Shown one piece after another: positions 1 to 13,256 of a stretch of 13,256 nt of DNA. The notes under the pieces were generated by a model, which made no database searches, had not been told where the DNA came from, and worked only from the letters and a program-made list of their open reading frames with translations. This stretch comes from a virus. The DNA lies in the UHGV virus genome UHGV-0086716, one strand, 5' to 3'. How positions within the stretch are numbered: position 1 is the stretch's first letter; every line of letters starts with the position of its first letter. A program made the position numbers and the translations under genes.

Positions 1-708
1 GCCTATCTTGAAGTCCGTCGTAACCGGCTTGGTGAACCCATTGCGCTTCGTCCGGCGCTGGCGAAATACACGCGGCGGGGCAGTGACCTTGATACGTACT
101 GGTACCTCAGTGATGACGGCTCTGAATACGCATTCCGGAAGGGGGCTGTGTGTCATGTGCTTAACCCCGATATCAACCAGGAAATCTACGGGATGCCGGA
201 ATATATCGGTGGCCTGCTTTCGGTGAATCTGTCGAACTCGGCGGATACGTTCCGCAAGCTCTACTATGACAACGGCTCACATGCCGGGTGCATTGTCTAT
301 GTTGGTGCCGCCCAGGCAAACGCTGAAAGCGTGGAGGCGGTAAAGAAAACGCTCACGGAATCCCGTGGCAAAGGTGCGTTCCGCAATATCCTTCTGCACG
401 CGCCAGGTGGTGGCAAGGATGGCGTGCAAATCCTGCCGTTCCAGCAAATCACCGCGAAGGATGAATTCCTGAACATCAAGGGGAGTGCACGCGACGATAT
501 CCTTGCTGCCCACCGTGTACCGCCTCAGCTGATGGGGGCGATGCCTGACGGTAATGCCGCGTTCGGTGACGTTGAGAAAGCGGCGAGGGTGTTTTTCATC
601 AACGAGCTGCAACCTGTCATGGAGGCCATGAAGCATGTCAATGAATGGCTTGGTGTTGAGGTGATGCGCTTTAATCCCTATGCGCTGCTTCAGGATGACG
701 CCAGCTGA
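1..708 (+). CDS. Phage portal protein (gpQ-like), C-terminal part, 5'-truncated by window edge
   Basis: Frame 1 is open from base 1 to TGA at 706-708. Protein-like translation; position and orientation (last late gene, pointing at the cos-side region) match P2 Q. Family assignment is by context, not by verified motif. Confidence 0.65.
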   Translation, partial: AYLEVRRNRLGEPIALRPALAKYTRRGSDLDTYWYLSDDGSEYAFRKGAVCHVLNPDINQEIYGMPEYIGGLLSVNLSNSADTFRKLYYDNGSHAGCIVYVGAAQANAESVEAVKKTLTESRGKGAFRNILLHAPGGGKDGVQILPFQQITAKDEFLNIKGSARDDILAAHRVPPQLMGAMPDGNAAFGDVEKAARVFFINELQPVMEAMKHVNEWLGVEVMRFNPYALLQDDAS

Positions 709-735
709 CGCGCTTCGCTTGTCGGCTGCTTCGCC

Positions 736-758
736 GGGGCATAAAAAATTTATGCCCC
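736..758 (+). terminator. Perfect 10-bp stem / 3-nt loop hairpin downstream of portal stop
   Basis: GGGGCATAAA-aaa-TTTATGCCCC, 28 nt after the portal stop. No T-run follows, so intrinsic-terminator function is uncertain. Confidence 0.35.
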
Positions 759-1083
759 GACTCTCCAGCTCCACCAACATAAAGCACATCTCAGCCCTTA
801 AATTATTAATCATACTTAACATTATGTTTTGCCGTGGTTTTTCCTCTACTTCATGCCATGTCTGCGGTGTGATGTCCCCGCGTTTAATCCTGACCCCGTA
901 AAACTCAATCAGACGCCTTCTGACGGCCTGTTTCTCTGACCATGTTTTGATGTGGTTTTTCAAAACTGGCTTCACTGCGTGCGTATCACGCGCAATACGC
1001 CCCCATATAAAGCAACCTGCCTTCCACCCCTCAATTCGGGCGCCCTTCCCTCGTCGCCTGCGCGCAGCGATCGCCTCGTTTTT

Positions 1084-1181
1084 CGTGCACCGTGCAAACC
1101 GGCCTCAGGCAGCGCCGTTACCGGGCTGAAAGGGTAAAAAATACATCAGAAAAATTGTGCAATTTCGTGCACTTTTGTGCA
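1084..1181. repeat. Array of five (C/T)GTGCA(C/A) motifs, three phased at exactly 10 bp
   Basis: GTGCA at 1085, 1092, 1157, 1167, 1177. The last three are ttGTGCAatttcGTGCActtttGTGCAc with helical-turn spacing. Lies in the non-coding region between the early-operon terminator and the portal gene, where cos is expected. Confidence 0.4.
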
Positions 1182-1188
1182 CTGAAAC

Positions 1189-1212
1189 AAACGCCCGGAA
1201 CAGGGCGTTTTT
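1189..1212 (-). terminator. Rho-independent terminator ending the leftward early/A operon (plausibly bidirectional)
   Basis: Stem AACGCCC (1190-1196) / GGGCGTT (1203-1209), loop ggaaca, flanked by T-rich sequence on both strands; directly follows the stop of the last cassette gene (1214). Confidence 0.6.
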
Positions 1213-1213
1213 C

Positions 1214-1543
1214 TCATTTCTGCTCTCCCTTGTGTTGTGCGTTCTCCCTGATTATGTCATTGCATAAATCCACGCACTCATTGCAGATCCAAACAGATGG
1301 TCCGGCAATAATCTGTCTGACATCGTACTGGCTTTTGTTGCAGAAGCTGCAATAAAGCGTCTTCCCGACTGAAGTTGGTGTTTTGCTGGGCTCTCCACAC
1401 ACCAGTCGTTCGATGTCTCTTTCGCGCCGAAGAGCGATCTGGCTGCATACAGCTATTTTTTGCAGGTTGATGTTTTCTTTTTTCGCCAGTGCTTCAATTT
1501 GATCAATCAGTCGCTGCGCTTTTTCTCTGTCAATATATTGCAT
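1214..1543 (-). CDS. Small protein (109 aa) with C-terminal ClpX-type C4 zinc-binding domain
   Basis: ATG at 1543 preceded by GGAG with 8-nt spacer (the track's GTG at 1552 is less likely). C-terminal [38 protein letters not shown] closely matches the N-terminal zinc-binding domain of ClpX as I recall it (C-x2-C-x19-C-x2-C). N-terminal ~60 aa looks helical. Confidence 0.75.
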
Positions 1544-1557
1544 TGCGCCCACTCCGA

Positions 1558-1905
1558 TTACTGGGTTGCGATGACTGGCAGCTCTTCGCCAGCGCCGTAG
1601 ATAAACAGAATTCGCTTCATGACTTCGCTGCGCTTACAGGCTTCGATGACTGATTTTTCCTGTTGCCACTCAGCCCGTTTCGCCAGCTCCAGCCGTTCCT
1701 TTTCCGTTGGCTTCCGGTAATGCGTGATTTTGTCCGTGTACCCGTCCACAACCAGCAGCCCTTCGCGTACCATCTTTCCGGCGGCCTGATTGATTACAGT
1801 TCTTCTCACACCCAGTTTTTCGACCAGCTCCGGCGCGGAAAAACGCGGGTGTGTTTCCAGGTGGCGTAAAATGATTTCCTTTCCGGTCATTCTGGTGGGC
1901 TTCAT
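1558..1905 (-). CDS. Putative winged-helix DNA-binding protein (115 aa)
   Basis: Start re-called to ATG at 1905 (track gave 1974): AAGGAG 5 nt upstream and ATGA overlap with the upstream gene's stop. Segment [31 protein letters not shown] has an HTH/wing pattern. Confidence 0.65.
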
Positions 1906-2072
1906 TGGGCGGCTCCTTCGTTGTTCCGGCGTTCCCGGAGTTCGGTCAGTGCTGCCAGTAAATTTTCCCACCACGTTTCTTCCACAACCGGATTGTGTCG
2001 TGAAAGCAGCTGCTGCGCTGACTCAATCATTTTATTCAGGTCTTTGTCGCTGATCTTCCTGATGTCGTTCAT
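1902..2072 (-). CDS. Small hypothetical protein (56 aa)
   Basis: Start re-called to ATG at 2072, which has AGGAG 6 nt upstream; the track start at 2111 has no RBS but forms an ATGA overlap, so 1902..2111 remains possible. Acidic/helical; no recognisable domain. Confidence 0.5.
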   Translation of the reverse strand: MNDIRKISDKDLNKMIESAQQLLSRHNPVVEETWWENLLAALTELRERRNNEGAAQ

Positions 2073-2107
2073 GGTGTGCTCCTTTGGTTTGCTGTTTCTG
2101 GTCATGT

Positions 2108-2524
2108 TCATGGTCTTTGTTGCCTGCGTGATTGCCTGTTGGCGGCCGAATGCACATAGCGGGCAATTGCCGCTTTTCGGTTAACGACGGCCAGCGTTCT
2201 TGCCAGCTCTTCGTTGAGTTTTCTGGTCTGTTTTTCGTGGTATGCCTGCATGATTTTTCCTACGGGAGTCAGTGGTTCAGGCTCTGATATGGCGCGACGA
2301 GGGCGCACGGCAACGATGAATGCGCTTCTGTCGGTGTTGATTCTTGCAGCCAGGATGTCGGTCATGACGGTATCTGTGTTGCGATCGTGGTTTGCGATCG
2401 TGATCTCCAGTTCGTCGCCTGGCTGTGGTCGAACACTGACGCCGCTCAGCATCAGTGCCGGAATGCGTCCACTCATGATGGCGCTGAAATCATGGCGCTG
2501 GAGTACGCAATGGAATCGTGTCAT
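2108..2524 (-). CDS. Hypothetical protein (138 aa), first gene after A
   Basis: ATG at 2524 overlaps the A stop (ATGA) and has GGAGGTG upstream inside the A 3' end. Segment ELEITIANHD...DILAARI weakly resembles the start of DinI (unverified). Confidence 0.6.
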   Translation of the reverse strand: MTRFHCVLQRHDFSAIMSGRIPALMLSGVSVRPQPGDELEITIANHDRNTDTVMTDILAARINTDRSAFIVAVRPRRAISEPEPLTPVGKIMQAYHEKQTRKLNEELARTLAVVNRKAAIARYVHSAANRQSRRQQRP

Positions 2525-5010
2525 GGGTTCACCTCCGGTTGATCTGCTGCCACCAGGCTTCGTGATTTCTCATCCCAGTGCACAATCCGCCCGTCAGGCA
2601 GGCGAACGCGTGCACCTCTGTGTACGGAAAGTGCTGCGCCACTGTGTGGCTCCTCGCCCGTCGTGCTCAGTGCCGACTTGATCACGGTGGTGGTGACGTC
2701 AGCCAGCGGCAATGCTGCACGCACATCTATGACGTCATCGGGCGTGGTGGGGCCGCCGGTTTTCACGGTTTTTGTGTCAGATGGCGCATCTTTCAGCTGC
2801 CTGGTGAGTTGTTTTCGCTCTGTGGGGGTCAGTGACCTTAACCACTCACCCAAATCACCTCCCGGGACGACCAGTTTTTGTTCTTTCCTGGTTTCCGGTG
2901 GTGGGGTTTTACCCTCTCCGGTGTCTGTTTTTTCATCATGGGGACAGTTATTGCCACGAGTCCAAGGGGCGACAAAGTCGCCCTGAAGGTCAAAACCATT
3001 TTCGTGGGCGCTGTCTTTCACTTCTGGTTTACGCCTTACCAGCTTCCACTTGTCCAGGTGGGTGCATACCCTGGAGGATTCCCCTTTGAGCGGTGACCAG
3101 ATGCCGTAAATCTGTGCGCGCTGTTCGCCGTAATCATTAGGCTCATCTGCGATGTCATAGGCGGTACGAATCAGATAATCTTTGCGCGGAACCAGCACGC
3201 CCCCCTGCTTCTCGGTGTAGGTGGCAAAACACCCGGCGTCAGCGGCAGCCAGTACCGCATCCATGGCATCGTCTTCCAGTCGTCCGGGGCCCTGTGGATT
3301 GCGGGCCATCTGGCAGGCAAGGCGGCGCAGCTCGCGCCATACCTGTCGGGACGGAATACCAAAGAACTGAAACTGTCGGACACGGTGCAGGCGTGCCCAG
3401 CCTATGGCGTGCTCCACGCTCTCAGCCATTGGTTTTCCTGATTCGTCGTCAATGCGTGGCTTACCTGTTTTCGGGTCGATGCCATCCACGGCGCGGCTGT
3501 CCAGGTTTTTCCCGATATAGGTGGCGATGTAGCTGGTTGGCGTGCCTTTTGAGCCGTCAATGTATTCCACCTTAAAGCGTGGTGTTATGTCGTCGCCCAG
3601 TTCCTGACGGTCTTCACGGATGGCGATGTCCCGGGCTGCGTTCTCTATAGCCTTTGCGTTATCCGGATGGGTGAAGACCAGCATGTGCCAGTGCACGGTG
3701 CCGTCATGGTGTGGCTCCACCGTGCGGACGCCATACCAGCGCAGGCCGTCGCGGTTCAGCTTTTTGCGGAGGGCGGCAAAGAACTTGTTGACCAGGTAAT
3801 CACTGGAATCGCGAATGGTGCTTCCGTCCCACTTAGGGTTCAGATAACCGCGCTCCGTCGTGGCGTGAAACCTTGATGGTGCGGTGATGGTCACAAATAA
3901 CACTGTGTCGCCACGGGCTTCTGCCAGCAGTTCCATACCCTTCGTGGTCGCCATCATCTCGGCCCTGCGATTGACCGGGTTACTGATGCCTGCGTAATAG
4001 ACGGATTCAAGGTCAATAGTGAAGCCGTCCTCGTTTTCCAGTTCGAAACGTTTCAGGAAGTCGCGGGTTTTCTCGCGTTGTGCGCGGAACTCGCCCAGTG
4101 CGTCCTTACTCAGGTAGGGCGATGTTTTTCTGGAAACCAGACCGGCAGCACGCAACTGTTCTTCCCGCCATTCGCGGCGCAACCGCCAGAGTTTGTGGTA
4201 CCACCAGTCTGCGCAGTTCAGGCGAAGGATGGCGCCTGGCAGTCGTTCAACATCCGGTTCCGTTCTCCGGTTCTTGTCTGTTCTCAGCGCTTCGTAATGC
4301 GGTGGTATGGTGTGCAGGTGTAGCGCCATGCGGGCCAGTACCGGATATGCCTTCAGCATTACATCCACTGTCATCTCACCATCGCTGGCCCCGAAACCGT
4401 CGCAAAGTTTTTCGAAGGTTCTGCTGAACAGTATGGCCGTCATGGCTGCCAGCATTCGTGTCCGGCGTTCATCGAGCTGCGGCAGGTAAAGCAGGTTATC
4501 CAGATTGTCGCGCCCGGCAAGGGAACGGTAAGCCGGAGTCAGCCAGCGGCTGTTAGTGCGCTCCAGTCGTTTGAATATTTCGCGCAGTGTTTCGCTCGCG
4601 TAGCGGTCTGCCTGCCAGTTTTCCTCCCCTTTACGGCGTTCTGACTCCTGTTTTTTGCGCAGGATACTGAGTTTTTTAATAAGCGGATCCCGCAGATAAG
4701 GCGGTAACAGGCGCAGCGTGTCGTAGGCTTCGCTTACTGCATCACGTGCCCGTGGGGCAATCGCGGCGATTACCCGGTCCCGTGCTTCCTGTGCGTCCAG
4801 GTGTTTGTTAATCAGGCGCCCAAGCCTGGTCGCGGCGAAGTCTGCATCACTCAGTTCGCCGTCGGGCATCGCGCGACGGAGTGCATCCACCCGGTAGGCG
4901 TCCAGCCATGAACGAAGGGCTGAGGTGGGGGCGGGTGTTTCCCTTCTCCTCTCCTCTTGCCCTATGGCATGGCGTGGTTGTTGCCAGTCCCGGATGTACT
5001 CAGCTGCCAC
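2521..5010 (-). CDS. A: Phage replication initiation protein, gene A family (rolling-circle endonuclease), 829 aa
   Basis: Size matches P2 gpA-type proteins. HUH-type motif (GTVHWHMLVF) and tandem-tyrosine region (YIATYIGKN). GTG start at 5010 with GGAG upstream, 6 nt after the upstream gene's stop. Confidence 0.88.
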   Translation of the reverse strand: MAAEYIRDWQQPRHAIGQEERRRETPAPTSALRSWLDAYRVDALRRAMPDGELSDADFAATRLGRLINKHLDAQEARDRVIAAIAPRARDAVSEAYDTLRLLPPYLRDPLIKKLSILRKKQESERRKGEENWQADRYASETLREIFKRLERTNSRWLTPAYRSLAGRDNLDNLLYLPQLDERRTRMLAAMTAILFSRTFEKLCDGFGASDGEMTVDVMLKAYPVLARMALHLHTIPPHYEALRTDKNRRTEPDVERLPGAILRLNCADWWYHKLWRLRREWREEQLRAAGLVSRKTSPYLSKDALGEFRAQREKTRDFLKRFELENEDGFTIDLESVYYAGISNPVNRRAEMMATTKGMELLAEARGDTVLFVTITAPSRFHATTERGYLNPKWDGSTIRDSSDYLVNKFFAALRKKLNRDGLRWYGVRTVEPHHDGTVHWHMLVFTHPDNAKAIENAARDIAIREDRQELGDDITPRFKVEYIDGSKGTPTSYIATYIGKNLDSRAVDGIDPKTGKPRIDDESGKPMAESVEHAIGWARLHRVRQFQFFGIPSRQVWRELRRLACQMARNPQGPGRLEDDAMDAVLAAADAGCFATYTEKQGGVLVPRKDYLIRTAYDIADEPNDYGEQRAQIYGIWSPLKGESSRVCTHLDKWKLVRRKPEVKDSAHENGFDLQGDFVAPWTRGNNCPHDEKTDTGEGKTPPPETRKEQKLVVPGGDLGEWLRSLTPTERKQLTRQLKDAPSDTKTVKTGGPTTPDDVIDVRAALPLADVTTTVIKSALSTTGEEPHSGAALSVHRGARVRLPDGRIVHWDEKSRSLVAADQPEVNP

Positions 5011-5016
5011 AGCGAT

Positions 5017-5391
5017 TTACTCCGCGATGCTGTTCAGTGCGCCGAGGCAAACAGCGGTCAGGCGCTGGATTTCCTGCGCGGTGGCTTCAGGGCTTGCCCG
5101 GCGGTGCGTAATGCGAAGACTGTCGGAAATGACTTCAATGAGCACCGACGACGGGCACTGACAGATGCAAACAACACTTGCAATGGTGTCTTCAATGCGG
5201 GAGAGCGTGTAATTGCCCTGGTTGCAGGCAAGCAGGTAGCGGCCGTCAATGACAGTCTGACCATCGGGAAGTTGTGGTGCTGTGGGTTGCAACTTCCTGT
5301 ACATCTCGAAGCGATGGGCAACGCGATCTCGTGTACCGGCGTCGCTTTCGGTCTGAATCAGGTAAGTTACAAAATCATCGATGAGAATCAT
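5017..5391 (-). CDS. Hypothetical protein (124 aa) immediately upstream of A
   Basis: ATG at 5391 with AGGAGG 9 nt upstream; protein-like composition; same strand as operon. Confidence 0.65.
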   Translation of the reverse strand: MILIDDFVTYLIQTESDAGTRDRVAHRFEMYRKLQPTAPQLPDGQTVIDGRYLLACNQGNYTLSRIEDTIASVVCICQCPSSVLIEVISDSLRITHRRASPEATAQEIQRLTAVCLGALNSIAE

Positions 5392-5463
5392 TGTGGCAAT
5401 CCTCCTGTTGCAGATGTGCGGAAGCCTCCCGCGTACAGATACGGGATAGCTTCCGGATGTGGT

Positions 5464-5685
5464 TTATCGGTGCTGGTTGATGAGGCTTTGCAGTTCTGCC
5501 AGATCTTCGGCGAGATAGCTGAAGACAGCAGCGCAGTAACGGTTTGATAGCGCGTGCGTGCGCTCATGCAGCATGTTGATGTGCATGATTTGCGCGACGC
5601 GTGTTGCGCGGAAAAGTCTGCGGTTGATTTCGCTGCGTATGTGAATACGCTCAGCGCGGGCGCGCTGTTGCTTGCGGTTTGCCAT
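5464..5685 (-). CDS. Small basic hypothetical protein (73 aa)
   Basis: ATG at 5685 with AGAGG upstream; arginine-rich N-terminus suggests nucleic-acid binding. Confidence 0.5.
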   Translation of the reverse strand: MANRKQQRARAERIHIRSEINRRLFRATRVAQIMHINMLHERTHALSNRYCAAVFSYLAEDLAELQSLINQHR

Positions 5686-5728
5686 GGTGTGGCCTCTGCG
5701 TTAGTAAGTTCTGAAAACTCACCATCCA

Positions 5729-5917
5729 GAGTTGAGAATCTCGGGGTGGCGAGACGTACGGGGTTCTCAACACCGGCTAACACAGGACCCGGCCCGACCG
5801 AAGTCGGCCCCGTACGCCCCGCCATAATTCTGACGCGAAAAAGACGTGGCGATACAGTACGCACAAAAAAACCGCTGGCGCGGCTGTGCGCTGTGTTAGT
5901 CAGCGGGTTGAGAATCC
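5729..5917. repeat. Structured non-coding island with GTTGAGAA(T/C)C repeats and nested perfect stems
   Basis: GTTGAGAATC at 5731-5740 and 5907-5916 (direct); inverse copy GTTCTCAAC at 5763-5771. Nested TCTCG/CGAGA (5739-5743 / 5750-5754). Perfect 9-bp stem CGTACGGGG / CCCCGTACG (5755-5763 / 5808-5816) enclosing CCGAC-cgaa-GTCGG (5794-5807). No ATG-initiated ORF with an RBS in this stretch. Confidence 0.45.
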
Positions 5918-5982
5918 CGGCACCCGTTTTATGAGGTGCAGCGGAAATGTAACCTGACTCAACGAGCGCTGGCAAGCGGTTT

Positions 5983-6010
5983 TTGTGTTGCGTGCTGAAG
6001 TATGTATAAT
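5983..6010 (+). promoter_or_regulatory. Sigma70-type promoter for the plus-strand embedded gene
   Basis: -35 TTGTGT (5983-5988), 16-bp spacer, -10 TATAAT (6005-6010) preceded by TG; about 60 nt upstream of the ATG at 6072. Confidence 0.5.
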
Positions 6011-6071
6011 CGCGGCGCAAAAATGGAATGCGCCGAAGGATAGCGGCGTTTATTAACAATGGAGGTTGTTT

Positions 6072-6539
6072 ATGCCTGTTGCTATGGAGCAAGCAGACAA
6101 GAAGATTTTTTTCCATCTGTGGTACAGCTACTGGCTGGAAGAGATGGTTTTCATACTCAGCAATAAAGCCGCTGCCGTGTTGCGCGCCGGGGCACTGATT
6201 GCTGCGGTATTCTCCTTTCTTCTCGTAGGTTTTCCCGTCCTGATGAGCCTTTGCGGGCTGGCGTTTTTTGTTTTTTCCTGGTTTTGCAGCAAGTGTGAAT
6301 TCGTCGCCGAACTGGCGTGCTGGCAGAAACAGAGCTACCTTCGTCTGATTACGCAAAGGGATTCCATGAGCACTGAACGCCTCATTGAGCGCATTCTGTA
6401 TCTGGAAGAAACGAACAGCGCATTCATGAAGGCGTTTGTCAGGCCTGCAAAAAACAAAGCGAGCGCATCTGTTGGTCTGTCTGCCAGCGAGCATTTGCGT
6501 TACTCCGAAAGGTTAATCTGCTGGTTGTGCGGCTTCTGA
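6072..6539 (+). CDS. Embedded plus-strand gene: predicted membrane protein (155 aa) with cytoplasmic C-terminal domain
   Basis: ATG at 6072 with GGAGG 6 nt upstream and own promoter. Two hydrophobic helices (AAAVLRAGALIAAVFSFLLVGFPVLM, SLCGLAFFVFSWF); codon usage looks enteric. Opposite strand to the surrounding operon; 3' end overlaps the DUF4406-like gene by 27 nt. Confidence 0.6.
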   Translation: MPVAMEQADKKIFFHLWYSYWLEEMVFILSNKAAAVLRAGALIAAVFSFLLVGFPVLMSLCGLAFFVFSWFCSKCEFVAELACWQKQSYLRLITQRDSMSTERLIERILYLEETNSAFMKAFVRPAKNKASASVGLSASEHLRYSERLICWLCGF

Positions 6540-6863
6540 CCGGCGAAGCAGCTGCGCGACGGTTTCACCGCCTGCCCGGGCAGACGGGTATGACACTGGC
6601 ATATTCAGCTTGAGTGCCATTGCGTACTCCGCCCGTGCGCCATCGGACTCTTCCCATCCATCCAGTAAGTAAATGACGTCGGCACACATGAGCATCGGAA
6701 TACAAATACTCATGTACTGCTGCTGGCTTAATCCGTCCGGCAACGTGGCAGGGTTCAGCACAACGTGCACGGCTGCTGCGAGCCTCGCCGCCGCCATGGA
6801 AAACGCCGTTCTGTTGTGGTCTTTGTATCCGGTCATTGGACCGGCGATATAAATCACTGCCAT
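6513..6863 (-). CDS. DUF4406-like / nucleoside 2-deoxyribosyltransferase-like protein (116 aa)
   Basis: N-terminal MAVIYIAGPMTG motif; GGGAGG 6 nt upstream of ATG at 6863. Confidence 0.7.
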   Translation of the reverse strand: MAVIYIAGPMTGYKDHNRTAFSMAAARLAAAVHVVLNPATLPDGLSQQQYMSICIPMLMCADVIYLLDGWEESDGARAEYAMALKLNMPVSYPSARAGGETVAQLLRRSEAAQPAD

Positions 6864-7072
6864 GCTTTACCTCCCGTGTTGCGTGTTGCTGTCAGCACGC
6901 GCACTTCTTCCACGTTCGTGGCGCAGAAGTGCGAACCGTTGATAAGGCGGATGTGATACATCTCTGGATTGCGTGAGTCCTGGCGCGTCATTCCTGGGTC
7001 AATCAGGCTTTCGTCGACTTCATACTGACGGCCGTTGGCTGTGAATCTGATAACGGTTGACTCCTGGATCAT
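6854..7072 (-). CDS. Hypothetical protein (72 aa)
   Basis: ATG at 7072 in ATGA overlap with the upstream gene's stop; same-strand operon context. Confidence 0.5.
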   Translation of the reverse strand: MIQESTVIRFTANGRQYEVDESLIDPGMTRQDSRNPEMYHIRLINGSHFCATNVEEVRVLTATRNTGGKAWQ

Positions 7073-7305
7073 TGCTGACCCCTTTGCCCGGCAGATTTCT
7101 CGTTGAGCTGCTTTTTAAGGGCGGCGATTTCACTTTCCTGATCCTGAATCACCCGGATTGCTTCCATGGTGATCCCCAGTGAGATCGAGGAAGATATAAC
7201 GACCTTTGGTTTTCCAACGGCAGCAGCAACTTTGGCTGTTTCCTCGTGTGCACGGGCGATGTGACGTAACCCCCGCAAAAGTGCTTTGTTTCTTTCGCTA
7301 TTCAT
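7069..7305 (-). CDS. Hypothetical protein (78 aa)
   Basis: ATG at 7305 with GGAG 7 nt upstream; helical, charged. Confidence 0.55.
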   Translation of the reverse strand: MNSERNKALLRGLRHIARAHEETAKVAAAVGKPKVVISSSISLGITMEAIRVIQDQESEIAALKKQLNEKSAGQRGQQ

Positions 7306-7394
7306 TTCCTGACTCCTGTGTTACTGATTCATCTGTTTATTCACGTACTGGCTGGGGTAAACATCACGCAGTAAGTTGCATCTCCCGTTACCGG

Positions 7395-8321
7395 TCAGCA
7401 GTCCGGACAGTAGCCACCGCCATGGCGACCGCATGGGTCGCACTGTTTCAGGGTGGCGATAACCTCCGGTGCGGGTTCGCTGGTTCTTGCGCCAACGCTT
7501 CTCGGTACCTGGATGCAGTTCATCCGGTATCCCCGATAAATGCGCCGTGTTTCCGGTGTGTCGGAATTGGAGATGGTGATGCTGGTCATGCCGCCCGTTT
7601 CCTGTGAAAGACGGTCAAGTGCCGCTCTCAGGCGAACGTGCTCGTGTTCATCGAATGGTTTTCCGTAGGCGGTGAAATTGTTCTTGCCACTGAATCGCAG
7701 GTAAGGGGGATCGCAGTACACGCAAAGCGTGTTGCCCATGCCGAACAGGTGACTGGCAGAGTTCAGCGTATCCTTAAAATCTGCGTGGATAAGCAGCGTT
7801 CGGGTGCTGTTTGCCTTGTCTGCAAATGCGCGGATTTCCCGCTCAGGGAAGTAGGGCTTGCGGTAGCAGCCGAAAGGCACGTTAAAGTCACCTTTTCCGT
7901 TCACGCGGAACAAACCGTTAAAGCTGTGTCGGTTCAGGTACAAAAACATGGCGGCCAGTCGCAGTTCACGGCGGTCGCTTATTCCCGTTCTGCTACTCAG
8001 GAAGGCATGATTCTCTGCGTTAAAGGTTTCGCGAATGATGAGATAGTCACCCCTGTTGTTGTGGTTCAGGAACAGGGTTTTCGCCTCGTCGATCAGGCTG
8101 TCGGTGTTGTCCCTGACTTGCCGGTAGAAATTGATCAGCGCACCATTGGAATCCCCCAGGATGTAGCGCTTGTAACTGGTGTTCATGAATACCGATGCGC
8201 CGCCCGCAAACGGCTCAACCAGGCAGTCTGCTTCTGGCAGATGCGCCTTCAGTGTGTTCATGATGCGGCTTTTTCCGCCCACCCATTTCAGCGGTGTGCC
8301 GGATAACAGCTCTTTGCTCAT
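7395..8321 (-). CDS. dam: DNA adenine methyltransferase (Dam-like), 308 aa, with short Cys-rich C-terminal tail
   Basis: KWVGGK, EPFAGGASVF (SAM-binding), FNVPFG, DPPY catalytic motif, NFTAY and ISNSDT all align with E. coli Dam as I recall it. AAGAGG RBS 7 nt upstream. Extra tail CDPCGRHGGGYCPDC. Confidence 0.9.
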   Translation of the reverse strand: MSKELLSGTPLKWVGGKSRIMNTLKAHLPEADCLVEPFAGGASVFMNTSYKRYILGDSNGALINFYRQVRDNTDSLIDEAKTLFLNHNNRGDYLIIRETFNAENHAFLSSRTGISDRRELRLAAMFLYLNRHSFNGLFRVNGKGDFNVPFGCYRKPYFPEREIRAFADKANSTRTLLIHADFKDTLNSASHLFGMGNTLCVYCDPPYLRFSGKNNFTAYGKPFDEHEHVRLRAALDRLSQETGGMTSITISNSDTPETRRIYRGYRMNCIQVPRSVGARTSEPAPEVIATLKQCDPCGRHGGGYCPDC

Positions 8322-8336
8322 AACGCGGCCTCTTTG

Positions 8337-8546
8337 TTATAGGTTTCGTGCGTTAATAAATCCCATGACGCCCCGTTGTTTTTGCTCAGCAGTCGCCAGC
8401 GAAAACCGATTCTTATTACCAGGTAGTCGTGGGGTTTTATGCGTGAAAAATTCCGCACGCCGTCGCGGAATAAACGCAGCGATGCGCGGGCTTTTCTTTC
8501 CACGTTCAGGGGGGGGGCAGCAACACACATTCAGGATGGCGACCAT
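8337..8546 (-). CDS. Possible small leader ORF (69 aa) containing the C9 tract; coding status doubtful
   Basis: ATG at 8546 with GAGG upstream, but the product is proline/arginine-rich and not obviously globular. The alternate frame (8318..8530) ends in an ATGA overlap with the dam start. Confidence 0.3.
   Translation of the reverse strand: MVAILNVCCCPPPERGKKSPRIAAFIPRRRAEFFTHKTPRLPGNKNRFSLATAEQKQRGVMGFINARNL
8509..8517. repeat. G9 homopolymer (C9 on the coding strand) in the leader/small ORF upstream of dam
   Basis: Nine consecutive G at 8509-8517, inside the 234-bp interval between the exonuclease stop and the dam start, within codons 10-13 of a small ORF (8337..8546, minus). Confidence 0.9.
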
Positions 8547-8555
8547 AGCTTCACC

Positions 8556-9137
8556 TCATATGCTCAGGAATGGCGTTGTGAAGCGCTGCCAGATTTCTGA
8601 CACGACCTTTGCCTGGTAAATGGCATCGCCCAGTGCAGTGTGAGCAATGGTCTCTTTGCCTGATCGGCCTGGCATTCTCCAGCCGGAGGACTTAGCCATG
8701 TCGATAAGCGGACGCATACAGCGCTCGTTCCAGTAACACCACGGAATACTTTTTTCTCCGGCCGTGCGCTTTATGGCGGATCTCAGGATTGGGAAGTCAA
8801 AGTATGCACCCTTGCACCATACGGTCAGTGCCTTGCCCAGGGTTTCGTCTTGCATGTTGCGCGAAATGAACGCCAGAAATTCGGTTACTGCCGCAAGTTC
8901 TGTTCCCTCTGCGTTGAGCAGGCAGGCTCTGGCCTCCACGGATTGACCGGCCCACCATATGGCGGTTGATGCATTGACGGTTCCGCCGTTGCGCTCTGAA
9001 TCCACCGGGTCGATGTATTTCTCAAACTGCTTACCCAGCTTTCCGGTGAACGGGTCGAAAAACACCGCGCCGATCGCGAATATGACTGCGTCCGGTCCGG
9101 TGCCCAGTGTTTCGGTGTCAATCATGAGATGGTTCAT
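8556..9137 (-). CDS. DEDDh-type 3'-5' exonuclease (DnaQ-like fold), 193 aa
   Basis: Exo I motif MIDTETLG near the N-terminus and Exo III-like HTALGDAIY near the C-terminus. ATG at 9137 overlaps the upstream stop (ATGA); alternative start at 9125. Confidence 0.8.
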   Translation of the reverse strand: MNHLMIDTETLGTGPDAVIFAIGAVFFDPFTGKLGKQFEKYIDPVDSERNGGTVNASTAIWWAGQSVEARACLLNAEGTELAAVTEFLAFISRNMQDETLGKALTVWCKGAYFDFPILRSAIKRTAGEKSIPWCYWNERCMRPLIDMAKSSGWRMPGRSGKETIAHTALGDAIYQAKVVSEIWQRFTTPFLSI

Positions 9138-9367
9138 TGTGCGGACCCCTTCAGTTCTGTGTTGTTCGTGAGCGTTGCAATCAGTCGTTCAATGGCTGAA
9201 CAGGTTTCCAGCGGGGAGGTGTGCTTCTCTTTCGCCGTGTTAACCAGGTCTCGCAGTAATTCGCAGATATGCGCACGTTCGGCTTTTCTTGCGGTCATGC
9301 TGATGTGTGCATGTGGCTGTTCTGGTCTGGCGGTTATTTCTCTGCTTGGTGATTCGGCAGTTCTCAT
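9134..9367 (-). CDS. Hypothetical protein (77 aa)
   Basis: Start re-called to ATG at 9367 (GGAG 7 nt upstream); the track's TTG at 9391 is less likely. Confidence 0.5.
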   Translation of the reverse strand: MRTAESPSREITARPEQPHAHISMTARKAERAHICELLRDLVNTAKEKHTSPLETCSAIERLIATLTNNTELKGSAQ

Positions 9368-9581
9368 TTGTTGACTCCTGAAAAAAGACAAAGGGAAGCC
9401 GAAGGCATGAATGCCTTAATTAATTGCTTGTGTGTTTTCTGGTGTTATTCCGCGCCTGCTTTCGGCTTCAGATTATCCCCAGATTCTTCAGCGCTAACCA
9501 TATAAGCGCGCACACCTGAAATACCAACCATGCAGTGGCGATATTCAGTATTGTTTTCACGTGCTTCATAAGCTTTTCGCT

Positions 9582-9707
9582 TTATTTACGGCGTTTGTCG
9601 CCAGTAAAAAATAATTCGACATCCTTCAGTGTGTGGATAATTCGCATAATGCCGATTGCTATAAGCACGGAGATAATCAGAATTACCCATGAAAGAAATA
9701 TGCTCAT
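9582..9707 (-). CDS. Small hydrophobic peptide (41 aa), single predicted transmembrane helix with basic C-terminus
   Basis: Not in the ORF track (below its size cut-off). ATG at 9707 with AGGAG 7 nt upstream and ATGA overlap with the upstream stop. Hand translation: MSIFLSWVILIISVLIAIGIMRIIHTLKDVELFFTGDKRRK. AT-rich relative to neighbours. Confidence 0.5.
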   Translation of the reverse strand: MSIFLSWVILIISVLIAIGIMRIIHTLKDVELFFTGDKRRK

Positions 9708-9946
9708 GCGGCTACTCCTGTGAAGTAAGGCTCGACAATTTCACCTTCAAACAGTTCTGTCATAATCGACTTTAATTCTTCCAGCGCTTCACGGTCATCG
9801 CTGCCCAGCGCGCAGTTATACAGTCCCATAATTGCGCCGCGCAGTGAGTTACGAAGGTTTTCATCCTTAGTTACGCCCCGGTTTGCAAGTTCGAAGTGGT
9901 AACGCTGCAACGCGTTATTAATAAGTATTTTGTAGGCTTCGATCAT
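9704..9946 (-). CDS. Hypothetical protein (80 aa)
   Basis: ATG at 9946 with AGGA upstream; protein-like composition. Confidence 0.55.
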   Translation of the reverse strand: MIEAYKILINNALQRYHFELANRGVTKDENLRNSLRGAIMGLYNCALGSDDREALEELKSIMTELFEGEIVEPYFTGVAA

Positions 9947-9964
9947 GACTGAATCCTTTATTTA

Positions 9965-10300
9965 TCAGTGCTTGCTTCCCGGATATTGAAAACGCAGGCC
10001 GTTGATTAATCTGTCTGCCGTTCTTAAGGCTTCAAAAAATGTGAAGTCCTGTCCGAAGTAATCATCTCCGCGAGTCAGAGTAAAATTAAATCGGCCAGTA
10101 ACAGGGCTGCGAAAACTTTTGTGAATAACGATGCCAGTGTCGCCAATCGTCCAGGTGTGCTTGCCAGTTTGTTTTACCGGGTGACCGTCTGGTGTGGCGT
10201 GGATTTCAGTGGTTACGGTCGCGCTATTTTTGCGGAAGTTCTGGCGTGCAACGTGGCGTTCTGCGTTGTTATTAATGCGTGCATTTCGTTGTTGCTTCAT
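9965..10300 (-). CDS. Hypothetical protein (111 aa)
   Basis: ATG at 10300; operon strand; basic N-terminus; no recognised motif. Confidence 0.55.
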   Translation of the reverse strand: MKQQRNARINNNAERHVARQNFRKNSATVTTEIHATPDGHPVKQTGKHTWTIGDTGIVIHKSFRSPVTGRFNFTLTRGDDYFGQDFTFFEALRTADRLINGLRFQYPGSKH

Positions 10301-10325
10301 TTTTCACTCGGTCCTTATGCGATGA

Positions 10326-10520
10326 TTACAGTGATTCGCTTCTTGTCAGCCTAAAAATCACTTCAGCCATGACACAGCCAATTACATTCGCCTCATAATC
10401 GGCAAATACCTGTCTCCATTCCTCGCTTGCTCGTGTTGGATCCAGCCTGCCTGATTGCTGTTGTGTGATGATGAATCGAAAAAGGCTGTATAAGTCTTTT
10501 GTTTGAGTGGAGTCAGTCAT
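10326..10520 (-). CDS. Hypothetical protein (64 aa)
   Basis: ATG at 10520 with AAGGTG upstream. Confidence 0.45.
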   Translation of the reverse strand: MTDSTQTKDLYSLFRFIITQQQSGRLDPTRASEEWRQVFADYEANVIGCVMAEVIFRLTRSESL

Positions 10521-10571
10521 GTCAACACCTTCAAATCCTGATGCTCTTAATGATCCCGGTTTGTTTTGATG

Positions 10572-11096
10572 TTACTGGTTGCCTCCACTGTATTGGTGTT
10601 GCTCCAGTTTTGACTTTCTTCCTGTGTAAACCCGCTTTTCATTGATGGTCTGGCAGTCTTCTTTGTTTGCCGGGGAAAACTTTCTTTTCTGTCGGTCGTA
10701 CGTCCAGTAGCTTTTCCAGTTGTGCCATTCTGGCGGCTCGCATTCTGGTAATTCGTCAGCCAGCTTGTCCCACTCTCTGGCGTTAAACCACCATACGCCA
10801 TCCGAATTTTCGTCCTCAGGGTTTGAACGGGTCTTGTGTCCAGGCATCTGATTTCGCTGAAGCGCCACGCGCAATGCAGCTTTTGTCAACCCGATATAGG
10901 CCGCCCCTTTTTCAAGTGAGCAAAGTCCGGCTACCGGGCCATCCAGTCGCAAGGTTGCCCCTTTTTTGTAGGTGCGTTTTTTCTTTTCCTCTTGGTGTTC
11001 ATCGTCGTTTGCCGCACCAACGGATTCGGTGATGTCGCTACTTCCGTGGGGTTGCTGGGTGTCAGATAACTCTTTATCGGCAATGAAGTCCCGCAT
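10572..11096 (-). CDS. Cox-like early regulator/excisionase with N- and C-terminal extensions (174 aa)
   Basis: First gene of the leftward operon, divergent from the repressor gene; AAGAGG 7 nt upstream of ATG at 11096. Central segment AAYIGLTKAALRVALQRNQMP...GVWWFNAREWDKL resembles the P2 Cox HTH core as I recall it. Confidence 0.55.
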   Translation of the reverse strand: MRDFIADKELSDTQQPHGSSDITESVGAANDDEHQEEKKKRTYKKGATLRLDGPVAGLCSLEKGAAYIGLTKAALRVALQRNQMPGHKTRSNPEDENSDGVWWFNAREWDKLADELPECEPPEWHNWKSYWTYDRQKRKFSPANKEDCQTINEKRVYTGRKSKLEQHQYSGGNQ

Positions 11097-11155
11097 TTGT
11101 TATCCTCTTGTGTTGGTGCGCTTGTCGCGCATTATGAAGGTTTGTTTTGGTTTAT

Positions 11156-11179
11156 AAAGATACTCATACGAGTATCTTT
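11156..11179. promoter_or_regulatory. Perfect 10-4-10 palindrome in the divergent switch region (candidate operator)
   Basis: AAAGATACTC-atac-GAGTATCTTT, perfect dyad, 21 nt upstream of the repressor ATG and within the 103-bp interval between the divergent starts. Confidence 0.55.
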
Positions 11180-11199
11180 TGCGAGAGGTTAATACTCAA

Positions 11200-11541
11200 A
11201 TGGTTATCTTGTCAATAGACTATGCAAAAAAGCTACGTCAAATACGCAAGGCTGAAGGGCTAACGCAAAAGGAATTTGCGGATATTACGGGGTTGTCTTT
11301 AGCTGCCATAAGGAACTATGAATCAGGGCAAAAAAGCGCCAGAGCCAAAATTGTTGAGGCGGTTCTCCAGGTTGATCGATTTGAAAAATACATGATGTGG
11401 CTAATAAAAGATAAGACAATGCCTGTTGCCGGTCAGATAGCTCCGGCTCTCTCTCTTGATGGCTCCATTCAGTCGGAGGACGATCAGGATTCAATCCCAG
11501 CCACCCAAAAATCATCCCGATCAGGCCGCAATGCTGGCTAA
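11200..11541 (+). CDS. Immunity repressor, P2 C-like (HTH), 113 aa
   Basis: Motifs YESG, FEKYMMW and GQIAPAL match P2 repressor C as I recall it; HTH (LTQKEFADITGLSLAAIRNYESG). ATG at 11200 with GAGAGG upstream preferred over the track's TTG at 11179. Immediately upstream of int, as in P2. Confidence 0.8.
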   Translation: MVILSIDYAKKLRQIRKAEGLTQKEFADITGLSLAAIRNYESGQKSARAKIVEAVLQVDRFEKYMMWLIKDKTMPVAGQIAPALSLDGSIQSEDDQDSIPATQKSSRSGRNAG

Positions 11542-11610
11542 CGCTGCACATCGAGCGGGTTTCATCCCGCAGGGAGTGTACGGCTAATTTATCCGTCGGA
11601 GGGGCTAATC

Positions 11611-12603
11611 ATGTCGATTAAGCAACTCAAAGACGGGCGTTATAAGGTTGATGTAAGGCCGCAAGGGGCGGAAGGAAAGCGGATCCGTAAGATTTTTACC
11701 CTGAAGTCAAAGGCACAGGAGTTTGAAAGGTATGTTTTGCAGAATTTCCACGATAAACCGTGGCAGGCCAAGCCAGCTGATCAGCGTCGGTTATCCGAAC
11801 TGATAGATGCCTGGTGGGTGCTTGATGGTCGGAATCAGCCTTACGGGGATACTTACAGGGTCAGGCTGGAAAAAATAAACCGTGAGATGAGGGACCCCCG
11901 CGCCAGTGAGATGACGCGAAAGTTTATGCTCGGGTATCGTTCAGATAAATTACAGGCCGGATTAATGCCCTCCAGTGTTAATCGTGATTTGTGCGCCTTG
12001 TCTGCAATGTTTACCGCGCTGATTGATGCGGAGGTTTTCCATAATGAAAACCCGGTGCGTGGAATACGTAAGCTCAAGGTCAGGAATACAGAAATGGCCT
12101 TTCTTTCAGATGATGAGATTGATCGGCTCCTTGAGCGACTCGAGGGTGATGCGCGTCGCGTTGCTGTTCTGTGTCTTTCCACTGGCGCAAGGTGGGGGGA
12201 AGCGGCTGGTTTGCGTGGTGAGCATATCGTTGGTAACCGCGTAATGTTCTTTAACACAAAGAATGGAAAATCCCGCGCAGTTCCTGTTTCTGATACGGTG
12301 CTTTCGTTGATAAAAACCCGAAAAACTGGGCTATTGTACCAGGCTGATTACATCCGTTTTCGGGAGATCCTTCAGGAGGTGAAGCCGGACTTGCCGAAAG
12401 GGCAGGCCACCCATGTCATGCGTCATACATTCGCTACACATTTCATGATGAATGGCGGAAATATCGTTACGCTACAACGAATCCTGGGCCATGCCACGAT
12501 TCAACAAACGATGACGTATGCGCATTTTTCGCCGGACTTTTTACAGGATGCAATCAGCTTTAATCCGCTGGCTGAAAGTGTCCATAAACTGTCCATCGAT
12601 TAG
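11611..12603 (+). CDS. int: Tyrosine integrase, P2 Int-like (330 aa)
   Basis: GGAGGGG RBS 6 nt upstream. Catalytic-region pattern LCLSTGARWGEAA, HVMRHTFATHFMMNGGNIVTLQRILGH, TMTYAHF (R...HxxR...Y). Last phage gene before host DNA. Confidence 0.92.
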   Translation: MSIKQLKDGRYKVDVRPQGAEGKRIRKIFTLKSKAQEFERYVLQNFHDKPWQAKPADQRRLSELIDAWWVLDGRNQPYGDTYRVRLEKINREMRDPRASEMTRKFMLGYRSDKLQAGLMPSSVNRDLCALSAMFTALIDAEVFHNENPVRGIRKLKVRNTEMAFLSDDEIDRLLERLEGDARRVAVLCLSTGARWGEAAGLRGEHIVGNRVMFFNTKNGKSRAVPVSDTVLSLIKTRKTGLLYQADYIRFREILQEVKPDLPKGQATHVMRHTFATHFMMNGGNIVTLQRILGHATIQQTMTYAHFSPDFLQDAISFNPLAESVHKLSID

Positions 12604-12718
12604 TTGTAACTTGTGCTTATTTGCTCCCCTTGTTTTGATTTACTCATTGAAAAATAAGCAAATCATCAAGGGGAGTAAGTAGCGTTAAACCTCCTGCGGG
12701 CGCTTTTTTTGTCTCCCT
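12604..12718. other. Prophage/host junction containing an att-like core
   Basis: GAAAAATAAGCaaatcatcAAGGGGAG (12649-12675) resembles the P2 att core as I recall it. An upstream segment (12612-12630) carries reverse-complement copies of the same sub-motifs. T7 run at 12704-12710. Confidence 0.4.
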
Positions 12719-12732
12719 TTGATACCGAACAA
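12719..12732 (+). promoter_or_regulatory. FNR-type binding site upstream of dmsA
   Basis: TTGAT-accg-AACAA matches FNR consensus TTGAT-N4-ATCAA at 9 of 10 positions, 171 bp upstream of the dmsA ATG; dmsA is a known FNR-activated anaerobic gene. Confidence 0.5.
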
Positions 12733-12902
12733 TAATTACTCCTCACTTACACGTAATACTACTTTCGAGTGAAAATCTACCTATCTCTTTGATTTTCAAA
12801 TTATTCGATGTATACAAGCCTATATAGCGATCTGCTATAGAAATAATTACACAATACGGTTTGTTACTGGAATCAATCGTGAGCAAGCTTGAGTGAGCCA
12901 TT

Positions 12903-13256
12903 ATGAAAACGAAAATCCCTGATGCGGTATTGGCTGCTGAGGTGAGTCGCCGTGGTTTGGTAAAAACGACAGCGATCGGCGGCCTGGCAATGGCCAGCAG
13001 CGCATTAACATTACCTTTTAGTCGGATTGCGCACGCTGTCGATAGCGCCATTCCAACAAAATCAGACGAAAAGGTTATCTGGAGCGCCTGTACAGTTAAC
13101 TGTGGTAGTCGCTGCCCGCTACGTATGCACGTCGTGGACGGTGAAATCAAATATGTCGAAACGGACAATACCGGCGATGACAATTACGACGGCCTGCACC
13201 AGGTTCGCGCCTGTTTGCGTGGGCGTTCCATGCGTCGCCGTGTCTATAATCCGGAC
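12903..13256 (+). CDS. dmsA: Anaerobic DMSO reductase catalytic subunit (DmsA-type molybdoenzyme), N-terminal 118 codons, 3'-truncated by window edge
   Basis: Translation MKTKIPDAVLAAEVSRRGLVKTTAIGGLAMASSALTLPF... has a twin-arginine signal (SRRGLVK) and the N-terminal Cys cluster (CTVNCGSRC) of DmsA-family enzymes. No stop before the window end. Paralogues ynfE/ynfF cannot be strictly excluded. Confidence 0.85.
   Translation, partial: MKTKIPDAVLAAEVSRRGLVKTTAIGGLAMASSALTLPFSRIAHAVDSAIPTKSDEKVIWSACTVNCGSRCPLRMHVVDGEIKYVETDNTGDDNYDGLHQVRACLRGRSMRRRVYNPD

Follow-up and report, generated by a model that had tools for sequence, protein, structure and literature searches.

The stretch of DNA analysed here (13,256 nucleotides of the virus genome UHGV-0086716, hereafter the window) begins inside a gene. 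Its first 705 bases carry the last 235 codons for a portal protein related to P2 gpQ; this 3' part of the gene occupies positions 1..708 on the plus strand (open from base 1, with the stop codon at 706-708). A tblastn search with this portal retrieved the portal proteins of 479 phage records, including P2-like Peduoviridae, and the gene is annotated as a portal in P88 and in E. coli prophages. Xuanwuvirus P88-like and Novemvirus phages have portals that are 69-73% identical to it, and the P2 portal is approximately 44% identical, the latter value indicating a different genus-level lineage, nearer to Xuanwuvirus and Novemvirus. The gene is followed on the plus strand by a hairpin at 735..759 (an 11-bp perfect inverted repeat with arms CGGGGCATAAA and TTTATGCCCCG), which is 98% identical in P88-like phages and is the counterpart of tQ, the terminator that P2 has annotated at this place.

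Farther on, a bidirectional intrinsic terminator at 1183..1216, detected by terminator scan and folding (-14 kcal/mol and z -3.3 on the plus strand; -16.4 kcal/mol and z -4.4 on the minus strand), closes a leftward accessory operon. The gene next to it, on the minus strand at 1214..1552, encodes a ClpX-type C4 zinc-finger protein of 112 amino acids (Pfam PF06689, E = 1.2e-17); it is the first cargo gene of the cos-adjacent hotspot and lies outside the packaging signal discussed below. The second gene of the hotspot, a MarR-like winged-helix protein, occupies 1558-1974 on the same strand. P88 carries a similar ClpX-like gene at the same place, and the 112-residue protein consists of little beyond the ClpX C4 zinc finger; it may be a ClpX mimic or adaptor residing in a defence-gene hotspot. 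The minus strand continues with the P2 replication protein gpA (2521-5010), a D12-class N6-adenine DNA methyltransferase (7395-8321; PF02086, E = 6e-53), an exonuclease and a Cox-like protein, and an integrase follows on the plus strand (11611..12603). The window is a P2-like prophage, containing the portal end, cos, accessory genes, gpA and integrase; the terminase genes lie outside it. This is the P2 gene order in reverse, so that positions 760-1213, between the 3' end of the portal gene and the accessory and early region, correspond to the position of cos in P2 and 186. In P2, the defence-gene hotspot is located between cos and gpA (PMC9122126).

Five exact copies of the motif YGTGCAM are found in this region, all on the plus strand: CGTGCAC at 1084-1090, CGTGCAA at 1091-1097, TGTGCAA at 1156-1162, CGTGCAC at 1166-1172 and TGTGCAC at 1176-1182, with start-to-start spacings of 7, 65, 10 and 10 bp. 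The initial annotation had described five (C/T)GTGCA(C/A) copies in about 100 bp, three of them (those at 1156, 1166 and 1176) at exact 10-bp spacing, in non-coding DNA on the cos side; all of this is borne out, the region adjoining the cos side of the portal gene and no single reading frame staying open in every one of the 118 distinct homologous variants. The repeated sequence extends beyond the unit first described: TTTCGTGCAC is identical at 1081-1090 and 1163-1172 and is followed by TTTTGTGCAC at 1173-1182. Over the window as a whole the motif is not enriched (15 copies found, 12.1 expected). We evaluated the cluster against 2000 dinucleotide-preserving shuffles of the window: at least four copies on one strand within 100 bp occurred in none of them (five are observed), three copies occurred in 25, and the phased arrangement GTGCA-N5-GTGCA-N5-GTGCA also occurred in none.

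The boxes fall into a proximal and a distal group, for which we give positions relative to the first base of a candidate 19-nucleotide cohesive-end sequence (see below). Proximal box 1 is a T-run joined to CGTGCAC (1079..1090, plus strand), with its TGCA core at 1086-1089 (-31), and proximal box 2 is CGTGCAA (1091..1097, plus strand), with its core at 1093-1096 (-38). The distal array (1150..1182, plus strand) consists of an A-run and the boxes TGTGCAA (1156), CGTGCAC (1166) and TGTGCAC (1176), with cores at -103, -113 and -123; we refer to the outermost of these as box 3. In the middle of the 72-bp spacer that separates the groups is an island, GGGCTGAAAGGG (1123..1134, plus strand), which is kept in phages and in portal-less satellites and which may be a further protein contact or bend site in cos.

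The cohesive ends of P2, 186 and P4 are 5' extensions of 19 nucleotides. The candidate counterpart in the window lies on the minus strand at 1040..1058, where the letters as given are GCGCCCTTCCCTCGTCGCC; its sequence, the reverse complement GGCGACGAGGGAAGGGCGC, is GC-rich and identical to the P2 sequence GGCGAGGCGGGGAAAGCAC at 13 of 19 positions. Its register could be shifted by 2 (to 1042-1060), the nick positions being predicted from sequence comparison. Positions 1040-1065 form a strongly conserved block in an alignment of two E. coli prophages, phage P88 and Enterobacter phage phiT5282H, and the candidate 19-mer also falls in the most conserved block across 65 relatives (described below). 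Related lineages have GGTGACGGGGGAACAGCCC or GGCGAGGCGGGGGAGCAAG at this position. Directly beside the candidate 19-mer lies TGCGCGC (1059..1065), where CCTGCGCGC is invariant in the relatives. The equivalent (T/C)GCGCGC of P2, 186 and P4 is on the portal-side flank of the 19-mer (+19 to +25), whereas that of the window is on the box-side flank.

The initial annotation had not found a canonical P2 or 186 19-mer and had suggested that packaging signals might differ from those of P2. A diverged 19-mer does exist, with TGCGCGC beside it, and the packaging signals are therefore of the same kind as those of P2: their architecture matches the one seen in P2, 186 and P4, the differences being confined to the flanks of the boxes and the letters of the 19-mer. 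The relation is not visible to megablast and blastn searches against phages, which gave no P2 or 186 match for the cos stretch; matches in such searches were limited to the portal end and short pieces, and the relation had to be found by anchoring the comparison on cos. In ungapped alignment, the match of the window to the 55-bp core of 186 and P2 is low outside the TGCA box with its A-run, the 19-mer and the GCGCGC motif. LR595891, the one virion-derived record checked, starts at an arbitrary point between the boxes. Two loci of the window's own portal clade (L309 from Yokenella and L372 from Brenneria; approximately 71-72% portal identity) combine a P2-like 19-mer, GGCGAGGCGGGGGAGCAAG, with window-type GTGCA boxes, indicating that the letters of the cohesive end and the type of box evolve independently.

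On the portal side of cos there is, in addition, a 20-nucleotide direct repeat, ATGTTTTGnnGTGGTTTTTC, at 824-843 and 942-961 (plus strand; 90% identical, 118 bp apart). It is kept in the closest E. coli prophages, is not alignable in P88 and lies outside the module that satellites share.

With P2, 186 and P4 set in one orientation and positions counted from the first base of the 19-mer, TGCA cores are located at -123, -111, -101 and -29 in P2 and at -124, -111, -101, -35 and -29 in both 186 and P4, as compared with -123, -113, -103, -38 and -31 in the window. All five boxes of the window thus have positional counterparts among the three genomes, and on the P2 map the boxes sit toward the right end. 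In common with these cos regions, the window has a GC-rich 19-mer (GGCGA.G.GGG.A type) located where the portal gene gives way to the right-end accessory genes; a GCGCGC motif adjoins it, though not on the side where P2 has it. A T- or A-run with a TGCA box stands approximately 30 bp from the 19-mer, and three boxes are approximately 100-125 bp away. The window differs in the box flanks (GTGCAC or GTGCAA rather than ATGCAT-like), in the spacing of the triplet (10+10 bp rather than the 10+12/13 of P2, 186 and P4) and in the position of the proximal box, which is 2 bp farther from the presumed 19-mer.

P2 and P4 are described as having only cos in common (PMC9122126; PMC9594776). Allowing at most three mismatches, their identity block runs from -29 to +25 (55 bp) and starts at the proximal TGCAT, the counterpart of proximal box 1 found at -29 in P2, 186 and P4; outside this block on the box side, the only letters common to P2 and P4 are those of the distal boxes. 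A 55-bp core of P2/P4 cos has been described as the packaging requirement (PMC9122126; PMC9594776). The proximal box forms the outer edge of that published core and the distal triplet lies outside it, and the triplet may therefore be dispensable or only stimulatory. The '55-bp core' itself reportedly goes back to work of Ziermann and Calendar from 1990. A longer cos flank raised transduction of P2 cosmids by more than 1000-fold (PMC9594776). The window site is a lineage variant of the P2-family cos region, and its proximal box is already inside the published core.

Proximal box 2 (1091) shows no conservation in the P88 lineage; proximal doublets occur elsewhere as GTGCACTTGCA (in the loci L030, L054 and L056) and as TGCAACTGCAT (at -35/-29 in 186 and P4). 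In the Burkholderia phage phi52237 there is a proximal TTTTAATGCAC, and several KTGCR boxes, mostly about one helical turn apart, stand at 75-125 bp from the core. Searches for a cos-like core within 2 kb of the portal located none in Ralstonia YO155_1, Burkholderia FLC5, a Zymomonas element, Pseudomonas BIBS67, Aeromonas phiO18P, Vibrio K139 or Klebsiella ST13-OXA48phi12.1, and these seven are uninformative.

Across 65 non-redundant relatives gathered via the portal gene, conservation is concentrated in four islands (the core, of the TCCCCCGTCACCTGCGCGC type; TTTTTTTGTGCA; GGGCnGnAAGGG; and the distal triplet) and falls to background directly past box 3. The sequence TTTTTYGTGCA, which comprises proximal box 1, is 90-100% conserved in this set, and GGGCnGnAAGGG, which lies within the spacer, is 60-90% conserved among phages. 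A triplet of the form AAAAATTGTGCAAAWTTGTGCRCnWTTGTGCR was found at 186 loci in 44 sequence variants, with the 10-bp spacing in all of them. In 172 of 175 loci, 72 bp separate the proximal TGCA from the inner distal one, a distance also found in P2, 186, P4 and the window; the spacers of these loci comprise 94 distinct sequences with pairwise identities down to 28% (median 57%). Among the matches listed for loci with a P88-type core, the core-to-triplet distance is constant in 106 of 115, and the portal-to-core distance ranges from 201 to 936 bp. Assuming a helical repeat of approximately 10.3 bp, simple arithmetic places boxes at offsets of 0, 72, 82 and 92 bp on one face of the DNA.

Conservation ends sharply on the outer side. 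Approximately 70 unrelated classes of downstream junction begin directly past box 3, and the sharing of prefixes between classes is not above that in a null comparison. In the window, homology with other prophages ends at 1181, and the terminator described above begins at the first base past the conserved cos module. Taken from the core to box 3, the putative packaging module of P2-like phages and satellites is approximately 150 bp by these comparisons, larger than the 55-bp core, and both the candidate cos and the edge of the accessory-gene (defence) hotspot can be placed to the nucleotide in the window; what had looked like a phage without a P2-type cos has one.

Satellites carry the same arrangement. 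In 64 distinct P4-like psu-to-cos segments the boxes are in place, and P4-like satellites in which Psu is only 62-65% identical and the spacers have diverged still carry them; in one P4-like satellite the whole box set is shifted by a 6-bp insertion. A pattern scan covering one genome per species gave 33 matches with the full cos architecture, all in Enterobacterales, 23 of which have an upstream portal gene. At five of the scanned loci there is space for a portal gene and none is present: these elements are from Escherichia sp., Klebsiella indica, Izhakiella, Candidatus Erwinia dacicola and a 12.7-kb contig whose ends repeat after approximately 12.2 kb. Their genes for an integrase, an 889-residue primase, and Ogr/Delta-like zinc-finger and AlpA-like proteins identify them as phage satellites. 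Similarity of the five to phages extends from approximately 15 bp on the portal side of the core through box 3, with nothing recognisable beyond, and the shared stretch contains the proximal box, the GGGCGGAAAGGGCA island and the triplet at unchanged spacing. Satellite DNA needs the helper's terminase for packaging, which would account for the exact copying of the module from core to box 3. Among the first 120 matches in IMG/VR there were no satellites with a P88-type core, all of these matches being phages, and it was the pattern scan alone that brought the satellites to light.

The contig QAKE01000006.1 (loci L339 and L355; assigned to a Bacillota MAG bin) is an element of approximately 12.2 kb with repeated ends and the same cos module, and encodes an integrase, an 889-residue primase, Ogr/Delta-like and AlpA-like regulators and a major head protein similar to P2 gpN; no portal gene was detected in it. 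It looks like a P4-like satellite with its own capsid protein, and the contig is probably mis-binned enterobacterial DNA.

The boxes are real and non-random, they are positionally homologous across the P2 family, their geometry is fixed, and they form the outer limit of a module that satellites have inherited together with them. From this we think it likely that the GTGCA boxes are part of the cos packaging signal of a P2-like prophage, and specific binding by the small terminase subunit is a proposal that we regard as about evenly balanced. The best reading of the boxes, by analogy, is as the accessory or recognition half of cos, with a role like that of lambda cosB, and the array as a whole is best read as an ancient feature of the P2 family, a putative cosB-like array for recognition by terminase. 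The initial annotation had proposed sites for protein on one face of the DNA that serve packaging rather than transcription: this main idea has strong comparative support from the counterparts in P2, 186 and P4, the 72-bp geometry kept over 94 spacers, the outer limit of conservation, the satellites and the absence of a predicted promoter, and the part that names terminase as the binder is one that we infer, as we do the choice of subunit, the wrapping of DNA, the exact nick positions, and whether the distal array is required or only stimulatory. We found no evidence on terminase binding to P2-family boxes in the accessible literature.

A module of this kind would start approximately 15 bp beyond the 19-mer (1040-1058) in the direction of the portal gene, would end with the last box (1182) and would combine the nicking site, one or two proximal boxes approximately 30 bp away, the 72-bp spacer and three boxes one helical turn apart. 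Terminase, most likely by way of an oligomeric small (gpM-type) DNA-recognition subunit, would sit on the boxes along one face of the DNA; by wrapping or looping the spacer, the bound subunits would keep the distal boxes close to the proximal ones, and the large (gpP-type) nuclease subunit would thereby be placed for staggered cuts at the 19-mer.

Lambda cosB contains the sites R3-I1-R2-R1, which are bound by the small terminase subunit gpNu1 together with IHF. Like cosB, the window has several short repeats clustered within approximately 50-170 bp on one side of the nicking site, which would anchor terminase and depend on a defined geometry. There is no sequence similarity between the two, and the R sites of lambda are 16 bp long, with an inverted pair around an IHF bend; furthermore, cosB is at the first-packaged end, next to the terminase genes, whereas in the window the terminase genes are not adjacent, and binding is a prediction for the P2 family. 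The right end of P2 DNA is reported to sit at the tail (Chattoraj and Inman, 1974); if so, the boxes would belong to the end packaged last, which would set them apart from lambda cosB. Recognition by a series of very short repeats in helical phase, as opposed to one long site, is also known from P1 pac (seven TGATCA/G hexamers that flank the cut and are bound by PacA) and from SPP1 pacL/pacR (phased boxes bound by G1P), and the window resembles these in that respect. Both are headful systems with imprecise cuts, whereas the boxes of the window are on one side of a precise cos cut. The P1 boxes are also Dam-methylation sensors placed on both sides of the cut; those of the window contain no GATC, and no link between the repeats and the methyltransferase of the window is therefore apparent.

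A stronger version of the proposal concerns the distal array in particular: three phased TGCA boxes as an essential, undescribed part of cos at which terminase docks, with exactly 72 bp between it and the proximal box. The array would be common to phages ranging from those of Burkholderia to enterobacterial ones, would have been taken over by two or more kinds of satellite and might, in contrast to lambda cosB, lie on the end packaged last. Taken jointly, we consider this possible but somewhat short of probable. The accessible literature (to which the 1990 work of Ziermann and Calendar does not belong) makes no mention of the distal triplet, the invariant 72-bp spacing or the core-to-box-3 extent, and we do not claim that any of the three would be new to specialists.

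Several other explanations of the boxes were weighed. The protein on the boxes might not be terminase; it could be an architectural factor of the host or a different DNA-binding protein of the phage, with a task in bending or organising cos DNA or in regulation at the genome end, and only the 55-bp core would then confer packaging specificity. This would suit the literature, which names the 55-bp core only, and a conserved factor would explain why boxes are conserved even though the 19-mers differ (between the window, P88 and the P2-like sequences in Yokenella and Brenneria). Against it, satellites that exploit helper packaging copy the boxes with their exact spacing, as expected of a packaging determinant, and the constant 72 bp between them and the nicking-site side connects them with the function of cos; TGCA-centred boxes are also not known to fit the consensus of IHF, Fis, CRP or DnaA. 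We consider a non-terminase binder unlikely.

The abrupt end of homology at the same nucleotide past box 3, in approximately 70 junction classes, raises the question of whether the distal boxes are a recombination site or hotspot boundary for the exchange of cargo cassettes in the cos-adjacent defence hotspot, the more so as the P2 hotspot abuts the end of box 3 (PMC9122126). The sharp boundary would equally arise from purifying selection on an essential element that lies beside freely replaceable DNA, and the boxes of portal-less satellites stand beside integrase and primase genes. In P4, the boxes are between psu and cos, but the hotspot is across cos (PMC9122126). A recombination site would, moreover, have no need of a fixed 72-bp distance to the proximal copy and the 19-mer. 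Site-specific recombination has reportedly been proposed for the 'TO region' (Nilsson et al., 2004), and we regard it as quite improbable as the explanation of the boxes.

Because the palindromic cores stand 10 bp apart, a potential to form hairpins is an automatic by-product of the array, and this bears on the suggestion that the boxes act as hairpins or cruciforms of palindromic GTGCAC, either as a back-up terminator that shields cos against transcripts from the cargo genes or as a structure formed under supercoiling (the DNA packaged by P2-type phages is a covalently closed circle; PMC2231350). Pairing is possible between boxes 2 and 3 of the window (-10.1 kcal/mol, z -2.4 to -2.9), and a weak terminator-like site appears in the scan; in P4, boxes 1 and 2 form a hairpin of -19.6 kcal/mol followed by a T-run, and in 186 boxes 1 and 3 pair. 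The pairing partners vary by lineage, however, and no significant structure is predicted in P2, in L046-type relatives or in Burkholderia phi52237 (z -1.2 to +0.35). The window hairpin also has no direct T-run on the strand transcribed from the cargo genes. The real terminator is at 1189-1210, and the proximal box has no pairing partner. An intrinsic terminator made of the boxes was accordingly rejected (its hairpin partners are lineage-specific and are absent in P2), and structure as their function appears very improbable to us. After psu in P4, where the outer boxes form a strong hairpin with a T-run, conservation could partly reflect termination.

An origin of the cluster by chance or base composition, or a place for it within a coding gene, might be argued from the missing window-wide enrichment and from the mechanical ORFs 947..1129, 952..1137 and 1092..1355 (all on the plus strand) that overlap the region; these ideas are refuted by the shuffles, by conservation in hundreds of loci and by the frame check on the homologous variants. 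A role as promoter or operator was rejected as well: no sigma-70 -35/-10 site is predicted in 700-1400, and the neighbouring genes vary in identity and orientation while the boxes stay, in agreement with the initial annotation, which had suggested packaging sites rather than transcription elements. A tRNA scan found nothing in the box region.

Should the boxes be required, the poor performance of short cos fragments as P2/P4 cosmids, a point of relevance to gene delivery by phages, would be explained. The boxes would also offer a simple signature by which cos sites, and satellites that carry them, could be recognised in genome sequences, and a tractable system for the study of how terminase reads phased mini-repeats. 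Should the distal array in particular be essential, it would mark where cos, and with it the P2 defence hotspot, truly has its outer border; it would also predict the satellites that a helper is able to package and supply a design rule for P2/P4 cosmid vectors.

At the gathering threshold, the Rfam covariance models have no match in 700-1300 and three elsewhere in the window. A C4 antisense RNA (5742-5829, 77.8 bits) and an isrK Hfq-binding RNA (5865-5939, 62.3 bits), both on the minus strand, fall within the mechanical ORF 5388..6494 (368 residues, with no Pfam match); this ORF may be partly wrong, or the P2-like early region may contain an antisense immunity module of the P1/P7 type. The third is a full-length match to the enterobacterial small RNA STnc130 (12678-12812, minus strand, 122 bits) just past the integrase gene; this match probably marks, or lies close to, the attachment site or the junction with host DNA.

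Follow-up and report, generated by a model that had tools for sequence, protein, structure and literature searches.

What does a copy of the N-terminal docking domain of host ClpX do in a small phage protein that lacks the AAA+ ring? This question is raised by a 109-residue protein encoded in UHGV virus genome UHGV-0086716, of which a stretch of 13,256 nucleotides was analysed as a whole (hereafter, the window). [quoted passage not shown]

Location of the ZBD gene in the early operon of a P2-like prophage

The window represents the left arm of a P2-like prophage. The plus strand carries an integrase gene (11611-12603), a cI-like repressor gene (11179-11541) and the 3' end of the portal gene (148-708), the last of which converges on an early operon of the minus strand. 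The early operon includes replication gene A (2521-5010, minus strand; PF05840), a Cox-like gene, a 3'-5' exonuclease gene and a Dam methylase gene. The P2 cos 19-mer gave no match at up to 3 mismatches. Overlapping start and stop codons (ATGA) chain gene A to a 138-aa gene, the 138-aa gene to a 69-aa gene and the 69-aa gene to a winged-helix gene (1561-1905, minus strand). The ZBD gene follows 15 nt past the winged-helix gene, and is the last gene of the early operon.

The coding sequence, taken from the list of open reading frames and the sequence itself, extends over 1214-1543 on the minus strand, with the ATG at 1543 and the stop codon at 1214-1216, and specifies a two-domain protein of 109 aa composed of a helical hairpin, a linker and a ClpX-type ZBD. 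A ribosome-binding site, GGAG (1552-1555, minus strand), was read from the sequence at 7 nt 5' of the ATG and 2 nt past the TAA (1558-1560) of the preceding winged-helix gene. Since all homologues begin with MQ(Y/H)IDREKA, the ATG was taken as the start; the GTG at 1552, which would make a protein of 112 aa, overlaps the ribosome-binding site and was rejected. The GC content of the gene is 45% versus 52% for the window. Records of the exact 109-aa protein come from 55 blocks of the assembly collection; every locus returned has the same P2-like context.

A stem-loop (1183-1216, core 1189-1210, minus strand), detected by pattern scan, inverted repeat and RNA fold, is located directly 3' of the stop codon of the ZBD gene and is followed by UUUGUUU on the minus-strand RNA. 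Its folding energy is -26.5 kcal/mol (z=-6.1 against shuffled sequences), and it probably serves the early operon as an intrinsic terminator. A search for sigma-70-like sites detected none within 600-2700 of the window, nor 5' of the homologues in two other loci. Given the ATGA chain, the closely placed ribosome-binding site and the absence of a promoter-like site, expression together with the early lytic operon would be the simplest reading.

When the window was aligned with L001, the complete E. coli prophage closest to it (about 91% identical over the aligned parts), the terminator, the ZBD gene and its ribosome-binding site were seen to form together an exchangeable cassette of 380 bp (1183-1562). 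The flanks (709-1182 and from about 1563) are conserved in L001 and the breakpoints are sharp, so the ZBD gene is a swappable cassette within the gpA-gpQ interval. The corresponding site of L001 is taken by an unrelated cassette about 1 kb long, which includes an ORF of 235 aa and a truncated SSB of 86 aa. The gpA-gpQ interval of P2-like phages is a cos-proximal hotspot of variable cargo, rich in defence systems (Rousset et al. 2022, PMC9122126). Genes unrelated to defence, for example those of partition systems and toxins, are also carried there.

The C-terminal domain is a genuine ClpX-type ZBD

The C-terminal part of the protein, residues 60-103 (1235-1366, minus strand), was assigned to the ClpX-type ZBD by Pfam, BLASTP and Foldseek. 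The match to Pfam zf-C4_ClpX (PF06689) has an E-value of 1.2e-17 and a score of 64 bits against the gathering score of 27, and the same profile is matched by all 27 aligned members of the family to which the protein belongs. By BLASTP, residues 60-100 align with residues 10-50 of E. coli K-12 ClpX, 33 of the 41 positions being identical and 39 positive (80% identity, 95% similarity; E=8e-24). The best sequence matches in the PDB are ZBD structures (1OVX and 2DS5-2DS8; E about 1e-20).

The predicted fold is in agreement with this assignment. In an AlphaFold2 monomer model built on 27 family sequences (mean pLDDT 79), the domain is predicted to consist of beta-hairpins and a helix at residues 88-107 (pLDDT 83-87), which is a treble-clef fold, and Foldseek superimposed it on 2DS5, 2DS6 and 2DS8 with 0.6-0.8 Å rmsd and target TM-scores of 0.89-0.93. 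All significant fold matches in the PDB (E<=0.001) were ClpX or its human homologue CLPX. The zinc ligands, as identified by alignment to ClpX, are C65 (1349-1351), C68 (1340-1342), C87 (1283-1285) and C90 (1274-1276), all on the minus strand; they correspond to C14, C17, C36 and C39 of ClpX, form the pattern CxxC-x18-CxxC and are invariant across the family. As to the residues of the docking pocket, F67 (F16 of ClpX) is invariant in the family and I97 (I46 of ClpX) is hydrophobic in most members. In the member encoded in the window, K26 of ClpX is replaced by Q and L27 by I.

The ClpX equivalog models TIGR00382 and NF003745 gave only 47.6 and 46.9 bits, respectively, far under the cut-offs of 370.75 and 359, and the matches are confined to profile positions 4-50, that is, to the ZBD alone. 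The protein ends 6-9 residues past the ZBD helix, and the AAA+ module is absent from the 109-aa protein. By sequence and predicted structure, residues 60-103 are thus confirmed as a true ZBD of the ClpX type, which sets them apart from generic zinc ribbons. These results bear out most of the preliminary description of this locus, which had given the same coordinates and protein length but no strand, had quoted a 36-residue peptide that is present exactly, had recognised the C-terminal 40 or so residues as the ClpX domain too similar to be a generic zinc ribbon, had noted an unrelated helical N-terminus and the absence of any AAA+ module, and had placed the gene last before the early-operon terminator.

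An orphan hairpin precedes the ZBD

Residues 1-48 (1400-1543, minus strand) form a predicted helical hairpin with helices at 6-22 and 27-48 (AlphaFold2, pLDDT 82-94). The hairpin is connected to the ZBD by residues 49-59 (1367-1399, minus strand), a flexible linker according to both the model and the family alignment. The pLDDT of linker residues 54-59 is below 50 and the pTM of the whole model is only 0.38, indicating that the hairpin and the ZBD have no fixed relative orientation. Both length and sequence of the linker vary across the family, and the hybrid member P0100 has a recombination junction there.

A profile of the N-terminal domain, when compared with 1.84 billion representative proteins, matched 16 proteins, comprising family members, truncated forms of them and a few repetitive coiled-coil proteins. 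The same profile detected no relative in the GTDB species-representative genomes, no relative outside the family was found in Pfam (nothing credible at E<=10), and all Foldseek matches in the PDB and among viral structures were to the ZBD part, none to the N-terminal domain. As far as these searches can tell, the N-terminal hairpin is an orphan unrelated to ClpX and restricted to this family, and because its profile returns only its own family apart from the repetitive coiled-coil proteins, the two-domain architecture is both fixed and narrow. The conserved residues of the hairpin are E22, E23, L38, R39, R40 and D43, of which E22 and E23 are nearly invariant and located at the turn. An XB-like ClpX-binding motif was considered in this domain and rejected; the published ZBD-binding consensus is LKxh (h, small hydrophobic residue), to which the invariant LRR(E/K) does not fit, and this segment is inside a predicted helix.

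An old derivative of clpX under purifying selection

From its sequence, the ZBD is clearly derived from a clpX gene. Family members carry the E. coli-type residues Y13, N44 and R48, where R, L and A, respectively, are commoner in the other ClpX fragments compared; these three residues fit a gammaproteobacterial donor. The identity with E. coli clpX at the DNA level is, however, 70% over 123 aligned bases, only 17 of 41 third codon positions match (41%), and the codon is shared at no more than 14 of the 33 identical residues. Recent capture was ruled out by these values, and the capture of clpX is judged to be old. The earlier proposal of capture from a host clpX holds as a statement of homology, and Y13, N44 and R48 are consistent with it, but the event was not recent.

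The ratio dN/dS in distant comparisons within the family was 0.1-0.4 for both domains (0.10-0.44 for the N-terminal domain). Synonymous sites compared with clpX are near saturation while the protein identity is still 80%. Near-saturated synonymous sites and low dN/dS mean that this identity reflects purifying selection and not recency, which indicates that selection acts to keep the domain ClpX-like. Since dN/dS is below 1 and many copies are intact, the gene is not a decaying remnant.

The degree of conservation differs among clades. Closest to ClpX is the copy in the window, which is identical to it at 33 of 42 positions, followed by the clade of phage P88 with 29-32 and the D6-like clade with 19-30. 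The D6-like clade is relaxed at K26, P31 and I46, all of which are invariant in the 14 ClpX fragments compared, and members of this clade may bind something else.

Distribution of the family

By DNA search, at least 229 of 5,426 complete E. coli genomes (at least 4%) carry a member of the family, 136 of the places found being chromosomal and 105 on plasmids; the carriers include UTI89 and O55:H7 CB9615. Named sources of the family are Escherichia and Salmonella only. The members reside in four contexts, two P2-like lineages, a lambdoid prophage array and phage-plasmids. In the P88 type of P2-like phages (P88 gp19, UTI89), the gene is preceded by ParM/ParR and followed by a hypothetical gene of 104-112 aa. 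In another P2-like lineage (L015), a 143-aa gene is located upstream and Ogr faces it on the other strand. One member is included in the Ea22-type early accessory array of a chromosomal lambdoid prophage, and others are carried by the phage-plasmids D6 and PhiR41_1. No neighbour or partner gene is common to the P88 type, the window type, L015, the Ea22 arrays and the phage-plasmids; P88 gp20 is unrelated to the winged-helix protein of the window.

The existence of the gene is already on record, the domain assignment being routine annotation and the family being catalogued. The protein matches PHROG 6797 (function unknown) with E=1.2e-47, residues 3-108 aligning with positions 4-106 of the 107 in the profile, and D6 orf93 matches it with E=2.6e-57. 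Listed family members are labelled 'ClpX C4-type zinc finger protein' by PGAP (NCBI), and older records contain the misnomer 'carboxylate--amine ligase'. A supplementary table of Rousset et al. 2022 lists the arrangement 'StbA + Plasmid_stab_B + zf-C4_ClpX + hypothetical', while ClpX is not mentioned in the main text and we found no sign of this gene among the systems tested there (PMC9122126). The novelty implied in the preliminary description was thus overstated with respect to the gene. As to function, we found no study of this family in the literature, including interaction, expression and phenotype.

Outside the family, stand-alone ZBD proteins of other architecture are encoded by unrelated phages. 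The protein of Pseudomonas phage phi1 is 65 aa long (PHROG 12435) and is encoded after replication gene P, and an ORF of Caulobacter phage Cr30 is likewise a stand-alone ZBD of different architecture.

Possible role as a decoy of the ClpX docking domain

With 80% identity and 95% similarity to residues 10-50 of ClpX, the surfaces of the phage domain are almost unchanged. The occurrence in four contexts without a common neighbour speaks for a partner in the host and not in the phage. The lack of any conserved phage partner, together with the ClpX-like selection, points to the ClpX network of the host as the target. By analogy with the isolated ClpX domain, the most likely and most economical explanation is that the protein acts as a decoy, a dimer of free ZBDs that would compete with ClpX for its adaptors and its ZBD-dependent substrates; we give this reading an even chance of being right.

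We infer that this small early protein would offer a free copy of the N-terminal docking domain of ClpX, that it would dimerise via the ZBD in the manner of the ClpX domain, perhaps aided by the N-terminal hairpin, and that the dimer would expose a hydrophobic docking surface of the ClpX type and compete for the proteins that dock on the ZBD. Those titrated would be the adaptors SspB and RssB and the ZBD-dependent substrates, for instance lambda-O-type or MuA-type proteins. Adaptor-dependent or ZBD-dependent degradation by ClpXP would then be blocked selectively while ZBD-independent degradation goes on. The linkage of the gene to the early lytic operon would place the benefit in lytic growth, in which either a labile phage protein would be stabilised or host antitoxins or sigma-S would be spared from ClpXP. 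We know of no ClpXP-sensitive protein of P2-like phages.

Biochemical precedent for such a decoy is found in E. coli. [quoted passage not shown] Of the two modes of action suggested in the preliminary description, heterodimerisation with ClpX and titration of adaptors, titration thus has a direct precedent in vitro. The inhibition took micromolar excess, 5-20 uM of free ZBD against 0.6 uM of ClpXP (PMC7226468), so a phage decoy would have to be abundant or bind its ligands more tightly than ClpX does. In ClpX, the docking pocket overlaps the binding site of lambda-O, and trigger factor, SspB and RssB bind there as well (PMC7804408). The occurrence of stand-alone ZBD proteins of other architecture in unrelated phages (phi1 and Cr30) also counts for the decoy model, while the drift of the D6-like clade away from ClpX counts against it. 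A pure decoy model leaves the N-terminal hairpin without a role, and the conservation of this hairpin suggests a second interaction.

A wider proposal, which we put forward tentatively and with some doubt, is that phages repeatedly captured the ClpX docking domain as a trans-acting anti-adaptor, by which adaptor-dependent and ZBD-dependent ClpXP proteolysis is shut off during infection. Such an anti-adaptor would stabilise labile phage proteins or sigma-S, or would block the activation of abortive infection by protease-dependent toxin-antitoxin systems, and the orphan hairpin of the enterobacterial family would add a second specificity.

Alternative explanations

The close similarity to ClpX would also suit a protein that acts on ClpX itself. 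The phage ZBD might pair with a ZBD of ClpX, and the hairpin, then located atop the ring, would disturb the trimer of dimers and block or re-tune ClpX directly. This poisoning of a subunit would give the conserved N-terminal domain a role. Furthermore, the region of 80% identity and 95% similarity covers the C-terminal helix and the beta-hairpins of the ClpX dimer interface (PMC5890618), and the rates of ClpXP vary with the number of ZBD dimers on the ring (PMC7804408). Members of the D6 clade, however, diverge at many positions. The ZBD of ClpX is described as forming a very stable dimer, so exchange would demand co-assembly of the phage protein with newly made ClpX. Direct poisoning is judged to be quite unlikely. 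A partner other than the ClpX ligands would fit both the conservation of the N-terminal domain and the drift of the D6 clade away from ClpX, as expected if the ZBD were reused as a dimeric treble-clef module, binding through the hairpin and a diverged ZBD surface to a target outside the ClpXP network, such as a sigma factor or a phage regulator. The sole literature match for the domain name, a paper on the architecture of cyanobacterial sigma factors, would favour such a scaffold. CsfB of B. subtilis, a stand-alone dimeric treble-clef protein resembling the ClpX ZBD, is an anti-sigma factor (PMC5890618). The window's member and the P88 clade nevertheless remain 69-79% identical to ClpX, surface included, with synonymous sites saturated; a pure scaffold needs no such identity, as CsfB with only about 20% indicates, and F16 is invariant. 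On this evidence, repurposing of the ZBD as a scaffold is unlikely.

A decoy expressed from the prophage might alternatively serve to exclude competing phages, as cargo of the gpA-gpQ hotspot that blocks ClpX functions needed by the competitors; replication of Mu, for example, has a ClpX-dependent step. The presence of the gene within this interval, an anti-phage hotspot next to cos (PMC9122126), and its nature as a swappable cassette would suit exclusion. In contrast, the gene is read in the direction of the early lytic operon and linked to it with no promoter-like site of its own found, the 109-aa protein matches no anti-phage defence family in PADLOC-DB 2.0 at E<=0.01, the hotspot also carries partition systems and toxins, and the relatives outside P2-like phages are located in early accessory arrays and not in defence islands. 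Exclusion of other phages is therefore held to be very unlikely. The suggestion of the preliminary description that the protein is a decoy or sensor in a defence context found no support, given the lack of a PADLOC match, of a conserved partner gene and of a promoter-like site of its own, and the chaining to the lytic operon. Finally, a hairpin with an acidic tip (E22, E23) followed by a C4 zinc finger recalls DksA and TraR, which raises the idea of a factor that enters the secondary channel of RNA polymerase. The layout is superficially alike, with a helical hairpin, CxxC...CxxC and near-invariant glutamates at the turn. However, none of the 27 members matches the DksA/TraR zinc-finger family at E<=10, although every one matches PF06689, and no DksA, TraR or Gre structure was included among the PDB matches listed by Foldseek. 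The helices of the hairpin are 17 and 22 residues long, and the coiled coils of DksA or Gre are much longer. A DksA/TraR-like factor is hardly credible, and this reading was rejected on the Pfam and Foldseek evidence.

Comparison with known modulators of proteolysis

The host ClpX ZBD and the phage domain are homologous and share 33 of 41 residues, the four cysteines, the predicted fold and the pocket residues F16 and I46. They differ in that the phage ZBD is separated from the AAA+ ring and occupies the C-terminal part of a 109-aa protein behind an unrelated hairpin, and in the replacements K26Q and L27I in the window's member, with greater drift in other clades. A close functional parallel to the proposed decoy is the recombinant ClpX ZBD (Micevski et al. 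2020, PMC7226468), also a free ZBD without AAA+, whose inhibition of the RssB pathway is the mechanism proposed here. That protein is a laboratory construct of ClpX, whereas the phage gene is natural and includes an additional conserved domain, its activity being proposed by analogy.

The RssB anti-adaptors IraD, IraM, IraP and IraL are also small proteins, some on mobile elements (iraM on prophage e14, while iraL is horizontally acquired), and they halt delivery to ClpXP leaving its catalytic activity untouched (PMC4045071). They are related to the phage protein neither in sequence nor in fold; they attach to the adaptor by means of other folds, and the phage protein would instead mimic the docking site of the adaptor on ClpX. 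Among phage proteins, PinA of T4 and gp4.5 of T7 inhibit Lon, and RexB of lambda blocks ClpP (PMC10286901). These likewise interfere with host proteolysis and are proposed to protect phage proteins or antitoxins (PMC10286901), but they are unrelated to the ZBD protein and none is a captured piece of a protease. We found no description in the literature of a phage inhibitor acting through the ClpX ZBD, and a natural trans-acting ClpX docking domain would be a new variation among phage modulators of host proteolysis.

If the decoy model is correct, phages would have in this protein a natural inhibitor able to separate ZBD-dependent degradation by ClpXP from the ZBD-independent kind, acting by domain mimicry, unlike PinA, gp4.5 and RexB. 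The adaptor traffic of ClpXP would then be a target of temperate E. coli phages, the model could also explain why at least 4% of complete E. coli genomes carry the gene, in prophages and phage-plasmids, and the gene would be a ready-made genetic tool to switch off adaptor-mediated proteolysis. If the model is false, the family is still an unambiguous homologue of the ClpX ZBD that has been reused outside ClpX. In this respect the phage protein differs from CsfB (Gin), which is also a small stand-alone protein with a dimeric treble-clef zinc domain resembling the ClpX ZBD, but shows about 20% identity and 4.4 Å rmsd to ClpX, its authors doubting common ancestry (PMC5890618).

The proteins of phi1 and Cr30 agree with the present family in having no AAA+ module and in being encoded by early or replication-proximal genes. 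In contrast to the family, their ZBD is N-terminal, followed by a short tail and with no hairpin, and they have diverged further from ClpX, 22-24 of 42 residues being identical to E. coli ClpX. Whole ClpX is encoded by some jumbo phages.

Exchange of gene cassettes in the slot of the ZBD gene

The slot that carries the ZBD cassette in the window (1183-1562) is occupied by an alternative cassette (L001 3092-4166) in L001, the closest complete E. coli prophage used for alignment (SW070917). One ORF of the L001 cassette codes for a truncated single-stranded DNA-binding protein of 86 aa that retains only the OB-fold (PF00436, E=1.6e-12). A second ORF, of 235 aa, gave no Pfam match. The truncated protein is a second case of a host-protein fragment in the slot of the ZBD gene. 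Within the ZBD family, the hybrid member P0100 (115 aa) carries a zinc-binding domain of the D6-type clade behind a different N-terminal helical region. Since the join falls exactly at the linker SGAPSVSASP, the sequence of P0100 indicates recombination at the domain boundary, and its N-terminus is suspected to be derived from the upstream Ea22-like gene.

The immediate upstream neighbour of the ZBD gene (1561-1905, minus strand) encodes a 115-aa winged-helix protein, with matches to MarR_2 (E=3.8e-6) and to PHROG 142, 'Ren-like exclusion protein' (E=5.6e-28). The two genes are mutually independent, because L001 has the winged-helix gene without the ZBD gene.

On the portal side of the cassette, the spacer of about 470 bp between the portal gene and the cassette (709-1182) is highly conserved in L001 and contains no credible gene. 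Behind the stop codon of the portal gene it contains a perfect hairpin of 11 bp (735-759), and the repeat TTT(C/T)GTGCAC occurs in it three times, at 1081, 1163 and 1173. This spacer probably represents the cos region. A 19-mer taken as the P2 cos sequence gave no match at up to 3 mismatches. A 232-aa ORF on the minus strand (277-975), which overlaps the portal 3' end on the opposite strand and spans the portal terminator hairpin, showed no match in Pfam, PHROG or PADLOC, and is most likely spurious.

Many public records of the ZBD family, including P88 gp19, D6 orf93 and many E. coli proteins, carry the name 'carboxylate--amine ligase'; in more recent records from PGAP the name is 'ClpX C4-type zinc finger protein'. 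No sequence feature supports the identity as a ligase, and the former name is a propagated misannotation.

Other elements of the early operon and the integrase side

Within the P2-like early operon, gathering-level Rfam matches to the C4 antisense RNA (5742-5829, 77.8 bits) and the Hfq-binding sRNA isrK (5865-5939, 62.3 bits) are located directly upstream of a gene (5464-5685) whose 73-aa product belongs to the 'Derepression' family, PF25738, all on the minus strand. The whole segment (5464-5939) looks like a P1/P4-type antirepressor module under antisense-RNA control, and the overlapping 368-aa 'ORF' (5388-6494) is therefore probably non-coding. In the same operon, an ORF of 70 aa (8318-8530, minus strand) carries a ParE-like toxin domain (PF24732, E=8.5e-18). 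It is flanked by the Dam methylase and 3'-5' exonuclease genes, with no antitoxin partner evident in its vicinity.

Just past the integrase gene, the sequence matches STnc130, an sRNA of enterobacteria, over its full length (12678-12812, minus strand, 122 bits). This match presumably lies beyond the attachment site, in host DNA. In the related locus of E. coli, dmsA comes next.

Follow-up and report, generated by a model that had tools for sequence, protein, structure and literature searches.

The interval between gene A and the portal gene (gpA-gpQ) is a diversity hotspot of the P2 family, where 18,150 E. coli loci showed 1,650 arrangements; it is enriched for defense genes and includes several validated defense systems (Rousset et al. 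2022, PMC9122126). In the window, meaning the whole stretch of 13,256 nucleotides analyzed here (UHGV virus genome UHGV-0086716), four small genes lie 3' of gene A, all on the minus strand and encoding proteins of 138, 56, 115, and 109 aa (g1 to g4). Their position between A and the cos/portal side, pointed out in the original prediction, coincides with the published hotspot, and relatives of the cassette appear in Table S5A of that study as 'hypothetical', 'SSB', and 'zf-C4_ClpX' (PMC9122126). The question is whether these genes are anti-phage cargo of the P2 old/tin type, as was proposed, an SOS-type module, which was offered as the alternative, or genes of another kind. Our analysis indicates that the cassette is not a recognizable anti-phage or SOS module. 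The best reading is a set of lytic-phase accessory and counter-defense genes, with g4 as a possible modulator of ClpXP.

Coupling of the cassette to gene A and its outer boundary

The features of the locus are as follows.

5464-5685, upstream of A: Derepression-family gene, separate from the cassette and headed by the C4 and isrK RNAs
2521-5010, minus strand: gpA-type rolling-circle replication endonuclease, 829 aa (Pfam Phage_GPA, 4.5e-117; phrog_91, 3.5e-238)
2108-2524, minus strand: g1, ORF of 138 aa with a predicted ASCH/PUA-like beta-barrel and C-terminal helix
1902-2072, minus strand: g2, small protein of 56 aa (phrog_14672, 7.5e-34)
1558-1905, minus strand: g3, 115 aa, winged-helix protein, lambda Ren homolog by sequence
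1214-1543, minus strand: g4, 109 aa, helix plus ClpX-type C4 zinc-binding N-domain
1183-1216, minus strand: operon-closing, terminator-like hairpin (-17.6 kcal/mol, z = -3.9; inverted repeat I1)
709-1182, no strand assigned: conserved non-coding cos-proximal region from the portal gene to the cassette, aligning with the P88, E. coli G1/2, and Bongo prophages

The junctions between the genes were read directly, and the ORFs, their ATGA overlaps, and the spacers with ribosome-binding sites were as described in the original prediction. The gpA stop codon overlaps the g1 ATG as ATGA (2521-2524), with GGAGGTGA preceding the g1 ATG, and the g2 stop codon overlaps the g3 ATG in the same form (1902-1905), with GAAGGAG preceding the latter. 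The spacer between g1 and g2 is 35 nt, with AAAGGAG located 6 nt 5' of the g2 start, and the 14-nt spacer between g3 and g4 has GGAG inside. The cassette is translationally chained to gpA, from gpA through g4. Genes called independently on 8 further contigs gave the same 138-, 56-, 115-, and 109-aa products, and each protein matched a PHROG family (E-values from 5e-47 to 6e-79, and 7.5e-34 for g2). Pairwise comparison with diverged homologs yielded dN/dS values of 0.12-0.48 for all four genes, so they are considered real genes rather than chance ORFs, and on this sequence measure all four are under purifying selection.

A consensus-based scan detected no promoter-like site on either strand between 600 and 2700, and no sigma-70-like site on the cassette strand between 5975 and 1214. 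The nearest promoter-like site on the coding strand was found at 5975-5946, just 5' of isrK/C4 and the derepression gene. The four genes are predicted to be made together with gpA during lytic growth and to be silent in the resting prophage; because a consensus scan can miss a weak or activator-dependent promoter, some expression in the lysogen may still occur.

The hairpin that closes the operon (1183-1216) had been called a strong terminator. Its stability and conservation were supported: none of 200 shuffled sequences folded as well, the hairpin is kept at the equivalent boundary in phage P88, and its A- and U-tracts pair, comparable to bidirectional terminators. However, the minus-strand U-tract (GUUUGUUUC) is modest, and a consensus terminator scan scored the hairpin on the plus strand only. 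As the U-tract is modest, the description as a strong terminator is plausible but short of proven. Beyond the hairpin, the variable interval is bounded on its outer side by the region at 709-1182, which is fixed and has a portal-side hairpin at 735-759 and TGCAC repeats at 1081-1090 and 1163-1182. The P2 cos 19-mer had no match at three or fewer mismatches, and the exact cos site was therefore not placed. An ORF at 277-975 on the minus strand, which overlaps the portal gene, was treated as spurious; it had no family match and was uncalled on related contigs.

Homologs and predicted folds of the four products

The predicted fold of g1, obtained from a shallow alignment of 14 sequences with one of five models confident, is an ASCH/PUA-like beta-barrel (residues 3-75) followed by a long C-terminal helix (87-135), and the modeled barrel appears to be of the PUA-like type. 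The ASCH/DUF3850 profiles (PF04266 and PF12961) gave no match at E ≤ 1 in the 14 family members. By position and modeled fold, g1 is the counterpart of P2 Orf91, a relationship that the original prediction had missed. Like g1, P2 Orf91 (DUF3850/ASCH) has an ATGA overlap that couples it to A, whereas the sequence similarity between the two is not significant (hhalign E = 0.24) and g1 carries an extra C-terminal helix of 50 residues. The g1 family is very narrow, with four representatives in an exhaustive HMMER search of 1.84 billion proteins and no match in 50,697 deposited phage genomes. One of the four HMMER matches, P0099 (823 aa, with SpaA-type repeats), was judged to be spurious and repeat-amplified. 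In the related prophages compared, g1 always adjoins A, and it would be an ASCH/PUA-like nucleic-acid-binding protein that travels with that gene.

The second gene was seen only directly behind g1. An alternative in-frame ATG at 2111 would extend its product to 69 aa; one relative (L043) does not have the ATG of the 56-aa form, and the g2 start there must be upstream. The dN/dS of g2 was 0.22-0.39. A homolog search found 75 sequences, all from E. coli or unnamed, which gave no functional lead, and g2 may be a small partner-like protein.

The 115-aa protein had been recognized as a winged-helix protein, in agreement with its match to MarR_2 (2.6e-06), but its closer identity had been overlooked. 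BLASTP aligned g3 with lambda Ren at 42% identity over 100 aa (E = 4e-25), covering Ren residues 1-93 of 96, and phrog_142, 'Ren-like exclusion protein', matched at 3.9e-28 over 104 of 116 profile positions. On these alignments, g3 is a homolog of lambda Ren. Homologs of g3 were present in 170 deposited phage records, with a lambdoid/Stx-type organism tally; those among the lambdoid matches listed adjoin a P-type helicase-loader gene. No homolog was found in deposited P2-like phage genomes. In classical genetics, lambda Ren is the anti-Rex protein, and the word 'exclusion' in the PHROG label denotes escape from Rex exclusion, not causing exclusion. By analogy, the divergent homolog g3 may have anti-Rex activity and would shield the replication phase of the phage when resident lambdoid prophages mount Rex-type abortive exclusion. 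Ren has also been described as likely to have a role in replication, and in two-hybrid assays it contacts the Rex proteins (bioRxiv 10.1101/2021.04.19.439022).

The ClpX zinc-finger call on the 109-aa protein was confirmed: zf-C4_ClpX (Pfam PF06689) matched g4 at 1.1e-17 (64.1 bits, where the cutoff is 27), and the ClpX N-domain structures 1ovx/2ds5 in the PDB matched at an E-value of about 3e-20. In the AF2 model, residues 6-49 form a long helix, 49-59 a disordered linker, and 60-107 a C4 zinc-binding N-domain (ZBD). Compared with K11-E50 of E. coli ClpX, 32 of 40 residues are identical (80%), and the zinc ligands C65, C68, C87, and C90 of g4 correspond to C15, C18, C37, and C40 of ClpX. ClpX F17, A30, and I47 (numbered with the initiator Met included), of which F17 and I47 are hydrophobic-pocket residues, are kept in g4, as is L13. 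ClpX L12 is replaced by T62 (T, M, or A, never Leu, in 12 phage family members), G19 by N, and H23 by Y73, the last being H in some relatives.

The g4 domain stops at the same point as the ClpX N-domain; the ClpX linker and AAA+ ATPase module are absent, and g4 has a conserved N-terminal helix of about 50 residues that ClpX does not have. The NCBIfam search of the cassette proteins returned a partial ClpX match only. Against the ClpX equivalog (TIGR00382/PRK05342), g4 scored 47.7 bits, with a cutoff of 370.75, at model positions 7-50 only, and the protein ends 9 residues past this domain match. A role of g4 as a ClpX unfoldase was ruled out by this score, far below the equivalog cutoff, and by the missing AAA+ module, since without an AAA+ ATPase g4 is unable to unfold substrates.

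Homologs of g4 (phrog_6797) were identified in phage P88 (gp19), PhiR44_2, and D6 (orf93), with 49-69% identity over the full length and the same two-part architecture. In P88 and PhiR44_2 the homolog is located within the same gpA-portal interval as here. Its neighbors in P88 are ParM/ParR and gp20, and in P88-type phages the ZBD gene follows ParM/ParR, whereas in D6-like phage-plasmids it is found beside Ea22-like or DUF4752 genes, without a fixed neighbor, in moron-rich early operons away from replication genes. No conserved partner gene was found in the D6-like elements. Relatives of g4 are annotated as 'carboxylate--amine ligase', a mis-annotation, or as 'ClpX C4-type zinc finger protein'. 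A search of the accessible literature found no characterized phage ClpX-N-domain protein and no function for the P88, PhiR44_2, or D6 homologs.

From these features, g4 would most likely interfere with or re-target the N-domain-dependent recognition of substrates and adaptors by host ClpXP. We propose tentatively, as a possibility rather than an expectation, that g4 and its P88-type and D6-like relatives derive from an enterobacterial clpX gene and serve the virus as ClpX N-domain mimics. Their conserved N-terminal helix and ZBD would titrate N-domain-dependent substrates or adaptors or pair with the N-domains of ClpX itself, so that one branch of host ClpXP is turned off or re-aimed in lytic growth; together with the Ren homolog, g4 would then form a small counter-defense arsenal in an interval noted mostly for defense. 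If so, phage proteins could be stabilized, or the ClpXP-dependent release of toxins from antitoxins (abortive infection) could be blocked. An isolated ZBD reportedly inhibits the degradation of lambda O when supplied in trans. Lambda O, MuA, UmuD', FtsZ, the MqsA antitoxin, and the adaptors SspB/RssB all dock at the N-domain of ClpX (PMC7804408; PMC8808172), and ClpXP degrades lambda O via this domain (PMC7804408). For the MqsA degron, the L12S and H23A forms of ClpX are defective and L12, L13, and H23 are needed for binding; H23 has also been implicated, along with other residues, in binding the SspB tail, so that the exchanged positions L12, G19, and H23 are of importance to MqsA and SspB recognition (PMC8808172). 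Because L12 is replaced and H23 is Y in g4, a role as a simple decoy for MqsA or SspB ligands is doubtful.

Distribution and modularity of the cassette

Among 5,426 complete E. coli genomes, g1-g3 were present in 44 and g4 homologs in 229 (about 4%), the latter in prophages and phage-plasmids. The arrangements in relatives were g1 alone, g1 with g2, g1 with P88 gp20, g1-g3 with a tail-less SSB, and g1-g3 with the ZBD gene; the alternative occupant of slot 4 is a tail-less SSB-family OB fold (PF00436, 1.7e-13). Phage P88 lacks g1-g3, and most related phages have g1 only or none of g2-g4. As most related phages replicate without them, none of g2-g4 is required. The original prediction that the interval carries variable cargo rather than core genes is consistent with these counts and with the nested and alternative sets. 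On the other hand, the parts assort independently among related prophages, so g1-g4 are not one unit, and the view of a single four-gene cassette was not upheld. The cassette genes are stacked, separable accessory modules that occur in nested subsets.

Competing explanations and comparison with known systems

The cassette shares with 186 tum its position after A, and it pairs a winged-helix with a zinc-finger protein; both points suggested a module for SOS-type or antirepressor-type induction resembling the tum region of phage 186. This explanation is now hardly credible. The weak DinI-like stretch reported in the 138-aa protein was not recovered, with no Pfam DinI match in g1 and none at E ≤ 1 in the 14 family members, and comparison of the g1 family with 186 Tum gave an hhalign E of 0.64. 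The 186 tum gene has its own LexA-controlled p95 promoter with a LexA site, whereas the three one-mismatch matches to CTGT-N8-ACAG in the window do not exceed the 4.15 expected by chance; the nearby one (2423-2438) is inside g1, and no match has a promoter context 5' of the cassette. The phage, moreover, already has a Derepression-family gene upstream of A. Its HTH repressor is a protein of 120 aa. The first proposal, prophage-expressed anti-phage or superinfection-exclusion cargo like P2 old/tin, is in keeping with a hotspot that holds validated systems (PMC9122126), with the variable content, including a TumE-family toxin-antitoxin pair that a related prophage carries in this interval, and with the 'exclusion protein' label of g3, but that label refers to escaping Rex exclusion. 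As the original prediction stated, no cassette gene resembles old or tin. The orientation and coupling to A fit Orf91 and not tin/old, and the co-orientation, the coupling, and the blank promoter scan argue against the own promoter typical of old/tin-type cargo. PADLOC models gave no match for g1 and g2, and only generic wHTH or insignificant matches for g3 and g4 (E ≥ 0.0015), so that nothing was below 1e-3. An effector-type domain (nuclease, NTPase, membrane, or toxin) is present in none of the four proteins, and the parts assort independently. We therefore consider this proposal very unlikely, and the old/tin analogy is not supported.

A dedicated replication-accessory module, in which all four products serve gpA rolling-circle replication, is rather unlikely. 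In such a module, g1 would act at ori by binding DNA that is nicked, single-stranded, or modified; the phage itself encodes a Dam-type methylase. In line with the role proposed for Ren, g3 would assist as a DNA-binding cofactor. The product of slot 4 would be an SSB-type OB fold or, alternatively, a ClpX N-domain, and the latter would either protect gpA or a different replication protein against ClpXP or bring in ClpX for remodeling. The translational coupling to A and the constant place of g1 beside A, as with P2 Orf91, agree with such a module, as do the SSB-family alternative in slot 4, the ZBD gene behind the ParM/ParR maintenance genes in P88-type phages, and the degradation of lambda O by ClpXP through the N-domain (PMC7804408). 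Ren-family genes also end replication operons among the lambdoid records listed, and Ren is 'likely involved in DNA replication' (bioRxiv 10.1101/2021.04.19.439022). However, g2-g4 are dispensable in most related phages and P88 has no g1-g3, the D6-like ZBD genes are away from replication genes, and gpA as a ClpXP substrate is without support. This explanation overlaps with the one that we prefer.

In our preferred explanation, the interval is probably where the A operon of a P88/P2-like temperate E. coli phage has its distal end, without a promoter of its own. Four small accessory genes here would be made with gpA in lytic growth, g3 acting against Rex by analogy and g4 acting on ClpXP. Part of the gpA-portal interval, now regarded as a store of anti-phage systems in P2-like phages, can then be a replication-operon extension with lytic-phase genes, and blanket cataloging of the interval as 'candidate defense' would mislabel such genes. 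A Ren homolog outside lambdoid phages would provide a second, independent system for the function of Ren, a question dating from the 1980s, and the free-standing ClpX N-domain family is a candidate for a viral factor that modulates how ClpXP selects its substrates. Should neither the Ren nor the ClpX lead hold, the locus is ordinary variable cargo.

Compared with known systems, the cassette shares with P2 old/tin the interval next to cos and a highly variable content. In P2, however, tin/old are on the opposite strand to A, convergent with it, start their own mRNA near cos, and are expressed in the lysogen, whereas the cassette is a co-oriented extension of the A operon with all four genes in the Orf91 configuration. 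The likeness of g3 to lambda ren extends to the gene arrangement. Both encode winged-helix proteins of about 100 aa with a conserved C-terminal C(K/R)xSxxMKRxLxxYG. Lambda ren closes the O-P-ren replication cluster, and its ATG overlaps the stop codon of P (start of ren at 40280, end of P at 40283), just as the g3 ATG overlaps the preceding stop codon at the tail of a replication operon, two genes after gpA. The two differ in that g3 is longer by 5 residues at the N terminus and by about 10 at the C terminus, and in that it is carried by a P2-like myovirus whose rolling-circle initiator is gpA, whereas lambda is a lambdoid phage with O/P.

Layout of the window and reality of the four genes

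The window is one end of an E. coli P2-like (P88/Xuanwuvirus-type) prophage, in which a minus-strand early region of about 10 kb runs from the Cox-like gene to position 1214. The cassette g1–g4 forms the final 1.3 kb of this region, directly 3' of gpA, and the features were located as follows.

Features of the window
148-708, plus strand: portal gene, 3' end
1214-1543, minus strand: g4, 109 aa
1558-1905, minus strand: g3, 115 aa
1902-2072, minus strand: g2, 56 aa
2108-2524, minus strand: g1, 138 aa
2521-5010, minus strand: gpA-type replication endonuclease (Phage_GPA, 4.5e-117)
5464-5685, minus strand: 'Derepression'-family gene, upstream of gpA
5742-5829, minus strand: C4 antisense RNA (Rfam, 77.8 bits, above gathering score)
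5865-5939, minus strand: isrK RNA (Rfam, 62.3 bits, above gathering score)
5975-5946, minus strand: promoter-like site near C4/isrK
10572-11096, minus strand: Cox-like gene, start of the early region
11179-11541, plus strand: HTH repressor
11611-12603, plus strand: integrase

The original prediction of four chained genes after A agrees with the coordinates, junctions, gene calls, PHROG membership, dN/dS and closing hairpin. The gpA stop and the g1 ATG overlap as ATGA, preceded on the coding strand by GGAGGTGA; a 35-nt spacer with AAAGGAG precedes g2, whose stop is overlapped by the ATG of g3 (preceded by GAAGGAG), and a 14-nt spacer with GGAG precedes g4. Gene callers gave the same four products on 8 other contigs with identical g4, all four fall into PHROG families, and dN/dS against diverged homologues was 0.12-0.48. 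The start of g2 is ambiguous: the ribosome-binding site is better at the 56-aa start, the upstream in-frame ATG (69 aa) is used by PGAP in relatives, and the internal ATG is absent in one relative, L043. The predicted strong terminator after g4 corresponds to a stable hairpin (-17.6 kcal/mol, z=-3.9) kept at the same boundary in P88, and 'strong' must be qualified since its coding-strand U-tract is modest.

Beyond the cassette lies a conserved cos-proximal non-coding stretch. TTT(C/T)GTGCAC occurs three times there, at 1081-1090 and 1163-1182, and just past the portal stop, at 735-759, CGGGGCATAAA and TTTATGCCCCG form an inverted repeat of 11 bp without mismatch; P88 and the E. coli relatives share both the TGCAC-type repeats and this inverted repeat. 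A search allowing up to 3 mismatches did not find the P2 cos 19-mer in the window. A 232-aa ORF (277-975, minus strand) overlapping 430 nt of the portal gene 3' end has no Pfam, PHROG or PADLOC match, and no gene is called there on related contigs; it is therefore probably not a real gene.

At the head of the A operon, the C4 and isrK matches share a 390-bp non-coding gap, on the same strand and directly upstream of the Derepression gene, a 124-aa ORF and gpA. This arrangement resembles the RNA-controlled antirepressor unit of P1 c4-icd-ant or Gifsy IsrK type. The sole gene-sized opposite-strand ORF inside the early region (157 aa, 6066-6539, plus strand) is hydrophobic with membrane-like segments, has no Pfam match and is among the genes called on related contigs; because of its orientation, it is a better candidate than the cassette for a prophage-expressed (lysogenic conversion/exclusion) gene. 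A 70-aa ORF (8318-8530, minus strand) matches a ParE-like toxin domain (PF24732, 8.5e-18) just upstream of a Dam-type methylase gene (7395-8321), whose start it overlaps; no obvious antitoxin partner was identified. The enterobacterial sRNA STnc130 has a full-length Rfam match (12678-12812, minus strand, 122 bits) immediately past the integrase gene; this position coincides with the prophage attachment junction or is close to it.

Variable content of the interval after gpA

The cassette exists, and its assignment to a recognised hotspot is correct. A published survey counted 1,650 arrangements of the gpA-gpQ interval across 18,150 loci and described it as a hotspot of diversity; its table also lists relatives of the cassette, under the labels hypothetical, SSB and zf-C4_ClpX (PMC9122126), so the proposal of variable cargo was right. 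The A-to-portal comparison across relatives, performed by tblastn with all cassette parts as queries over 67 related loci, likewise showed varying contents. g1 always lies directly after gpA (gpA identity 50-100%, portal identity 37-100%), and the genes after it come as nested or alternative sets, so the cassette is not a four-gene unit.

Gene sets after gpA
g1 alone: L051-58, L067
g1+g2: L017, L063-66
g1+P88gp20 (gp20 of phage P88): L059-62
g1+g2+g3+tail-less SSB-family OB fold: L001, L002, L016, L040-48
g1+g2+g3+ZBD (ClpX zinc-binding N-domain): window, L007-14, L018-19

P88-type phages have the ZBD gene and lack g1–g3. In L018 and L019, g1–g4 are 92-99% identical in protein to those of the window and gpA (against 2521-5010) merely 58-61%; recombination therefore separates the cassette from A as well, with breakpoints at or within the 3' part of gene A and transfer of the cassette from one A allele to another. 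Among 5,426 complete E. coli genomes, 44 carry g1–g3 and none the exact g4 of the window (best match 84% nucleotide identity). The ZBD gene is replaced in slot 4 of relatives by a 105-aa SSB-family OB fold (L001, 5150-5467, minus strand; PF00436, 1.7e-13; also L002, L016 and L040-L048). This protein lacks the acidic C-terminal tail of bacterial SSB, and thus both slot-4 alternatives are truncated host-protein copies without the part that engages host machinery.

The original prediction offered two models for this cargo, P2 old/tin and an SOS-type module like 186 tum. P2 transcribes tin and old from the opposite strand, where their own mRNA start has been mapped beside cos, whereas the cassette genes are all in the configuration of Orf91, the gene after A in P2. 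From 5975, where the listed site begins, to 1214, a consensus-based scan found no other promoter-like site on the coding strand, and PADLOC gave no defence-family match for the cassette proteins; the old/tin analogy thus fails on anatomy. 186 tum has its own LexA-regulated promoter, whereas no LexA box above chance was found for the cassette or elsewhere in the window. No DinI or Tum similarity was found among the cassette proteins, including the supposed DinI-like stretch of the 138-aa protein, and a separate Derepression-family gene lies upstream of A. The cassette is not an SOS module, nor is it a recognisable defence system. Most likely, g1–g4 are lytic-phase accessory genes produced with gpA; we infer this timing, as we do an anti-Rex activity of g3 and an effect of g4 on ClpXP.

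Products of the cassette and their known counterparts

Three of the cassette products belong to known kinds, g1 being an Orf91-like ASCH protein, g3 a member of the Ren family and g4 a protein with a ClpX N-domain; their combination is new. At the sequence level g1 belongs to no family, with only 4 representatives among 1.84 billion proteins (1 of them spurious) and no match in 50,697 phage genomes. In its AlphaFold model, a long helix comes after a beta-barrel (residues 3-75, pLDDT about 90), and Foldseek matched the model to phage DUF3850/ASCH proteins. Independently, Orf91 is a DUF3850/ASCH protein by Pfam and has the same ATGA overlap with A, so we read the modelled g1 as its fold and positional counterpart. 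g2 is a small orphan with homologues only in E. coli-type sequences. g1, perhaps with g2, would bind nucleic acid as a companion of A, a role presumably filled in P2 by Orf91.

g3 is 42% identical to lambda Ren over essentially the whole length (E=4e-25; phrog_142, 3.9e-28). Its homologues occur in 170 deposited phage records, lambdoid/Stx-type by organism tally, all below 60% identity and at most 43% among the matches listed. Those listed adjoin a P-type helicase-loader gene, and lambda ren overlaps the end of P; the Ren family is therefore constantly positioned at the tail of the replication operon, as is g3, whose phage uses a completely different initiator. In classical genetics, loss of ren makes lambda sensitive to Rex exclusion. 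By analogy, g3 most likely shields the replicating phage from Rex-type abortive exclusion, a protection that would benefit a P2-like phage whose host species abounds in lambdoid prophages. A preprint describes ren as 'likely involved in DNA replication', with two-hybrid contacts with Rex proteins (10.1101/2021.04.19.439022).

In g4, a disordered linker joins a long helix (6-49) to a ClpX-type zinc-binding N-domain (60-107). It matches E. coli ClpX K11-E50 at 32 of 40 residues; F17 and I47 of the pocket are kept, together with all four cysteines. Even the DNA aligns with E. coli clpX at 74% (H115), which suggests that the domain was captured from an enterobacterial genome. Throughout the family the N-terminal helix is conserved, so phrog_6797 is a coherent two-part protein family. 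Homologues follow ParM/ParR in P88 and PhiR44_2, lie in mosaic early operons without a constant neighbour in D6 and other ~90-110-kb phage-plasmids, and are present in 229 of 5,426 complete E. coli genomes, with plasmids accounting for nearly half of the places. Many (e.g., P88 gp19, D6 orf93) are named 'carboxylate--amine ligase' in RefSeq/GenBank; neither the domain content nor anything else in the sequence supports this, so the name looks like an annotation error passed on from record to record.

Lambda O, MuA, UmuD', FtsZ, the antitoxin MqsA and the adaptors SspB/RssB all dock on the N-domain of ClpX (PMC7804408, PMC8808172). The most likely role of g4 is to influence which substrates ClpXP selects; a free ZBD copy could titrate N-domain ligands or form pairs with the N-domains of ClpX itself. 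All family members have another residue in place of ClpX Leu12, and His23 is Tyr in the window's g4. MqsA recognition is defective in the ClpX mutants L12S and H23A, and binding of the SspB tail has been linked to a set of residues that includes His23 (PMC8808172). Because these positions are changed, the phage ZBD may have altered specificity rather than being a plain decoy. Experiments would be worthwhile mainly on this family.

In comparison with known systems, g1 and P2 Orf91 are both ASCH-like and directly follow A through an ATGA overlap, whereas their sequence similarity is not significant. g3 is homologous to lambda Ren and holds the same operon-tail place in a phage with a different initiator. 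g4 retains the N-domain of ClpX but ends after it.

Follow-up and report, generated by a model that had tools for sequence, protein, structure and literature searches.

An IsrK-C4 antisense RNA module in the leader of an epsilon-like gene in a P2-like prophage

The C4-type RNAs of phages P4 and P1 are reportedly cut out of the transcripts that carry them, by RNase P among others, block translation and bring about premature termination. In the immI region of P1 and P7 (a1b1 / c4 / a2b2, followed by icd-ant), the c4 antisense RNA, which is said to control icd-ant, is processed from the leader of the operon that it represses, finds its targets at the ribosome binding site of the first gene, and has an anti-repressor as the output of the switch. 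The specificity of a' and b' is the basis of heteroimmunity between P1 and P7. The anti-repressor controlled by C4 in P1 is Ant (PMC8201110). In P4, the corresponding region comprises PLE, seqA, CI RNA (seqB) and seqC; a gene of the epsilon family and the alpha replication gene follow in one operon. IsrK has already been equated with seqA, and C4 with CI RNA (PMC3632133). The Salmonella prophage Gifsy-1 turns on its AnrP anti-repressor through IsrK, which works in trans on the IsrK read-through mRNA (PMC4825925, Hershko-Shalev et al., 2016). A stable downstream RNA of Gifsy-1, STnc1160, shares complementarity with IsrK, but a role for this C4-like RNA as a trans-acting repressor was not supported, activation occurring via refolding of the cis transcript (PMC4825925). 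Literature searches for either RNA in P2-like and Xuanwuvirus phages turned up no description of the module in this group.

The DNA analysed here, a stretch of 13,256 nucleotides referred to as the window, is a P2-like prophage whose nearest named phages are P88 and other Xuanwuvirus members. The minus-strand early operon of the prophage includes an exonuclease, a Dam methylase and a DUF4406 protein. Landmark genes, and those downstream of the region described below, are located as follows.

11611-12603: integrase
11179-11541: HTH C-like repressor
10572-11096: Cox-like protein
5464-5685, minus strand: 73-aa epsilon-like gene, first cistron after the RNAs and presumed regulated target
5391-5017, minus strand: orf124, function unassigned by homology
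5010-2521, minus strand: replication gene A (Pfam Phage_GPA, E 4.5e-117)

By sequence comparison, the 73-aa protein is a homologue of P4 epsilon, within the 'derepression' anti-repressor family. BLASTP against P4 epsilon gave 32% identity over 50 aa (E 9e-8), and phrog_3688 was matched with an E-value of 9e-39; the match to Pfam PF25738 (Derepression) was marginal, at 28.1 bits against a cut-off of 27 (E 1.7e-6), and the RefSeq homologues are named 'derepression protein'. By analogy, the protein is expected to have anti-repressor activity, which for P4 epsilon means binding and inactivating a P2-type C repressor. For orf124, no homology to P4 orf151 or orf106 was found. P88 and an E. coli prophage share the gene order epsilon-like gene, orf124, gene A, and a scan of the minus strand from 5464 to 5300 revealed nothing resembling a terminator.

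A first-pass annotation, made from the letters of the window, had singled out a structured island at about 5700-5940 and proposed that it is either a small RNA or a multi-site operator. The window was scanned against Rfam at curated thresholds and then rescanned permissively. The island consists of two adjacent RNA genes of curated families, matched on the minus strand only.

5939-5865, minus strand: isrK Hfq-binding RNA family (RF01394), 62.3 bits (gathering score 50) over the complete model (1-77 of 77)
5829-5742, minus strand: C4 antisense RNA (RF01695), 77.8 bits (gathering score 45) over the complete model (1-87 of 87)

The sole addition in the permissive rescan was a match to the P1-type c4-a1b1 model (RF03163) at 5952-5900 on the same strand, which overlaps the isrK match and was rejected as below threshold (15.9 bits against 46.7). 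Like P1-type c4-a1b1, the upstream element here carries a1 and b1, while its sequence family is isrK; it is the equivalent of the P4 seqA region and of the P1 a1/b1 element. A search of the window for tRNA and tmRNA found neither. The parts of the module, in the direction of transcription, are these.

5946-5975, minus strand: putative sigma-70-like promoter from a promoter scan (-35 TTGCCA at 5975-5970, 18-nt spacer, -10 TACATT at 5951-5946)
5907-5916, minus strand: b1, GAUUCUCAAC, complementary to b' of C4 and located in the loop of the hairpin CGGG-AUUCUCAA-CCCG
5891-5899, minus strand: a1, CUAACACAG, a perfect 9-nt complement to the a' loop of C4
5865-5885, minus strand: Rho-independent terminator of the IsrK-like RNA from a terminator scan, AGCCGC-GCCA-GCGGUU followed by U7
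5864-5830, minus strand: 35-nt spacer between the IsrK-like RNA and C4
5777-5785, minus strand: a', CUGUGUUAG, within the loop of C4 hairpin 2
5762-5771, minus strand: b', GUUGAGAACC, the inverted copy of the repeated motif, with its core GUUGAGAA (5771-5764) unpaired in the C4 junction
5731-5740, minus strand: b2, GAUUCUCAAC, in the leader directly 3' of C4 (starting 2 nt past the C4 match), the downstream target of b'
5693-5704, minus strand: a2, CUAACGCAG (5704-5696), which continues into the Shine-Dalgarno GAGG (5696-5693)

The start implied by the putative promoter, near 5939, coincides with the first base of the isrK match, the promoter ending 7 nt before that match, and the terminator agrees with the 3' hairpin of the isrK model. 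At the other end of the module, GAGG lies 7 nt ahead of the ATG start codon of the epsilon-like gene (5685-5683).

The repeats described in the first-pass annotation are parts of this module. Its three copies of GTTGAGAA(T/C)C are b2, b' and b1, the 10-mer being the b' element of C4 together with two complementary sites, b1 in a hairpin loop of the IsrK-like RNA and b2 in the downstream leader. A motif search of the whole window found GTTGAGAAYC at exactly three sites, all within the island and where they had been described: 5731-5740 (plus strand), 5762-5771 (minus strand, GGTTCTCAAC on the plus strand) and 5907-5916 (plus strand). The search elsewhere in the prophage that had been suggested at the time gave no copy outside the island within the window. 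Three observed sites compare with 0.04 expected, and none of 200 dinucleotide shuffles reached three, far above chance. A repeat finder recovered the spacing of 176 nt between the starts of the two direct copies as well as the 8-bp inverted repeat, at 5731-5738 / 5764-5771. The perfect 9-bp GC-rich stem that had been noted is CGTACGGGG / CCCCGTACG, held within the 17-nt arms of an inverted repeat (5747-5763 / 5808-5824) that is imperfect overall, and the stem encloses the nested 5-bp hairpin CCGAC-CGAA-GTCGG. The symmetry is non-random, and the earlier description of it as beyond chance was accurate. A second repeat triplet had been missed, made up of CTGTGTTAG (5891-5899), the complementary CTAACACAG (5777-5785) and CTGCGTTAG (5696-5704). 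This triplet follows the same logic as the 10-mer, and its members are the a1, a' and a2 sites.

Folding of both strands, a check that had also been proposed, favoured the minus strand. The minimum free energy (MFE) fold of C4 (5829-5742) is the Rfam consensus, at -49.5 kcal/mol with a z-score of -3.9, whereas the plus strand gave a weaker fold of -38.2 kcal/mol with a z-score of -2.2. In this fold, an outer stem of 17 bp closes around a UUCG hairpin, another hairpin whose 12-nt loop holds a', and an unpaired junction that contains b'; a tRNA-like stem with a 3' GCCACC tail is also visible. Several conserved C4 pairs are G-U on the minus strand and would be C-A on the plus strand. For the IsrK-like RNA (5939-5865), the MFE was -25.4 kcal/mol (z -2.9), with hairpins that present b1 and a1 in or at their loops.

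For comparative analysis, loci were collected with the 73-aa protein as anchor. A genome collection gave just two loci, and the comparative set came from the viral collection; in all, 2 genome loci, 80 viral contigs, P88 and one E. coli prophage made up 84 loci. The region of about 310 nt is present in all 84 related loci at 84-96% identity, in 55 distinct versions, and was also found in 1179 of 5426 complete E. coli genomes (about 22%). The -35 hexamer TTGCCA is invariant (55/55 homologues), TACATT is kept in 53 of 55, and the 18-nt spacer length in 55 of 55 even though the spacer sequence varies. The terminator at 5865-5885 is conserved in all homologues, as are AGAGG and the ATG of the epsilon-like gene. 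A candidate internal promoter just 5' of C4 (TCGCCA 5852-5847, 17-nt spacer, AATTAT 5829-5824) was considered as a source of C4 and rejected, because its -10 overlaps the first base of the C4 stem and a start about 7 nt downstream would cut the 5' strand. Its -35, TCGCCA, reads TTGCCA in 24 of 55 homologues.

The stems of both RNAs are conserved in the 55 sequences, and those of C4, together with all four pairings between the a and b sites, show compensatory changes, an outcome that bears on the covariation analysis proposed in the first-pass annotation. The three helices of C4 contain 27 pairs that are 100% paired, four of them with compensatory double-sided changes, and the helices of the IsrK-like RNA are 99.4-99.7% paired. 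The pairings between sites, over the same 55 sequences, were scored as follows.

a' with a2: 96.4% of cells paired, 6 of 9 pairs changed on both sides
b' with b2: 92.5% of cells paired, 4 of 8 pairs changed on both sides
a' with a1: 99.4% of cells paired, 7 of 9 pairs changed on both sides
b' with b1: 92% of cells paired, 4 of 8 pairs changed on both sides

None of 500 shuffles reached the observed pairing scores, and slid controls were about 40% paired compared with 98%. The 7-bp core of b'-b2 is paired in 55/55, and the unpaired cells of the b pairings all fall at the outermost position, with one exception. The window's own a'-a2 duplex contains one G-U pair. All four pairings (a'-a2, b'-b2, a'-a1 and b'-b1) are under selection. 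Nearly all variation lies in the six a/b blocks, where the majority-base frequency is 0.72, compared with 0.94 outside them. The 55 distinct loci have 15 a' types and 6 b' types, joined in 24 different ways, so that a and b specificities reassort. In one homologue (L009), a1 and b1 belong to another type than a' and b' of the same locus and pair with them at just 6/9 and 5/7 positions, which argues that matching upstream sites are not strictly required. The a'/b' allele of the window is rare; in IMG/VR, neither its exact a' plus b' combination nor its a' loop in context had a match.

In the immunity region of P4, which has been characterised by experiment, both Rfam families are matched too, with order and strand unchanged (isrK at 8692-8615 and C4 at 8507-8420 of L085), and the CI RNA scores 74.9 bits with the C4 model compared with 77.8 bits here. 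The order b1-a1 / a'-b' / b2-a2-SD-ATG is common to both loci, the P4 promoter TTGCCT...TATAGT is at the equivalent place, and the operon downstream couples an epsilon-family gene with a replication gene in P4 as it does here with gene A. The two loci differ in host (a P2-like helper-type phage here, a satellite in P4), in the spacer between IsrK and C4 (35 nt compared with about 107 nt), in the a and b sequences themselves, and in replication protein, which is gpA, a rolling-circle nickase, here and the alpha primase-helicase in P4. Here the epsilon homologue itself comes first in the operon, whereas P4 places a small ORF there and epsilon further down, and orf124 has no P4 counterpart. A Stx2a lambdoid phage has the same two families and the same layout as the window and P4.

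The c4 RNA of P1/P7 falls in the same covariance-model family as C4 here, and the logic proposed below is that of immI. In P1/P7, however, the upstream element is of the c4-a1b1 type rather than isrK, and the target is Icd/Ant rather than an epsilon-like protein; the host here is P2-like. The first regulated cistron of both P4 and P1 is a small kil/icd-type gene, unlike here, and details may differ. The Gifsy-1 locus shares with this one an IsrK-family RNA, a promoter, a terminator (leaky in Gifsy-1), a complementary RNA downstream and an anti-repressor-type output. That output is AnrP, in a lambdoid prophage, and its translation is coupled to a 45-codon ORF; no such small coupling ORF is needed here, since a2 sits at the Shine-Dalgarno sequence of the 73-aa gene.

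Taken with these likenesses, the data make it very likely that the island is the leader of a minus-strand operon in a P2-like (P88/Xuanwuvirus-like) prophage, encoding an IsrK-C4 immunity module that represses the epsilon-like gene. Transcription would begin near 5939 from the conserved sequence at 5975-5946, which is predicted from its hexamers to function as a promoter, and most transcripts would end at the IsrK-like terminator (about 5865), yielding an RNA of about 75 nt that shows b1 and a1 in hairpin loops. Read-through transcripts would hold the 88-nt C4-type RNA, which, by analogy with P4 and P1, is probably excised as a stable RNA. Its loop a' and junction b' would then pair with a2 and b2 of the leader, a2 abutting the Shine-Dalgarno sequence of the epsilon-like gene, and this pairing would block ribosome binding there. 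Lost translation would probably result in premature termination ahead of orf124 and gene A. Polarity from the RNA switch thus possibly extends to these two genes, and we infer, purely by analogy, that gene A might come under control of the module. The IsrK-like RNA has equally good a1/b1 sites, the duplex energies of the upstream (a1/b1) and downstream (a2/b2) sites with C4 being similar; it probably serves as a decoy that competes for C4, or else refolds the read-through transcript, and would set the threshold of the switch. Titration of C4 or refolding of the mRNA by the IsrK-like RNA would relieve repression, allowing the anti-repressor to be made, while the a and b sequences would set specificity, that is, immunity type.

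It is also possible, though we think it rather unlikely, that the locus operates as an IsrK-type positive switch only. The read-through mRNA would be silent by cis folding of b1/a1 with a'/b', the short IsrK-like RNA would open it in trans and activate the epsilon-like gene, and the C4-like part would be a structure within the mRNA, not a diffusible repressor. Such a mechanism has been shown experimentally for the homologous Gifsy-1 locus (PMC4825925). Consistent with it, the MFE structure of the whole 5939-5660 transcript pairs the IsrK part with the a'/b' region, and covariation of a1/b1 with a'/b' equals that of a2/b2 in strength. Compensatory changes, however, keep the helices of C4 100% paired, a sign of selection on the folded, excised RNA, and the complementarity of a2/b2 to a'/b' is kept as well, at the Shine-Dalgarno sequence; moreover, the homologous P4 CI and P1 C4 RNAs are known trans-acting repressors. 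Gifsy-1-style activation and P4/P1-style repression may be alternatives or may complement each other, as they are not mutually exclusive, and sequence analysis cannot separate them; activation is therefore kept as a live alternative to repression by C4.

Readings in which the island is not a minus-strand RNA module fare worse. Of the two possibilities raised in the first-pass annotation, the small RNA is borne out by the two Rfam families and by stems that are conserved or compensated, while the multi-site operator is not, the repeats lying in RNA loops, in the junction and by the Shine-Dalgarno sequence. Operators for a dedicated phage regulator (a C-like, Cox-like or winged-helix protein) would explain a motif that occurs three times near a promoter, in direct and inverted orientation, and joint variation of all copies is also what a co-evolving operator set would show. 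Yet both repeat sets coincide with the single-stranded a'/b' elements of a curated RNA family and with hairpin loops and the Shine-Dalgarno sequence of the same transcript, and some differences between copies are wobble-compatible, such as the G-U in the a'-a2 duplex of the window. Independent reassortment of a and b types in 24 combinations would require two co-evolving DNA-binding specificities, and the homologous sites in P4 are RNA targets (PMC4825925, PMC3632133); we regard operators as very improbable. A protein-coding island, whether as the plus-strand 'hypothetical protein' of the P88/RefSeq records or as a 368-aa minus-strand ORF (5388-6494), is hardly credible. Stop-free frames of 75-108 codons do persist on both strands in all homologues, and GenBank/RefSeq records annotate a 62-aa plus-strand CDS over the island, but variable columns are spread 24/22/28 over the codon positions without third-position bias, variation is confined to mutually complementary blocks, and homologues differ by indels of 1, 2 and 17 nt. 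The 368-aa ORF, in addition, runs into DNA that is missing from P88-type phages, and the two RNA families account fully for the region.

The first-pass annotation had also linked the island to the embedded gene on the plus strand (6072-6539), and this link was misleading. In favour of a plus-strand small RNA or a 5' regulatory region of the embedded gene, the island does precede that gene in the plus-strand direction, and either strand of an inverted repeat can fold. Against such a role, the Rfam matches are on the minus strand alone, conserved G-U pairs become C-A mismatches in a weaker plus-strand fold, and both the promoter and the T-run terminator read on the minus strand. The island is also conserved in phages without the embedded gene, to which homology ends at 5988, just upstream of the promoter of the island; the embedded gene is thus an insertion upstream of the module promoter and not its target. 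A plus-strand function is extremely improbable on these grounds, and the island belongs instead to the divergent operon on the minus strand (epsilon-like gene, orf124, gene A), as its promoter-proximal leader.

An ordinary, sequence-recognisable C4/CI plus IsrK module, the element is new only as regards its P2-like prophage host and its wiring, with the epsilon-like gene first and gpA downstream. For annotation, a false lead falls away: rather than an array of operators or a novel RNA, the island is an IsrK-C4 immunity cassette, which genome pipelines either miss or wrongly record as a plus-strand 'hypothetical protein'. A P4/P1-type antisense switch with an epsilon-like anti-repressor within P2-like prophages, upstream of the replication gene, suggests a second layer of immunity or induction in addition to the C/Cox switch. 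Recovery of P88, the closest phage to have been characterised, followed treatment with mitomycin C.

A broader proposal, which we hold to be improbable, is that P2-like helper-type phages of a large clade have, as a native trait, the RNA immunity 'language' and epsilon-type anti-repressor of their P4-like satellites, with the module placed directly in front of gene A. Were this so, the modular a and b specificities, which reassort freely and number at least 15 x 6 types, would define many heteroimmunity groups, and cross-talk between helper and satellite could follow, with a satellite CI RNA silencing the epsilon/A operon of the helper, or the C4 of the helper silencing the satellite. The P4 immunity-epsilon cassette might then derive from helper phages or be exchanged with them. 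For the specificity of RNA immunity, the three-site covariation supplies ready-made compensatory mutants; the window and one homologue (L012), for example, have differences almost confined to a1, a' and a2.

The a' loop of the window's C4 antisense RNA reads CUGUGUUAG, an a specificity found only in the window among the 55 distinct homologous sequences. Searches of IMG/VR returned no match for CUGUGUUAG in its loop context, and none for its combination with b' GUUGAGAA. Four homologous loci (L005, L012, L017 and L018) are near-identical to the window, with differences almost confined to the three a blocks, which in the window lie at:

5696-5704, a block
5777-5785, a block
5891-5899, a block

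The homologue L009 (173-483) is a recombinant: a1 and b1 in its IsrK-like part are of one type (CAAACGAAG and TTTCCAC), whereas its C4 RNA and leader are of another (a' CTTTGCTCT, b' TTGAGAA), and pairing between the upstream sites and the C4 of the same locus is limited to 6/9 and 5/7 positions. In a single homologue, L080 (75-402), a 17-nt insertion (columns 206-222 of the homologue alignment, A1) represents a duplicated C4 hairpin 2. The C4 RNA of L080 thus has a pair of a' loops that differ in sequence (CUUUGCUCU and CUUGUGUAG), with CUUGUGUAG alone matching the a1 and a2 of the locus. This RNA may act as a repressor of dual specificity.

At the 3' end of C4 (5753-5714, minus strand), the 3' strand of the outer stem, CUCGCCA, has an alternative pairing partner in a conserved downstream UGGUGAG. 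The resulting hairpin displays b2 in an 8-nt loop, is followed by UUUU and is terminator-like; it is also found in phage P88, and satellite phage P4 (L085, ~8432-8390) has a 9-bp version of different sequence. The predicted hairpin may be an alternative structure or a termination element.

GenBank (P88) and RefSeq/PGAP records leave both the C4 and IsrK-like RNAs unannotated, and instead place a 62-aa 'hypothetical protein' across them, at positions equivalent to approximately window 5746-5934:

L001 (P88) 6147-6335, plus strand, 62-aa 'hypothetical protein'
L002 (E. coli DETEC-S792 prophage) 7346-7534, plus strand, the same

The substitution pattern across this annotated CDS revealed no coding signature.

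Upstream of the module's promoter lies the embedded gene:

6072-6539 (within 5989-6539), plus strand, 155-aa ORF, phrog_6315

Its product is without a Pfam match. A perfect TATAAT is present at 6005-6010, but without a good -35, and the 3' end of the gene runs 27 nt into the convergent DUF4406 gene. The DNA holding it is missing from P88-type phages and present in DETEC-S792. The gene looks like a moron, with its insertion point just upstream of the IsrK-like promoter.

Elsewhere in the window, an enterobacterial sRNA was matched:

12678-12812, minus strand, STnc130 (RF02084, full-length match, 122.3 bits vs 55)

The match begins 75 nt past the end of the integrase gene (stop codon at 12603), and its start is probably either at the prophage–host junction or beyond it. 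Two proteins are encoded downstream of gene A (1214-1552 and 1558-1974, both minus strand), as is likewise the case in P88-type phages: one has a C4 zinc finger of the ClpX type, and the other is a MarR-like winged-helix protein.

Follow-up and report, generated by a model that had tools for sequence, protein, structure and literature searches.

The plus-strand open reading frame at positions 6072 to 6539 of the analysed window, a stretch of 13,256 nucleotides from the virus genome UHGV-0086716, is a genuine gene, referred to here as gene X. It resides on a discrete cassette that some related prophages carry and others lack, that has undergone allelic replacement and whose neighbours vary among them. 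This cassette (~5997-6539, 543 bp) is best explained as an autonomous moron of a P2-like (P88/Xuanwuvirus-type) E. coli prophage. Protection of the lysogen from other phages is the most likely role of the gene X family; that X itself is a lysogen-expressed exclusion or abortive-infection moron is our tentative proposal, to which we assign a little less than an even chance. The features of the locus are compiled in Table 1.

Table 1 Features of the gene X locus, with positions in the window.
Feature	Position	Strand	Details and basis
Gene X promoter, sigma-70-type (predicted)	5983..6010	+	-35 TTGTGT 5983-5988, 16-nt spacer, -10 TATAAT 6005-6010
5' leader of gene X	6011..6071	+	~55 nt if transcription starts near 6017 (predicted)
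Shine-Dalgarno GGAGG	6061..6065	+	6 nt 5' of ATG; read from sequence
Gene X CDS	6072..6539	+	155 aa, ATG 6072, stop codon 6537-6539 included; ORF list, PGAP orthologues
Gene X/DUF4406 tail-to-tail overlap	6513..6539	both	27 nt
DUF4406 gene, nucleoside 2-deoxyribosyltransferase-related	6513..6863	-	Pfam PF14359 E 3e-33; phrog_355 E 1.7e-39
Divergent promoter TTGCCA-18-TACATT	5946..5975	-	Promoter scan; hexamers kept in 7 loci
isrK-like Hfq-binding sRNA gene	5865..5939	-	Rfam RF01394, 62.3 bits (gathering 50), E 1.3e-11
C4 antisense RNA gene (P1 c4 / P4 CI type)	5742..5829	-	Rfam RF01695, 77.8 bits (gathering 45), E 3.4e-14
Derepression-protein gene, 73 aa	5464..5685	-	Pfam PF25738 E 1.7e-6; phrog_3688 E 9e-39
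368-aa ORF, not a gene	5388..6494	-	dN/dS, bit scores, frame geometry, RNA-gene overlap

An earlier reading of the sequence alone (the sequence-only reading) had favoured gene X over a minus-strand frame of 368 amino acids that lies across it, and the substitution pattern and the bit scores at deep divergence agree in upholding this choice. The plus frame shows a dN/dS of 0.13-0.23, with 39, 17 and 13 variable sites at codon positions 3, 1 and 2, respectively. By its dN/dS, purifying selection acts on the X protein and not merely on the act of transcription. The comparison with Yersinia phage vB_YenM_42.18, at ~30% identity, yields 66 bits in the plus frame and 24 bits in the minus frame. Furthermore, PGAP annotates the plus-strand orthologue in E. 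coli prophages. The open reading frame, ribosome binding site and promoter hexamers that had been described can be read from the sequence at the positions given in Table 1, and X is indeed the sole plus-strand gene in ~10 kb, namely between ~1.2 and 11.1 kb (Pfam, PGAP of relatives and the ORF map).

The opposite view, that gene X is spurious and the 368-aa ORF or a part of it is the real gene, draws on a long open frame running in the direction of the operon, on matches to PHROG 'transcriptional regulator' profiles at residues 164-293, and on deposited annotations that call equivalent antisense ORFs (Fels-2 STM2733.1 and gp08 of vB_YenM_42.18). We give this view practically no credence. In the codon-aligned antisense frame, dN/dS amounts to 1.3-3.3, and the alignment of the two frames follows the classic geometry of a shadow ORF. 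The minus frame reaches only the lower of the two bit scores at deep divergence, and PGAP selects the plus-strand gene. The PHROG matches (5616-6005) fall over the isrK and C4 RNA genes, not opposite X, and the ORF runs out of frame across the bona fide derepression gene; it has no Pfam match. The 368-aa ORF is thus composed of an antisense shadow of X (6072-6494), the isrK/C4 stretch, and a part that overlaps the derepression gene out of frame. In the reference annotations of Fels-2 and vB_YenM_42.18, the shadow ORF has been called in place of X.

Gene X is predicted to have its own promoter, as had been claimed, and the prediction is supported by conservation across loci and by allele replacement. 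The -35 hexamer is invariant in seven related loci, and the -10 hexamer reads TATAAT or TAGAAT at equal spacing in seven loci, even where a 39%-identical allele has replaced the downstream cassette. The -35 lies within the conserved phage backbone and the -10 within the cassette. The description of this promoter as near-consensus is apt for the -10, which is perfect, but not for the -35, which matches TTGACA at only three of six positions; a consensus scan missed the site. The window contains a single TTG-N19-TATAAT, where 0.06 are expected by chance; of 200 shuffles, 12 contain at least one. We considered and rejected the possibility that the Pe/Pc switch region and the X promoter have an operator in common, as they share a single 8-mer, TTGTGTTG, which is about chance level. 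The GGAGG of X is kept in L002, L003, L005 and L006. In the window, the folding energy of the X leader is not better than that of shuffled sequences (z = -0.04), which gives no indication of a structured leader; the pairing of a 5-bp hairpin (6031-6035/6044-6048) is kept in L005 despite changes on both sides, which is weak evidence for it.

At the 3' end, the terminator scan detected nothing resembling a terminator from the stop codon to the convergent gene, and the ORF ends inside the DUF4406 gene. The coordinates confirm the earlier observation that the last 27 nucleotides of X (6513-6539) overlap this convergent gene. Elsewhere, the X cassette adjoins a MarR gene without overlap, and identity to cassettes from other contexts ends exactly at 6540. 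For these reasons, the overlap looks like a by-product of a recombination junction at the stop codon.

The GC content of the cassette is 50%, compared with 55-58% in the flanking genes. The X allele is carried by 12 of 5426 E. coli genomes, with either of two neighbours on its right-hand side. The cassette is missing from most relatives of the prophage, and P88-type phages carry a minus-strand gene at the site instead. At the same site, otherwise ~91%-identical prophages harbour an allele of X with 39% identity, and frameshifted alleles exist as well. In every locus recovered, X is oriented opposite to gpA, dam, exo and other flanking genes. This orientation rule holds in at least eight insertion contexts and four phage lineages, the contexts comprising P2-like, 186/Fels-2-like and Mu-like (late region) phages, lambdoid pL-type operons and the Q-holin interval. 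Transcription from the X promoter would run counter to the early genes driven by Pe and parallel to those for repressor and integrase.

Most relatives of X are preceded by a tightly coupled, proline-rich micro-ORF of 27-58 amino acids, which is absent from this window and has decayed in three loci (L035-L037) while X stays intact. Relatives with the micro-ORF have a conserved extended -10 element of the form TGnTAnnnT. The two-gene cassettes, which occur in Fels-2 and Mu-like phages among others, also feature a conserved 5' element with covarying alternative helices, for which no known Rfam family was found.

The DUF4406 gene is the last gene of the early operon ahead of the X cassette. On the other side, a divergent promoter is arranged back-to-back with that of X, the two -35 hexamers being 7 bp apart, and its predicted start at ~5939 is where the isrK match has its 5' end. 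The isrK-like gene ends in a terminator hairpin (5885-5870) followed by a U-run (terminator scan) and is also found in L003, L021, L025 and L035. The C4 RNA gene is located upstream of the derepression gene and is likewise present in related loci. The derepression gene, whose orthologue is named 'derepression protein' by PGAP, thus lies downstream of both RNA genes. 'Ash family' pseudogene calls and remnant matches at this site lie over the isrK and C4 RNA genes. The sequence-only reading had described X as embedded in the early operon; the antisense placement stands, but the operon is not uninterrupted, as the isrK/C4/derepression module to the left has its own promoter. As lysogens probably use the isrK promoter as well, the region is not simply 'silent unless induced'.

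Two hydrophobic helices followed by a soluble C-terminal domain had been recognised in the X protein, and hydropathy bears this out with a hairpin at ~residues 34-74 and a hydrophilic C-terminal half. An N-terminal amphipathic helix precedes the transmembrane (TM) hairpin. The AF2 model (pLDDT 82, pTM 0.71) consists of a long helical hairpin and three further helices (residues 2-51, 55-94, 101-115, 120-134 and 144-153). X is accordingly predicted to be an inner-membrane protein in N-in/C-in topology, with almost no periplasmic loop and a cytoplasmic helical C-terminal domain of ~80 residues. No family had been recognised for it at first; this needs correction, as X belongs to PHROG 6315 (E 4.6e-29, 102 bits, residues 9-155 aligned to profile positions 4-149 of 152) and exhibits weak SLATT similarity. 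The PHROG 6315-type family comprises about 40 protein clusters. All of them come from Enterobacterales temperate phages of the P2/186-like (among them Fels-2), Mu-like and lambdoid types. The X protein has no Pfam match, and searches of Pfam, PADLOC and PDB sequences with this protein and with the family profile yielded nothing of use. In PADLOC-DB v2, the window protein has no match, and the best match of 28 relatives is a CBASS '2TM effector' (E 0.031, two members).

Comparison with SLATT models gave a specific but faint signal. Nine of ten tested relatives match NCBIfam SLATT_4 (NF033632) with E values from 1.4e-5 to 0.12, and six of the ten match SLATT_1 (NF033634). The matches are always colinear, with residues 25-108 aligned to profile positions 26-120, and none of ten reversed sequences, used as a control for TM composition, matches any SLATT model. 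The scores of the relatives, at 12-25 bits, are nevertheless far under the curated cut-offs of 55 and 41, and the window protein itself matches no SLATT model at E values up to 1 (NCBIfam NF033632 and NF033634; Pfam PF18186 and PF18181). Pfam SLATT_4 is matched by one of 28 family members (E 0.14). A fold search of BFVD placed SLATT proteins at ranks 1, 4, 8, 11 and 19, i.e. five of the top 19, with E values of at least 0.19 that are not significant, and no SLATT-annotated protein came up in a word-indexed profile search with E values up to 10. No SMODS, SLOG, TIR or RT partner is adjacent to X in any of more than 45 loci, where the neighbours are ordinary phage genes. These sequence comparisons suggest that the X family is distantly SLATT-like.

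We postulate that lysogens, in which Pe is repressed, would transcribe X and carry its product inertly in the inner membrane. Upon infection by another phage, the cytoplasmic domain may be triggered, and the membrane would then be perturbed or permeabilised and the infection aborted; this abortive membrane action is proposed because of the analogy with SLATT 2TM effectors and SieB. During lytic growth of the resident phage, convergent early transcription would collide with that of X. By analogy with P22 sieB/sas, it might also generate antisense RNA that shuts X off, whereby the phage would escape its own weapon. A literature search on Fels-2 STM2733-2735 and on X expression found no transcript, protein or phenotype data for any family member. 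The prophages in a Salmonella prophage transcriptome paper are not shown to carry X.

A more elaborate version of this proposal, which we regard as a long shot, envisages X as a stand-alone SLATT-type effector whose orientation encodes self and non-self. The lytic transcription of the carrier would silence the gene, and a foreign phage would meet an armed effector. In most members, the micro-ORF and the alternative-helix element would add a trigger that senses translation or transcription. Gene X would then represent a minimal, sensor-less abortive module that moves among P2-, Mu- and lambda-type phages.

Other roles for the protein have to be weighed against protection of the lysogen. X might be a membrane toxin that stabilises the prophage by addiction or post-segregational killing, not by defence, and whose action is restrained by antisense transcripts from the surrounding operon, by adjacent sRNAs or, in relatives, by the proline-rich peptide. 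A small 2TM protein with SLATT-like features would suit such a toxin, the coupled upstream micro-ORF of most relatives resembles the two-gene layout of a toxin and its antidote, the antisense arrangement is reminiscent of type I toxin-antitoxin systems, and frameshifted alleles occur. We consider this unlikely all the same. Where the micro-ORF is missing, as in the window, or has decayed, as in L035-L037, X is still intact and subject to purifying selection, and the peptide is therefore not an essential antidote. Moreover, the strand opposite X shows no evident gene for a stable antisense sRNA, and X, with 155 amino acids and a cytoplasmic domain that is both large and conserved, does not resemble type I toxins. 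Similarly unlikely is a lysogenic-conversion factor that serves host physiology (stress tolerance, transport, signalling or colonisation) and is unrelated to phage defence. The moron layout and an orientation fit for prophage expression are compatible with it, many morons encode fitness factors (PMC7067206), and there is no match in a defence database. A niche-specific function is, however, hard to reconcile with a family found only in temperate phages of several genera with differing lifestyles, and almost nothing of X is exposed to the periplasm. The SLATT-like signal points instead to conflict systems, and allelic replacement at one site (39% identity within a ~91%-identical backbone) is more typical of conflict genes.

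X or its transcription could also regulate the cycle of its own phage, helping to establish or maintain lysogeny by interfering with early transcription, by read-through into the repressor and integrase genes (in some relatives), or by sequestering a factor of the host or the phage. This idea finds some footing in the arrangement of the genes. X is co-oriented with C and int in all P2-like loci, and in the window it lies back-to-back with the isrK/C4/derepression control module. In Kosakonia and Hafnia-type prophages, it immediately follows cox/apl or cII and lies ~250-900 bp upstream of the gene for the repressor, the place of the establishment promoter in phage 186. We nonetheless judge it rather improbable: the cassette also occurs in the late region of Mu-like phages and in the lambdoid Q-holin gap, where such logic fails, and most relatives of this prophage manage without X, which is thus not a core regulator. 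Selection on the protein, and not only on transcription, likewise speaks against it.

If protection of the lysogen proves to be the function of X, a testable protein of 155 amino acids would be added to the small set of single-membrane-protein exclusion and abortive genes of prophages, and the SLATT effector class would be extended to a stand-alone, phage-borne form. The opposite-strand rule in four lineages leads to a specific hypothesis on how a prophage stays safe from the weapon it carries. To our knowledge, P22 sieB/sas is so far the only worked example of a prophage doing so in this way.

Among known systems, PHROG 6315 is matched by X over its full length and is thus its family. It carries no functional annotation, and its description includes neither the orientation rule, nor the SLATT-like signal, nor the micro-ORF partner, all of which were seen in this analysis. 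SLATT_1 and SLATT_4 2TM effectors serve CBASS-like, SLOG, TIR and DRT10/DRT3 systems. Like X, SLATT effectors have a helical hairpin of two TM segments with cytoplasmic helices on its N- and C-terminal sides, and they act as membrane effectors of anti-phage systems (10.64898/2026.04.29.721553; PMC9122126). In contrast to them, X occurs alone or with the proline-rich peptide of 27-58 amino acids, never with a nucleotide-generating enzyme or an RT. Furthermore, X is carried inside phage operons, whereas SLATT effectors reside in defence islands or hotspots.

SieB of lambda and P22 resembles X as a small inner-membrane protein that has TM helices at the N-terminus and a helical part in the cytoplasm, and its gene is placed on the strand opposite to the early operon around it. 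In lambda, sieB (34482-35036, plus strand) lies antisense within the minus-strand pL operon, and two Providencia lambdoid phages carry the X cassette at a sieB-like position. SieB is expressed from the prophage and aborts superinfecting phages, and P22 escapes it by means of the sas antisense RNA (PMC10461980, PMC12197685). Homology between the two was rejected, as an hhalign alignment of the family with lambda SieB gave a probability of ~1% (E 0.055, single comparison), and Pfam SieB (PF14163) matched neither the X protein nor its relatives. SieB also differs in its internal Esc-like start, which has no conserved counterpart in X.

Classical morons in the sense of Hendrix include HK97 gp15, lambda bor and lom, and P2 old, tin and fun. 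X shares with them a discrete insertion between conserved genes, an own promoter (predicted in the case of X), a lower GC content, and presence or absence in close relatives. It differs from them in that no terminator was detected, and morons in general do not keep strictly to the opposite strand across phage types. The known defence hotspot of P2 adjoins cos (PMC9122126). Gene X is situated outside this hotspot, inside the early region, which indicates that the site next to cos is not the sole place for candidate conflict genes in P2-like phages.

The 155-aa membrane-protein gene on the plus strand (X) opens with an ATG at 6072, ends with a stop codon at 6537-6539 and carries a GGAGG ribosome-binding site at 6061-6065, as the sequence-only reading had described. 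X lies wholly within a minus-strand ORF of 368 amino acids (5388-6494), and the two frames are codon-aligned, a geometry known to give rise to long "shadow" ORFs. Coding potential, raised earlier as a possible argument for the minus-strand frame, favours the plus strand: pairwise dN/dS (Nei-Gojobori) is 0.13-0.23 for most pairs in the plus frame versus 1.3-3.3 in the antisense frame, and variable sites among five orthologous cassettes fall at plus-frame codon positions 3, 1 and 2 in numbers of 39, 17 and 13. In comparison with the 30%-identical homologue of Yersinia phage vB_YenM_42.18, the score is 66 bits (E 3e-19) for the plus frames versus 24 bits for the minus frames. The sole family matches of the 368-aa ORF, to PHROG "transcriptional regulator" families, cover residues 164-293 (5616-6005), outside its part opposite X and over the isrK-like and C4 RNA genes recognised by Rfam, while the remainder overlaps the derepression gene out of frame. 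Because of this substitution pattern, the deep scores and the overlaps with RNA genes and derepression gene, the 368-aa ORF is rejected as a gene, and the proposal that it is real instead of X is refuted, with a negligible residual probability. X is annotated by PGAP in E. coli prophages; deposited annotations call the antisense shadow ORF in Fels-2 (L045, NC_010463, 3414-3956; STM2733.1.Fels2, 135 aa) and in Yersinia phage vB_YenM_42.18 (L004, 4803-5468; gp08, 221 aa).

Several database alleles of X (proteins P0003, P0004, P0005 and P0007) contain a frameshift or begin at an upstream ATG (6060) that is out of frame. The allele changes lie at or near homopolymer runs (window 6106-6112 and 6264-6276), namely a T7 at codons 12-14 and two T6 in TM2, and may stem from sequencing error, decay or phase variation. 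The ORF also contains a terminator-like hairpin (6246-6259) followed by T-runs.

The window represents the left arm of an E. coli prophage that is P2-like (Peduoviridae, P88/Xuanwuvirus-type). To the left of X, the predicted start of the conserved minus-strand promoter at ~5939 coincides with the 5' end of the isrK match, and this promoter would drive both the isrK-like and C4 RNAs. The order of isrK, C4 and derepression gene is one that we take to be akin to the P1 immI and P4 antirepressor control modules. By analogy, it looks like an antirepressor-type control module inside a P2-like phage. It resembles the Gifsy-1-type antirepressor control module (IsrK: PMC4825925). Since this side has its own conserved promoter, X, which had been placed within the early operon, is situated not in mid-operon but where the Pe-driven early genes meet a control module promoted separately. 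A GenBank feature of a P88-type phage, "similar to ash family protein", falls over the isrK/C4 RNA genes.

Features of the window and of related loci (L-numbers)
Feature	Location	Strand	Remark
Portal gene fragment	148-708	plus	window start
Early gene run	~1.2 to 11.1 kb	minus	
ORF with ClpX-type C4 zinc finger	1214-1552	minus	near early-region end
MarR-type gene		minus	listed between ClpX-zinc-finger ORF and gpA
gpA replication endonuclease	2521-5010	minus	
124-aa ORF		minus	listed between gpA and derepression gene
Derepression gene	5464-5685	minus	
C4 antisense RNA	5829-5742	minus	Rfam; directly upstream of derepression gene, with isrK-like sRNA
isrK-like Hfq-binding sRNA	5939-5865	minus	Rfam; own terminator
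Promoter TTGCCA-18-TACATT	5975-5946	minus	conserved; back-to-back with X promoter
DUF4406 gene	6513-6863	minus	
dam	7395-8321	minus	
ParE-like toxin domain gene	8318-8530	minus	Pfam E 8.5e-18
3'-5' exonuclease gene		minus	listed between ParE-like gene and cox
cox	10572-11096	minus	
HTH repressor gene	11179-11541	plus	
Integrase gene	11611-12603	plus	then host DNA
Proline-rich micro-ORF (family motifs HKPAPPEE, PRKPAPSPE, TPPPPS)	L007 5875-5958; L004 4867-4986		
Proline-rich micro-ORF	L041 ~5913-5990; L043 5812-5988; L046 3342-3458; L047 3338-3484		
Conserved element (alignment A3)	L004 4754-4800; L007 5764-5813		
Conserved element (alignment A3)	L009, L026, L029, L030, L034, L038, L039, L041, L043		

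Elsewhere in the prophage, the ParE-like gene sits inside the early operon with dam on one side and the exonuclease gene on the other, and no obvious antitoxin was noted. Just past the integrase gene, near the prophage-host junction, the enterobacterial sRNA STnc130 is strongly matched on the minus strand (12678-12812; 122 bits, gathering score 55); in a related strain, dmsA forms the host flank. In L049 and L050, the region 6923-9267 corresponds to the repressor-integrase defence hotspot known from K139-like phages.

The proposed X promoter, TTGTGT (5983-5988), a 16-nt spacer and TATAAT (6005-6010), is present, and its pattern is found a single time in the window, where 0.06 occurrences are expected. 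Its description as near-consensus was too generous, as the -35 shares only three of six positions with the consensus, for which reason a stricter scan does not list it. The -35 is unchanged across seven related loci, and the -10 (TATAAT or TAGAAT) keeps its spacing even where the downstream part is replaced by an allele 39% identical in protein; this conservation argues that the promoter is functional. Similarity to P88-type phages without X stops at ~5996, while cassettes from different contexts are alike exactly up to the stop codon and differ from 6540 on. These edges delimit a mobile unit of ~5997-6539 comprising the -10, leader and coding sequence, and the -35 comes from the backbone outside it. 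The 27-nt overlap described for the DUF4406 gene exists, but as a consequence of this junction and not as a conserved design feature. The cassette has a GC content of 50% compared to 55-58% in the flanking genes. The allele of the window occurs in 12 of 5426 complete E. coli genomes, with a DUF4406 or MarR gene as right-hand neighbour; the 39% allele is found at this same site in prophages with an aligned backbone ~91% identical. This second allele (L048 6571-7218; L021 and L023 5983-6447) has the same -35 and is annotated with an N-terminal extension (215 or 196 aa) that is probably spurious.

At all loci recovered (>45), the X family gene is opposite in strand to the surrounding phage genes; in P2-like phages, the repressor and integrase genes are on its strand. 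It is found in varied settings: flanked by the isrK/C4 module and DUF4406 or MarR in E. coli, next to gpB in Yersinia, directly behind cox in Kosakonia, behind cII in Hafnia, between fil and DUF5347 in Fels-2 and Salmonella, with the large terminase gene on one side and upstream late genes on the other in Mu-like prophages of Salmonella and Edwardsiella, within the leftward pL-type operons of two lambdoid phages from Providencia, and in the Q antiterminator/holin gene interval of a phage deposited as Elizabethkingia phage EKP1. Under random orientation, eight independent insertions would all point the "wrong" way with a chance of ~0.004. We found no description in the literature of this rule across P2-, Mu- and lambda-type phages; the arrangement is identical to that of lambda sieB within the pL operon. 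In EKP1 (L047, OM284015), the cassette lies between a Q-type antiterminator gene and genes for a class II holin, lysozyme and Rz; given this gene set and the otherwise strictly enterobacterial range of the family, the stated Bacteroidota host looks doubtful.

The sequence-only reading had recognised no family, yet the X protein fits PHROG 6315 over its full length (E 4.6e-29), a family without assigned function; Pfam and PADLOC searches gave no match. An exhaustive search with HMMER through 1.84 billion representatives returned 11 proteins only, and profile searches of 5.8 billion clusters returned ~40 clusters, every one named "hypothetical" and all from Enterobacterales (Escherichia, Salmonella, Yersinia, Pectobacterium, Brenneria, Serratia, Kosakonia, Hafnia, Edwardsiella, Providencia, Sodalis, Cedecea and Enterobacter). 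Among the conserved residues are F14, Y18/Y20, L22-E23, A82, Q85, Y89, L92, S116, P125-A126 and E146. The AF2 model (pLDDT 82, pTM 0.71) begins with a long hairpin made of helices 2-51 and 55-94, after which come three more helices. Hydropathy and model together predict that the distal hairpin part, ~residues 34-74 with a three-residue turn, spans the membrane, and the flanking charges predict cytoplasmic termini and a cytoplasmic conserved C-terminal domain.

Fold searches of the PDB gave generic helical hairpins only; in a viral structure library, SLATT-domain proteins appear at ranks 1, 4, 8, 11 and 19, not significantly (E >= 0.19). Of 28 family members, 10 match NCBIfam SLATT_4 (best E 1.4e-5) and six match SLATT_1. 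Among a set of ten relatives the numbers are nine and six, always colinear, at 12-25 bits, well under the curated cut-offs, and reversal of these ten sequences abolishes every SLATT match (0/10). As scores stay below the cut-offs and the window protein itself has no match to the SLATT models, we call the family SLATT-like rather than a SLATT member; by sequence, the signal is weak but specific. No relationship to SieB is detectable.

Most relatives of X carry, immediately upstream, a small ORF (27-58 codons, own SD) whose stop lies 3-7 nt before the X start codon (16 loci measured); it is missing from the window-type and 39% alleles. Its conserved core is proline-rich (…FHVLHKPAPPEE…, …PRKPAPSPE…, …TPPPPS…), often with an acidic tail, and the polyproline stretches suggest a ribosome-stalling leader or a small partner peptide. 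That X is an addiction toxin is unlikely: in L035-L037 the micro-ORF has decayed while X is intact, so that it is not an indispensable antidote. Upstream of the micro-ORF, a conserved element, not present in the window, contains two helices that exclude each other (GCCGGR/YCCGGC and a variable 5-bp helix) and show compensatory changes; in most cases a U-run comes next, and after it a TGnTAnnnT extended -10. Pairing reaches 96.7% compared to at most 45% in slid controls, double-change cells number 12 versus 4.6 in shuffles (0/500 reach the observed value), and G-U pairs fit the plus strand. Rfam holds no family for this element, which may act as a terminator-insulator, attenuator or operator.

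From gene, promoter, hairpin with cytoplasmic domain, mobility, strand rule and SLATT signal, we infer, tentatively and somewhat short of calling it probable, that X is a prophage-expressed exclusion or abortive-infection protein silenced by its own phage's lytic transcription. A role as a conversion factor outside defence appears unlikely, and one as a regulator of the phage's own cycle slightly more so. The features shown or predicted so far include moron-like mobility, allelic turnover and a strict opposite-strand rule. As an exclusion protein, X would be expressed in the prophage state, would perturb the inner membrane once a second phage infects and, by analogy with SieB, would be switched off by the carrier's lytic transcription through the cassette. 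SieB halts macromolecular synthesis of superinfecting P22-like phages and not of P22 itself (PMC10461980), which is spared via the sas antisense RNA (PMC12197685), and SLATT proteins are membrane effectors in several anti-phage systems (10.64898/2026.04.29.721553; PMC9122126). X would belong to a kind already known, the antisense-embedded, prophage-expressed membrane exclusion gene, while its family, uncharacterised and not homologous to SieB, would be an unusual stand-alone SLATT-type protein.

Follow-up and report, generated by a model that had tools for sequence, protein, structure and literature searches.

A length-variable poly-C tract in the 5′ end of a ParE-like gene in the early operon of a P2/186-like Escherichia coli prophage

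Results

The window analyzed here is the whole 13,256-nucleotide stretch of the virus genome UHGV-0086716, which corresponds to the ENA contig ERZ827464 NODE_4280_length_13256_cov_2.97 from a SPAdes metagenome assembly at approximately 3× coverage. In an E. coli prophage of P2/186-like (Peduoviridae) type, the gene of interest lies in the early lytic operon, a context that includes an integrase, an HTH repressor, a Cox/CII-type regulator, DUF4761, DUF4754, the exonuclease, the ParE-like gene, dam, DUF4406, and the GPA replication nickase. On the minus strand, a Rv2179c-like 3′-5′ exonuclease gene (193 aa, 8556..9137) is followed in the same tightly packed operon by the ParE-like gene (PF24732/phrog_1525; 8318..8546) and by dam (308 aa, 7395..8321), which encodes a D12-class N6-adenine methyltransferase. 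The exonuclease stop codon (TGA, 8558..8556) is overlapped by a Shine-Dalgarno sequence, GAGGTGA (8551..8557, minus strand), that is present in 29/29 loci of the comparative set described below and is separated by a 4-nt spacer (AGCT) from the ATG of the ParE-like gene (8546..8544). Then come a homopolymer of nine C's (8509..8517, minus strand; G9 on the plus strand), a TAA (8339..8337), the Shine-Dalgarno sequence of dam itself, AAGAGG (8329..8334, minus strand; 7 nt 5′ of the start codon), and the dam ATG at 8321.

A preliminary description of this DNA had placed the C9 tract in codons 10 to 13 of a small ORF with a ribosome-binding site between the exonuclease gene and dam, and the sequence agrees: the run begins at the third position of codon 10 and ends at the second position of codon 13. 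That ORF (69 aa, 8337..8546, minus strand) consists of 12 genuine codons followed by out-of-frame read-through to the TAA and ends, as had been stated, 16 nt before the dam ATG. The conserved ParE-like frame starts with codons 1 to 12 from ATG 8546, resumes at 8509, and ends at TGA 8320..8318, overlapping the dam start as ATGA, such that the window carries an allele frameshifted by one C relative to the in-frame length of C8. The outcomes predicted in that description for other lengths also hold, since C8 gives the frame that ends in the ATGA overlap and C10 meets a TGA directly after the tract, as does C7, and all of these are seen in real relatives.

Further potential start codons surround the tract. 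An internal ATG lacking a Shine-Dalgarno sequence (8528..8530, minus strand) is in the ParE-like frame at C9 and is the start of a 70-aa PGAP annotation, and a GTG (Val15 of the ParE-like frame; 8501..8503, minus strand) lies 2 nt past the TGA of C7 and C10 alleles, where it is a possible re-initiation codon. The sequence directly 5′ of the tract, ATGTGTGTTG (8521..8530, minus strand), offers starts in all three frames (ATG 8530, GTG 8528, GTG 8526, and TTG 8523), and pipelines therefore call an ORF for the ParE-like protein whatever the length of the tract (75, 70, or 68 aa). Such a run is only slightly surprising in DNA of this base composition: 0.27 C8 matches would be expected per window, and the two overlapping matches observed were equaled or exceeded in 11 of 200 shuffles.

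Elsewhere in the window, Rfam matches at gathering level identified a C4 antisense RNA (RF01695; 5742..5829, minus strand; 77.8 bits) and the Hfq-binding RNA isrK (RF01394; 5865..5939, minus strand; 62.3 bits), which are followed by a 73-aa ORF (5464..5685, minus strand) matching the Pfam family PF25738, “Derepression.” Together, these look like a P1 immI/isrK-type antirepressor module controlled by antisense RNA in a P2-like prophage. A 368-aa ORF (5388..6494, minus strand) spans both small RNA genes; a Pfam search with it gave no match, and its only matches were to PHROG “transcriptional regulator” families, over residues 164 to 293. The gene caller of the collection instead has an antisense 155-aa ORF (6066..6539, plus strand) with no family. 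The 368-aa ORF is probably spurious, and the PHROG families that it matches may themselves consist of ORFs called across C4/isrK RNA genes. At the prophage edge, just past the 3′ end of the integrase gene (11611..12603, plus strand), there is a full-length match (122 bits) to the enterobacterial small RNA STnc130 (RF02084; 12678..12812, minus strand). No RNA family in Rfam matched at the poly-C locus.

Translated from the C8 version, the region encodes a 75-aa protein that matches the Pfam family PF24732, ParE_like (E = 1e−17; 64.3 to 64.6 bits against a cutoff of 24.4), over the full 67-position profile, beginning right behind the tract, and phrog_1525 (E = 5.5e−27). The 69-aa C9 ORF matched no family in Pfam and NCBIfam profile searches. 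The frame ending in ATGA is the real coding frame. The preliminary description had treated the small ORF as a leader and this frame as an alternative to it; that view was abandoned, as the ORF in the window is a small, conserved toxin-like gene of phages in frameshifted form and not a leader peptide. More than 130 homologues, mostly of 75 aa, were found across Enterobacterales (Klebsiella, Enterobacter, Citrobacter, Salmonella, Pantoea, Serratia, Hafnia, and others). By tblastn, the family occurs in 60 phage records, in every one of which it is annotated as a hypothetical protein, and a megablast search of phage GenBank records returned no match, i.e., no named phage is ≥85% identical at the locus. 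Our literature search found no paper on PF24732 or on the C tract.

None of the canonical Pfam models for ParE, RelE, and HigB match the ParE_like family, no solved chain was matched in a sequence search of PDB chains, and the protein had no PADLOC or NCBIfam match. A first AlphaFold2 model, from a 30-sequence alignment, was poor (pLDDT of 58, with no significant Foldseek match) and was replaced by one built from a 71-sequence alignment. This predicted structure supports a RelE/ParE fold, which is defined by one or more helices lying on an antiparallel sheet of 3 to 4 strands. Compared with type II toxins of that fold (HigB, RelE, YafQ, YoeB, and ParE; PDB 7nbu, 2khe, 4q2u, and 5czf), which have 85 to 120 aa, the protein is shorter and lacks a canonical Pfam match, a solved-chain match, and an evident adjacent antitoxin; it is also encoded within a phage early operon, with an exonuclease gene and a methylase gene on either side. 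No antitoxin was annotated or matched among the direct neighbors, namely, the exonuclease and dam genes and, in relatives, a 64-aa ORF or dcm.

The same family occupies the same region of Peduoviridae early-operon modules in the Salmonella phages SW3/SI7 and the Klebsiella phage ST16-OXA48phi5.4, with which the window shares a site between cox/cII-type regulators and the replication gene and ATGA-type overlaps; these phages differ from it in having no homopolymer at the site, and their neighboring genes vary. Klebsiella relatives have the order exonuclease, ParE_like, 64-aa ORF, dam, and Salmonella phage SW3 (L058; MK972714.1, 1518..3648) has dam, ParE_like, dcm, with the ParE_like gene overlapping both methylase genes. 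An obligate link between the family and methylases, suggested by SW3, was rejected; it is contradicted by ESSI2_ev239, where the exonuclease and ParE_like genes are followed by a primase gene and no methylase gene, and by Sortsne and fHe-Yen8-01, which have no methylase near the ParE_like gene. In these gene orders, a methylase is a recurrent but not a universal neighbor. The Dam protein of the window has 308 aa, compared with 326 aa (981 nt) in the E. coli relatives L001 to L003 and L031.

To compare tract lengths, we compiled 29 loci, which include the window and L029 (the same contig as the window), from a flank-anchored pattern scan of IMG/VR and a metagenome collection and from exact-protein look-ups. 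The tract was C8 in 17 loci, C9 in 7, C7 in 4, and C10 in 1. Complete E. coli genomes carry copies 91 to 95% identical to the window locus, and in 22 complete E. coli genomes the lengths implied by the spans of a 91-nt query were C8 (16 genomes), C9 (3), and C7 (3). Three E. coli genomes that are identical across the gene have C9, C8, and C7, respectively, and PGAP gives each another “protein.” In a collection of 15 billion proteins, the C8 product was found on at least 1000 contigs and a variant of it with one changed residue on a further 160; the C7 product on about 100; and the C9 products (the PGAP form of 70 aa and a cluster of out-of-frame forms of 69 aa) on roughly 300. Other protein forms imply C10 (1 contig), C12 (4 contigs), and C6 (2 contigs). 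Many of the contigs behind these protein counts are Illumina assemblies. Only exact-sequence counts were used for this collection. In the 90% cluster to which the 75-aa ParE-like proteins belong, the representative is a 193-aa exonuclease and many members are exonuclease sequences, an odd grouping that makes cluster-level counts unreliable for this family.

Several haplotypes with identical flanks, over 1.4 to 2.2 kb, differ at the tract only. The window (C9) and L026 (C8) are identical from −806 to +1072 around the tract, L001 (C9) and L013 (C7) from −843 to +1377, L003 (C7) and L023 (C8) from −620 to +891, and L009 (C8) and L014 (C10) over at least −921 to +516. When the tract was masked, a single gene haplotype was seen to combine with C7, C8, and C9, a second with C8 and C10, and that of the window with both C8 and C9. 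Fitch parsimony on a neighbor-joining tree of 885 nt of flanking sequence gave 9 changes (10 if steps are ordered and the root is C8), and a conservative manual count gave at least seven independent tract changes. The other A/T homopolymers of 6 to 7 nt within 3 kb are invariant in the same loci. When off-frame loci were restored to C8, 13/13 gave an intact protein with no second frameshift or stop. Downstream of the tract, the window has 67 to 68 differences from L025/L026, most of them starting more than 1 kb away, and this suggests mosaic exchange beyond dam. The comparison across related prophages thus bears out a length-variable, slippage-type tract, as had been proposed: it is not invariant but ranges from C7 to C10 as read, with C6 and C12 implied, often on otherwise identical haplotypes. 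Judged from these alleles, single-C gains and losses have been repeated and recent in the phage lineage and are shown to leave a heritable, predicted ON/OFF polymorphism of the ParE-like gene.

The run itself is confined to one sublineage of E. coli phages, and tract conservation across the family was not found. None of 12 homologous loci of other species or genera has a homopolymer of ≥6 nt at the site, and all are single frame; in the rest of the family, including the Klebsiella, Enterobacter, Salmonella, and Serratia homologues, the residues CSAPL are encoded without a run. Among close sisters, E. coli 2013C-3033 has an interrupted run, CCGCCCCACCC, and others have CCG plus C8, of which one member (L057) has C7 and is frameshifted. 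These patterns indicate that the tract is not a conserved regulatory device but a lineage-specific and, by all appearances, strongly hypermutable site. In E. coli, indel rates rise exponentially with the length of homopolymer runs (PMC8510543), an effect that the hypermutable tract fits. Clonal sets of complete genomes (SW0716xx, G1/2-G6/7-G8, and UCPROB) are all uniformly C8, and the haplotype of the window has C9 in several assemblies and is apparently stable; switching is therefore not fast at the consensus level.

At approximately 3× coverage in a SPAdes metagenome, a homopolymer miscall in the window would be plausible. However, C9 is likewise present in an independent assembly (ERZ28639171 scaffold_546, L028) that matches the window without a difference over 6.5 kb, and in the protein collection the exact 69-aa out-of-frame product occurs on 6 contigs and the exact 308-aa Dam protein on 5, mostly with the same neighboring proteins. 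We consequently take C9 as the true inherited state of this haplotype. Some assemblies are from long reads or are of low coverage, and a minority of the individual length calls could therefore be wrong. ED1a was considered as a Sanger-quality witness for C9 and set aside; the 62-aa protein annotated there comes from an ORF called in the wrong frame on an apparent C8 allele.

Discussion

We favor, as the more probable explanation, a replication-slippage hotspot in the 5′ end of the ParE-like gene that produces contingency-type ON/OFF expression of the ParE-like protein. Slipped-strand replication would add or remove C's there. At C8, ribosomes starting at the ATG with the Shine-Dalgarno sequence would read through into the full ParE-like protein (ON). 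At C9, as in the window, they would make the 69-aa nonsense product, and the allele would be OFF or strongly reduced, with possible leakage to the ParE-like domain through the internal ATG 8530 or through rare +1 slippage on CCC-C. At C7 or C10, translation would end just past the tract, and a possible leak route would be re-initiation at GTG 8503, 2 nt after the stop. It can be shown from the reading frames that tract length would decide translation of the ParE-like protein from its only Shine-Dalgarno-supported ATG. We infer that the length changes are reversible, in which case they would generate ON/OFF heterogeneity among phages and lysogens, the behavior of a contingency locus.

At the sequence level, the locus appears to behave like the poly-G/C contingency loci of Neisseria, Haemophilus, and Campylobacter (PMC5084427). 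As in those systems, a G/C run is found within a few dozen nucleotides of the start of an ORF, ±1 changes in its length toggle the frame, related genomes differ only at the run, and the ORF of OFF alleles is intact downstream; the features by which simple sequence repeat contingency loci are recognized (a repeat in the 5′ part of the ORF, length polymorphism between identical flanks, and an OFF frame that is otherwise intact) are all present. Several features set it apart from those systems: E. coli is a mismatch-repair-proficient host in which such a mechanism is hardly used; the tract is short (mode of 8) and restricted to one phage sublineage; the gene affected belongs to the early genes of a phage and has no surface or lipooligosaccharide (LOS) counterpart's place; and clonal sets look stable.

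A strong rival, which we regard as possible though clearly the less probable, is that slippage here runs one way. The run (TGC CCC CCC CTG) would then be an accident of codon choice, slips would knock out a dispensable or harmful toxin-like gene, and off alleles would be young pseudogenes with no adaptive or reversible role. The restriction of the tract to one sublineage and its lack in the wider family are in keeping with this, as are the modal C8 with variants mostly of ±1, the invariant clonal genome sets, and the clonal stability and wide distribution of off alleles (P0055, for example, is on 201 contigs). The narrow length distribution around the in-frame C8 also fits purifying selection against slightly deleterious slips. 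Against one-way decay, the downstream frame is open and unchanged in all 13 off-frame loci, at least seven events fall on near-identical haplotypes, which implies either very recent origin or frequent reversion, and lengths range from 6 to 12.

Going beyond hotspot behavior, the locus might be a phage-borne contingency locus in the full sense, in which poly-C slippage stochastically switches an early protein of RelE/ParE fold as a bet-hedge against host defenses; this we offer as speculation and consider unlikely. Every burst or lysogen population would then mix ON and OFF phages, and host defenses would sense the module or be countered by it. Lengths of 3n+1 may also lower co-transcribed Dam via polarity or lost coupling. 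Slippage could rise during lytic growth, since overmethylation by phage Dam would remove the hemimethylated signal needed by MutH-directed repair; overproduction of Dam has an established mutator effect.

Less likely still is the model of the preliminary description, in which the tract lies in a leader ORF, its length tunes translational coupling to dam, and the methyltransferase is phase variable in the manner of a phasevarion. Some of its premises stand: tract length genuinely varies, translation stops at the ATGA overlap (C8), 16 nt upstream (C9), or approximately 190 nt upstream (C7/C10) of dam, and lost coupling or Rho-dependent polarity on dam is conceivable in C7/C10 alleles. However, the ORF codes for a conserved folded protein and not a leader, and dam has its own AAGAGG 7 nt before its ATG, with no significant fold that would occlude it (z-score of −1.0 relative to shuffled sequences, 27 of 200 of which folded equally well). 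Both C8 and C9, about 85% of alleles, bring ribosomes to ≤16 nt of the dam start, and only C7 and C10 leave approximately 190 nt untranslated before it. Nor are the two genes constant neighbors, given the 64-aa gene between them in Klebsiella and the phages in which no methylase is adjacent.

The proposed epigenetic switch fares no better. The operon is an early lytic one that is repressed, and we found no promoter-like site on the gene strand from 7300 to 9500 and no promoter- or terminator-like site between the exonuclease, ParE-like, and dam genes. Poly-C tracts act as promoter spacers in Bordetella fim and Neisseria opc. A model of this kind, with the tract between the −35 and −10 elements, was rejected here; no promoter-like site was found from 7300 to 9500, and the flanking hexamers are poor by eye. 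E. coli Dam (2g1p; E = 1.6e−51) is the closest match of the enzyme, which also matches PADLOC “orphan methyltransferase” models, and the host already has a GATC Dam. With a dam-positive host and a repressed operon, an epigenetic switch of the host is not expected. The locus shares with phasevarions (type III mod and type I hsdS) a repeat tract close to a methyltransferase gene in the same operon, yet the tract here lies in the upstream gene, approximately 190 nt from the dam ATG, and not in a methyltransferase ORF or promoter, and the methylase, an orphan enzyme of Dam type, has a ribosome-binding site of its own; being outside the methylase gene, the tract does not make this a phasevarion. 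An effect of tract length on dam is thus unsupported, and any such effect would probably be secondary and small.

Programmed recoding, by which the C run would be slippery for a ribosomal +1 frameshift or for RNA polymerase and the C9 allele would be expressed by design, seems to us very improbable. The 9-nt run is about the length of an RNA:DNA hybrid, and all C9 alleles keep an intact downstream frame. In addition, E. coli tRNA-Pro is documented to be prone to +1 shifts at CCC-C (PMC4519876, PMC7577736). Yet the arrangement that requires a frameshift is not conserved, with an in-frame C8 majority and no run in other genera, which argues against a programmed-frameshift gene; C7 alleles would need the opposite shift, and no stimulatory Shine-Dalgarno-like element or structure was seen.

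Least credible is an artifact, the preliminary description's own alternative, in which lengths were miscalled in the window or its relatives and biological variation is absent: for all the 2.97 k-mer coverage of the window contig, the error-proneness of G/C 9-mers, and the long-read assemblies among variant genomes (e.g., NCTC9112), C9 recurs in an independent assembly that is identical across 6.5 kb, variants are carried by Illumina/SPAdes contigs at 9 to 70× coverage and, as exact recurrent proteins, by hundreds of NCBI and Logan assemblies, C12 and C6 alleles occur, the off-frame share of approximately a quarter to 40% of samples is well beyond consensus error rates, and the remaining homopolymers show no variation.

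On the evidence of the alleles compared here, the tract is real and recurrently slipping, in an uncharacterized phage gene of predicted toxin fold. For annotation, this means that three or four proteins are called according to tract length (75, 70, 69, and 68 aa), as “ParE family toxin-like” or “hypothetical,” and that the 69-aa ORF of the window is a frameshift artifact. If switching is fast and reversible, the locus would count among the rare examples of phase variation by repeats in E. coli, unusual also in being borne by a temperate phage and in acting on a toxin-fold protein beside a methylase. If so, experiments could approach the function of the PF24732 family through ON and OFF alleles that already occur in nature.

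What the first reader, a model, noticed from the sequence alone, without database searches (positions are those of the whole stretch)
9582..9707. Unannotated 41-aa hydrophobic peptide, translationally coupled and AT-rich
A short ORF missed by the track has a strong RBS and an ATGA overlap with the upstream gene. It encodes one transmembrane-like helix followed by a basic tail, with lower GC than its neighbours. Small membrane peptides in phage early regions are often host-directed or toxic, for example division or membrane-potential inhibitors.
Basis: partly seen in the sequence, partly recalled or inferred. Interest (0 to 1): 0.45.

Follow-up and report, generated by a model that had tools for sequence, protein, structure and literature searches.

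The report
Conserved small membrane protein, P2-like prophage
The 41-codon reading frame is a real, strongly conserved phage gene for a one-helix inner-membrane peptide that always follows an 80-residue protein of unknown function; relatives sit in about a quarter of complete E. coli genomes, but nobody knows what it does.

Summary
ORF 9582-9707 (minus strand) has an AGGAG 7 nt before its ATG and an ATGA overlap with the upstream DUF4754 gene. It encodes one membrane helix (residues 3-21) plus a net +3 tail, at 37% GC.

An ORF this short is not significant alone. Comparison makes it a gene:
- The sense frame is open in 52 of 53 distinct homologous sequences; antisense frames in at most 22.
- Against the phage P88 clade, dS is 1.3-1.9, dN about 0.2 and omega 0.10-0.18.
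- The peptide is 70% identical to its P88 counterpart, while its neighbour is 41%.
- The ATGA overlap with DUF4754 is present in every locus examined.

The low GC comes from codon positions 1 and 2, so it reflects hydrophobic residues, not foreign origin. The antisense 62-aa ORF is not conserved.

The window is the early lytic operon of a P2-like E. coli prophage beside dmsA. RefSeq already lists homologues as "hypothetical protein", and P88 lists one as "membrane protein". The family is narrow (Escherichia/Citrobacter P2-like phages) and matches no known family, structure or paper.

Function is untested. Conservation follows one helix face (p about 0.002), which suggests specific binding to DUF4754 and/or a host membrane protein rather than simple anchoring. 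This is an ordinary kind of feature, well supported and of modest interest.

The parts
9582..9707 (-). 41-aa small membrane protein gene (stop codon included). Predicted topology is N-terminus out, C-terminus in, with one membrane helix at residues 3-21 and a cytoplasmic amphipathic tail carrying the conserved K28-x-x-E31-x-x-F34-T35-G36 motif.
   Evidence: ORF listed. Sense frame open in 52/53 distinct homologue sequences. Omega is 0.10-0.18 against the P88 clade, Fisher p about 2-3e-5. AlphaFold2 gives one helix over residues 2-40, pLDDT 84. Hydrophobicity. PGAP annotates homologues WP_016232595.1 and WP_000110304.1.
9715..9719 (-). Shine-Dalgarno AGGAG, 7 nt upstream of the ATG, lying inside the 3' end of the DUF4754 gene.
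   Evidence: Read directly. Other clades have GGGGAA, GGAGG or GGGAG at the same place.
9704..9707 (-). ATGA start/stop overlap between DUF4754 and the 41-aa gene.
   Evidence: Read. Present in 85/85 peptide-anchored loci and 80/80 DUF4754-anchored loci; the two sets share contigs. The three apparent exceptions are contig ends.
9704..9946 (-). Upstream partner gene: an 80-aa DUF4754 protein, predicted as a three-helix bundle with a disordered C-terminal tail carrying an invariant E-P-Y.
   Evidence: Pfam PF15946 at E 1.5e-15. phrog_2549, function unknown. AlphaFold2 pLDDT 80, helices at 2-23, 29-48 and 52-66, residues 74-80 below 50. Invariant columns.
11131..11158 (-). Promoter-like site (TTTATA-16-CATAAT) between the divergent HTH repressor-like gene (11179..11541, plus strand) and the cox-like gene (10572..11096, minus strand). 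Probable early promoter driving the operon that contains the 41-aa gene.
   Evidence: Consensus scan, which is not above chance on its own. The position matches Pe of P2 and pR of 186. Pfam HTH_3 and Phage_Cox hits.
9381..9417 (-). Hairpin AAGGCA-TTCA-TGCCTT (9402-9417) followed 15 nt later by a T6 run (9381-9386), just before the next gene (9134..9367). Possible weak terminator or RNA-end element closing the promoter-proximal segment. Uncertain.
   Evidence: Sequence. Not called by the terminator scan. Fold z-scores of -1.2 and -1.3. P2 and 186 have annotated terminators at the equivalent operon position.
9468..9569 (-). Second small hydrophobic ORF, 33 aa, starting 12 nt after the stop of the 41-aa gene. 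Coding status uncertain.
   Evidence: Open in 6/6 distinct sequences of the window clade, with one in-frame 3-nt insertion. It has no Shine-Dalgarno, a frameshifted C-terminus in some copies, and about 9 nonsynonymous against 3 synonymous changes. Absent from the P88 clade.

Best explanation
Shown here:
- The ORF is a protein-coding gene of the early lytic operon of a P2-like (Peduoviridae, Xuanwuvirus-related) E. coli prophage.
- The operon order is repressor-like HTH gene, divergent promoter, cox-like, 64-aa ORF, DUF4761, DUF4754, 41-aa gene, 77-aa gene, 3'-5' exonuclease, Dam, and onward to replication gene A.
- Its product is a 41-aa peptide with one very hydrophobic helix and a positively charged C-terminal tail.
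- It always follows a DUF4754 gene with a 4-nt ATGA overlap, and it is under stronger purifying selection than that neighbour.

Inferred:
- It is transcribed only when the early promoter is derepressed, on infection or induction.
- It is translated by ribosomes finishing DUF4754, so in step with that protein.
- It inserts into the inner membrane with the N-terminus out and the C-terminus in.
- It acts by specific helix-to-helix binding, not as a passive anchor or detergent-like toxin. Conservation runs along one continuous face of the helix through the membrane and into the juxtamembrane tail: F4, S6, W7, L10, I11, S13, A17, G19, I23, I24, K28, E31, F34, T35. The opposite face varies freely.
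- The most likely partners are the co-translated DUF4754 protein on the cytoplasmic side and/or a host inner-membrane protein. The net effect would be redirecting a host envelope function early in lytic growth.

Which host function is affected is not known.
For: Coding:
- The sense frame is open in 52/53 distinct sequences, against at most 22/53 for any antisense frame.
- Window against the P88 clade gives dS 1.3-1.9, dN 0.19-0.22 and omega 0.10-0.18. About 16 of 25 synonymous sites have changed against 16 of 86 nonsynonymous sites, Fisher p about 3e-5.
- 164 of 168 copies are an intact 37 or 41 aa.

Pairing with DUF4754:
- The ATGA overlap is found in all loci, whether the search was anchored on the peptide or on DUF4754. 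It also holds in P88, Shae_phiSM, E. albertii and a compact operon, L088.

Relative constraint:
- The peptide is 26/37 identical between the window and P88, while DUF4754 is 33/80 identical.
- dN is 0.2 for the peptide against 0.72 for DUF4754.

Membrane helix and face-specific conservation:
- Hessa sum of -4.06 for residues 3-21.
- Per-position entropy shows about 100-degree periodicity, with permutation p 0.0017 over residues 2-37 and 0.022 for the membrane helix alone.
- AlphaFold2 predicts a single helix over residues 2-40.

Operon context:
- Pfam hits Phage_Cox, Phage_GPA, integrase and HTH_3.
- E. coli annotation of the syntenic prophage beside dmsA.
- P2 and 186 operon maps for comparison.

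Precedent:
- Small membrane proteins that work by binding larger membrane proteins are reviewed in PMC12648545.
Against: - There is no expression, localisation or phenotype data for any family member. Four literature searches found nothing.
- The peptide pairs with very different DUF4754 versions. A window-like peptide at 93-95% identity follows a 79-aa DUF4754 that is only 24% identical (L008, L011). The L002-type peptide follows both a 93% and a 43% identical DUF4754. No co-variation supports direct contact, so any interface would have to use the few invariant DUF4754 residues.
- A heterodimer could not be modelled with the tools available.
- The periodicity test rests on 51 related sequences and on entropy values only.
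- High conservation of a membrane helix is also seen in pore-forming type I toxins, so it does not exclude a pore.
Confidence: 0.45

Rival explanations
1. Pore-forming or depolarising membrane toxin, working like type I toxins or a small holin. The peptide oligomerises in the inner membrane and dissipates the proton-motive force, shutting down the host or excluding competitors. The upstream DUF4754 protein may temper it, giving an antitoxin-first, toxin-second pair with an ATGA overlap, as in type II modules or the type V GhoS/GhoT pair.
For: - The size, single hydrophobic helix and short charged tail match the general description of type I toxins (review PMC12648545).
- The gene order and 4-nt overlap resemble toxin-antitoxin operons.
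- DUF4754 has a folded helical core plus a disordered conserved tail, like many antitoxins. That comparison is from my own knowledge.
- A heptad stripe of small and polar residues (S6, S13, A17) could equally mediate self-association.
Against: - No charged or strongly polar residue lies inside the helix core to line a pore.
- No antisense promoter-like site lies in 9000-11700, and there is no Rfam match near the ORF.
- The gene has no transcription unit of its own. It sits mid-operon behind cox.
- Neither protein matches a PADLOC, Pfam or NCBIfam toxin or antitoxin family.
- The conserved cytoplasmic motif K-x-x-E-x-x-F-T-G is not needed for a simple pore.
- 164 of 168 prophage copies are intact, so there is no sign of counter-selection.
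Confidence: 0.2
2. Early-expressed superinfection-exclusion or injection-blocking factor. A small inner-membrane protein would stop DNA entry of further phages once the lytic programme has started, working like T4 Imm or HK97 gp15 (comparison from my own knowledge).
For: - Inner-membrane location is predicted.
- The gene sits in a non-essential-looking accessory stretch of the early operon, which is mosaic between phages.
- It is widespread in E. coli prophages, with the P88 type in 1363 of 5426 complete genomes.
Against: - It is not in the lysogenic operon, and no independent promoter was detected. A resting lysogen would therefore not be protected.
- P2-family exclusion genes (old, tin, fun) sit at other, known hotspots (for old and tin).
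- Strict coupling to a soluble 80-aa protein is not explained.
- There is no similarity to any known exclusion protein.
Confidence: 0.12
3. Functional counterpart of phage 186 fil/dhr: a host cell-division or replication inhibitor occupying the same slot in the P2-family early operon. The peptide would bind a membrane component of the division machinery, working like Caulobacter SidA or SPO1 gp56 (comparison from my own knowledge).
For: - In 186 the overlapping fil-dhr pair (75 and 66 aa) lies between the switch genes and terminator tR1. It is annotated as blocking cell division and host replication.
- The DUF4754-peptide pair occupies the same position and is followed by a hairpin and T-run.
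Against: - There is no sequence or profile similarity to Fil. BLASTP gives no alignment, and hhalign gives probability 0.1%. Dhr was compared only by eye.
- Dhr has no hydrophobic stretch, and Fil has only a short C-terminal one; no small ORF with a membrane-helix-like stretch was found in the 186 or P2 early operons.
- Position in a mosaic accessory region is weak evidence of shared function.
Confidence: 0.13
4. The reading frame matters only as a translated spacer, for example to keep ribosomes on the mRNA and prevent polarity or termination. The peptide itself would have no function.
For: - In 186, translation to the end of orf84 is annotated as needed for translation of A, so coupling-only roles exist in this phage family.
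- The ORF lies just before a possible terminator.
Against: - Purifying selection on the amino-acid sequence is strong, with omega 0.10-0.18 and dN 3.5-fold lower than the neighbouring gene.
- Nineteen residues are invariant across the ten distinct peptide variants aligned.
- Conservation is face-specific.
Confidence: 0.03

Closest known systems
RefSeq hypothetical proteins WP_016232595.1, WP_234630929.1 and WP_000110304.1 (E. coli prophages), and phage P88 AIZ95115.1 'membrane protein' (Xuanwuvirus)
   Same: They belong to the same family. Identity is 70-95% over 37-41 aa. All share the ATGA overlap after a DUF4754 gene and the same place in the early operon.
   Different: The window copy differs by a few residues; I16 is rare, seen in 1 of 51 variants. 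The P88 type ends at codon 38 through a TAA, with the old -QRK* end still readable behind it. None has a described function.
Phage 186 fil-dhr gene pair (cell-division and host-replication inhibitors) before terminator tR1
   Same: A small, non-essential, overlapping gene pair at the equivalent position of a P2-family early operon, followed by a terminator-like element.
   Different: There is no detectable sequence relationship to Fil; Dhr was compared only by eye. Fil and Dhr are 75 and 66 aa and no membrane-helix-like stretch was detected in either. The two functions are not shown to match.
Bacterial small membrane proteins that modulate larger membrane proteins (MgtS, MgtR, AcrZ and others; review PMC12648545)
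   Same: About 30-50 aa, one membrane helix and no enzymatic domain. They act by specific helix-helix contact, which is the mode suggested by the face-specific conservation here.
   Different: Those are chromosomal stress-response genes with known targets. This one is phage-encoded, lies in an early lytic operon, is coupled to a soluble partner and has no known target.
Type I toxins (Hok/Gef, Ldr, TisB, Ibs, ShoB, DinQ, ZorO)
   Same: A small hydrophobic single-helix peptide with a short charged end, and some are prophage-associated.
   Different: No antisense RNA, own promoter or structured 5' leader was found. The gene is embedded in an operon and overlaps the preceding gene. There is no sequence similarity: a profile search of 1.84 billion proteins returned only the family itself.
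GhoS/GhoT type V module and type II toxin-antitoxin operon layout (from my own knowledge)
   Same: An upstream soluble protein is followed by an overlapping or adjacent downstream gene, which in GhoT is a small membrane-damaging peptide.
   Different: There is no homology to GhoS or GhoT or to any PADLOC, Pfam or NCBIfam toxin-antitoxin model. No autonomous promoter was found. DUF4754 is a three-helix bundle, not a Cas2-like RNase.

Membership tests
DUF4754-linked small membrane peptide family (RefSeq WP_016232595 / WP_000110304; P88 AIZ95115) | Sequence M-[SN]-[IV]-F-x-S-W-x-x-L-I-[IL]-[SA]-...-A-[IV]-G-I-[MV]-[RKQ]-I-I-...-K-x-I-E-x-x-F-[TS], length 37-41 aa | tested here: met
   Identity of 59-95% to all members. 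Profile search E-values of 5e-21 to 5e-14 for full-length relatives.
DUF4754-linked small membrane peptide family (RefSeq WP_016232595 / WP_000110304; P88 AIZ95115) | Start codon overlaps the stop of a DUF4754 gene (ATGA) in a P2-like early operon | tested here: met
   Seen in the window and in all loci found from either gene.
Type I toxin-antitoxin toxin | Small hydrophobic peptide under 60 aa with one membrane helix | tested here: met
   41 aa. Residues 3-21 give a Hessa sum of -4.06 kcal/mol.
Type I toxin-antitoxin toxin | Own transcription unit with a regulatory 5' leader | tested here: not met
   The ORF starts inside the preceding gene (ATGA) with the Shine-Dalgarno in that gene's coding sequence. 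It is the fifth gene of the cox operon.
Type I toxin-antitoxin toxin | Antisense or nearby small RNA antitoxin | tested here: inconclusive
   No plus-strand promoter-like site lies in 9000-11700, and there is no Rfam match near the ORF at E up to 1. A consensus scan and a curated RNA library cannot exclude an unknown RNA.
Holin | Located in the late lysis cassette next to the endolysin | tested here: not met
   It lies between cox-like and replication gene A in the early operon. Its neighbours are DUF4754 and a 77-aa protein followed by an exonuclease.
Holin | Membrane helix or helices plus a charged cytoplasmic C-terminus | tested here: met
   This feature is generic and not discriminating.
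Phage 186 Fil / Dhr | Sequence or profile similarity to Fil or Dhr | tested here: not met
   BLASTP of the peptide against Fil gives no alignment at E up to 100. The DUF4754 profile against Fil gives hhalign probability 0.1%. Dhr was compared only by eye.
Phage 186 Fil / Dhr | Blocks cell division or host replication when expressed | not testable with these tools
   This needs induced expression and microscopy.
Type II/V toxin-antitoxin pair | Match to a known toxin or antitoxin family | tested here: not met
   No Pfam, NCBIfam or PADLOC toxin or antitoxin hit for either protein. The DUF4754 model has no Foldseek match at E below 0.39 in PDB or BFVD.
Type II/V toxin-antitoxin pair | Two-gene operon, antitoxin first, with overlapping reading frames | tested here: inconclusive
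   The order and the overlap fit, but the pair is not an autonomous operon. The only promoter-like site nearby overlaps the ATG and is within chance expectation.

The most novel reading that the evidence does not exclude
DUF4754 and the 41-aa peptide form an obligate two-component, membrane-targeted host-takeover module. It would be specific to Xuanwuvirus-like P2-family prophages and present in roughly a quarter of complete E. coli genomes. The peptide's conserved helix face would bind an essential host inner-membrane protein, such as a division, protease or insertase component. The soluble three-helix partner would dock on the conserved juxtamembrane motif. An alternative form is a new protein-controlled membrane-toxin pair.
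Probability: 0.3. Interest if true: 0.55.

Novelty: new member of a known kind. Interest (0 to 1): 0.3.

Why it matters
The gene is tiny and easy to miss, yet it is more conserved than its neighbours. With its P88-type relatives, it sits in prophages of about 25% of complete E. coli genomes (1363 of 5426; the window type is in 29). No family name, structure or paper covers it.

If the peptide and DUF4754 do target a host inner-membrane function, they would give a compact new probe or inhibitor of that function. They would also explain one of the unassigned early genes of a very common E. coli prophage group.

If not, the result is still useful for annotation. The ORF should be called, the antisense ORF should not, and the low GC is not evidence of foreign origin.

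Tried and rejected
Family and structure searches for the peptide found nothing.
- Pfam, PHROGs, NCBIfam, PADLOC and PDB sequence searches returned no meaningful hit. The only marginal NCBIfam matches were generic membrane-helix noise (E 0.044 and 0.2).
- A profile search of 1.84 billion representative proteins returned 18 hits. All 12 sequences retrieved and read, including the best-scoring ones, are the same family or frameshifted fragments of it.

Word-indexed protein searches reached only close relatives: 12, 5 and 5 hits.

A scan of one genome per species found only E. albertii and a record labelled Vagococcus sp. The latter carries a sequence essentially identical to the E. coli P88-type module, so contamination or mislabelling is likely. 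This was not followed up.

The DUF4754 fold gave no lead. It is a generic three-helix bundle, with best Foldseek E of 0.61 in PDB and 0.39 in BFVD.

Other readings rejected:
- Fil/Dhr homology.
- The antisense 62-aa ORF.
- Foreign origin as the cause of low GC.
- An intrinsic terminator directly after the ORF. The scan did not call it and the fold is not more stable than shuffles.
- Similar small membrane ORFs in the P2 and 186 early operons; none was found.

Literature searches found nothing relevant. I searched DUF4754, DUF4761, the Pfam accessions, the peptide sequence, protein accessions and Xuanwuvirus. A CFT073 ribosome-profiling preprint covers only intergenic ORFs in uninduced cells and is uninformative here.

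Full report
**1. What is at the coordinates**

The minus strand of 9582-9707 carries a 41-codon ORF encoding MSIFLSWVILIISVLIAIGIMRIIHTLKDVELFFTGDKRRK.
- An AGGAG lies at 9719-9715, 7 nt before the ATG.
- The ATG (9707-9705) overlaps the TGA stop (9706-9704) of the upstream 80-aa gene 9704..9946, giving ATGA.
- GC is 37.3%, against 47-55% for adjacent genes and 52.4% for the window.

The best 19-residue hydrophobic stretch is residues 3-21, with a summed Hessa scale of -4.06 kcal/mol. The N-terminus carries no charge. The tail, residues 22-41, has 6 K/R and 3 D/E, so the positive-inside rule predicts N-terminus out and C-terminus in (topology is inferred). AlphaFold2 gives one continuous helix over residues 2-40 with mean pLDDT 84.

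A 41-codon ORF means little on its own, because 40 ORFs of at least 25 aa overlap 8500-10800.

**2. Context**

The window is the regulatory and early-replication end of a P2-like prophage.
- Integrase at 11611..12603 (plus strand).
- An HTH repressor-like gene at 11179..11541 (plus strand).
- A divergent minus-strand operon, in order: cox-like (10572..11096), a 64-aa ORF, DUF4761 (9965..10300), DUF4754 (9704..9946), the 41-aa ORF, a 77-aa gene (9134..9367), a 3'-5' exonuclease, a small phrog_1525 gene, Dam methylase, DUF4406 and others, then replication gene A (2521..5010).

A syntenic E. coli prophage lies beside dmsA, and every complete E. coli genome matches part of the window, presumably the chromosomal flank. 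The host is therefore E. coli or a very close relative. No isolated phage genome matches the region at the DNA level.

**3. Is it a gene?**

NCBI's PGAP pipeline annotates the homologous ORF as "hypothetical protein" in E. coli RefSeq genomes: WP_016232595.1, WP_000110304.1 and WP_234630929.1. Phage P88 (Xuanwuvirus) annotates a 37-aa homologue as "membrane protein", again overlapping an 80-aa DUF4754-like gene by ATGA. The same ORF is present but unannotated in Citrobacter phage Shae_phiSM.

I fetched 80 IMG/VR loci with the peptide as query and 80 with DUF4754 as query. The two sets share contigs.
- Among 53 distinct nucleotide versions of the first 111 nt, the sense frame is open in 52.
- The other five frames are open in 0-22.
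- This removes the antisense 62-aa ORF (9535..9723, plus strand) as a candidate.
- 164 of 168 copies encode an intact 37- or 41-aa product.

Between the window and the P88 clade, synonymous sites are near saturation (dS 1.3-1.9) while dN is 0.19-0.22. Omega is 0.10-0.18. About 16 of 25 synonymous sites have changed against 16 of 86 nonsynonymous sites, Fisher p about 3e-5.

The peptide is 26/37 identical between these clades, whereas the upstream DUF4754 protein is 33/80 identical with dN 0.72. The little gene is thus the more constrained of the two. I conclude with high confidence that it is a real protein-coding gene.

**4. The AT-richness**

GC by codon position is 0.40, 0.29 and 0.43. For DUF4754 it is 0.57, 0.35 and 0.49. 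The deficit sits at positions 1 and 2, which reflects the Ile/Leu/Phe/Lys-rich sequence. It is not evidence of a different origin.

**5. Linkage to DUF4754**

Every peptide locus has a DUF4754 gene ending in ATGA at the peptide start, and every DUF4754 locus has the peptide. Three apparent exceptions are contig ends. A compact operon has cox directly followed by DUF4754 and the peptide (L088).

The pair is nevertheless mosaic.
- A window-like peptide (93-95% identical) follows a 79-aa DUF4754 that is only 24% identical (L008, L011).
- The L002-type peptide follows DUF4754 versions that are 93% or 43% identical to the window's.

There is therefore obligate co-occurrence but no co-variation. DUF4754 models as a three-helix bundle (helices at 2-23, 29-48 and 52-66; pLDDT 80) with a disordered tail that carries an invariant E-P-Y. 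Its fold has no informative match in PDB or BFVD, and its sequence has no useful match in PDB.

**6. Breadth**

A profile of both peptide clades was searched against 1.84 billion representative proteins. It returned 18 hits. All 12 sequences retrieved and read, including the best-scoring ones, are the same family or frameshifted fragments.

Among one genome per species, only E. albertii and an oddly labelled "Vagococcus sp." record carry it. Among phage records, DUF4754 occurs only in Xuanwuvirus-type Escherichia and Citrobacter phages.

The family is narrow but common. The P88-type pair is in 1363 of 5426 complete E. coli genomes, and the window type is in 29.

**7. Clues to mechanism**

Invariant or nearly invariant residues are F4, S6, W7, L10, I11, A17, G19, I23, I24, K28, E31, F34 and T35. 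Positions 5, 8, 9, 15, 16, 25-27, 29 and 32 vary.

The entropy profile has helical periodicity of about 100 degrees. The permutation p is 0.0017 over residues 2-37 and 0.022 for the membrane part alone. One face of a long helix is conserved from the membrane into the juxtamembrane tail. It includes a heptad stripe: S6, L10, S13, A17, I20, I24.

A mere anchor would need only hydrophobicity, so I infer specific helix packing. The partner could be the peptide itself, DUF4754, or a host inner-membrane protein.

The terminal KRRK is dispensable. The P88 type has a TAA at codon 38 with the remnant -QRK* still readable behind it.

The gene lies downstream of the early promoter and has no convincing promoter of its own. 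Expression is therefore expected on infection or induction, not in the resting lysogen (inferred).

**8. Comparison with known systems**

- *Phage 186 and P2.* In 186 the overlapping fil-dhr pair occupies the same operon slot before terminator tR1. P2 has a terminator after gene B. The similarity is positional only. There is no sequence or profile similarity to Fil; Dhr was compared only by eye. No small ORF with a membrane-helix-like stretch turned up in the P2 or 186 early operons.
- *Type I toxins.* They share the size and hydrophobic helix. They differ in having their own transcription unit and an antisense RNA, neither of which was found here.
- *Holins.* These belong to the late lysis cassette, not here.
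- *Toxin-antitoxin pairs.* The antitoxin-first layout with an overlapping small membrane peptide recalls type II and type V (GhoS/GhoT) modules. No family match supports membership.
- *Closest working analogy.* The nearest match is the class of small membrane proteins that bind and modulate larger membrane proteins (review PMC12648545).

**9. Verdict**

The gene is real, conserved and coupled. Its product is a single-pass inner-membrane peptide of an early lytic operon. It most likely acts through a specific helix interface, together with DUF4754 and/or on a host membrane protein.

Toxicity, division block, depolarisation and exclusion all remain untested possibilities. It is a new, unnamed member of a familiar kind of phage gene and is already present as "hypothetical protein" in RefSeq. 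Interest is modest.

**10. Side observations**

- A second hydrophobic 33-aa ORF lies 12 nt downstream, at 9468-9569. It is open in all six distinct sequences of this clade but shows no sign of purifying selection and has no Shine-Dalgarno.
- A hairpin with a distant T-run (9381-9417) precedes the next gene.
- In all other clades the intergenic region after the peptide gene carries a TCCGC-N4-GCGGA hairpin. Its loop varies freely, and there is one compensatory stem change.
- An isrK-like RNA and a C4 antisense RNA lie at 5742-5939.

Noticed in passing
window 9468-9569 (-): A second small hydrophobic ORF (33 aa, MKHVKTILNIATAWLVFQVCALIWLALKNLGII) starts 12 nt after the stop of the 41-aa gene. 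It is open in all 6 distinct sequences of the window clade, and one has an in-frame 3-nt insertion. It has no Shine-Dalgarno, a frameshifted C-terminus in some copies, and about 9 nonsynonymous against 3 synonymous differences. PGAP does not annotate it, and it is absent from the P88 clade.
   Followed up: partly
window 9381-9417 (-): Hairpin AAGGCA-TTCA-TGCCTT is followed 15 nt later by TTTTTT, just upstream of the next gene's AGGAG. It lies at the operon position where P2 and 186 have annotated terminators. The terminator scan did not call it, and it is not more stable than shuffled sequence.
   Followed up: partly
L003 3077-3118, and the equivalent place in about 130 occurrences among the fetched loci (some contigs fetched twice; e.g. 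L002, L017, L020, L087, L088): In every clade except the window's, the spacer after the peptide gene holds a conserved GAAAAC-N-A-TCCGC-N4-GCGGA-GG element. The 5-bp stem is invariant, the 4-nt loop varies freely (8 versions), and one lineage has a compensatory C:G to T:A change (TCCGT-ATTA-ACGGA). No U-run follows. It is either an RNA hairpin (processing or stability) or a protein-binding palindrome.
   Followed up: partly
window 5742-5939 (-): Rfam C4 antisense RNA (5742-5829, 77.8 bits) and isrK Hfq-binding RNA (5865-5939, 62.3 bits) lie in tandem. Both fall inside a mechanical 368-aa ORF (5388-6494) that has no Pfam hit. This is a P1 immI-like or Gifsy-like RNA module inside a P2-like prophage early region.
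   Followed up: partly
window 12678-12812 (-): An Rfam STnc130 small RNA match (122 bits) lies just outside the integrase gene, on the chromosomal flank that borders dmsA in E. coli. It probably marks the prophage attachment region.
   Followed up: no
L003 2692-2934 (phage P88 KP063541): The P88 DUF4754 homologue AIZ95114.1 is annotated 'DNA modification methyltransferase' in the GenBank record but 'DUF4754 family protein' in RefSeq. The first label looks like an annotation error.
   Followed up: no
L086 (NZ_JBQPOM010000071.1, 'Vagococcus sp. WN89Y'): A genome labelled as a Gram-positive Vagococcus carries a P88-type DUF4754-peptide module essentially identical to the E. coli ones, on a 226-kb contig. 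Contamination or mislabelling is likely.
   Followed up: no
window 8318-8530 (-): A 70-aa gene between the exonuclease and Dam (phrog_1525, function unknown) corresponds to the E. coli gene that PGAP names 'ParE family toxin-like protein'. No partner antitoxin is evident next to it.
   Followed up: no

Follow-up and report, generated by a model that had tools for sequence, protein, structure and literature searches.

The immunity repressor C of phage P2 (2XCJ) is a symmetric dimer with a geometry like that of repressors that bind palindromes (PMC2995052), whereas the operators of C-type repressors have been described as non-palindromic direct repeats (PMC2995052, PMC4752584), and the reading of direct repeats by a symmetric C dimer is still called puzzling (PMC4752584). 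In the P2 record, the -35 of the promoter Pe is annotated on the strand opposite the first C codons, and it is followed by operator O1 in the promoter spacer, the -10, operator O2 just downstream, and the promoter Pc near cox; the operators are 8-bp repeats, GTTTAGAT, which stand 22 bp apart and have no inverted partner. The characterized repressor closest to the one considered here is that of Wφ (immunity class III), where the promoter TTGACA-17-TATATT has its -10 flanked by two copies of TATTGGTGAC, at a spacing of 34 bp, and where these half-sites have likewise been described as non-palindromic direct repeats. A further relative, the ΦECO5 prophage of Escherichia coli UTI89, was placed in a tentative immunity class IX by Nilsson and Haggård-Ljungquist in 2011, in a paper that did not analyze its operators (PMC3448106).

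Here we describe a switch region with a C-type repressor in a P2-like prophage, the virus genome UHGV-0086716, of which the whole stretch of 13,256 nucleotides that was analyzed is referred to as the window. The spacer between its cox-like and repressor genes contains a perfect palindrome, which very probably is the promoter-distal and stronger operator, O2, of the C repressor, and through which Pe would be shut off. Read in this way, the locus would have a two-site operator in the style of P2 and Wφ, with the difference that the distal repeat, O2, is a complete dyad.

Genes and promoters of the switch

The repressor gene (11200-11541, plus strand) encodes a C-type immunity repressor of 113 amino acids with an HTH_3 domain, whose recognition helix, SLAAIRNYESGQ, lies at about residues 33-44. 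Its best match among solved structures is P2 C (2xcj/2l49; E = 2e-13, residues 9-90), which bears out a preliminary description of this DNA that had called the repressor C-like, and it matches phrog_147 with E = 4.8e-29. Compared with phage records, it shows 90% identity with repressors from three E. coli P2-like prophages, 48% with Wφ C, and 35% with P2 C; relative to P2 C, it is extended by 3 residues at the N terminus and its tail is longer. The C.AhdI controller protein also shows weak similarity to the window C (E = 0.006).

On the other side of the spacer, the first gene of the early operon (10572-11096, minus strand) encodes a Cox-like protein of 174 amino acids, which is roughly double the size of Cox in P2 or in Wφ (90 amino acids in the latter), and whose resemblance to the Cox domain is confined to residues 58-129. 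It scores 25.3 bits against Pfam Phage_Cox, below the cut-off of 27.5, and BLASTP gave a weak match to P2 Cox (E = 0.044) and none to Wφ Cox. The protein belongs to a PHROG family of its own, phrog_23196, annotated as a 'transcriptional regulator', and its homologs are annotated in RefSeq as 'Cox family DNA-binding protein'. A tyrosine integrase of 330 amino acids (11611-12603, plus strand), 53% identical to P2 Int, is encoded downstream of C as in P2, giving the gene order cox ← → C-int, the same as in P2. Judged by the homology results for C and the integrase, the switch is of the P2 type rather than the 186 type. Past cox, the early operon encodes DUF4761 and DUF4754 proteins (9704-10300), as it does in the UTI89 and ST131 prophages, and in both of these strains the prophage adjoins dmsA.

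The genes are divergent, yet by homology with P2 their promoters would face each other. The predicted Pe -35, TTGACA (11215..11210, minus strand), lies inside codons 4-6 of C, and TTGACA is found near the C start in 72 distinct C-family switch regions. It is followed, after an 18-nt spacer, by a predicted -10, TAACCT (11191..11186, minus strand), which overlaps the C Shine-Dalgarno sequence on the other strand; an alternative -10, TATTAA (11194..11189, minus strand), would have a 15-nt spacer. The TTGACA-18-TAACCT pair is the best promoter candidate on the minus strand, with a borderline score of 12.0 against a shuffle 95th percentile of 12.3, and many relatives have TATCCT, TATATT, or TAAAAT at the homologous -10, again with an 18-nt spacer. 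Along the minus strand, the window therefore reads TTGACA, AGATAACCATTTGAGTAT, TAACCT, CCTCTCGC, and then the palindrome, and the palindrome would extend over roughly +1 to +24 of the transcript predicted for Pe. Another minus-strand candidate from a consensus scan, TTTATA-16-CATAAT, was rejected on the ground that its -10 is not conserved in relatives.

In the case of Pc, the highest-scoring candidates on the plus strand fall short of the shuffle median, and none of them is convincing. Among these, TTTATA-16-TATCTT, inside the palindrome, was rejected both for its score and for its absence from the sister immunity types considered below. A weak candidate, offered as a conjecture, pairs TTGGTG (11113-11118) with GAAGGT (11136-11141) across 17 nt on the plus strand; it scores poorly and would give a transcript overlap of ~30 nt, as in P2.

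The palindrome, its second copy, and the cox-side spacer

The spacer occupies 11097-11199 (103 bp), between the minus-strand cox-like ORF and the plus-strand repressor ORF. The perfect 10-4-10 inverted repeat that had been claimed for it is confirmed at 11156-11179, where it reads AAAGATACTC-ATAC-GAGTATCTTT and is made up of two inverted half-sites, AAGATAMYC, with its end 20 nt from the repressor ATG. When the spacer was resampled with a first-order Markov model, a perfect repeat whose arms were 10 or longer and whose loop was 12 or shorter arose in 0.055% of resamplings (p ~5e-4), and in the whole 13-kb window 0.16 such repeats are expected and two were seen, the second being at 735-759. The palindrome is real and non-random. 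Imperfect palindromes can be turned into perfect ones by template switching, and the palindrome could on this account be a functionless product of chance or of such a mechanism, for example a quasi-palindrome perfected in this manner; against so low a chance probability, the conservation of the palindrome in 284 complete E. coli genomes, and the recurrence of a dyad-plus-half-site architecture with unrelated sequences in other immunity types, this explanation is scarcely credible.

A role of the palindrome as a terminator was rejected, as intrinsic terminator prediction gave none in 10900-11400 and no run of T follows the stem. Elsewhere in the window, the G+C-rich perfect inverted repeats CGGGGCATAAA-AAA-TTTATGCCCCG (735-759) and AAACGCCC-GGAACA-GGGCGTTT (1189-1210) look like intrinsic terminators, possibly bidirectional ones.

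The preliminary description had treated the palindrome as a single operator, but a second, imperfect copy is present at 11189-11210, 32 bp away. This degenerate copy, TTAATACTCAAATGGTTATCTT, referred to as O1, lies in the Pe spacer, overlaps the ATG and the first codons of C, and has the position of the annotated P2 O1. The core returned by a repeat finder, ATACTCAAATGGTTATCTT (11192-11210), matches the palindrome at 15 of 19 positions, 32 bp rightward. On both strands of the 13-kb window, O1 is the sole other site within 7 mismatches in 22 of the palindrome core, and its local shuffle probability is 0.005. Its strong half-site, GGTTATCTT (11202-11210), which is AAGATAACC on the minus strand, abuts the Pe -35, and exact matches to the half-site variants occur three times in the 13-kb window, namely as the two arms of the palindrome and as the right half of O1. 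Two half-sites in the same orientation, GAGTATCTT (11170-11178) and GGTTATCTT, form a direct repeat 32 bp apart that flanks the predicted Pe -10, in keeping with P2-type switches, where two directly repeated half-sites stand 2 to 3 helical turns from each other around the -10 or the -35 of Pe. Among relatives of the window's immunity type, O1 is invariant, and its halves (AAGATAACC and GAGTAT) match two variants of the palindrome arm, which suggests that the C protein tolerates M and Y at the inner half-site positions. Outside the spacer, in the N-terminal codons of cox, AGATAACTC (11064-11072) has one mismatch to the half-site and is conserved in all relatives; it was considered and rejected as a third operator, since it is a lone half-site without a partner and its conservation may be due to coding.

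An explanation at the level of RNA has also to be considered, in which the palindrome would be a stem-loop at the 5' terminus of the Pe transcript or a hairpin in the Pc leader, affecting stability, translation, or interference between the convergent transcripts, and would not be an operator. Indeed, either strand can fold into a hairpin of 10 bp (-11.3 and -11.8 kcal/mol, with z = -3.5 and -5.7), which the predicted Pe transcript would carry at its extreme 5' end. However, a hairpin does not account for a further half-site in O1, a site that does not itself fold (z ~0), nor for the fixed distance of 32-33 bp in three immunity types, and a search for Rfam matches returned none at E values up to 1. 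Further evidence on this point comes from the relatives and is taken up with them.

The cox-side half of the spacer (11097-11155) is common to all three immunity types and contains the cox Shine-Dalgarno sequence (about 11100-11108, minus strand). Directly left of the palindrome are tandem 10-bp units, GGTTTGTTTT/GGTTTATAAA (11139-11158), of which three of the relatives (L161, L017, and L040) have three copies. Their phasing of one helical turn is like that of Cox/Apl sites, and we conjecture on this basis that they could be Cox boxes. Further left, before the cox Shine-Dalgarno sequence is reached, lies a small 5-5-5 inverted repeat, TGCGC-TTGTC-GCGCA (11117-11131), which is kept in relatives with other arms or registers, such as GGTACG-TTTGT-CGTGCC (L151) and AGGTGC-N7-GCACCT (L127). 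This conserved repeat was missed when the palindrome was described as the only strong symmetry element of the region, and it could be bound by a protein or form a hairpin in the leader of Pe. The two ribosome-binding regions, AGAGGATAA for cox and AGAGGTTAA for C, are near-mirror images on opposite strands (11098-11112 with 11180-11195), and as a result the plus-strand spacer folds with its ends paired (-34.3 kcal/mol, z = -5.6); this pairing of the ends probably reflects no more than the similarity between the two Shine-Dalgarno contexts.

Immunity types and variation of the palindrome

The comparison set was assembled from viral contigs scanned for the conserved cox N-terminus and from fetched E. 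coli prophages. On one backbone, three immunity types can be distinguished. They share cox, int, the half of the spacer next to cox, and the C-terminal tail of C; what sets them apart is the HTH domain of C, with which the palindrome varies in parallel. The shared parts of the backbone reassort freely, and variants of the cox-side spacer combine with all three cassettes. The exchangeable cassette, at about 11155-11430, takes in O2, the core of Pe including O1, and the beginning of C; its left edge coincides with the left edge of the palindrome and its right edge falls near codon 77 of C, and identity to the UTI89 prophage is 42-70% within it and 80-97% on both sides. Cassette swaps, involving at least three versions, are seen at loci L125, L126, L143, L145, and L157.

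In type (i), that of the window, the recognition helix SLAAIRNYESGQ goes with an O2 of the form AAAGATAMYC-N4-GRKTATCTTT and the O1 half-site AAGATAACC. In type (ii), represented by ΦECO5 of UTI89, the helix is SVGTIGNYESGY, O2 is TCTTCACCA-TG-TGGTGAAGA, and O1 is GTTCACCA, with the half-site CTTCACC, and in type (iii), found at L143, L157, and L145, the helix is PVNTQRYYETGR, O2 is GTGTCG-TAATCT-CGACAT, and O1 is GTGTCG. A pattern common to the three types is one copy of the half-site next to the -35 and a dyad of it 32-33 bp further downstream; the half-site centers are 11-13 bp apart, a distance compatible with adjacent major grooves. As a change in the HTH domain of C is accompanied by a change in the palindrome, with Cox and the remainder of the spacer unaltered, the palindrome would be the operator of the repressor; the assignment of the palindrome to the repressor in the preliminary description is in this respect very probable.

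The same exchange bears on the possibility that the palindrome is a site for the Cox-like protein, or for a host factor such as IHF, and not for C. The palindrome does lie within the switch region, which is where P2 Cox acts (PMC3448106), but Cox and the cox-side spacer are unchanged where the palindrome has been replaced along with the HTH domain of C. In addition, the known Cox/Apl sites, as described in PMC7498355, are direct repeats one helical turn apart, a description that the tandem GGTTTGTTTT units fit better than the palindrome does. We consider a Cox or host-factor site very unlikely.

Related switch regions are present in 366 of 5,426 complete E. coli genomes (~7%), including UTI89 and ST131 strains, and 284 of the 5,426 have the type (i) cassette, which no genome has twice. 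E. coli STEC2018-607 has type (i) and type (ii) cassettes at different loci, a co-residence that would be as expected for heteroimmune phages, and one genome has two type (ii) places, so that exclusion is not absolute. On contig NZ_BBMY01000003.1 of Escherichia albertii NBRC 107761, two C-family loci (L062 and L105) lie ~10 kb apart; their repressors are of different immunity types, one being 90% identical to the window C and the other 35%.

The window type is represented by 11 distinct variants of O2, in all of which the outer 7 bp of each arm are invariant, with flanks that drift; the inner two positions switch on both arms together, from ACTC/GAGT to AACC/GGTT. Across the variants, 91.7% of cells are complementary and 3 of the 12 dyad positions have changed on both sides; the covariation score for these 11 variants is 0.18, compared with 0.10 in shuffles, of which 1 in 500 reached the observed score. 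In some lineages, the bases of the 'loop' have themselves become complementary, and L019 has a full palindrome of 24 bp. Imperfect variants (AATC/GGTT and GATTAT) occur as well, indicating that perfect symmetry is favored and not obligatory. Residue 36 of the recognition helix (A or T) follows the inner-arm variants imperfectly; a strict one-to-one covariation of this helix-3 residue with the inner arm was rejected, as L016, L017, and L040 combine A36 with AATC/GGTT.

Across the wider C family, an inverted repeat with a score of at least 8 is present just past the -10 in 43% of 72 distinct Pe regions, compared with 1.3% of shuffled ones, and by a hand count about one-third of the Pe regions outside the window's own clade keep an inverted repeat. 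The family includes several loci that have a palindromic unit at both sites, among them L108 with CCTATATAGG twice, 34 bp apart, L079 with GGTTCCTTATAAGGAACC, and L064 with a perfect 20-bp dyad. Other members, of which L020 and L022 are close relatives, have direct repeats of 19-22 bp in place of dyads, showing that dyad symmetry is not required by the family.

In Wφ (L030, 1340-1510), the mapped O2 half-site lies inside TCAAAAGGT-N12-ACCTTTTGA, an inverted repeat with 9-bp arms that is kept in L069 to L072, and in P2 (L031, 1380-1500), TTTAGTGC-N10-GCACTAAA, with 8-bp arms, is found just beyond O2.

Several of these observations would suit a hairpin. Both arms change together in the relatives, many members of the family have an inverted repeat in this place, the recurrent AATC/GGTT variant would form a U.G wobble in the plus-strand RNA, and the arms of the Wφ repeat, TCAAAAGGT/ACCTTTTGA, differ from the mapped half-site, as in P2 the repeat near O2 is not the half-site. 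The same AATC/GGTT variant would, however, be a C.A mismatch in the Pe transcript, and a hairpin explains neither the invariance of the outer 7 bp of the arms amid drifting flanks nor the exchange of the palindrome along with the HTH domain. A function at the RNA level instead of an operator is in our view improbable, with a secondary role of this kind being possible beside the proposed one as O2.

Proposed operation and comparison with known switches

From the homology of C, the positions of the sites, the dyad and its second copy, and the joint variation of site and HTH domain, we infer the binding, stoichiometry, and cooperativity of C, the start points of the promoters, and autoregulation as follows. 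Pe would fire leftward from its -35, TTGACA (11215..11210), within the first C codons, and one symmetric C dimer would occupy the dyad O2 over the transcription start, where each of its recognition helices would read an AAGATAMYC half-site, the two half-site centers being ~13 bp apart. A second C dimer would bind O1 in the promoter spacer, where only the half-site beside the -35 is well kept, and since 32 bp amounts to three helical turns, both dimers would lie on one face of the DNA, where they could cooperate and bend it. The bound C dimers would occlude the -10 and the start site, so that cox and the early genes would be turned off and immunity would result. High C would probably lower its own synthesis as well, because the Pc transcript must read through O2 and O1. 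The dyad might additionally act as a 5' hairpin on the early transcript.

A broader proposal, which we put forward tentatively, is that C-family repressors may be general binders of dyad sites, and that the 'non-palindromic direct repeats' of P2 may be the well-conserved half of each dimer site, with the lineage of the window having kept both halves at O2 and exchanging O2, O1, and the HTH domain as one cassette. If C-family repressors do bind dyads in general, a natural symmetric C-DNA complex could settle the puzzle of the direct repeats. The arrangement of a distal dyad and a proximal lone half-site in three types supports one dimer per repeat, and the relatives of the window would be convenient substrates for footprinting or cocrystallization. 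The limits of the cassette (~11155-11430) help to predict superinfection immunity, and the cassettes could yield orthogonal repressor-operator pairs.

Among known switches, the lambdoid one, with CI and Cro, three tandem 17-bp dyad operators used by both repressors, and divergent promoters, differs from that of the window, where two sites only are present, the predicted -35 is inside the repressor gene, and the second regulator is Cox-like and not Cro-like. Phage 186 has the switch of a P2-like phage with face-to-face promoters, as would be the case here, and its CI binds inverted repeats, but 186 CI is a protein of ~190 amino acids with a separate oligomerization domain that uses distal sites, in a switch that has cII (PMC1904263), and the 113-amino acid window C is unrelated to it; 186 CI is not among the structure matches listed for C, and apart from O1 and O2 the 13 kb contain no site within 7 mismatches in 22 of the operator core. 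A closer parallel for the arrangement of the sites is C.Esp1396I of a restriction-modification system, cited as structurally similar to P2 C (PMC2995052), of which one HTH dimer binds each palindromic site and two sites form a direct repeat with cooperating dimers. This is an analogy and not membership, as C.Esp1396I is not a phage immunity repressor and its sites are 15 bp apart.

P2 and the window share the repressor family, an O1 in the Pe spacer, an O2 after the -10, and a -35 that in the window is predicted to lie over the C start. The view in the preliminary description that the architecture may differ from that of P2 is not supported in general: direct half-sites flank the predicted -10 as they do in P2, and the difference is the narrower one that O2 is a full dyad. 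Its further view that immunity specificity may differ from that of P2 agrees with the half-sites, since AAGATAMYC is unrelated to GTTTAGAT of P2 and equally to TATTGGTGAC of Wφ, and the window would on this evidence have a specificity of its own. The Wφ switch is like that of the window in its -35 TTGACA at the C start, in its gene order cox ← → C-int, and in having two repeats around the Pe -10 some three helical turns from each other (34 bp, compared with 32 bp in the window), and differs in its shorter and barely similar Cox, and in half-sites described as non-palindromic direct repeats, where the O2 of the window is a perfect half-site dyad. The non-palindromic character reported for the described classes is absent from the window and from its two sister types, all of which have a dyad O2, and non-palindromic repeats are on this comparison a descriptive trait of the characterized members and not a mechanistic requirement.

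The immunity type of the window, so far without experimental characterization, is sister to 'class IX'. The ΦECO5 prophage and the window have the backbone described above in common, and the ΦECO5 C is 67% identical overall to the window C, with VSVGTIGNYESGY in the recognition helix in place of LSLAAIRNYESGQ in the window. As in the window, ΦECO5 combines a dyad O2 with a half-site O1 at 32 bp.

Follow-up and report, generated by a model that had tools for sequence, protein, structure and literature searches.

A P2-family prophage at the serS terminator and its junction with the dmsA promoter

Where exactly does a prophage end whose integrase gene reads toward dmsA, and what does its integration do to the transcription of the host operon? 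The DNA analysed here (the window; 13,256 nt, UHGV-0086716) comprises the early region and the right end of a P2-family prophage, followed by the 5' part of host dmsA. The original prediction placed the prophage directly upstream of an intact dmsA promoter, with int oriented toward dmsA, its stop about 115 bp from the FNR site and about 300 bp from the dmsA start, and no tRNA at the junction. It proposed that integration could expose dmsA to read-through from phage promoters or separate it from upstream host signals. The geometry is borne out by our measurements. The int stop lies 116 bp from the FNR site (12719-12732) and 300 bp before the dmsA ATG at 12903, int (11611-12603) and dmsA are both on the plus strand, and ARAGORN finds no tRNA or tmRNA at the junction or anywhere else in the window, which eliminates a tRNA target. 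We conclude, with a probability of roughly 0.75, that the right end of the window is the attR of a prophage of about 33 kb, integrated in the serS terminator by its P2-family tyrosine integrase, and that dmsA control has been kept while the terminator between int and the dmsA promoter has been lost.

The prophage and its attachment site

The window carries the following genes:

1-708: portal gene, end part (Pfam profile match)
2521-5010, minus strand: GPA replication endonuclease (Pfam Phage_GPA, E 4.5e-117)
7395-8321, minus strand: Dam-type methylase
8556-9137, minus strand: exonuclease
10572-11096, minus strand: Cox (PHROG 23196, E 9.8e-115)
~11200-11541, plus strand: C-type immunity repressor (HTH; Pfam HTH_3, E 1.2e-10), directly upstream of int on the same strand
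11611-12603, plus strand: int, P2-family tyrosine integrase of 330 aa (Pfam Int_N and Phage_integrase), TAG stop at 12601-12603
12903-13256, plus strand: dmsA 5' part with the Tat signal peptide and first Cys cluster (translation, in agreement with the K-12 and RefSeq annotation)

The P2-family features of the window are thus GPA, the divergent arrangement of Cox and repressor, int downstream of the repressor, and a homologue of P2 Int. The integrase is 48.5% identical to Peduovirus P2 Int over 98% of the protein (tblastn) and 52-56% identical to those of other Peduoviridae, and its translation shows the motifs ARWGE, HVMRHTFATH, LGH and TYAHF. Cox scores 25.3 bits against Pfam Phage_Cox, just under the 27.5-bit cutoff. 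The start of the repressor (ATG 11200) was picked by reading, the mechanical open reading frame beginning at 11179; its homologues in related prophages are annotated as helix-turn-helix proteins or immunity repressors.

Two further observations concern the gene content of these prophages. In the early region an Rfam C4 antisense RNA match (5742-5829, minus strand, 77.8 bits) adjoins an isrK match (5865-5939, minus strand, 62.3 bits), both inside a mechanical open reading frame (5388-6494) whose residues 164-293 match PHROG transcriptional-regulator families. By analogy with P1 and Gifsy phages, the C4/isrK pair looks like an antirepressor-control module in a P2-family prophage. Just inside attL, beside serS, prophages at the dmsA site also have Hok/Gef-family toxin genes, one or two per prophage (12262-13124 and 2719-2859 of two extracted regions).

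We aligned the window with the prophage-free serS-dmsA interval of K-12 MG1655 (NC_000913.3), the comparison that had been proposed for defining the att core. From 12693 to the dmsA ATG the window agrees with the host sequence, the single mismatch being at 12831. The alignment defines an identity core, CCTGCGGG (12693-12700, corresponding to NC_000913.3 940749-940756), which is common to attL, attR and attB, and it identifies the target as the intrinsic terminator of serS. The attB of K-12 reads ctAAAAAGCGCCTGCGGGCGCTTTTTTTg and the attR of the window gttAAACCTCCTGCGGGCGCTTTTTTTg. The window has no attL of its own, and we derived the window-type attL from genomes with a 100% identical attR arm. 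In three carriers of the window-type arm it reads AAAAAGCGCCTGCGGGTGGTTTT(A/G)G, and the serS-side junction of strain 48 is AAAAAGCGCCTGCGGGTGGTTTTAGtggg, the same as in two further window-type genomes. Strain 48, with an attR arm 100% identical to that of the window, contains the full prophage with both ends, spanning about 33 kb from serS to dmsA; window-type attL and attR arms co-occur in the same genomes about 33 kb apart. Since attB, attL and attR share only CCTGCGGG, strand exchange must fall within those 8 bp. Two apparent kinds of prophage-free allele, with matches starting from query position 388 or 394, differ only in BLAST extension; their attB sequences are the same.

The K-12 boundary, ctAAAAAGCGCC-TGCG-GGCGCTTTTTTTg, is the serS terminator itself, with the serS stop codon 28 bp upstream, and the core forms the loop and inner stem of its hairpin. 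The flanks of the core are inverted repeats, GCGCC/GGCGC in the host arms and CCTCC/GGTGG in the phage arms. The features around the junction are:

12578-12597, plus strand: candidate arm-type sites for Int within the final codons of its gene; GTGTCCAtaaacTGTCCAtc holds the GTCCA repeat twice, 11 bp apart (pattern scan, 12580-12584 and 12591-12595)
12613-12683: long imperfect inverted repeat between the int stop and the att core (RNA hairpin of ~70 nt, ~-32 kcal/mol)
12678-12812, minus strand: full-length match to Rfam STnc130 (RF02084; putative sRNA of enterobacteria), 122.3 bits against a gathering score of 55
12687-12694: phage-derived left arm of the hybrid attR, AAACCTCC instead of host AAAGCGCC (from the alignments; the Rfam alignment marks both broken pairs)
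12693-12700: att identity core
12699-12710, plus strand: host-derived right arm GGCGC and T7 tract of the serS terminator, identical to K-12
12719-12732, plus strand: FNR site, TTGATaccgAACAA (also given as TTGATACCGAACAA), base for base that of the K-12 dmsA promoter
12754-12767, plus strand: inferred -10 hexamer TAATAC (12754-12759) and transcription start (12767, dmsA P1)

The terminator palindrome AAAGCGCC-TGCG-GGCGCTTT would supply inverted core-type sites, Int would exchange strands inside the core, and excision would restore AAAAAGCGCCTGCGGGCGCTTTTTTT. The paired GTCCA-N6-GTCCA repeats on both arms would act as arm-type sites as in P2. In both att variants described below, the far arm carries a matching GTCCA pair about 55 bp past the core (attL of strain 48 and of strain R10). 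P2 attP has the same repeat layout: GTGTCCACAtaGTGTCCACA closely follows the int stop and CTGTCCACAtaGCGTCCACA occupies the far arm, which makes the GTCCA pairs plausible arm-type Int sites by analogy. The long inverted repeat between int and the core folds with a z-score of -3.76 (0 of 200 shuffles fold as well) and is kept in four sequence variants, in which three pairs change on both sides. It could serve as a 3' stabiliser of the int mRNA, or as a bending or accessory-factor region of the P arm; the IHF consensus WATCARNNNNTTR has no match in 12500-12760.

Related integrases are found at other sites as well. In E. coli CFIAFB20180511 the integrase WP_032082982.1 is joined to a truncated topB (2486-2620 of the extracted locus), and the same protein adjoins dmsA in another strain. 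K-12 topB contains CCTGCtGGCGCTTTT (~3072-3091 of the extracted locus), which agrees with the major-type core described below at 13 of 14 positions, and judged from these sequences the topB junction looks like a secondary attachment site disrupting topoisomerase III. We also considered whether Yersinia and Serratia relatives (54-58% identical) with a serS linkage occupy the same site. This was rejected, as the one prophage inspected, that of Yersinia alsatica, lies upstream of pflA instead; some 40 bp separate the end of its integrase gene (57% identical) from the pflA start codon (3940-4030 of the extracted locus). The pflA target is a different intergenic site in the same chromosomal neighbourhood, serS-ycaD-pflA. 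Three further relatives with 54-57% identical integrases have serS close by.

Two att variants and the terminator between int and dmsA

We determined the frequency of the junction with a 957-bp probe made of the int 3' end, the junction and the dmsA 5' end, counting genomes in which at least 80% of it was covered, among complete RefSeq E. coli genomes. The int-dmsA junction is present in 345 of 5,426 genomes (~6%), ST131 EC958 included, and in all the others the match to the probe begins at the core. The int-dmsA arrangement also occurs in E. albertii. The prophage and its location are thus already present and annotated in hundreds of public genomes, and the event is an ordinary P2-type integration. 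The EC958 junction lies at the end of a region named prophage Phi1 (PMC4134206); the EC958 papers leave the insertion site unstated and mention neither serS nor dmsA, and our search of the literature on P2-like prophages at the dmsA/serS site found no description of the att site.

Over the 109 bp from the int stop to the T-tract these junctions fall into two main types, the type of the window (n = 13 genomes) and a major type (n = 287) that includes strain R10 and the ST131 reference EC958. Strain 48, 04-00955 and 2013C-3033 are among the window-type lysogens. R10 carries the same integrase protein accession as EC958, and the integrase family, length and position are as in the window; the int 3' end and junction DNA are ~92% identical between the window and R10. 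The major-type attR reads cgttAAAGCGCCTGCGGGCGCTTTTTTTg and its attL ctaaAAAGCGCCTGCGGGCGCTTTaagtag, so that the att core is the entire 20-bp hairpin AAAGCGCCTGCGGGCGCTTT. With a core of this extent, integration restores the full terminator in the interval from int to the dmsA promoter. The phage arms of the window type have diverged (CCTCC/GGTGG versus GCGCC/GGCGC), and the shared core is only 8 bp. Only three isolated-phage records hold integrases more than 80% identical, and inspection of one of them showed an extracted prophage with dmsA still included. In the absence of a free attP sequence, attP was reconstructed from attL and attR. The reconstructed window-type attP, AAACCTCC-TGCG-GGTGGTTTTAG, folds with -8.5 kcal/mol. 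Its outer change is a compensated flip from G-C to C-G and its middle position a U.U mismatch, so that attP still forms a hairpin.

Joining a phage arm to a host arm damages the hybrid hairpin at attR and weakens it at attL. The folding energy of the terminator hairpin is -16.3 kcal/mol in K-12, -15.1 in the major attR and -5.6 in the window attR, where CCTCC faces GGCGC, two of the five G-C pairs are lost and the fold is non-canonical (z = +1.9 versus shuffles). The window-type attL keeps four pairs followed by UUUUAG and folds with -11.3 kcal/mol. In an RNAalifold comparison of four variants the terminator helix is intact in three, and two pairs are broken in that of the window only. The U7 tract is kept in the window attR, but the stable G+C-rich hairpin before it that an intrinsic terminator has is absent. 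A terminator scan calls a site on both strands in the major-variant attR and none between int and dmsA in the window, although the same scan overlooks the K-12 serS terminator too, because A-T pairing there draws the T-tract into the stem. Given this unreliability we relied on the folding energies and not on the scan alone. The strong terminator between int and the dmsA promoter that the original prediction had weighed against its proposal is therefore real in the major att variant, where it is regenerated at attR in 287 genomes, and missing in the rare variant of the window, with two of five G-C pairs lost and no site called. In the lineage of the window, the one strong intrinsic terminator separating int from the dmsA promoter would have been lost on integration.

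The serS terminator is shared. The STnc130 model lies antisense to the dmsA -10 hexamer and FNR site, and the att-core hairpin forms its end; other Rfam matches near the junction, to the Phe leader and to miRNAs, are far under their thresholds. The integration target is a bidirectional terminator common to serS and the Rfam family STnc130, a point absent from the earlier description of the locus.

Control of dmsA and transcription across the junction

On the dmsA side the host sequence is essentially untouched. From the core to the ATG (12693-12905) 212 of 213 bases are those of K-12, the insertion point lies 19 bp upstream of the unchanged dmsA promoter, and the ATG at 12903 is the annotated K-12 start. 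The single difference, at position 12831, is polymorphic, being T in the window, A in K-12 and G in strain 504239. It falls inside a TATA-rich repeat region of the dmsA leader (cgatGTATAcaagccTATATAgcgatctgcTATAG, 12803-12840), which may resemble a ModE-type operator. The FNR site agrees with 9 of the 10 positions of the consensus TTGAT-N4-ATCAA. In K-12 the dmsABC promoter is class II with FNR centred at -41.5 (genome-wide FNR study, PMC3688515). The start at 12767 was placed by inference, 41.5 bp from the FNR centre at 12725.5, and relative to this position the core occupies -74 to -67. The NarL-phosphate footprint at the dmsA promoter reportedly ends near -71 and hence inside the retained core. 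As far as these sequences go, nothing known to control dmsA is lost by integration. Since both the class II promoter with its FNR dependence and the entire leader remain of host origin, dmsA should keep its normal anaerobic control.

The consequences of the insertion must then be sought in transcripts that cross the junction. The lysogenic promoter of P2 drives repressor and int together; in P2-type phages this promoter is weak and int expression low. By the P2 paradigm, the repressor-int operon would be co-transcribed in lysogens and may leak some transcripts into dmsA. Over the repressor-int interval the scan finds only one weak intragenic terminator-like match, its total being within chance expectation. 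The broken hairpin at attR points structurally to weakened insulation between int and dmsA in the window variant, and read-through from the repressor-int operon into dmsA is structurally possible there. We nevertheless regard measurable read-through as rather unlikely and a physiologically important effect as highly improbable.

The best-surviving alternative, which we rate only a little short of an even chance, is that the insertion is transcriptionally neutral: the few repressor-int transcripts would be halted before dmsA by the long hairpin, by the residual stem with U7 or by Rho, and the prophage would just hold a safe intergenic site. The conserved hairpin of ~-32 kcal/mol directly follows int, but it is succeeded by 20 nt without a U-run and is therefore no classical terminator. 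The minimum-energy fold predicts a 5-bp outer helix of phage GUGCU (12613-12617) with host GGCGC (12699-12703), directly before the U7 tract. The untranslated stretch 12712-12790 is C-rich and G-poor (22 C, 6 G) and could load Rho. Any of the three, the conserved hairpin (12613-12683), the GUGCU/GGCGC helix or Rho, could stop int transcripts. The unchanged dmsA control sequence is consistent with neutrality, and the terminator rebuilt in most lysogens at the site suggests that insulation is the normal state. The clear break of the canonical hairpin in the window variant argues against neutrality there.

A second alternative, which seems to us unlikely, moves the consequence to the other users of the terminator. 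Formation of the serS 3' end would be weakened at attL, and STnc130, deprived of its terminator, would continue into the 3' region of int. The STnc130 match ends exactly in the core. Its 3' stem is perfect in K-12, where it is followed by UUUUU, and intact in the major variant, with the U-run cut to UUU. In the window two of its eight pairs are broken, the U-tract is UUU with phage sequence beyond, and the 3' hairpin folds with -4.2 kcal/mol versus -14.1 in K-12. The lowered stability of the window-type attL hairpin and its short U-run are in line with such an effect on serS, but transcripts reading through from serS would be stopped at a second terminator, a strong one about 90 bp further into the phage at attL. 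STnc130, moreover, is listed as a putative sRNA only (PMC3632133), and our literature search found no functional study of it. Its conservation may just reflect the dmsA promoter and serS terminator that it overlaps.

Taken further, the two att variants at one site would constitute a natural experiment, in which window-type lysogeny removes the bidirectional serS/STnc130 terminator, couples the repressor-int operon to anaerobic dmsABC and lets host antisense transcription run into int, while the common variant stays insulated. We consider this full scenario distinctly unlikely. Somewhat less probable still is the strong form of read-through in the original prediction, according to which phage promoters drive substantial FNR-independent dmsABC expression and alter the respiratory phenotype of the host. 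The co-orientation of int with dmsA at a distance of only 300 bp, the loss of the canonical terminator in the window variant and the near absence of terminator-like sites between repressor and int are all compatible with it. It is opposed by the low activity of the P2-type lysogenic promoter and the low expression of int, by the long hairpin, the U7-adjacent helix and possible Rho loading that stand in the way, and by the rarity of the variant (13 of 5,426 genomes), which does not suggest a selected benefit.

That integration cuts dmsA off from upstream host regulatory sites that it needs, the other half of the original prediction, is very improbable and does not withstand the alignment: host sequence upstream of -74 is indeed replaced by phage DNA, but in prophage-free E. 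coli only 54 bp, essentially the serS terminator, separate the serS stop from the FNR site, the DNA further upstream is only the left half of that terminator and the serS coding end, and all host sequence from -74 to the ATG, with the FNR site, the -10 hexamer, the leader and the reported NarL-phosphate footprint, is retained but for the polymorphic base.

Comparison with known systems

The preferred reading, an attR formed in the serS terminator with dmsA control kept and the intervening terminator lost, has close parallels. As in P2, the gene order is int-C / cox...A, int reads toward att, the attB is intergenic and not a tRNA gene, the identity between core and attB is short or imperfect, and two direct arm repeats, GTCCA(C)A, lie beside the int stop and two on the far arm. 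Unlike in P2, the attB is the serS terminator and not one of the P2 loc sites, the core is a terminator palindrome, and a conserved inverted repeat of 70 bp lies between the arm sites and the core. Phi1 of EC958 and the 287-genome type share with the window the site, the repressor-int-dmsA arrangement and the integrase family. In Phi1, however, the core is the full 20-bp hairpin and the attR terminator is complete, whereas in the window the core is 8 bp and the hairpin broken. The major variant also resembles temperate phages that target tRNA genes, in that its attP duplicates the whole target, here the terminator hairpin, and restores it on the attR side. It differs from them in that the target is an intrinsic terminator, and in the window variant the duplicated arms have diverged and the target is unfaithfully rebuilt. 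With respect to Rfam STnc130, the window has a full-length minus-strand match above the gathering score, but two pairs of the 3' stem are broken and the U-tract is replaced by phage sequence.

The one unusual and modestly interesting detail is the rare variant without a rebuilt terminator, which gives a natural pair of insulated and uninsulated junctions. For annotation, the value of the analysis lies in pinning down the precise att site of a prophage family that is very common in E. coli: ~6% of complete genomes carry it, and Phi1 of the pandemic ST131 clone is a member. The regulation of dmsA should be unaffected by integration. If the rare variant leaks into dmsABC or alters the 3' ends of serS or STnc130, it would be an example of att-core divergence changing the transcriptional cost of lysogeny, though it would introduce no new principle.
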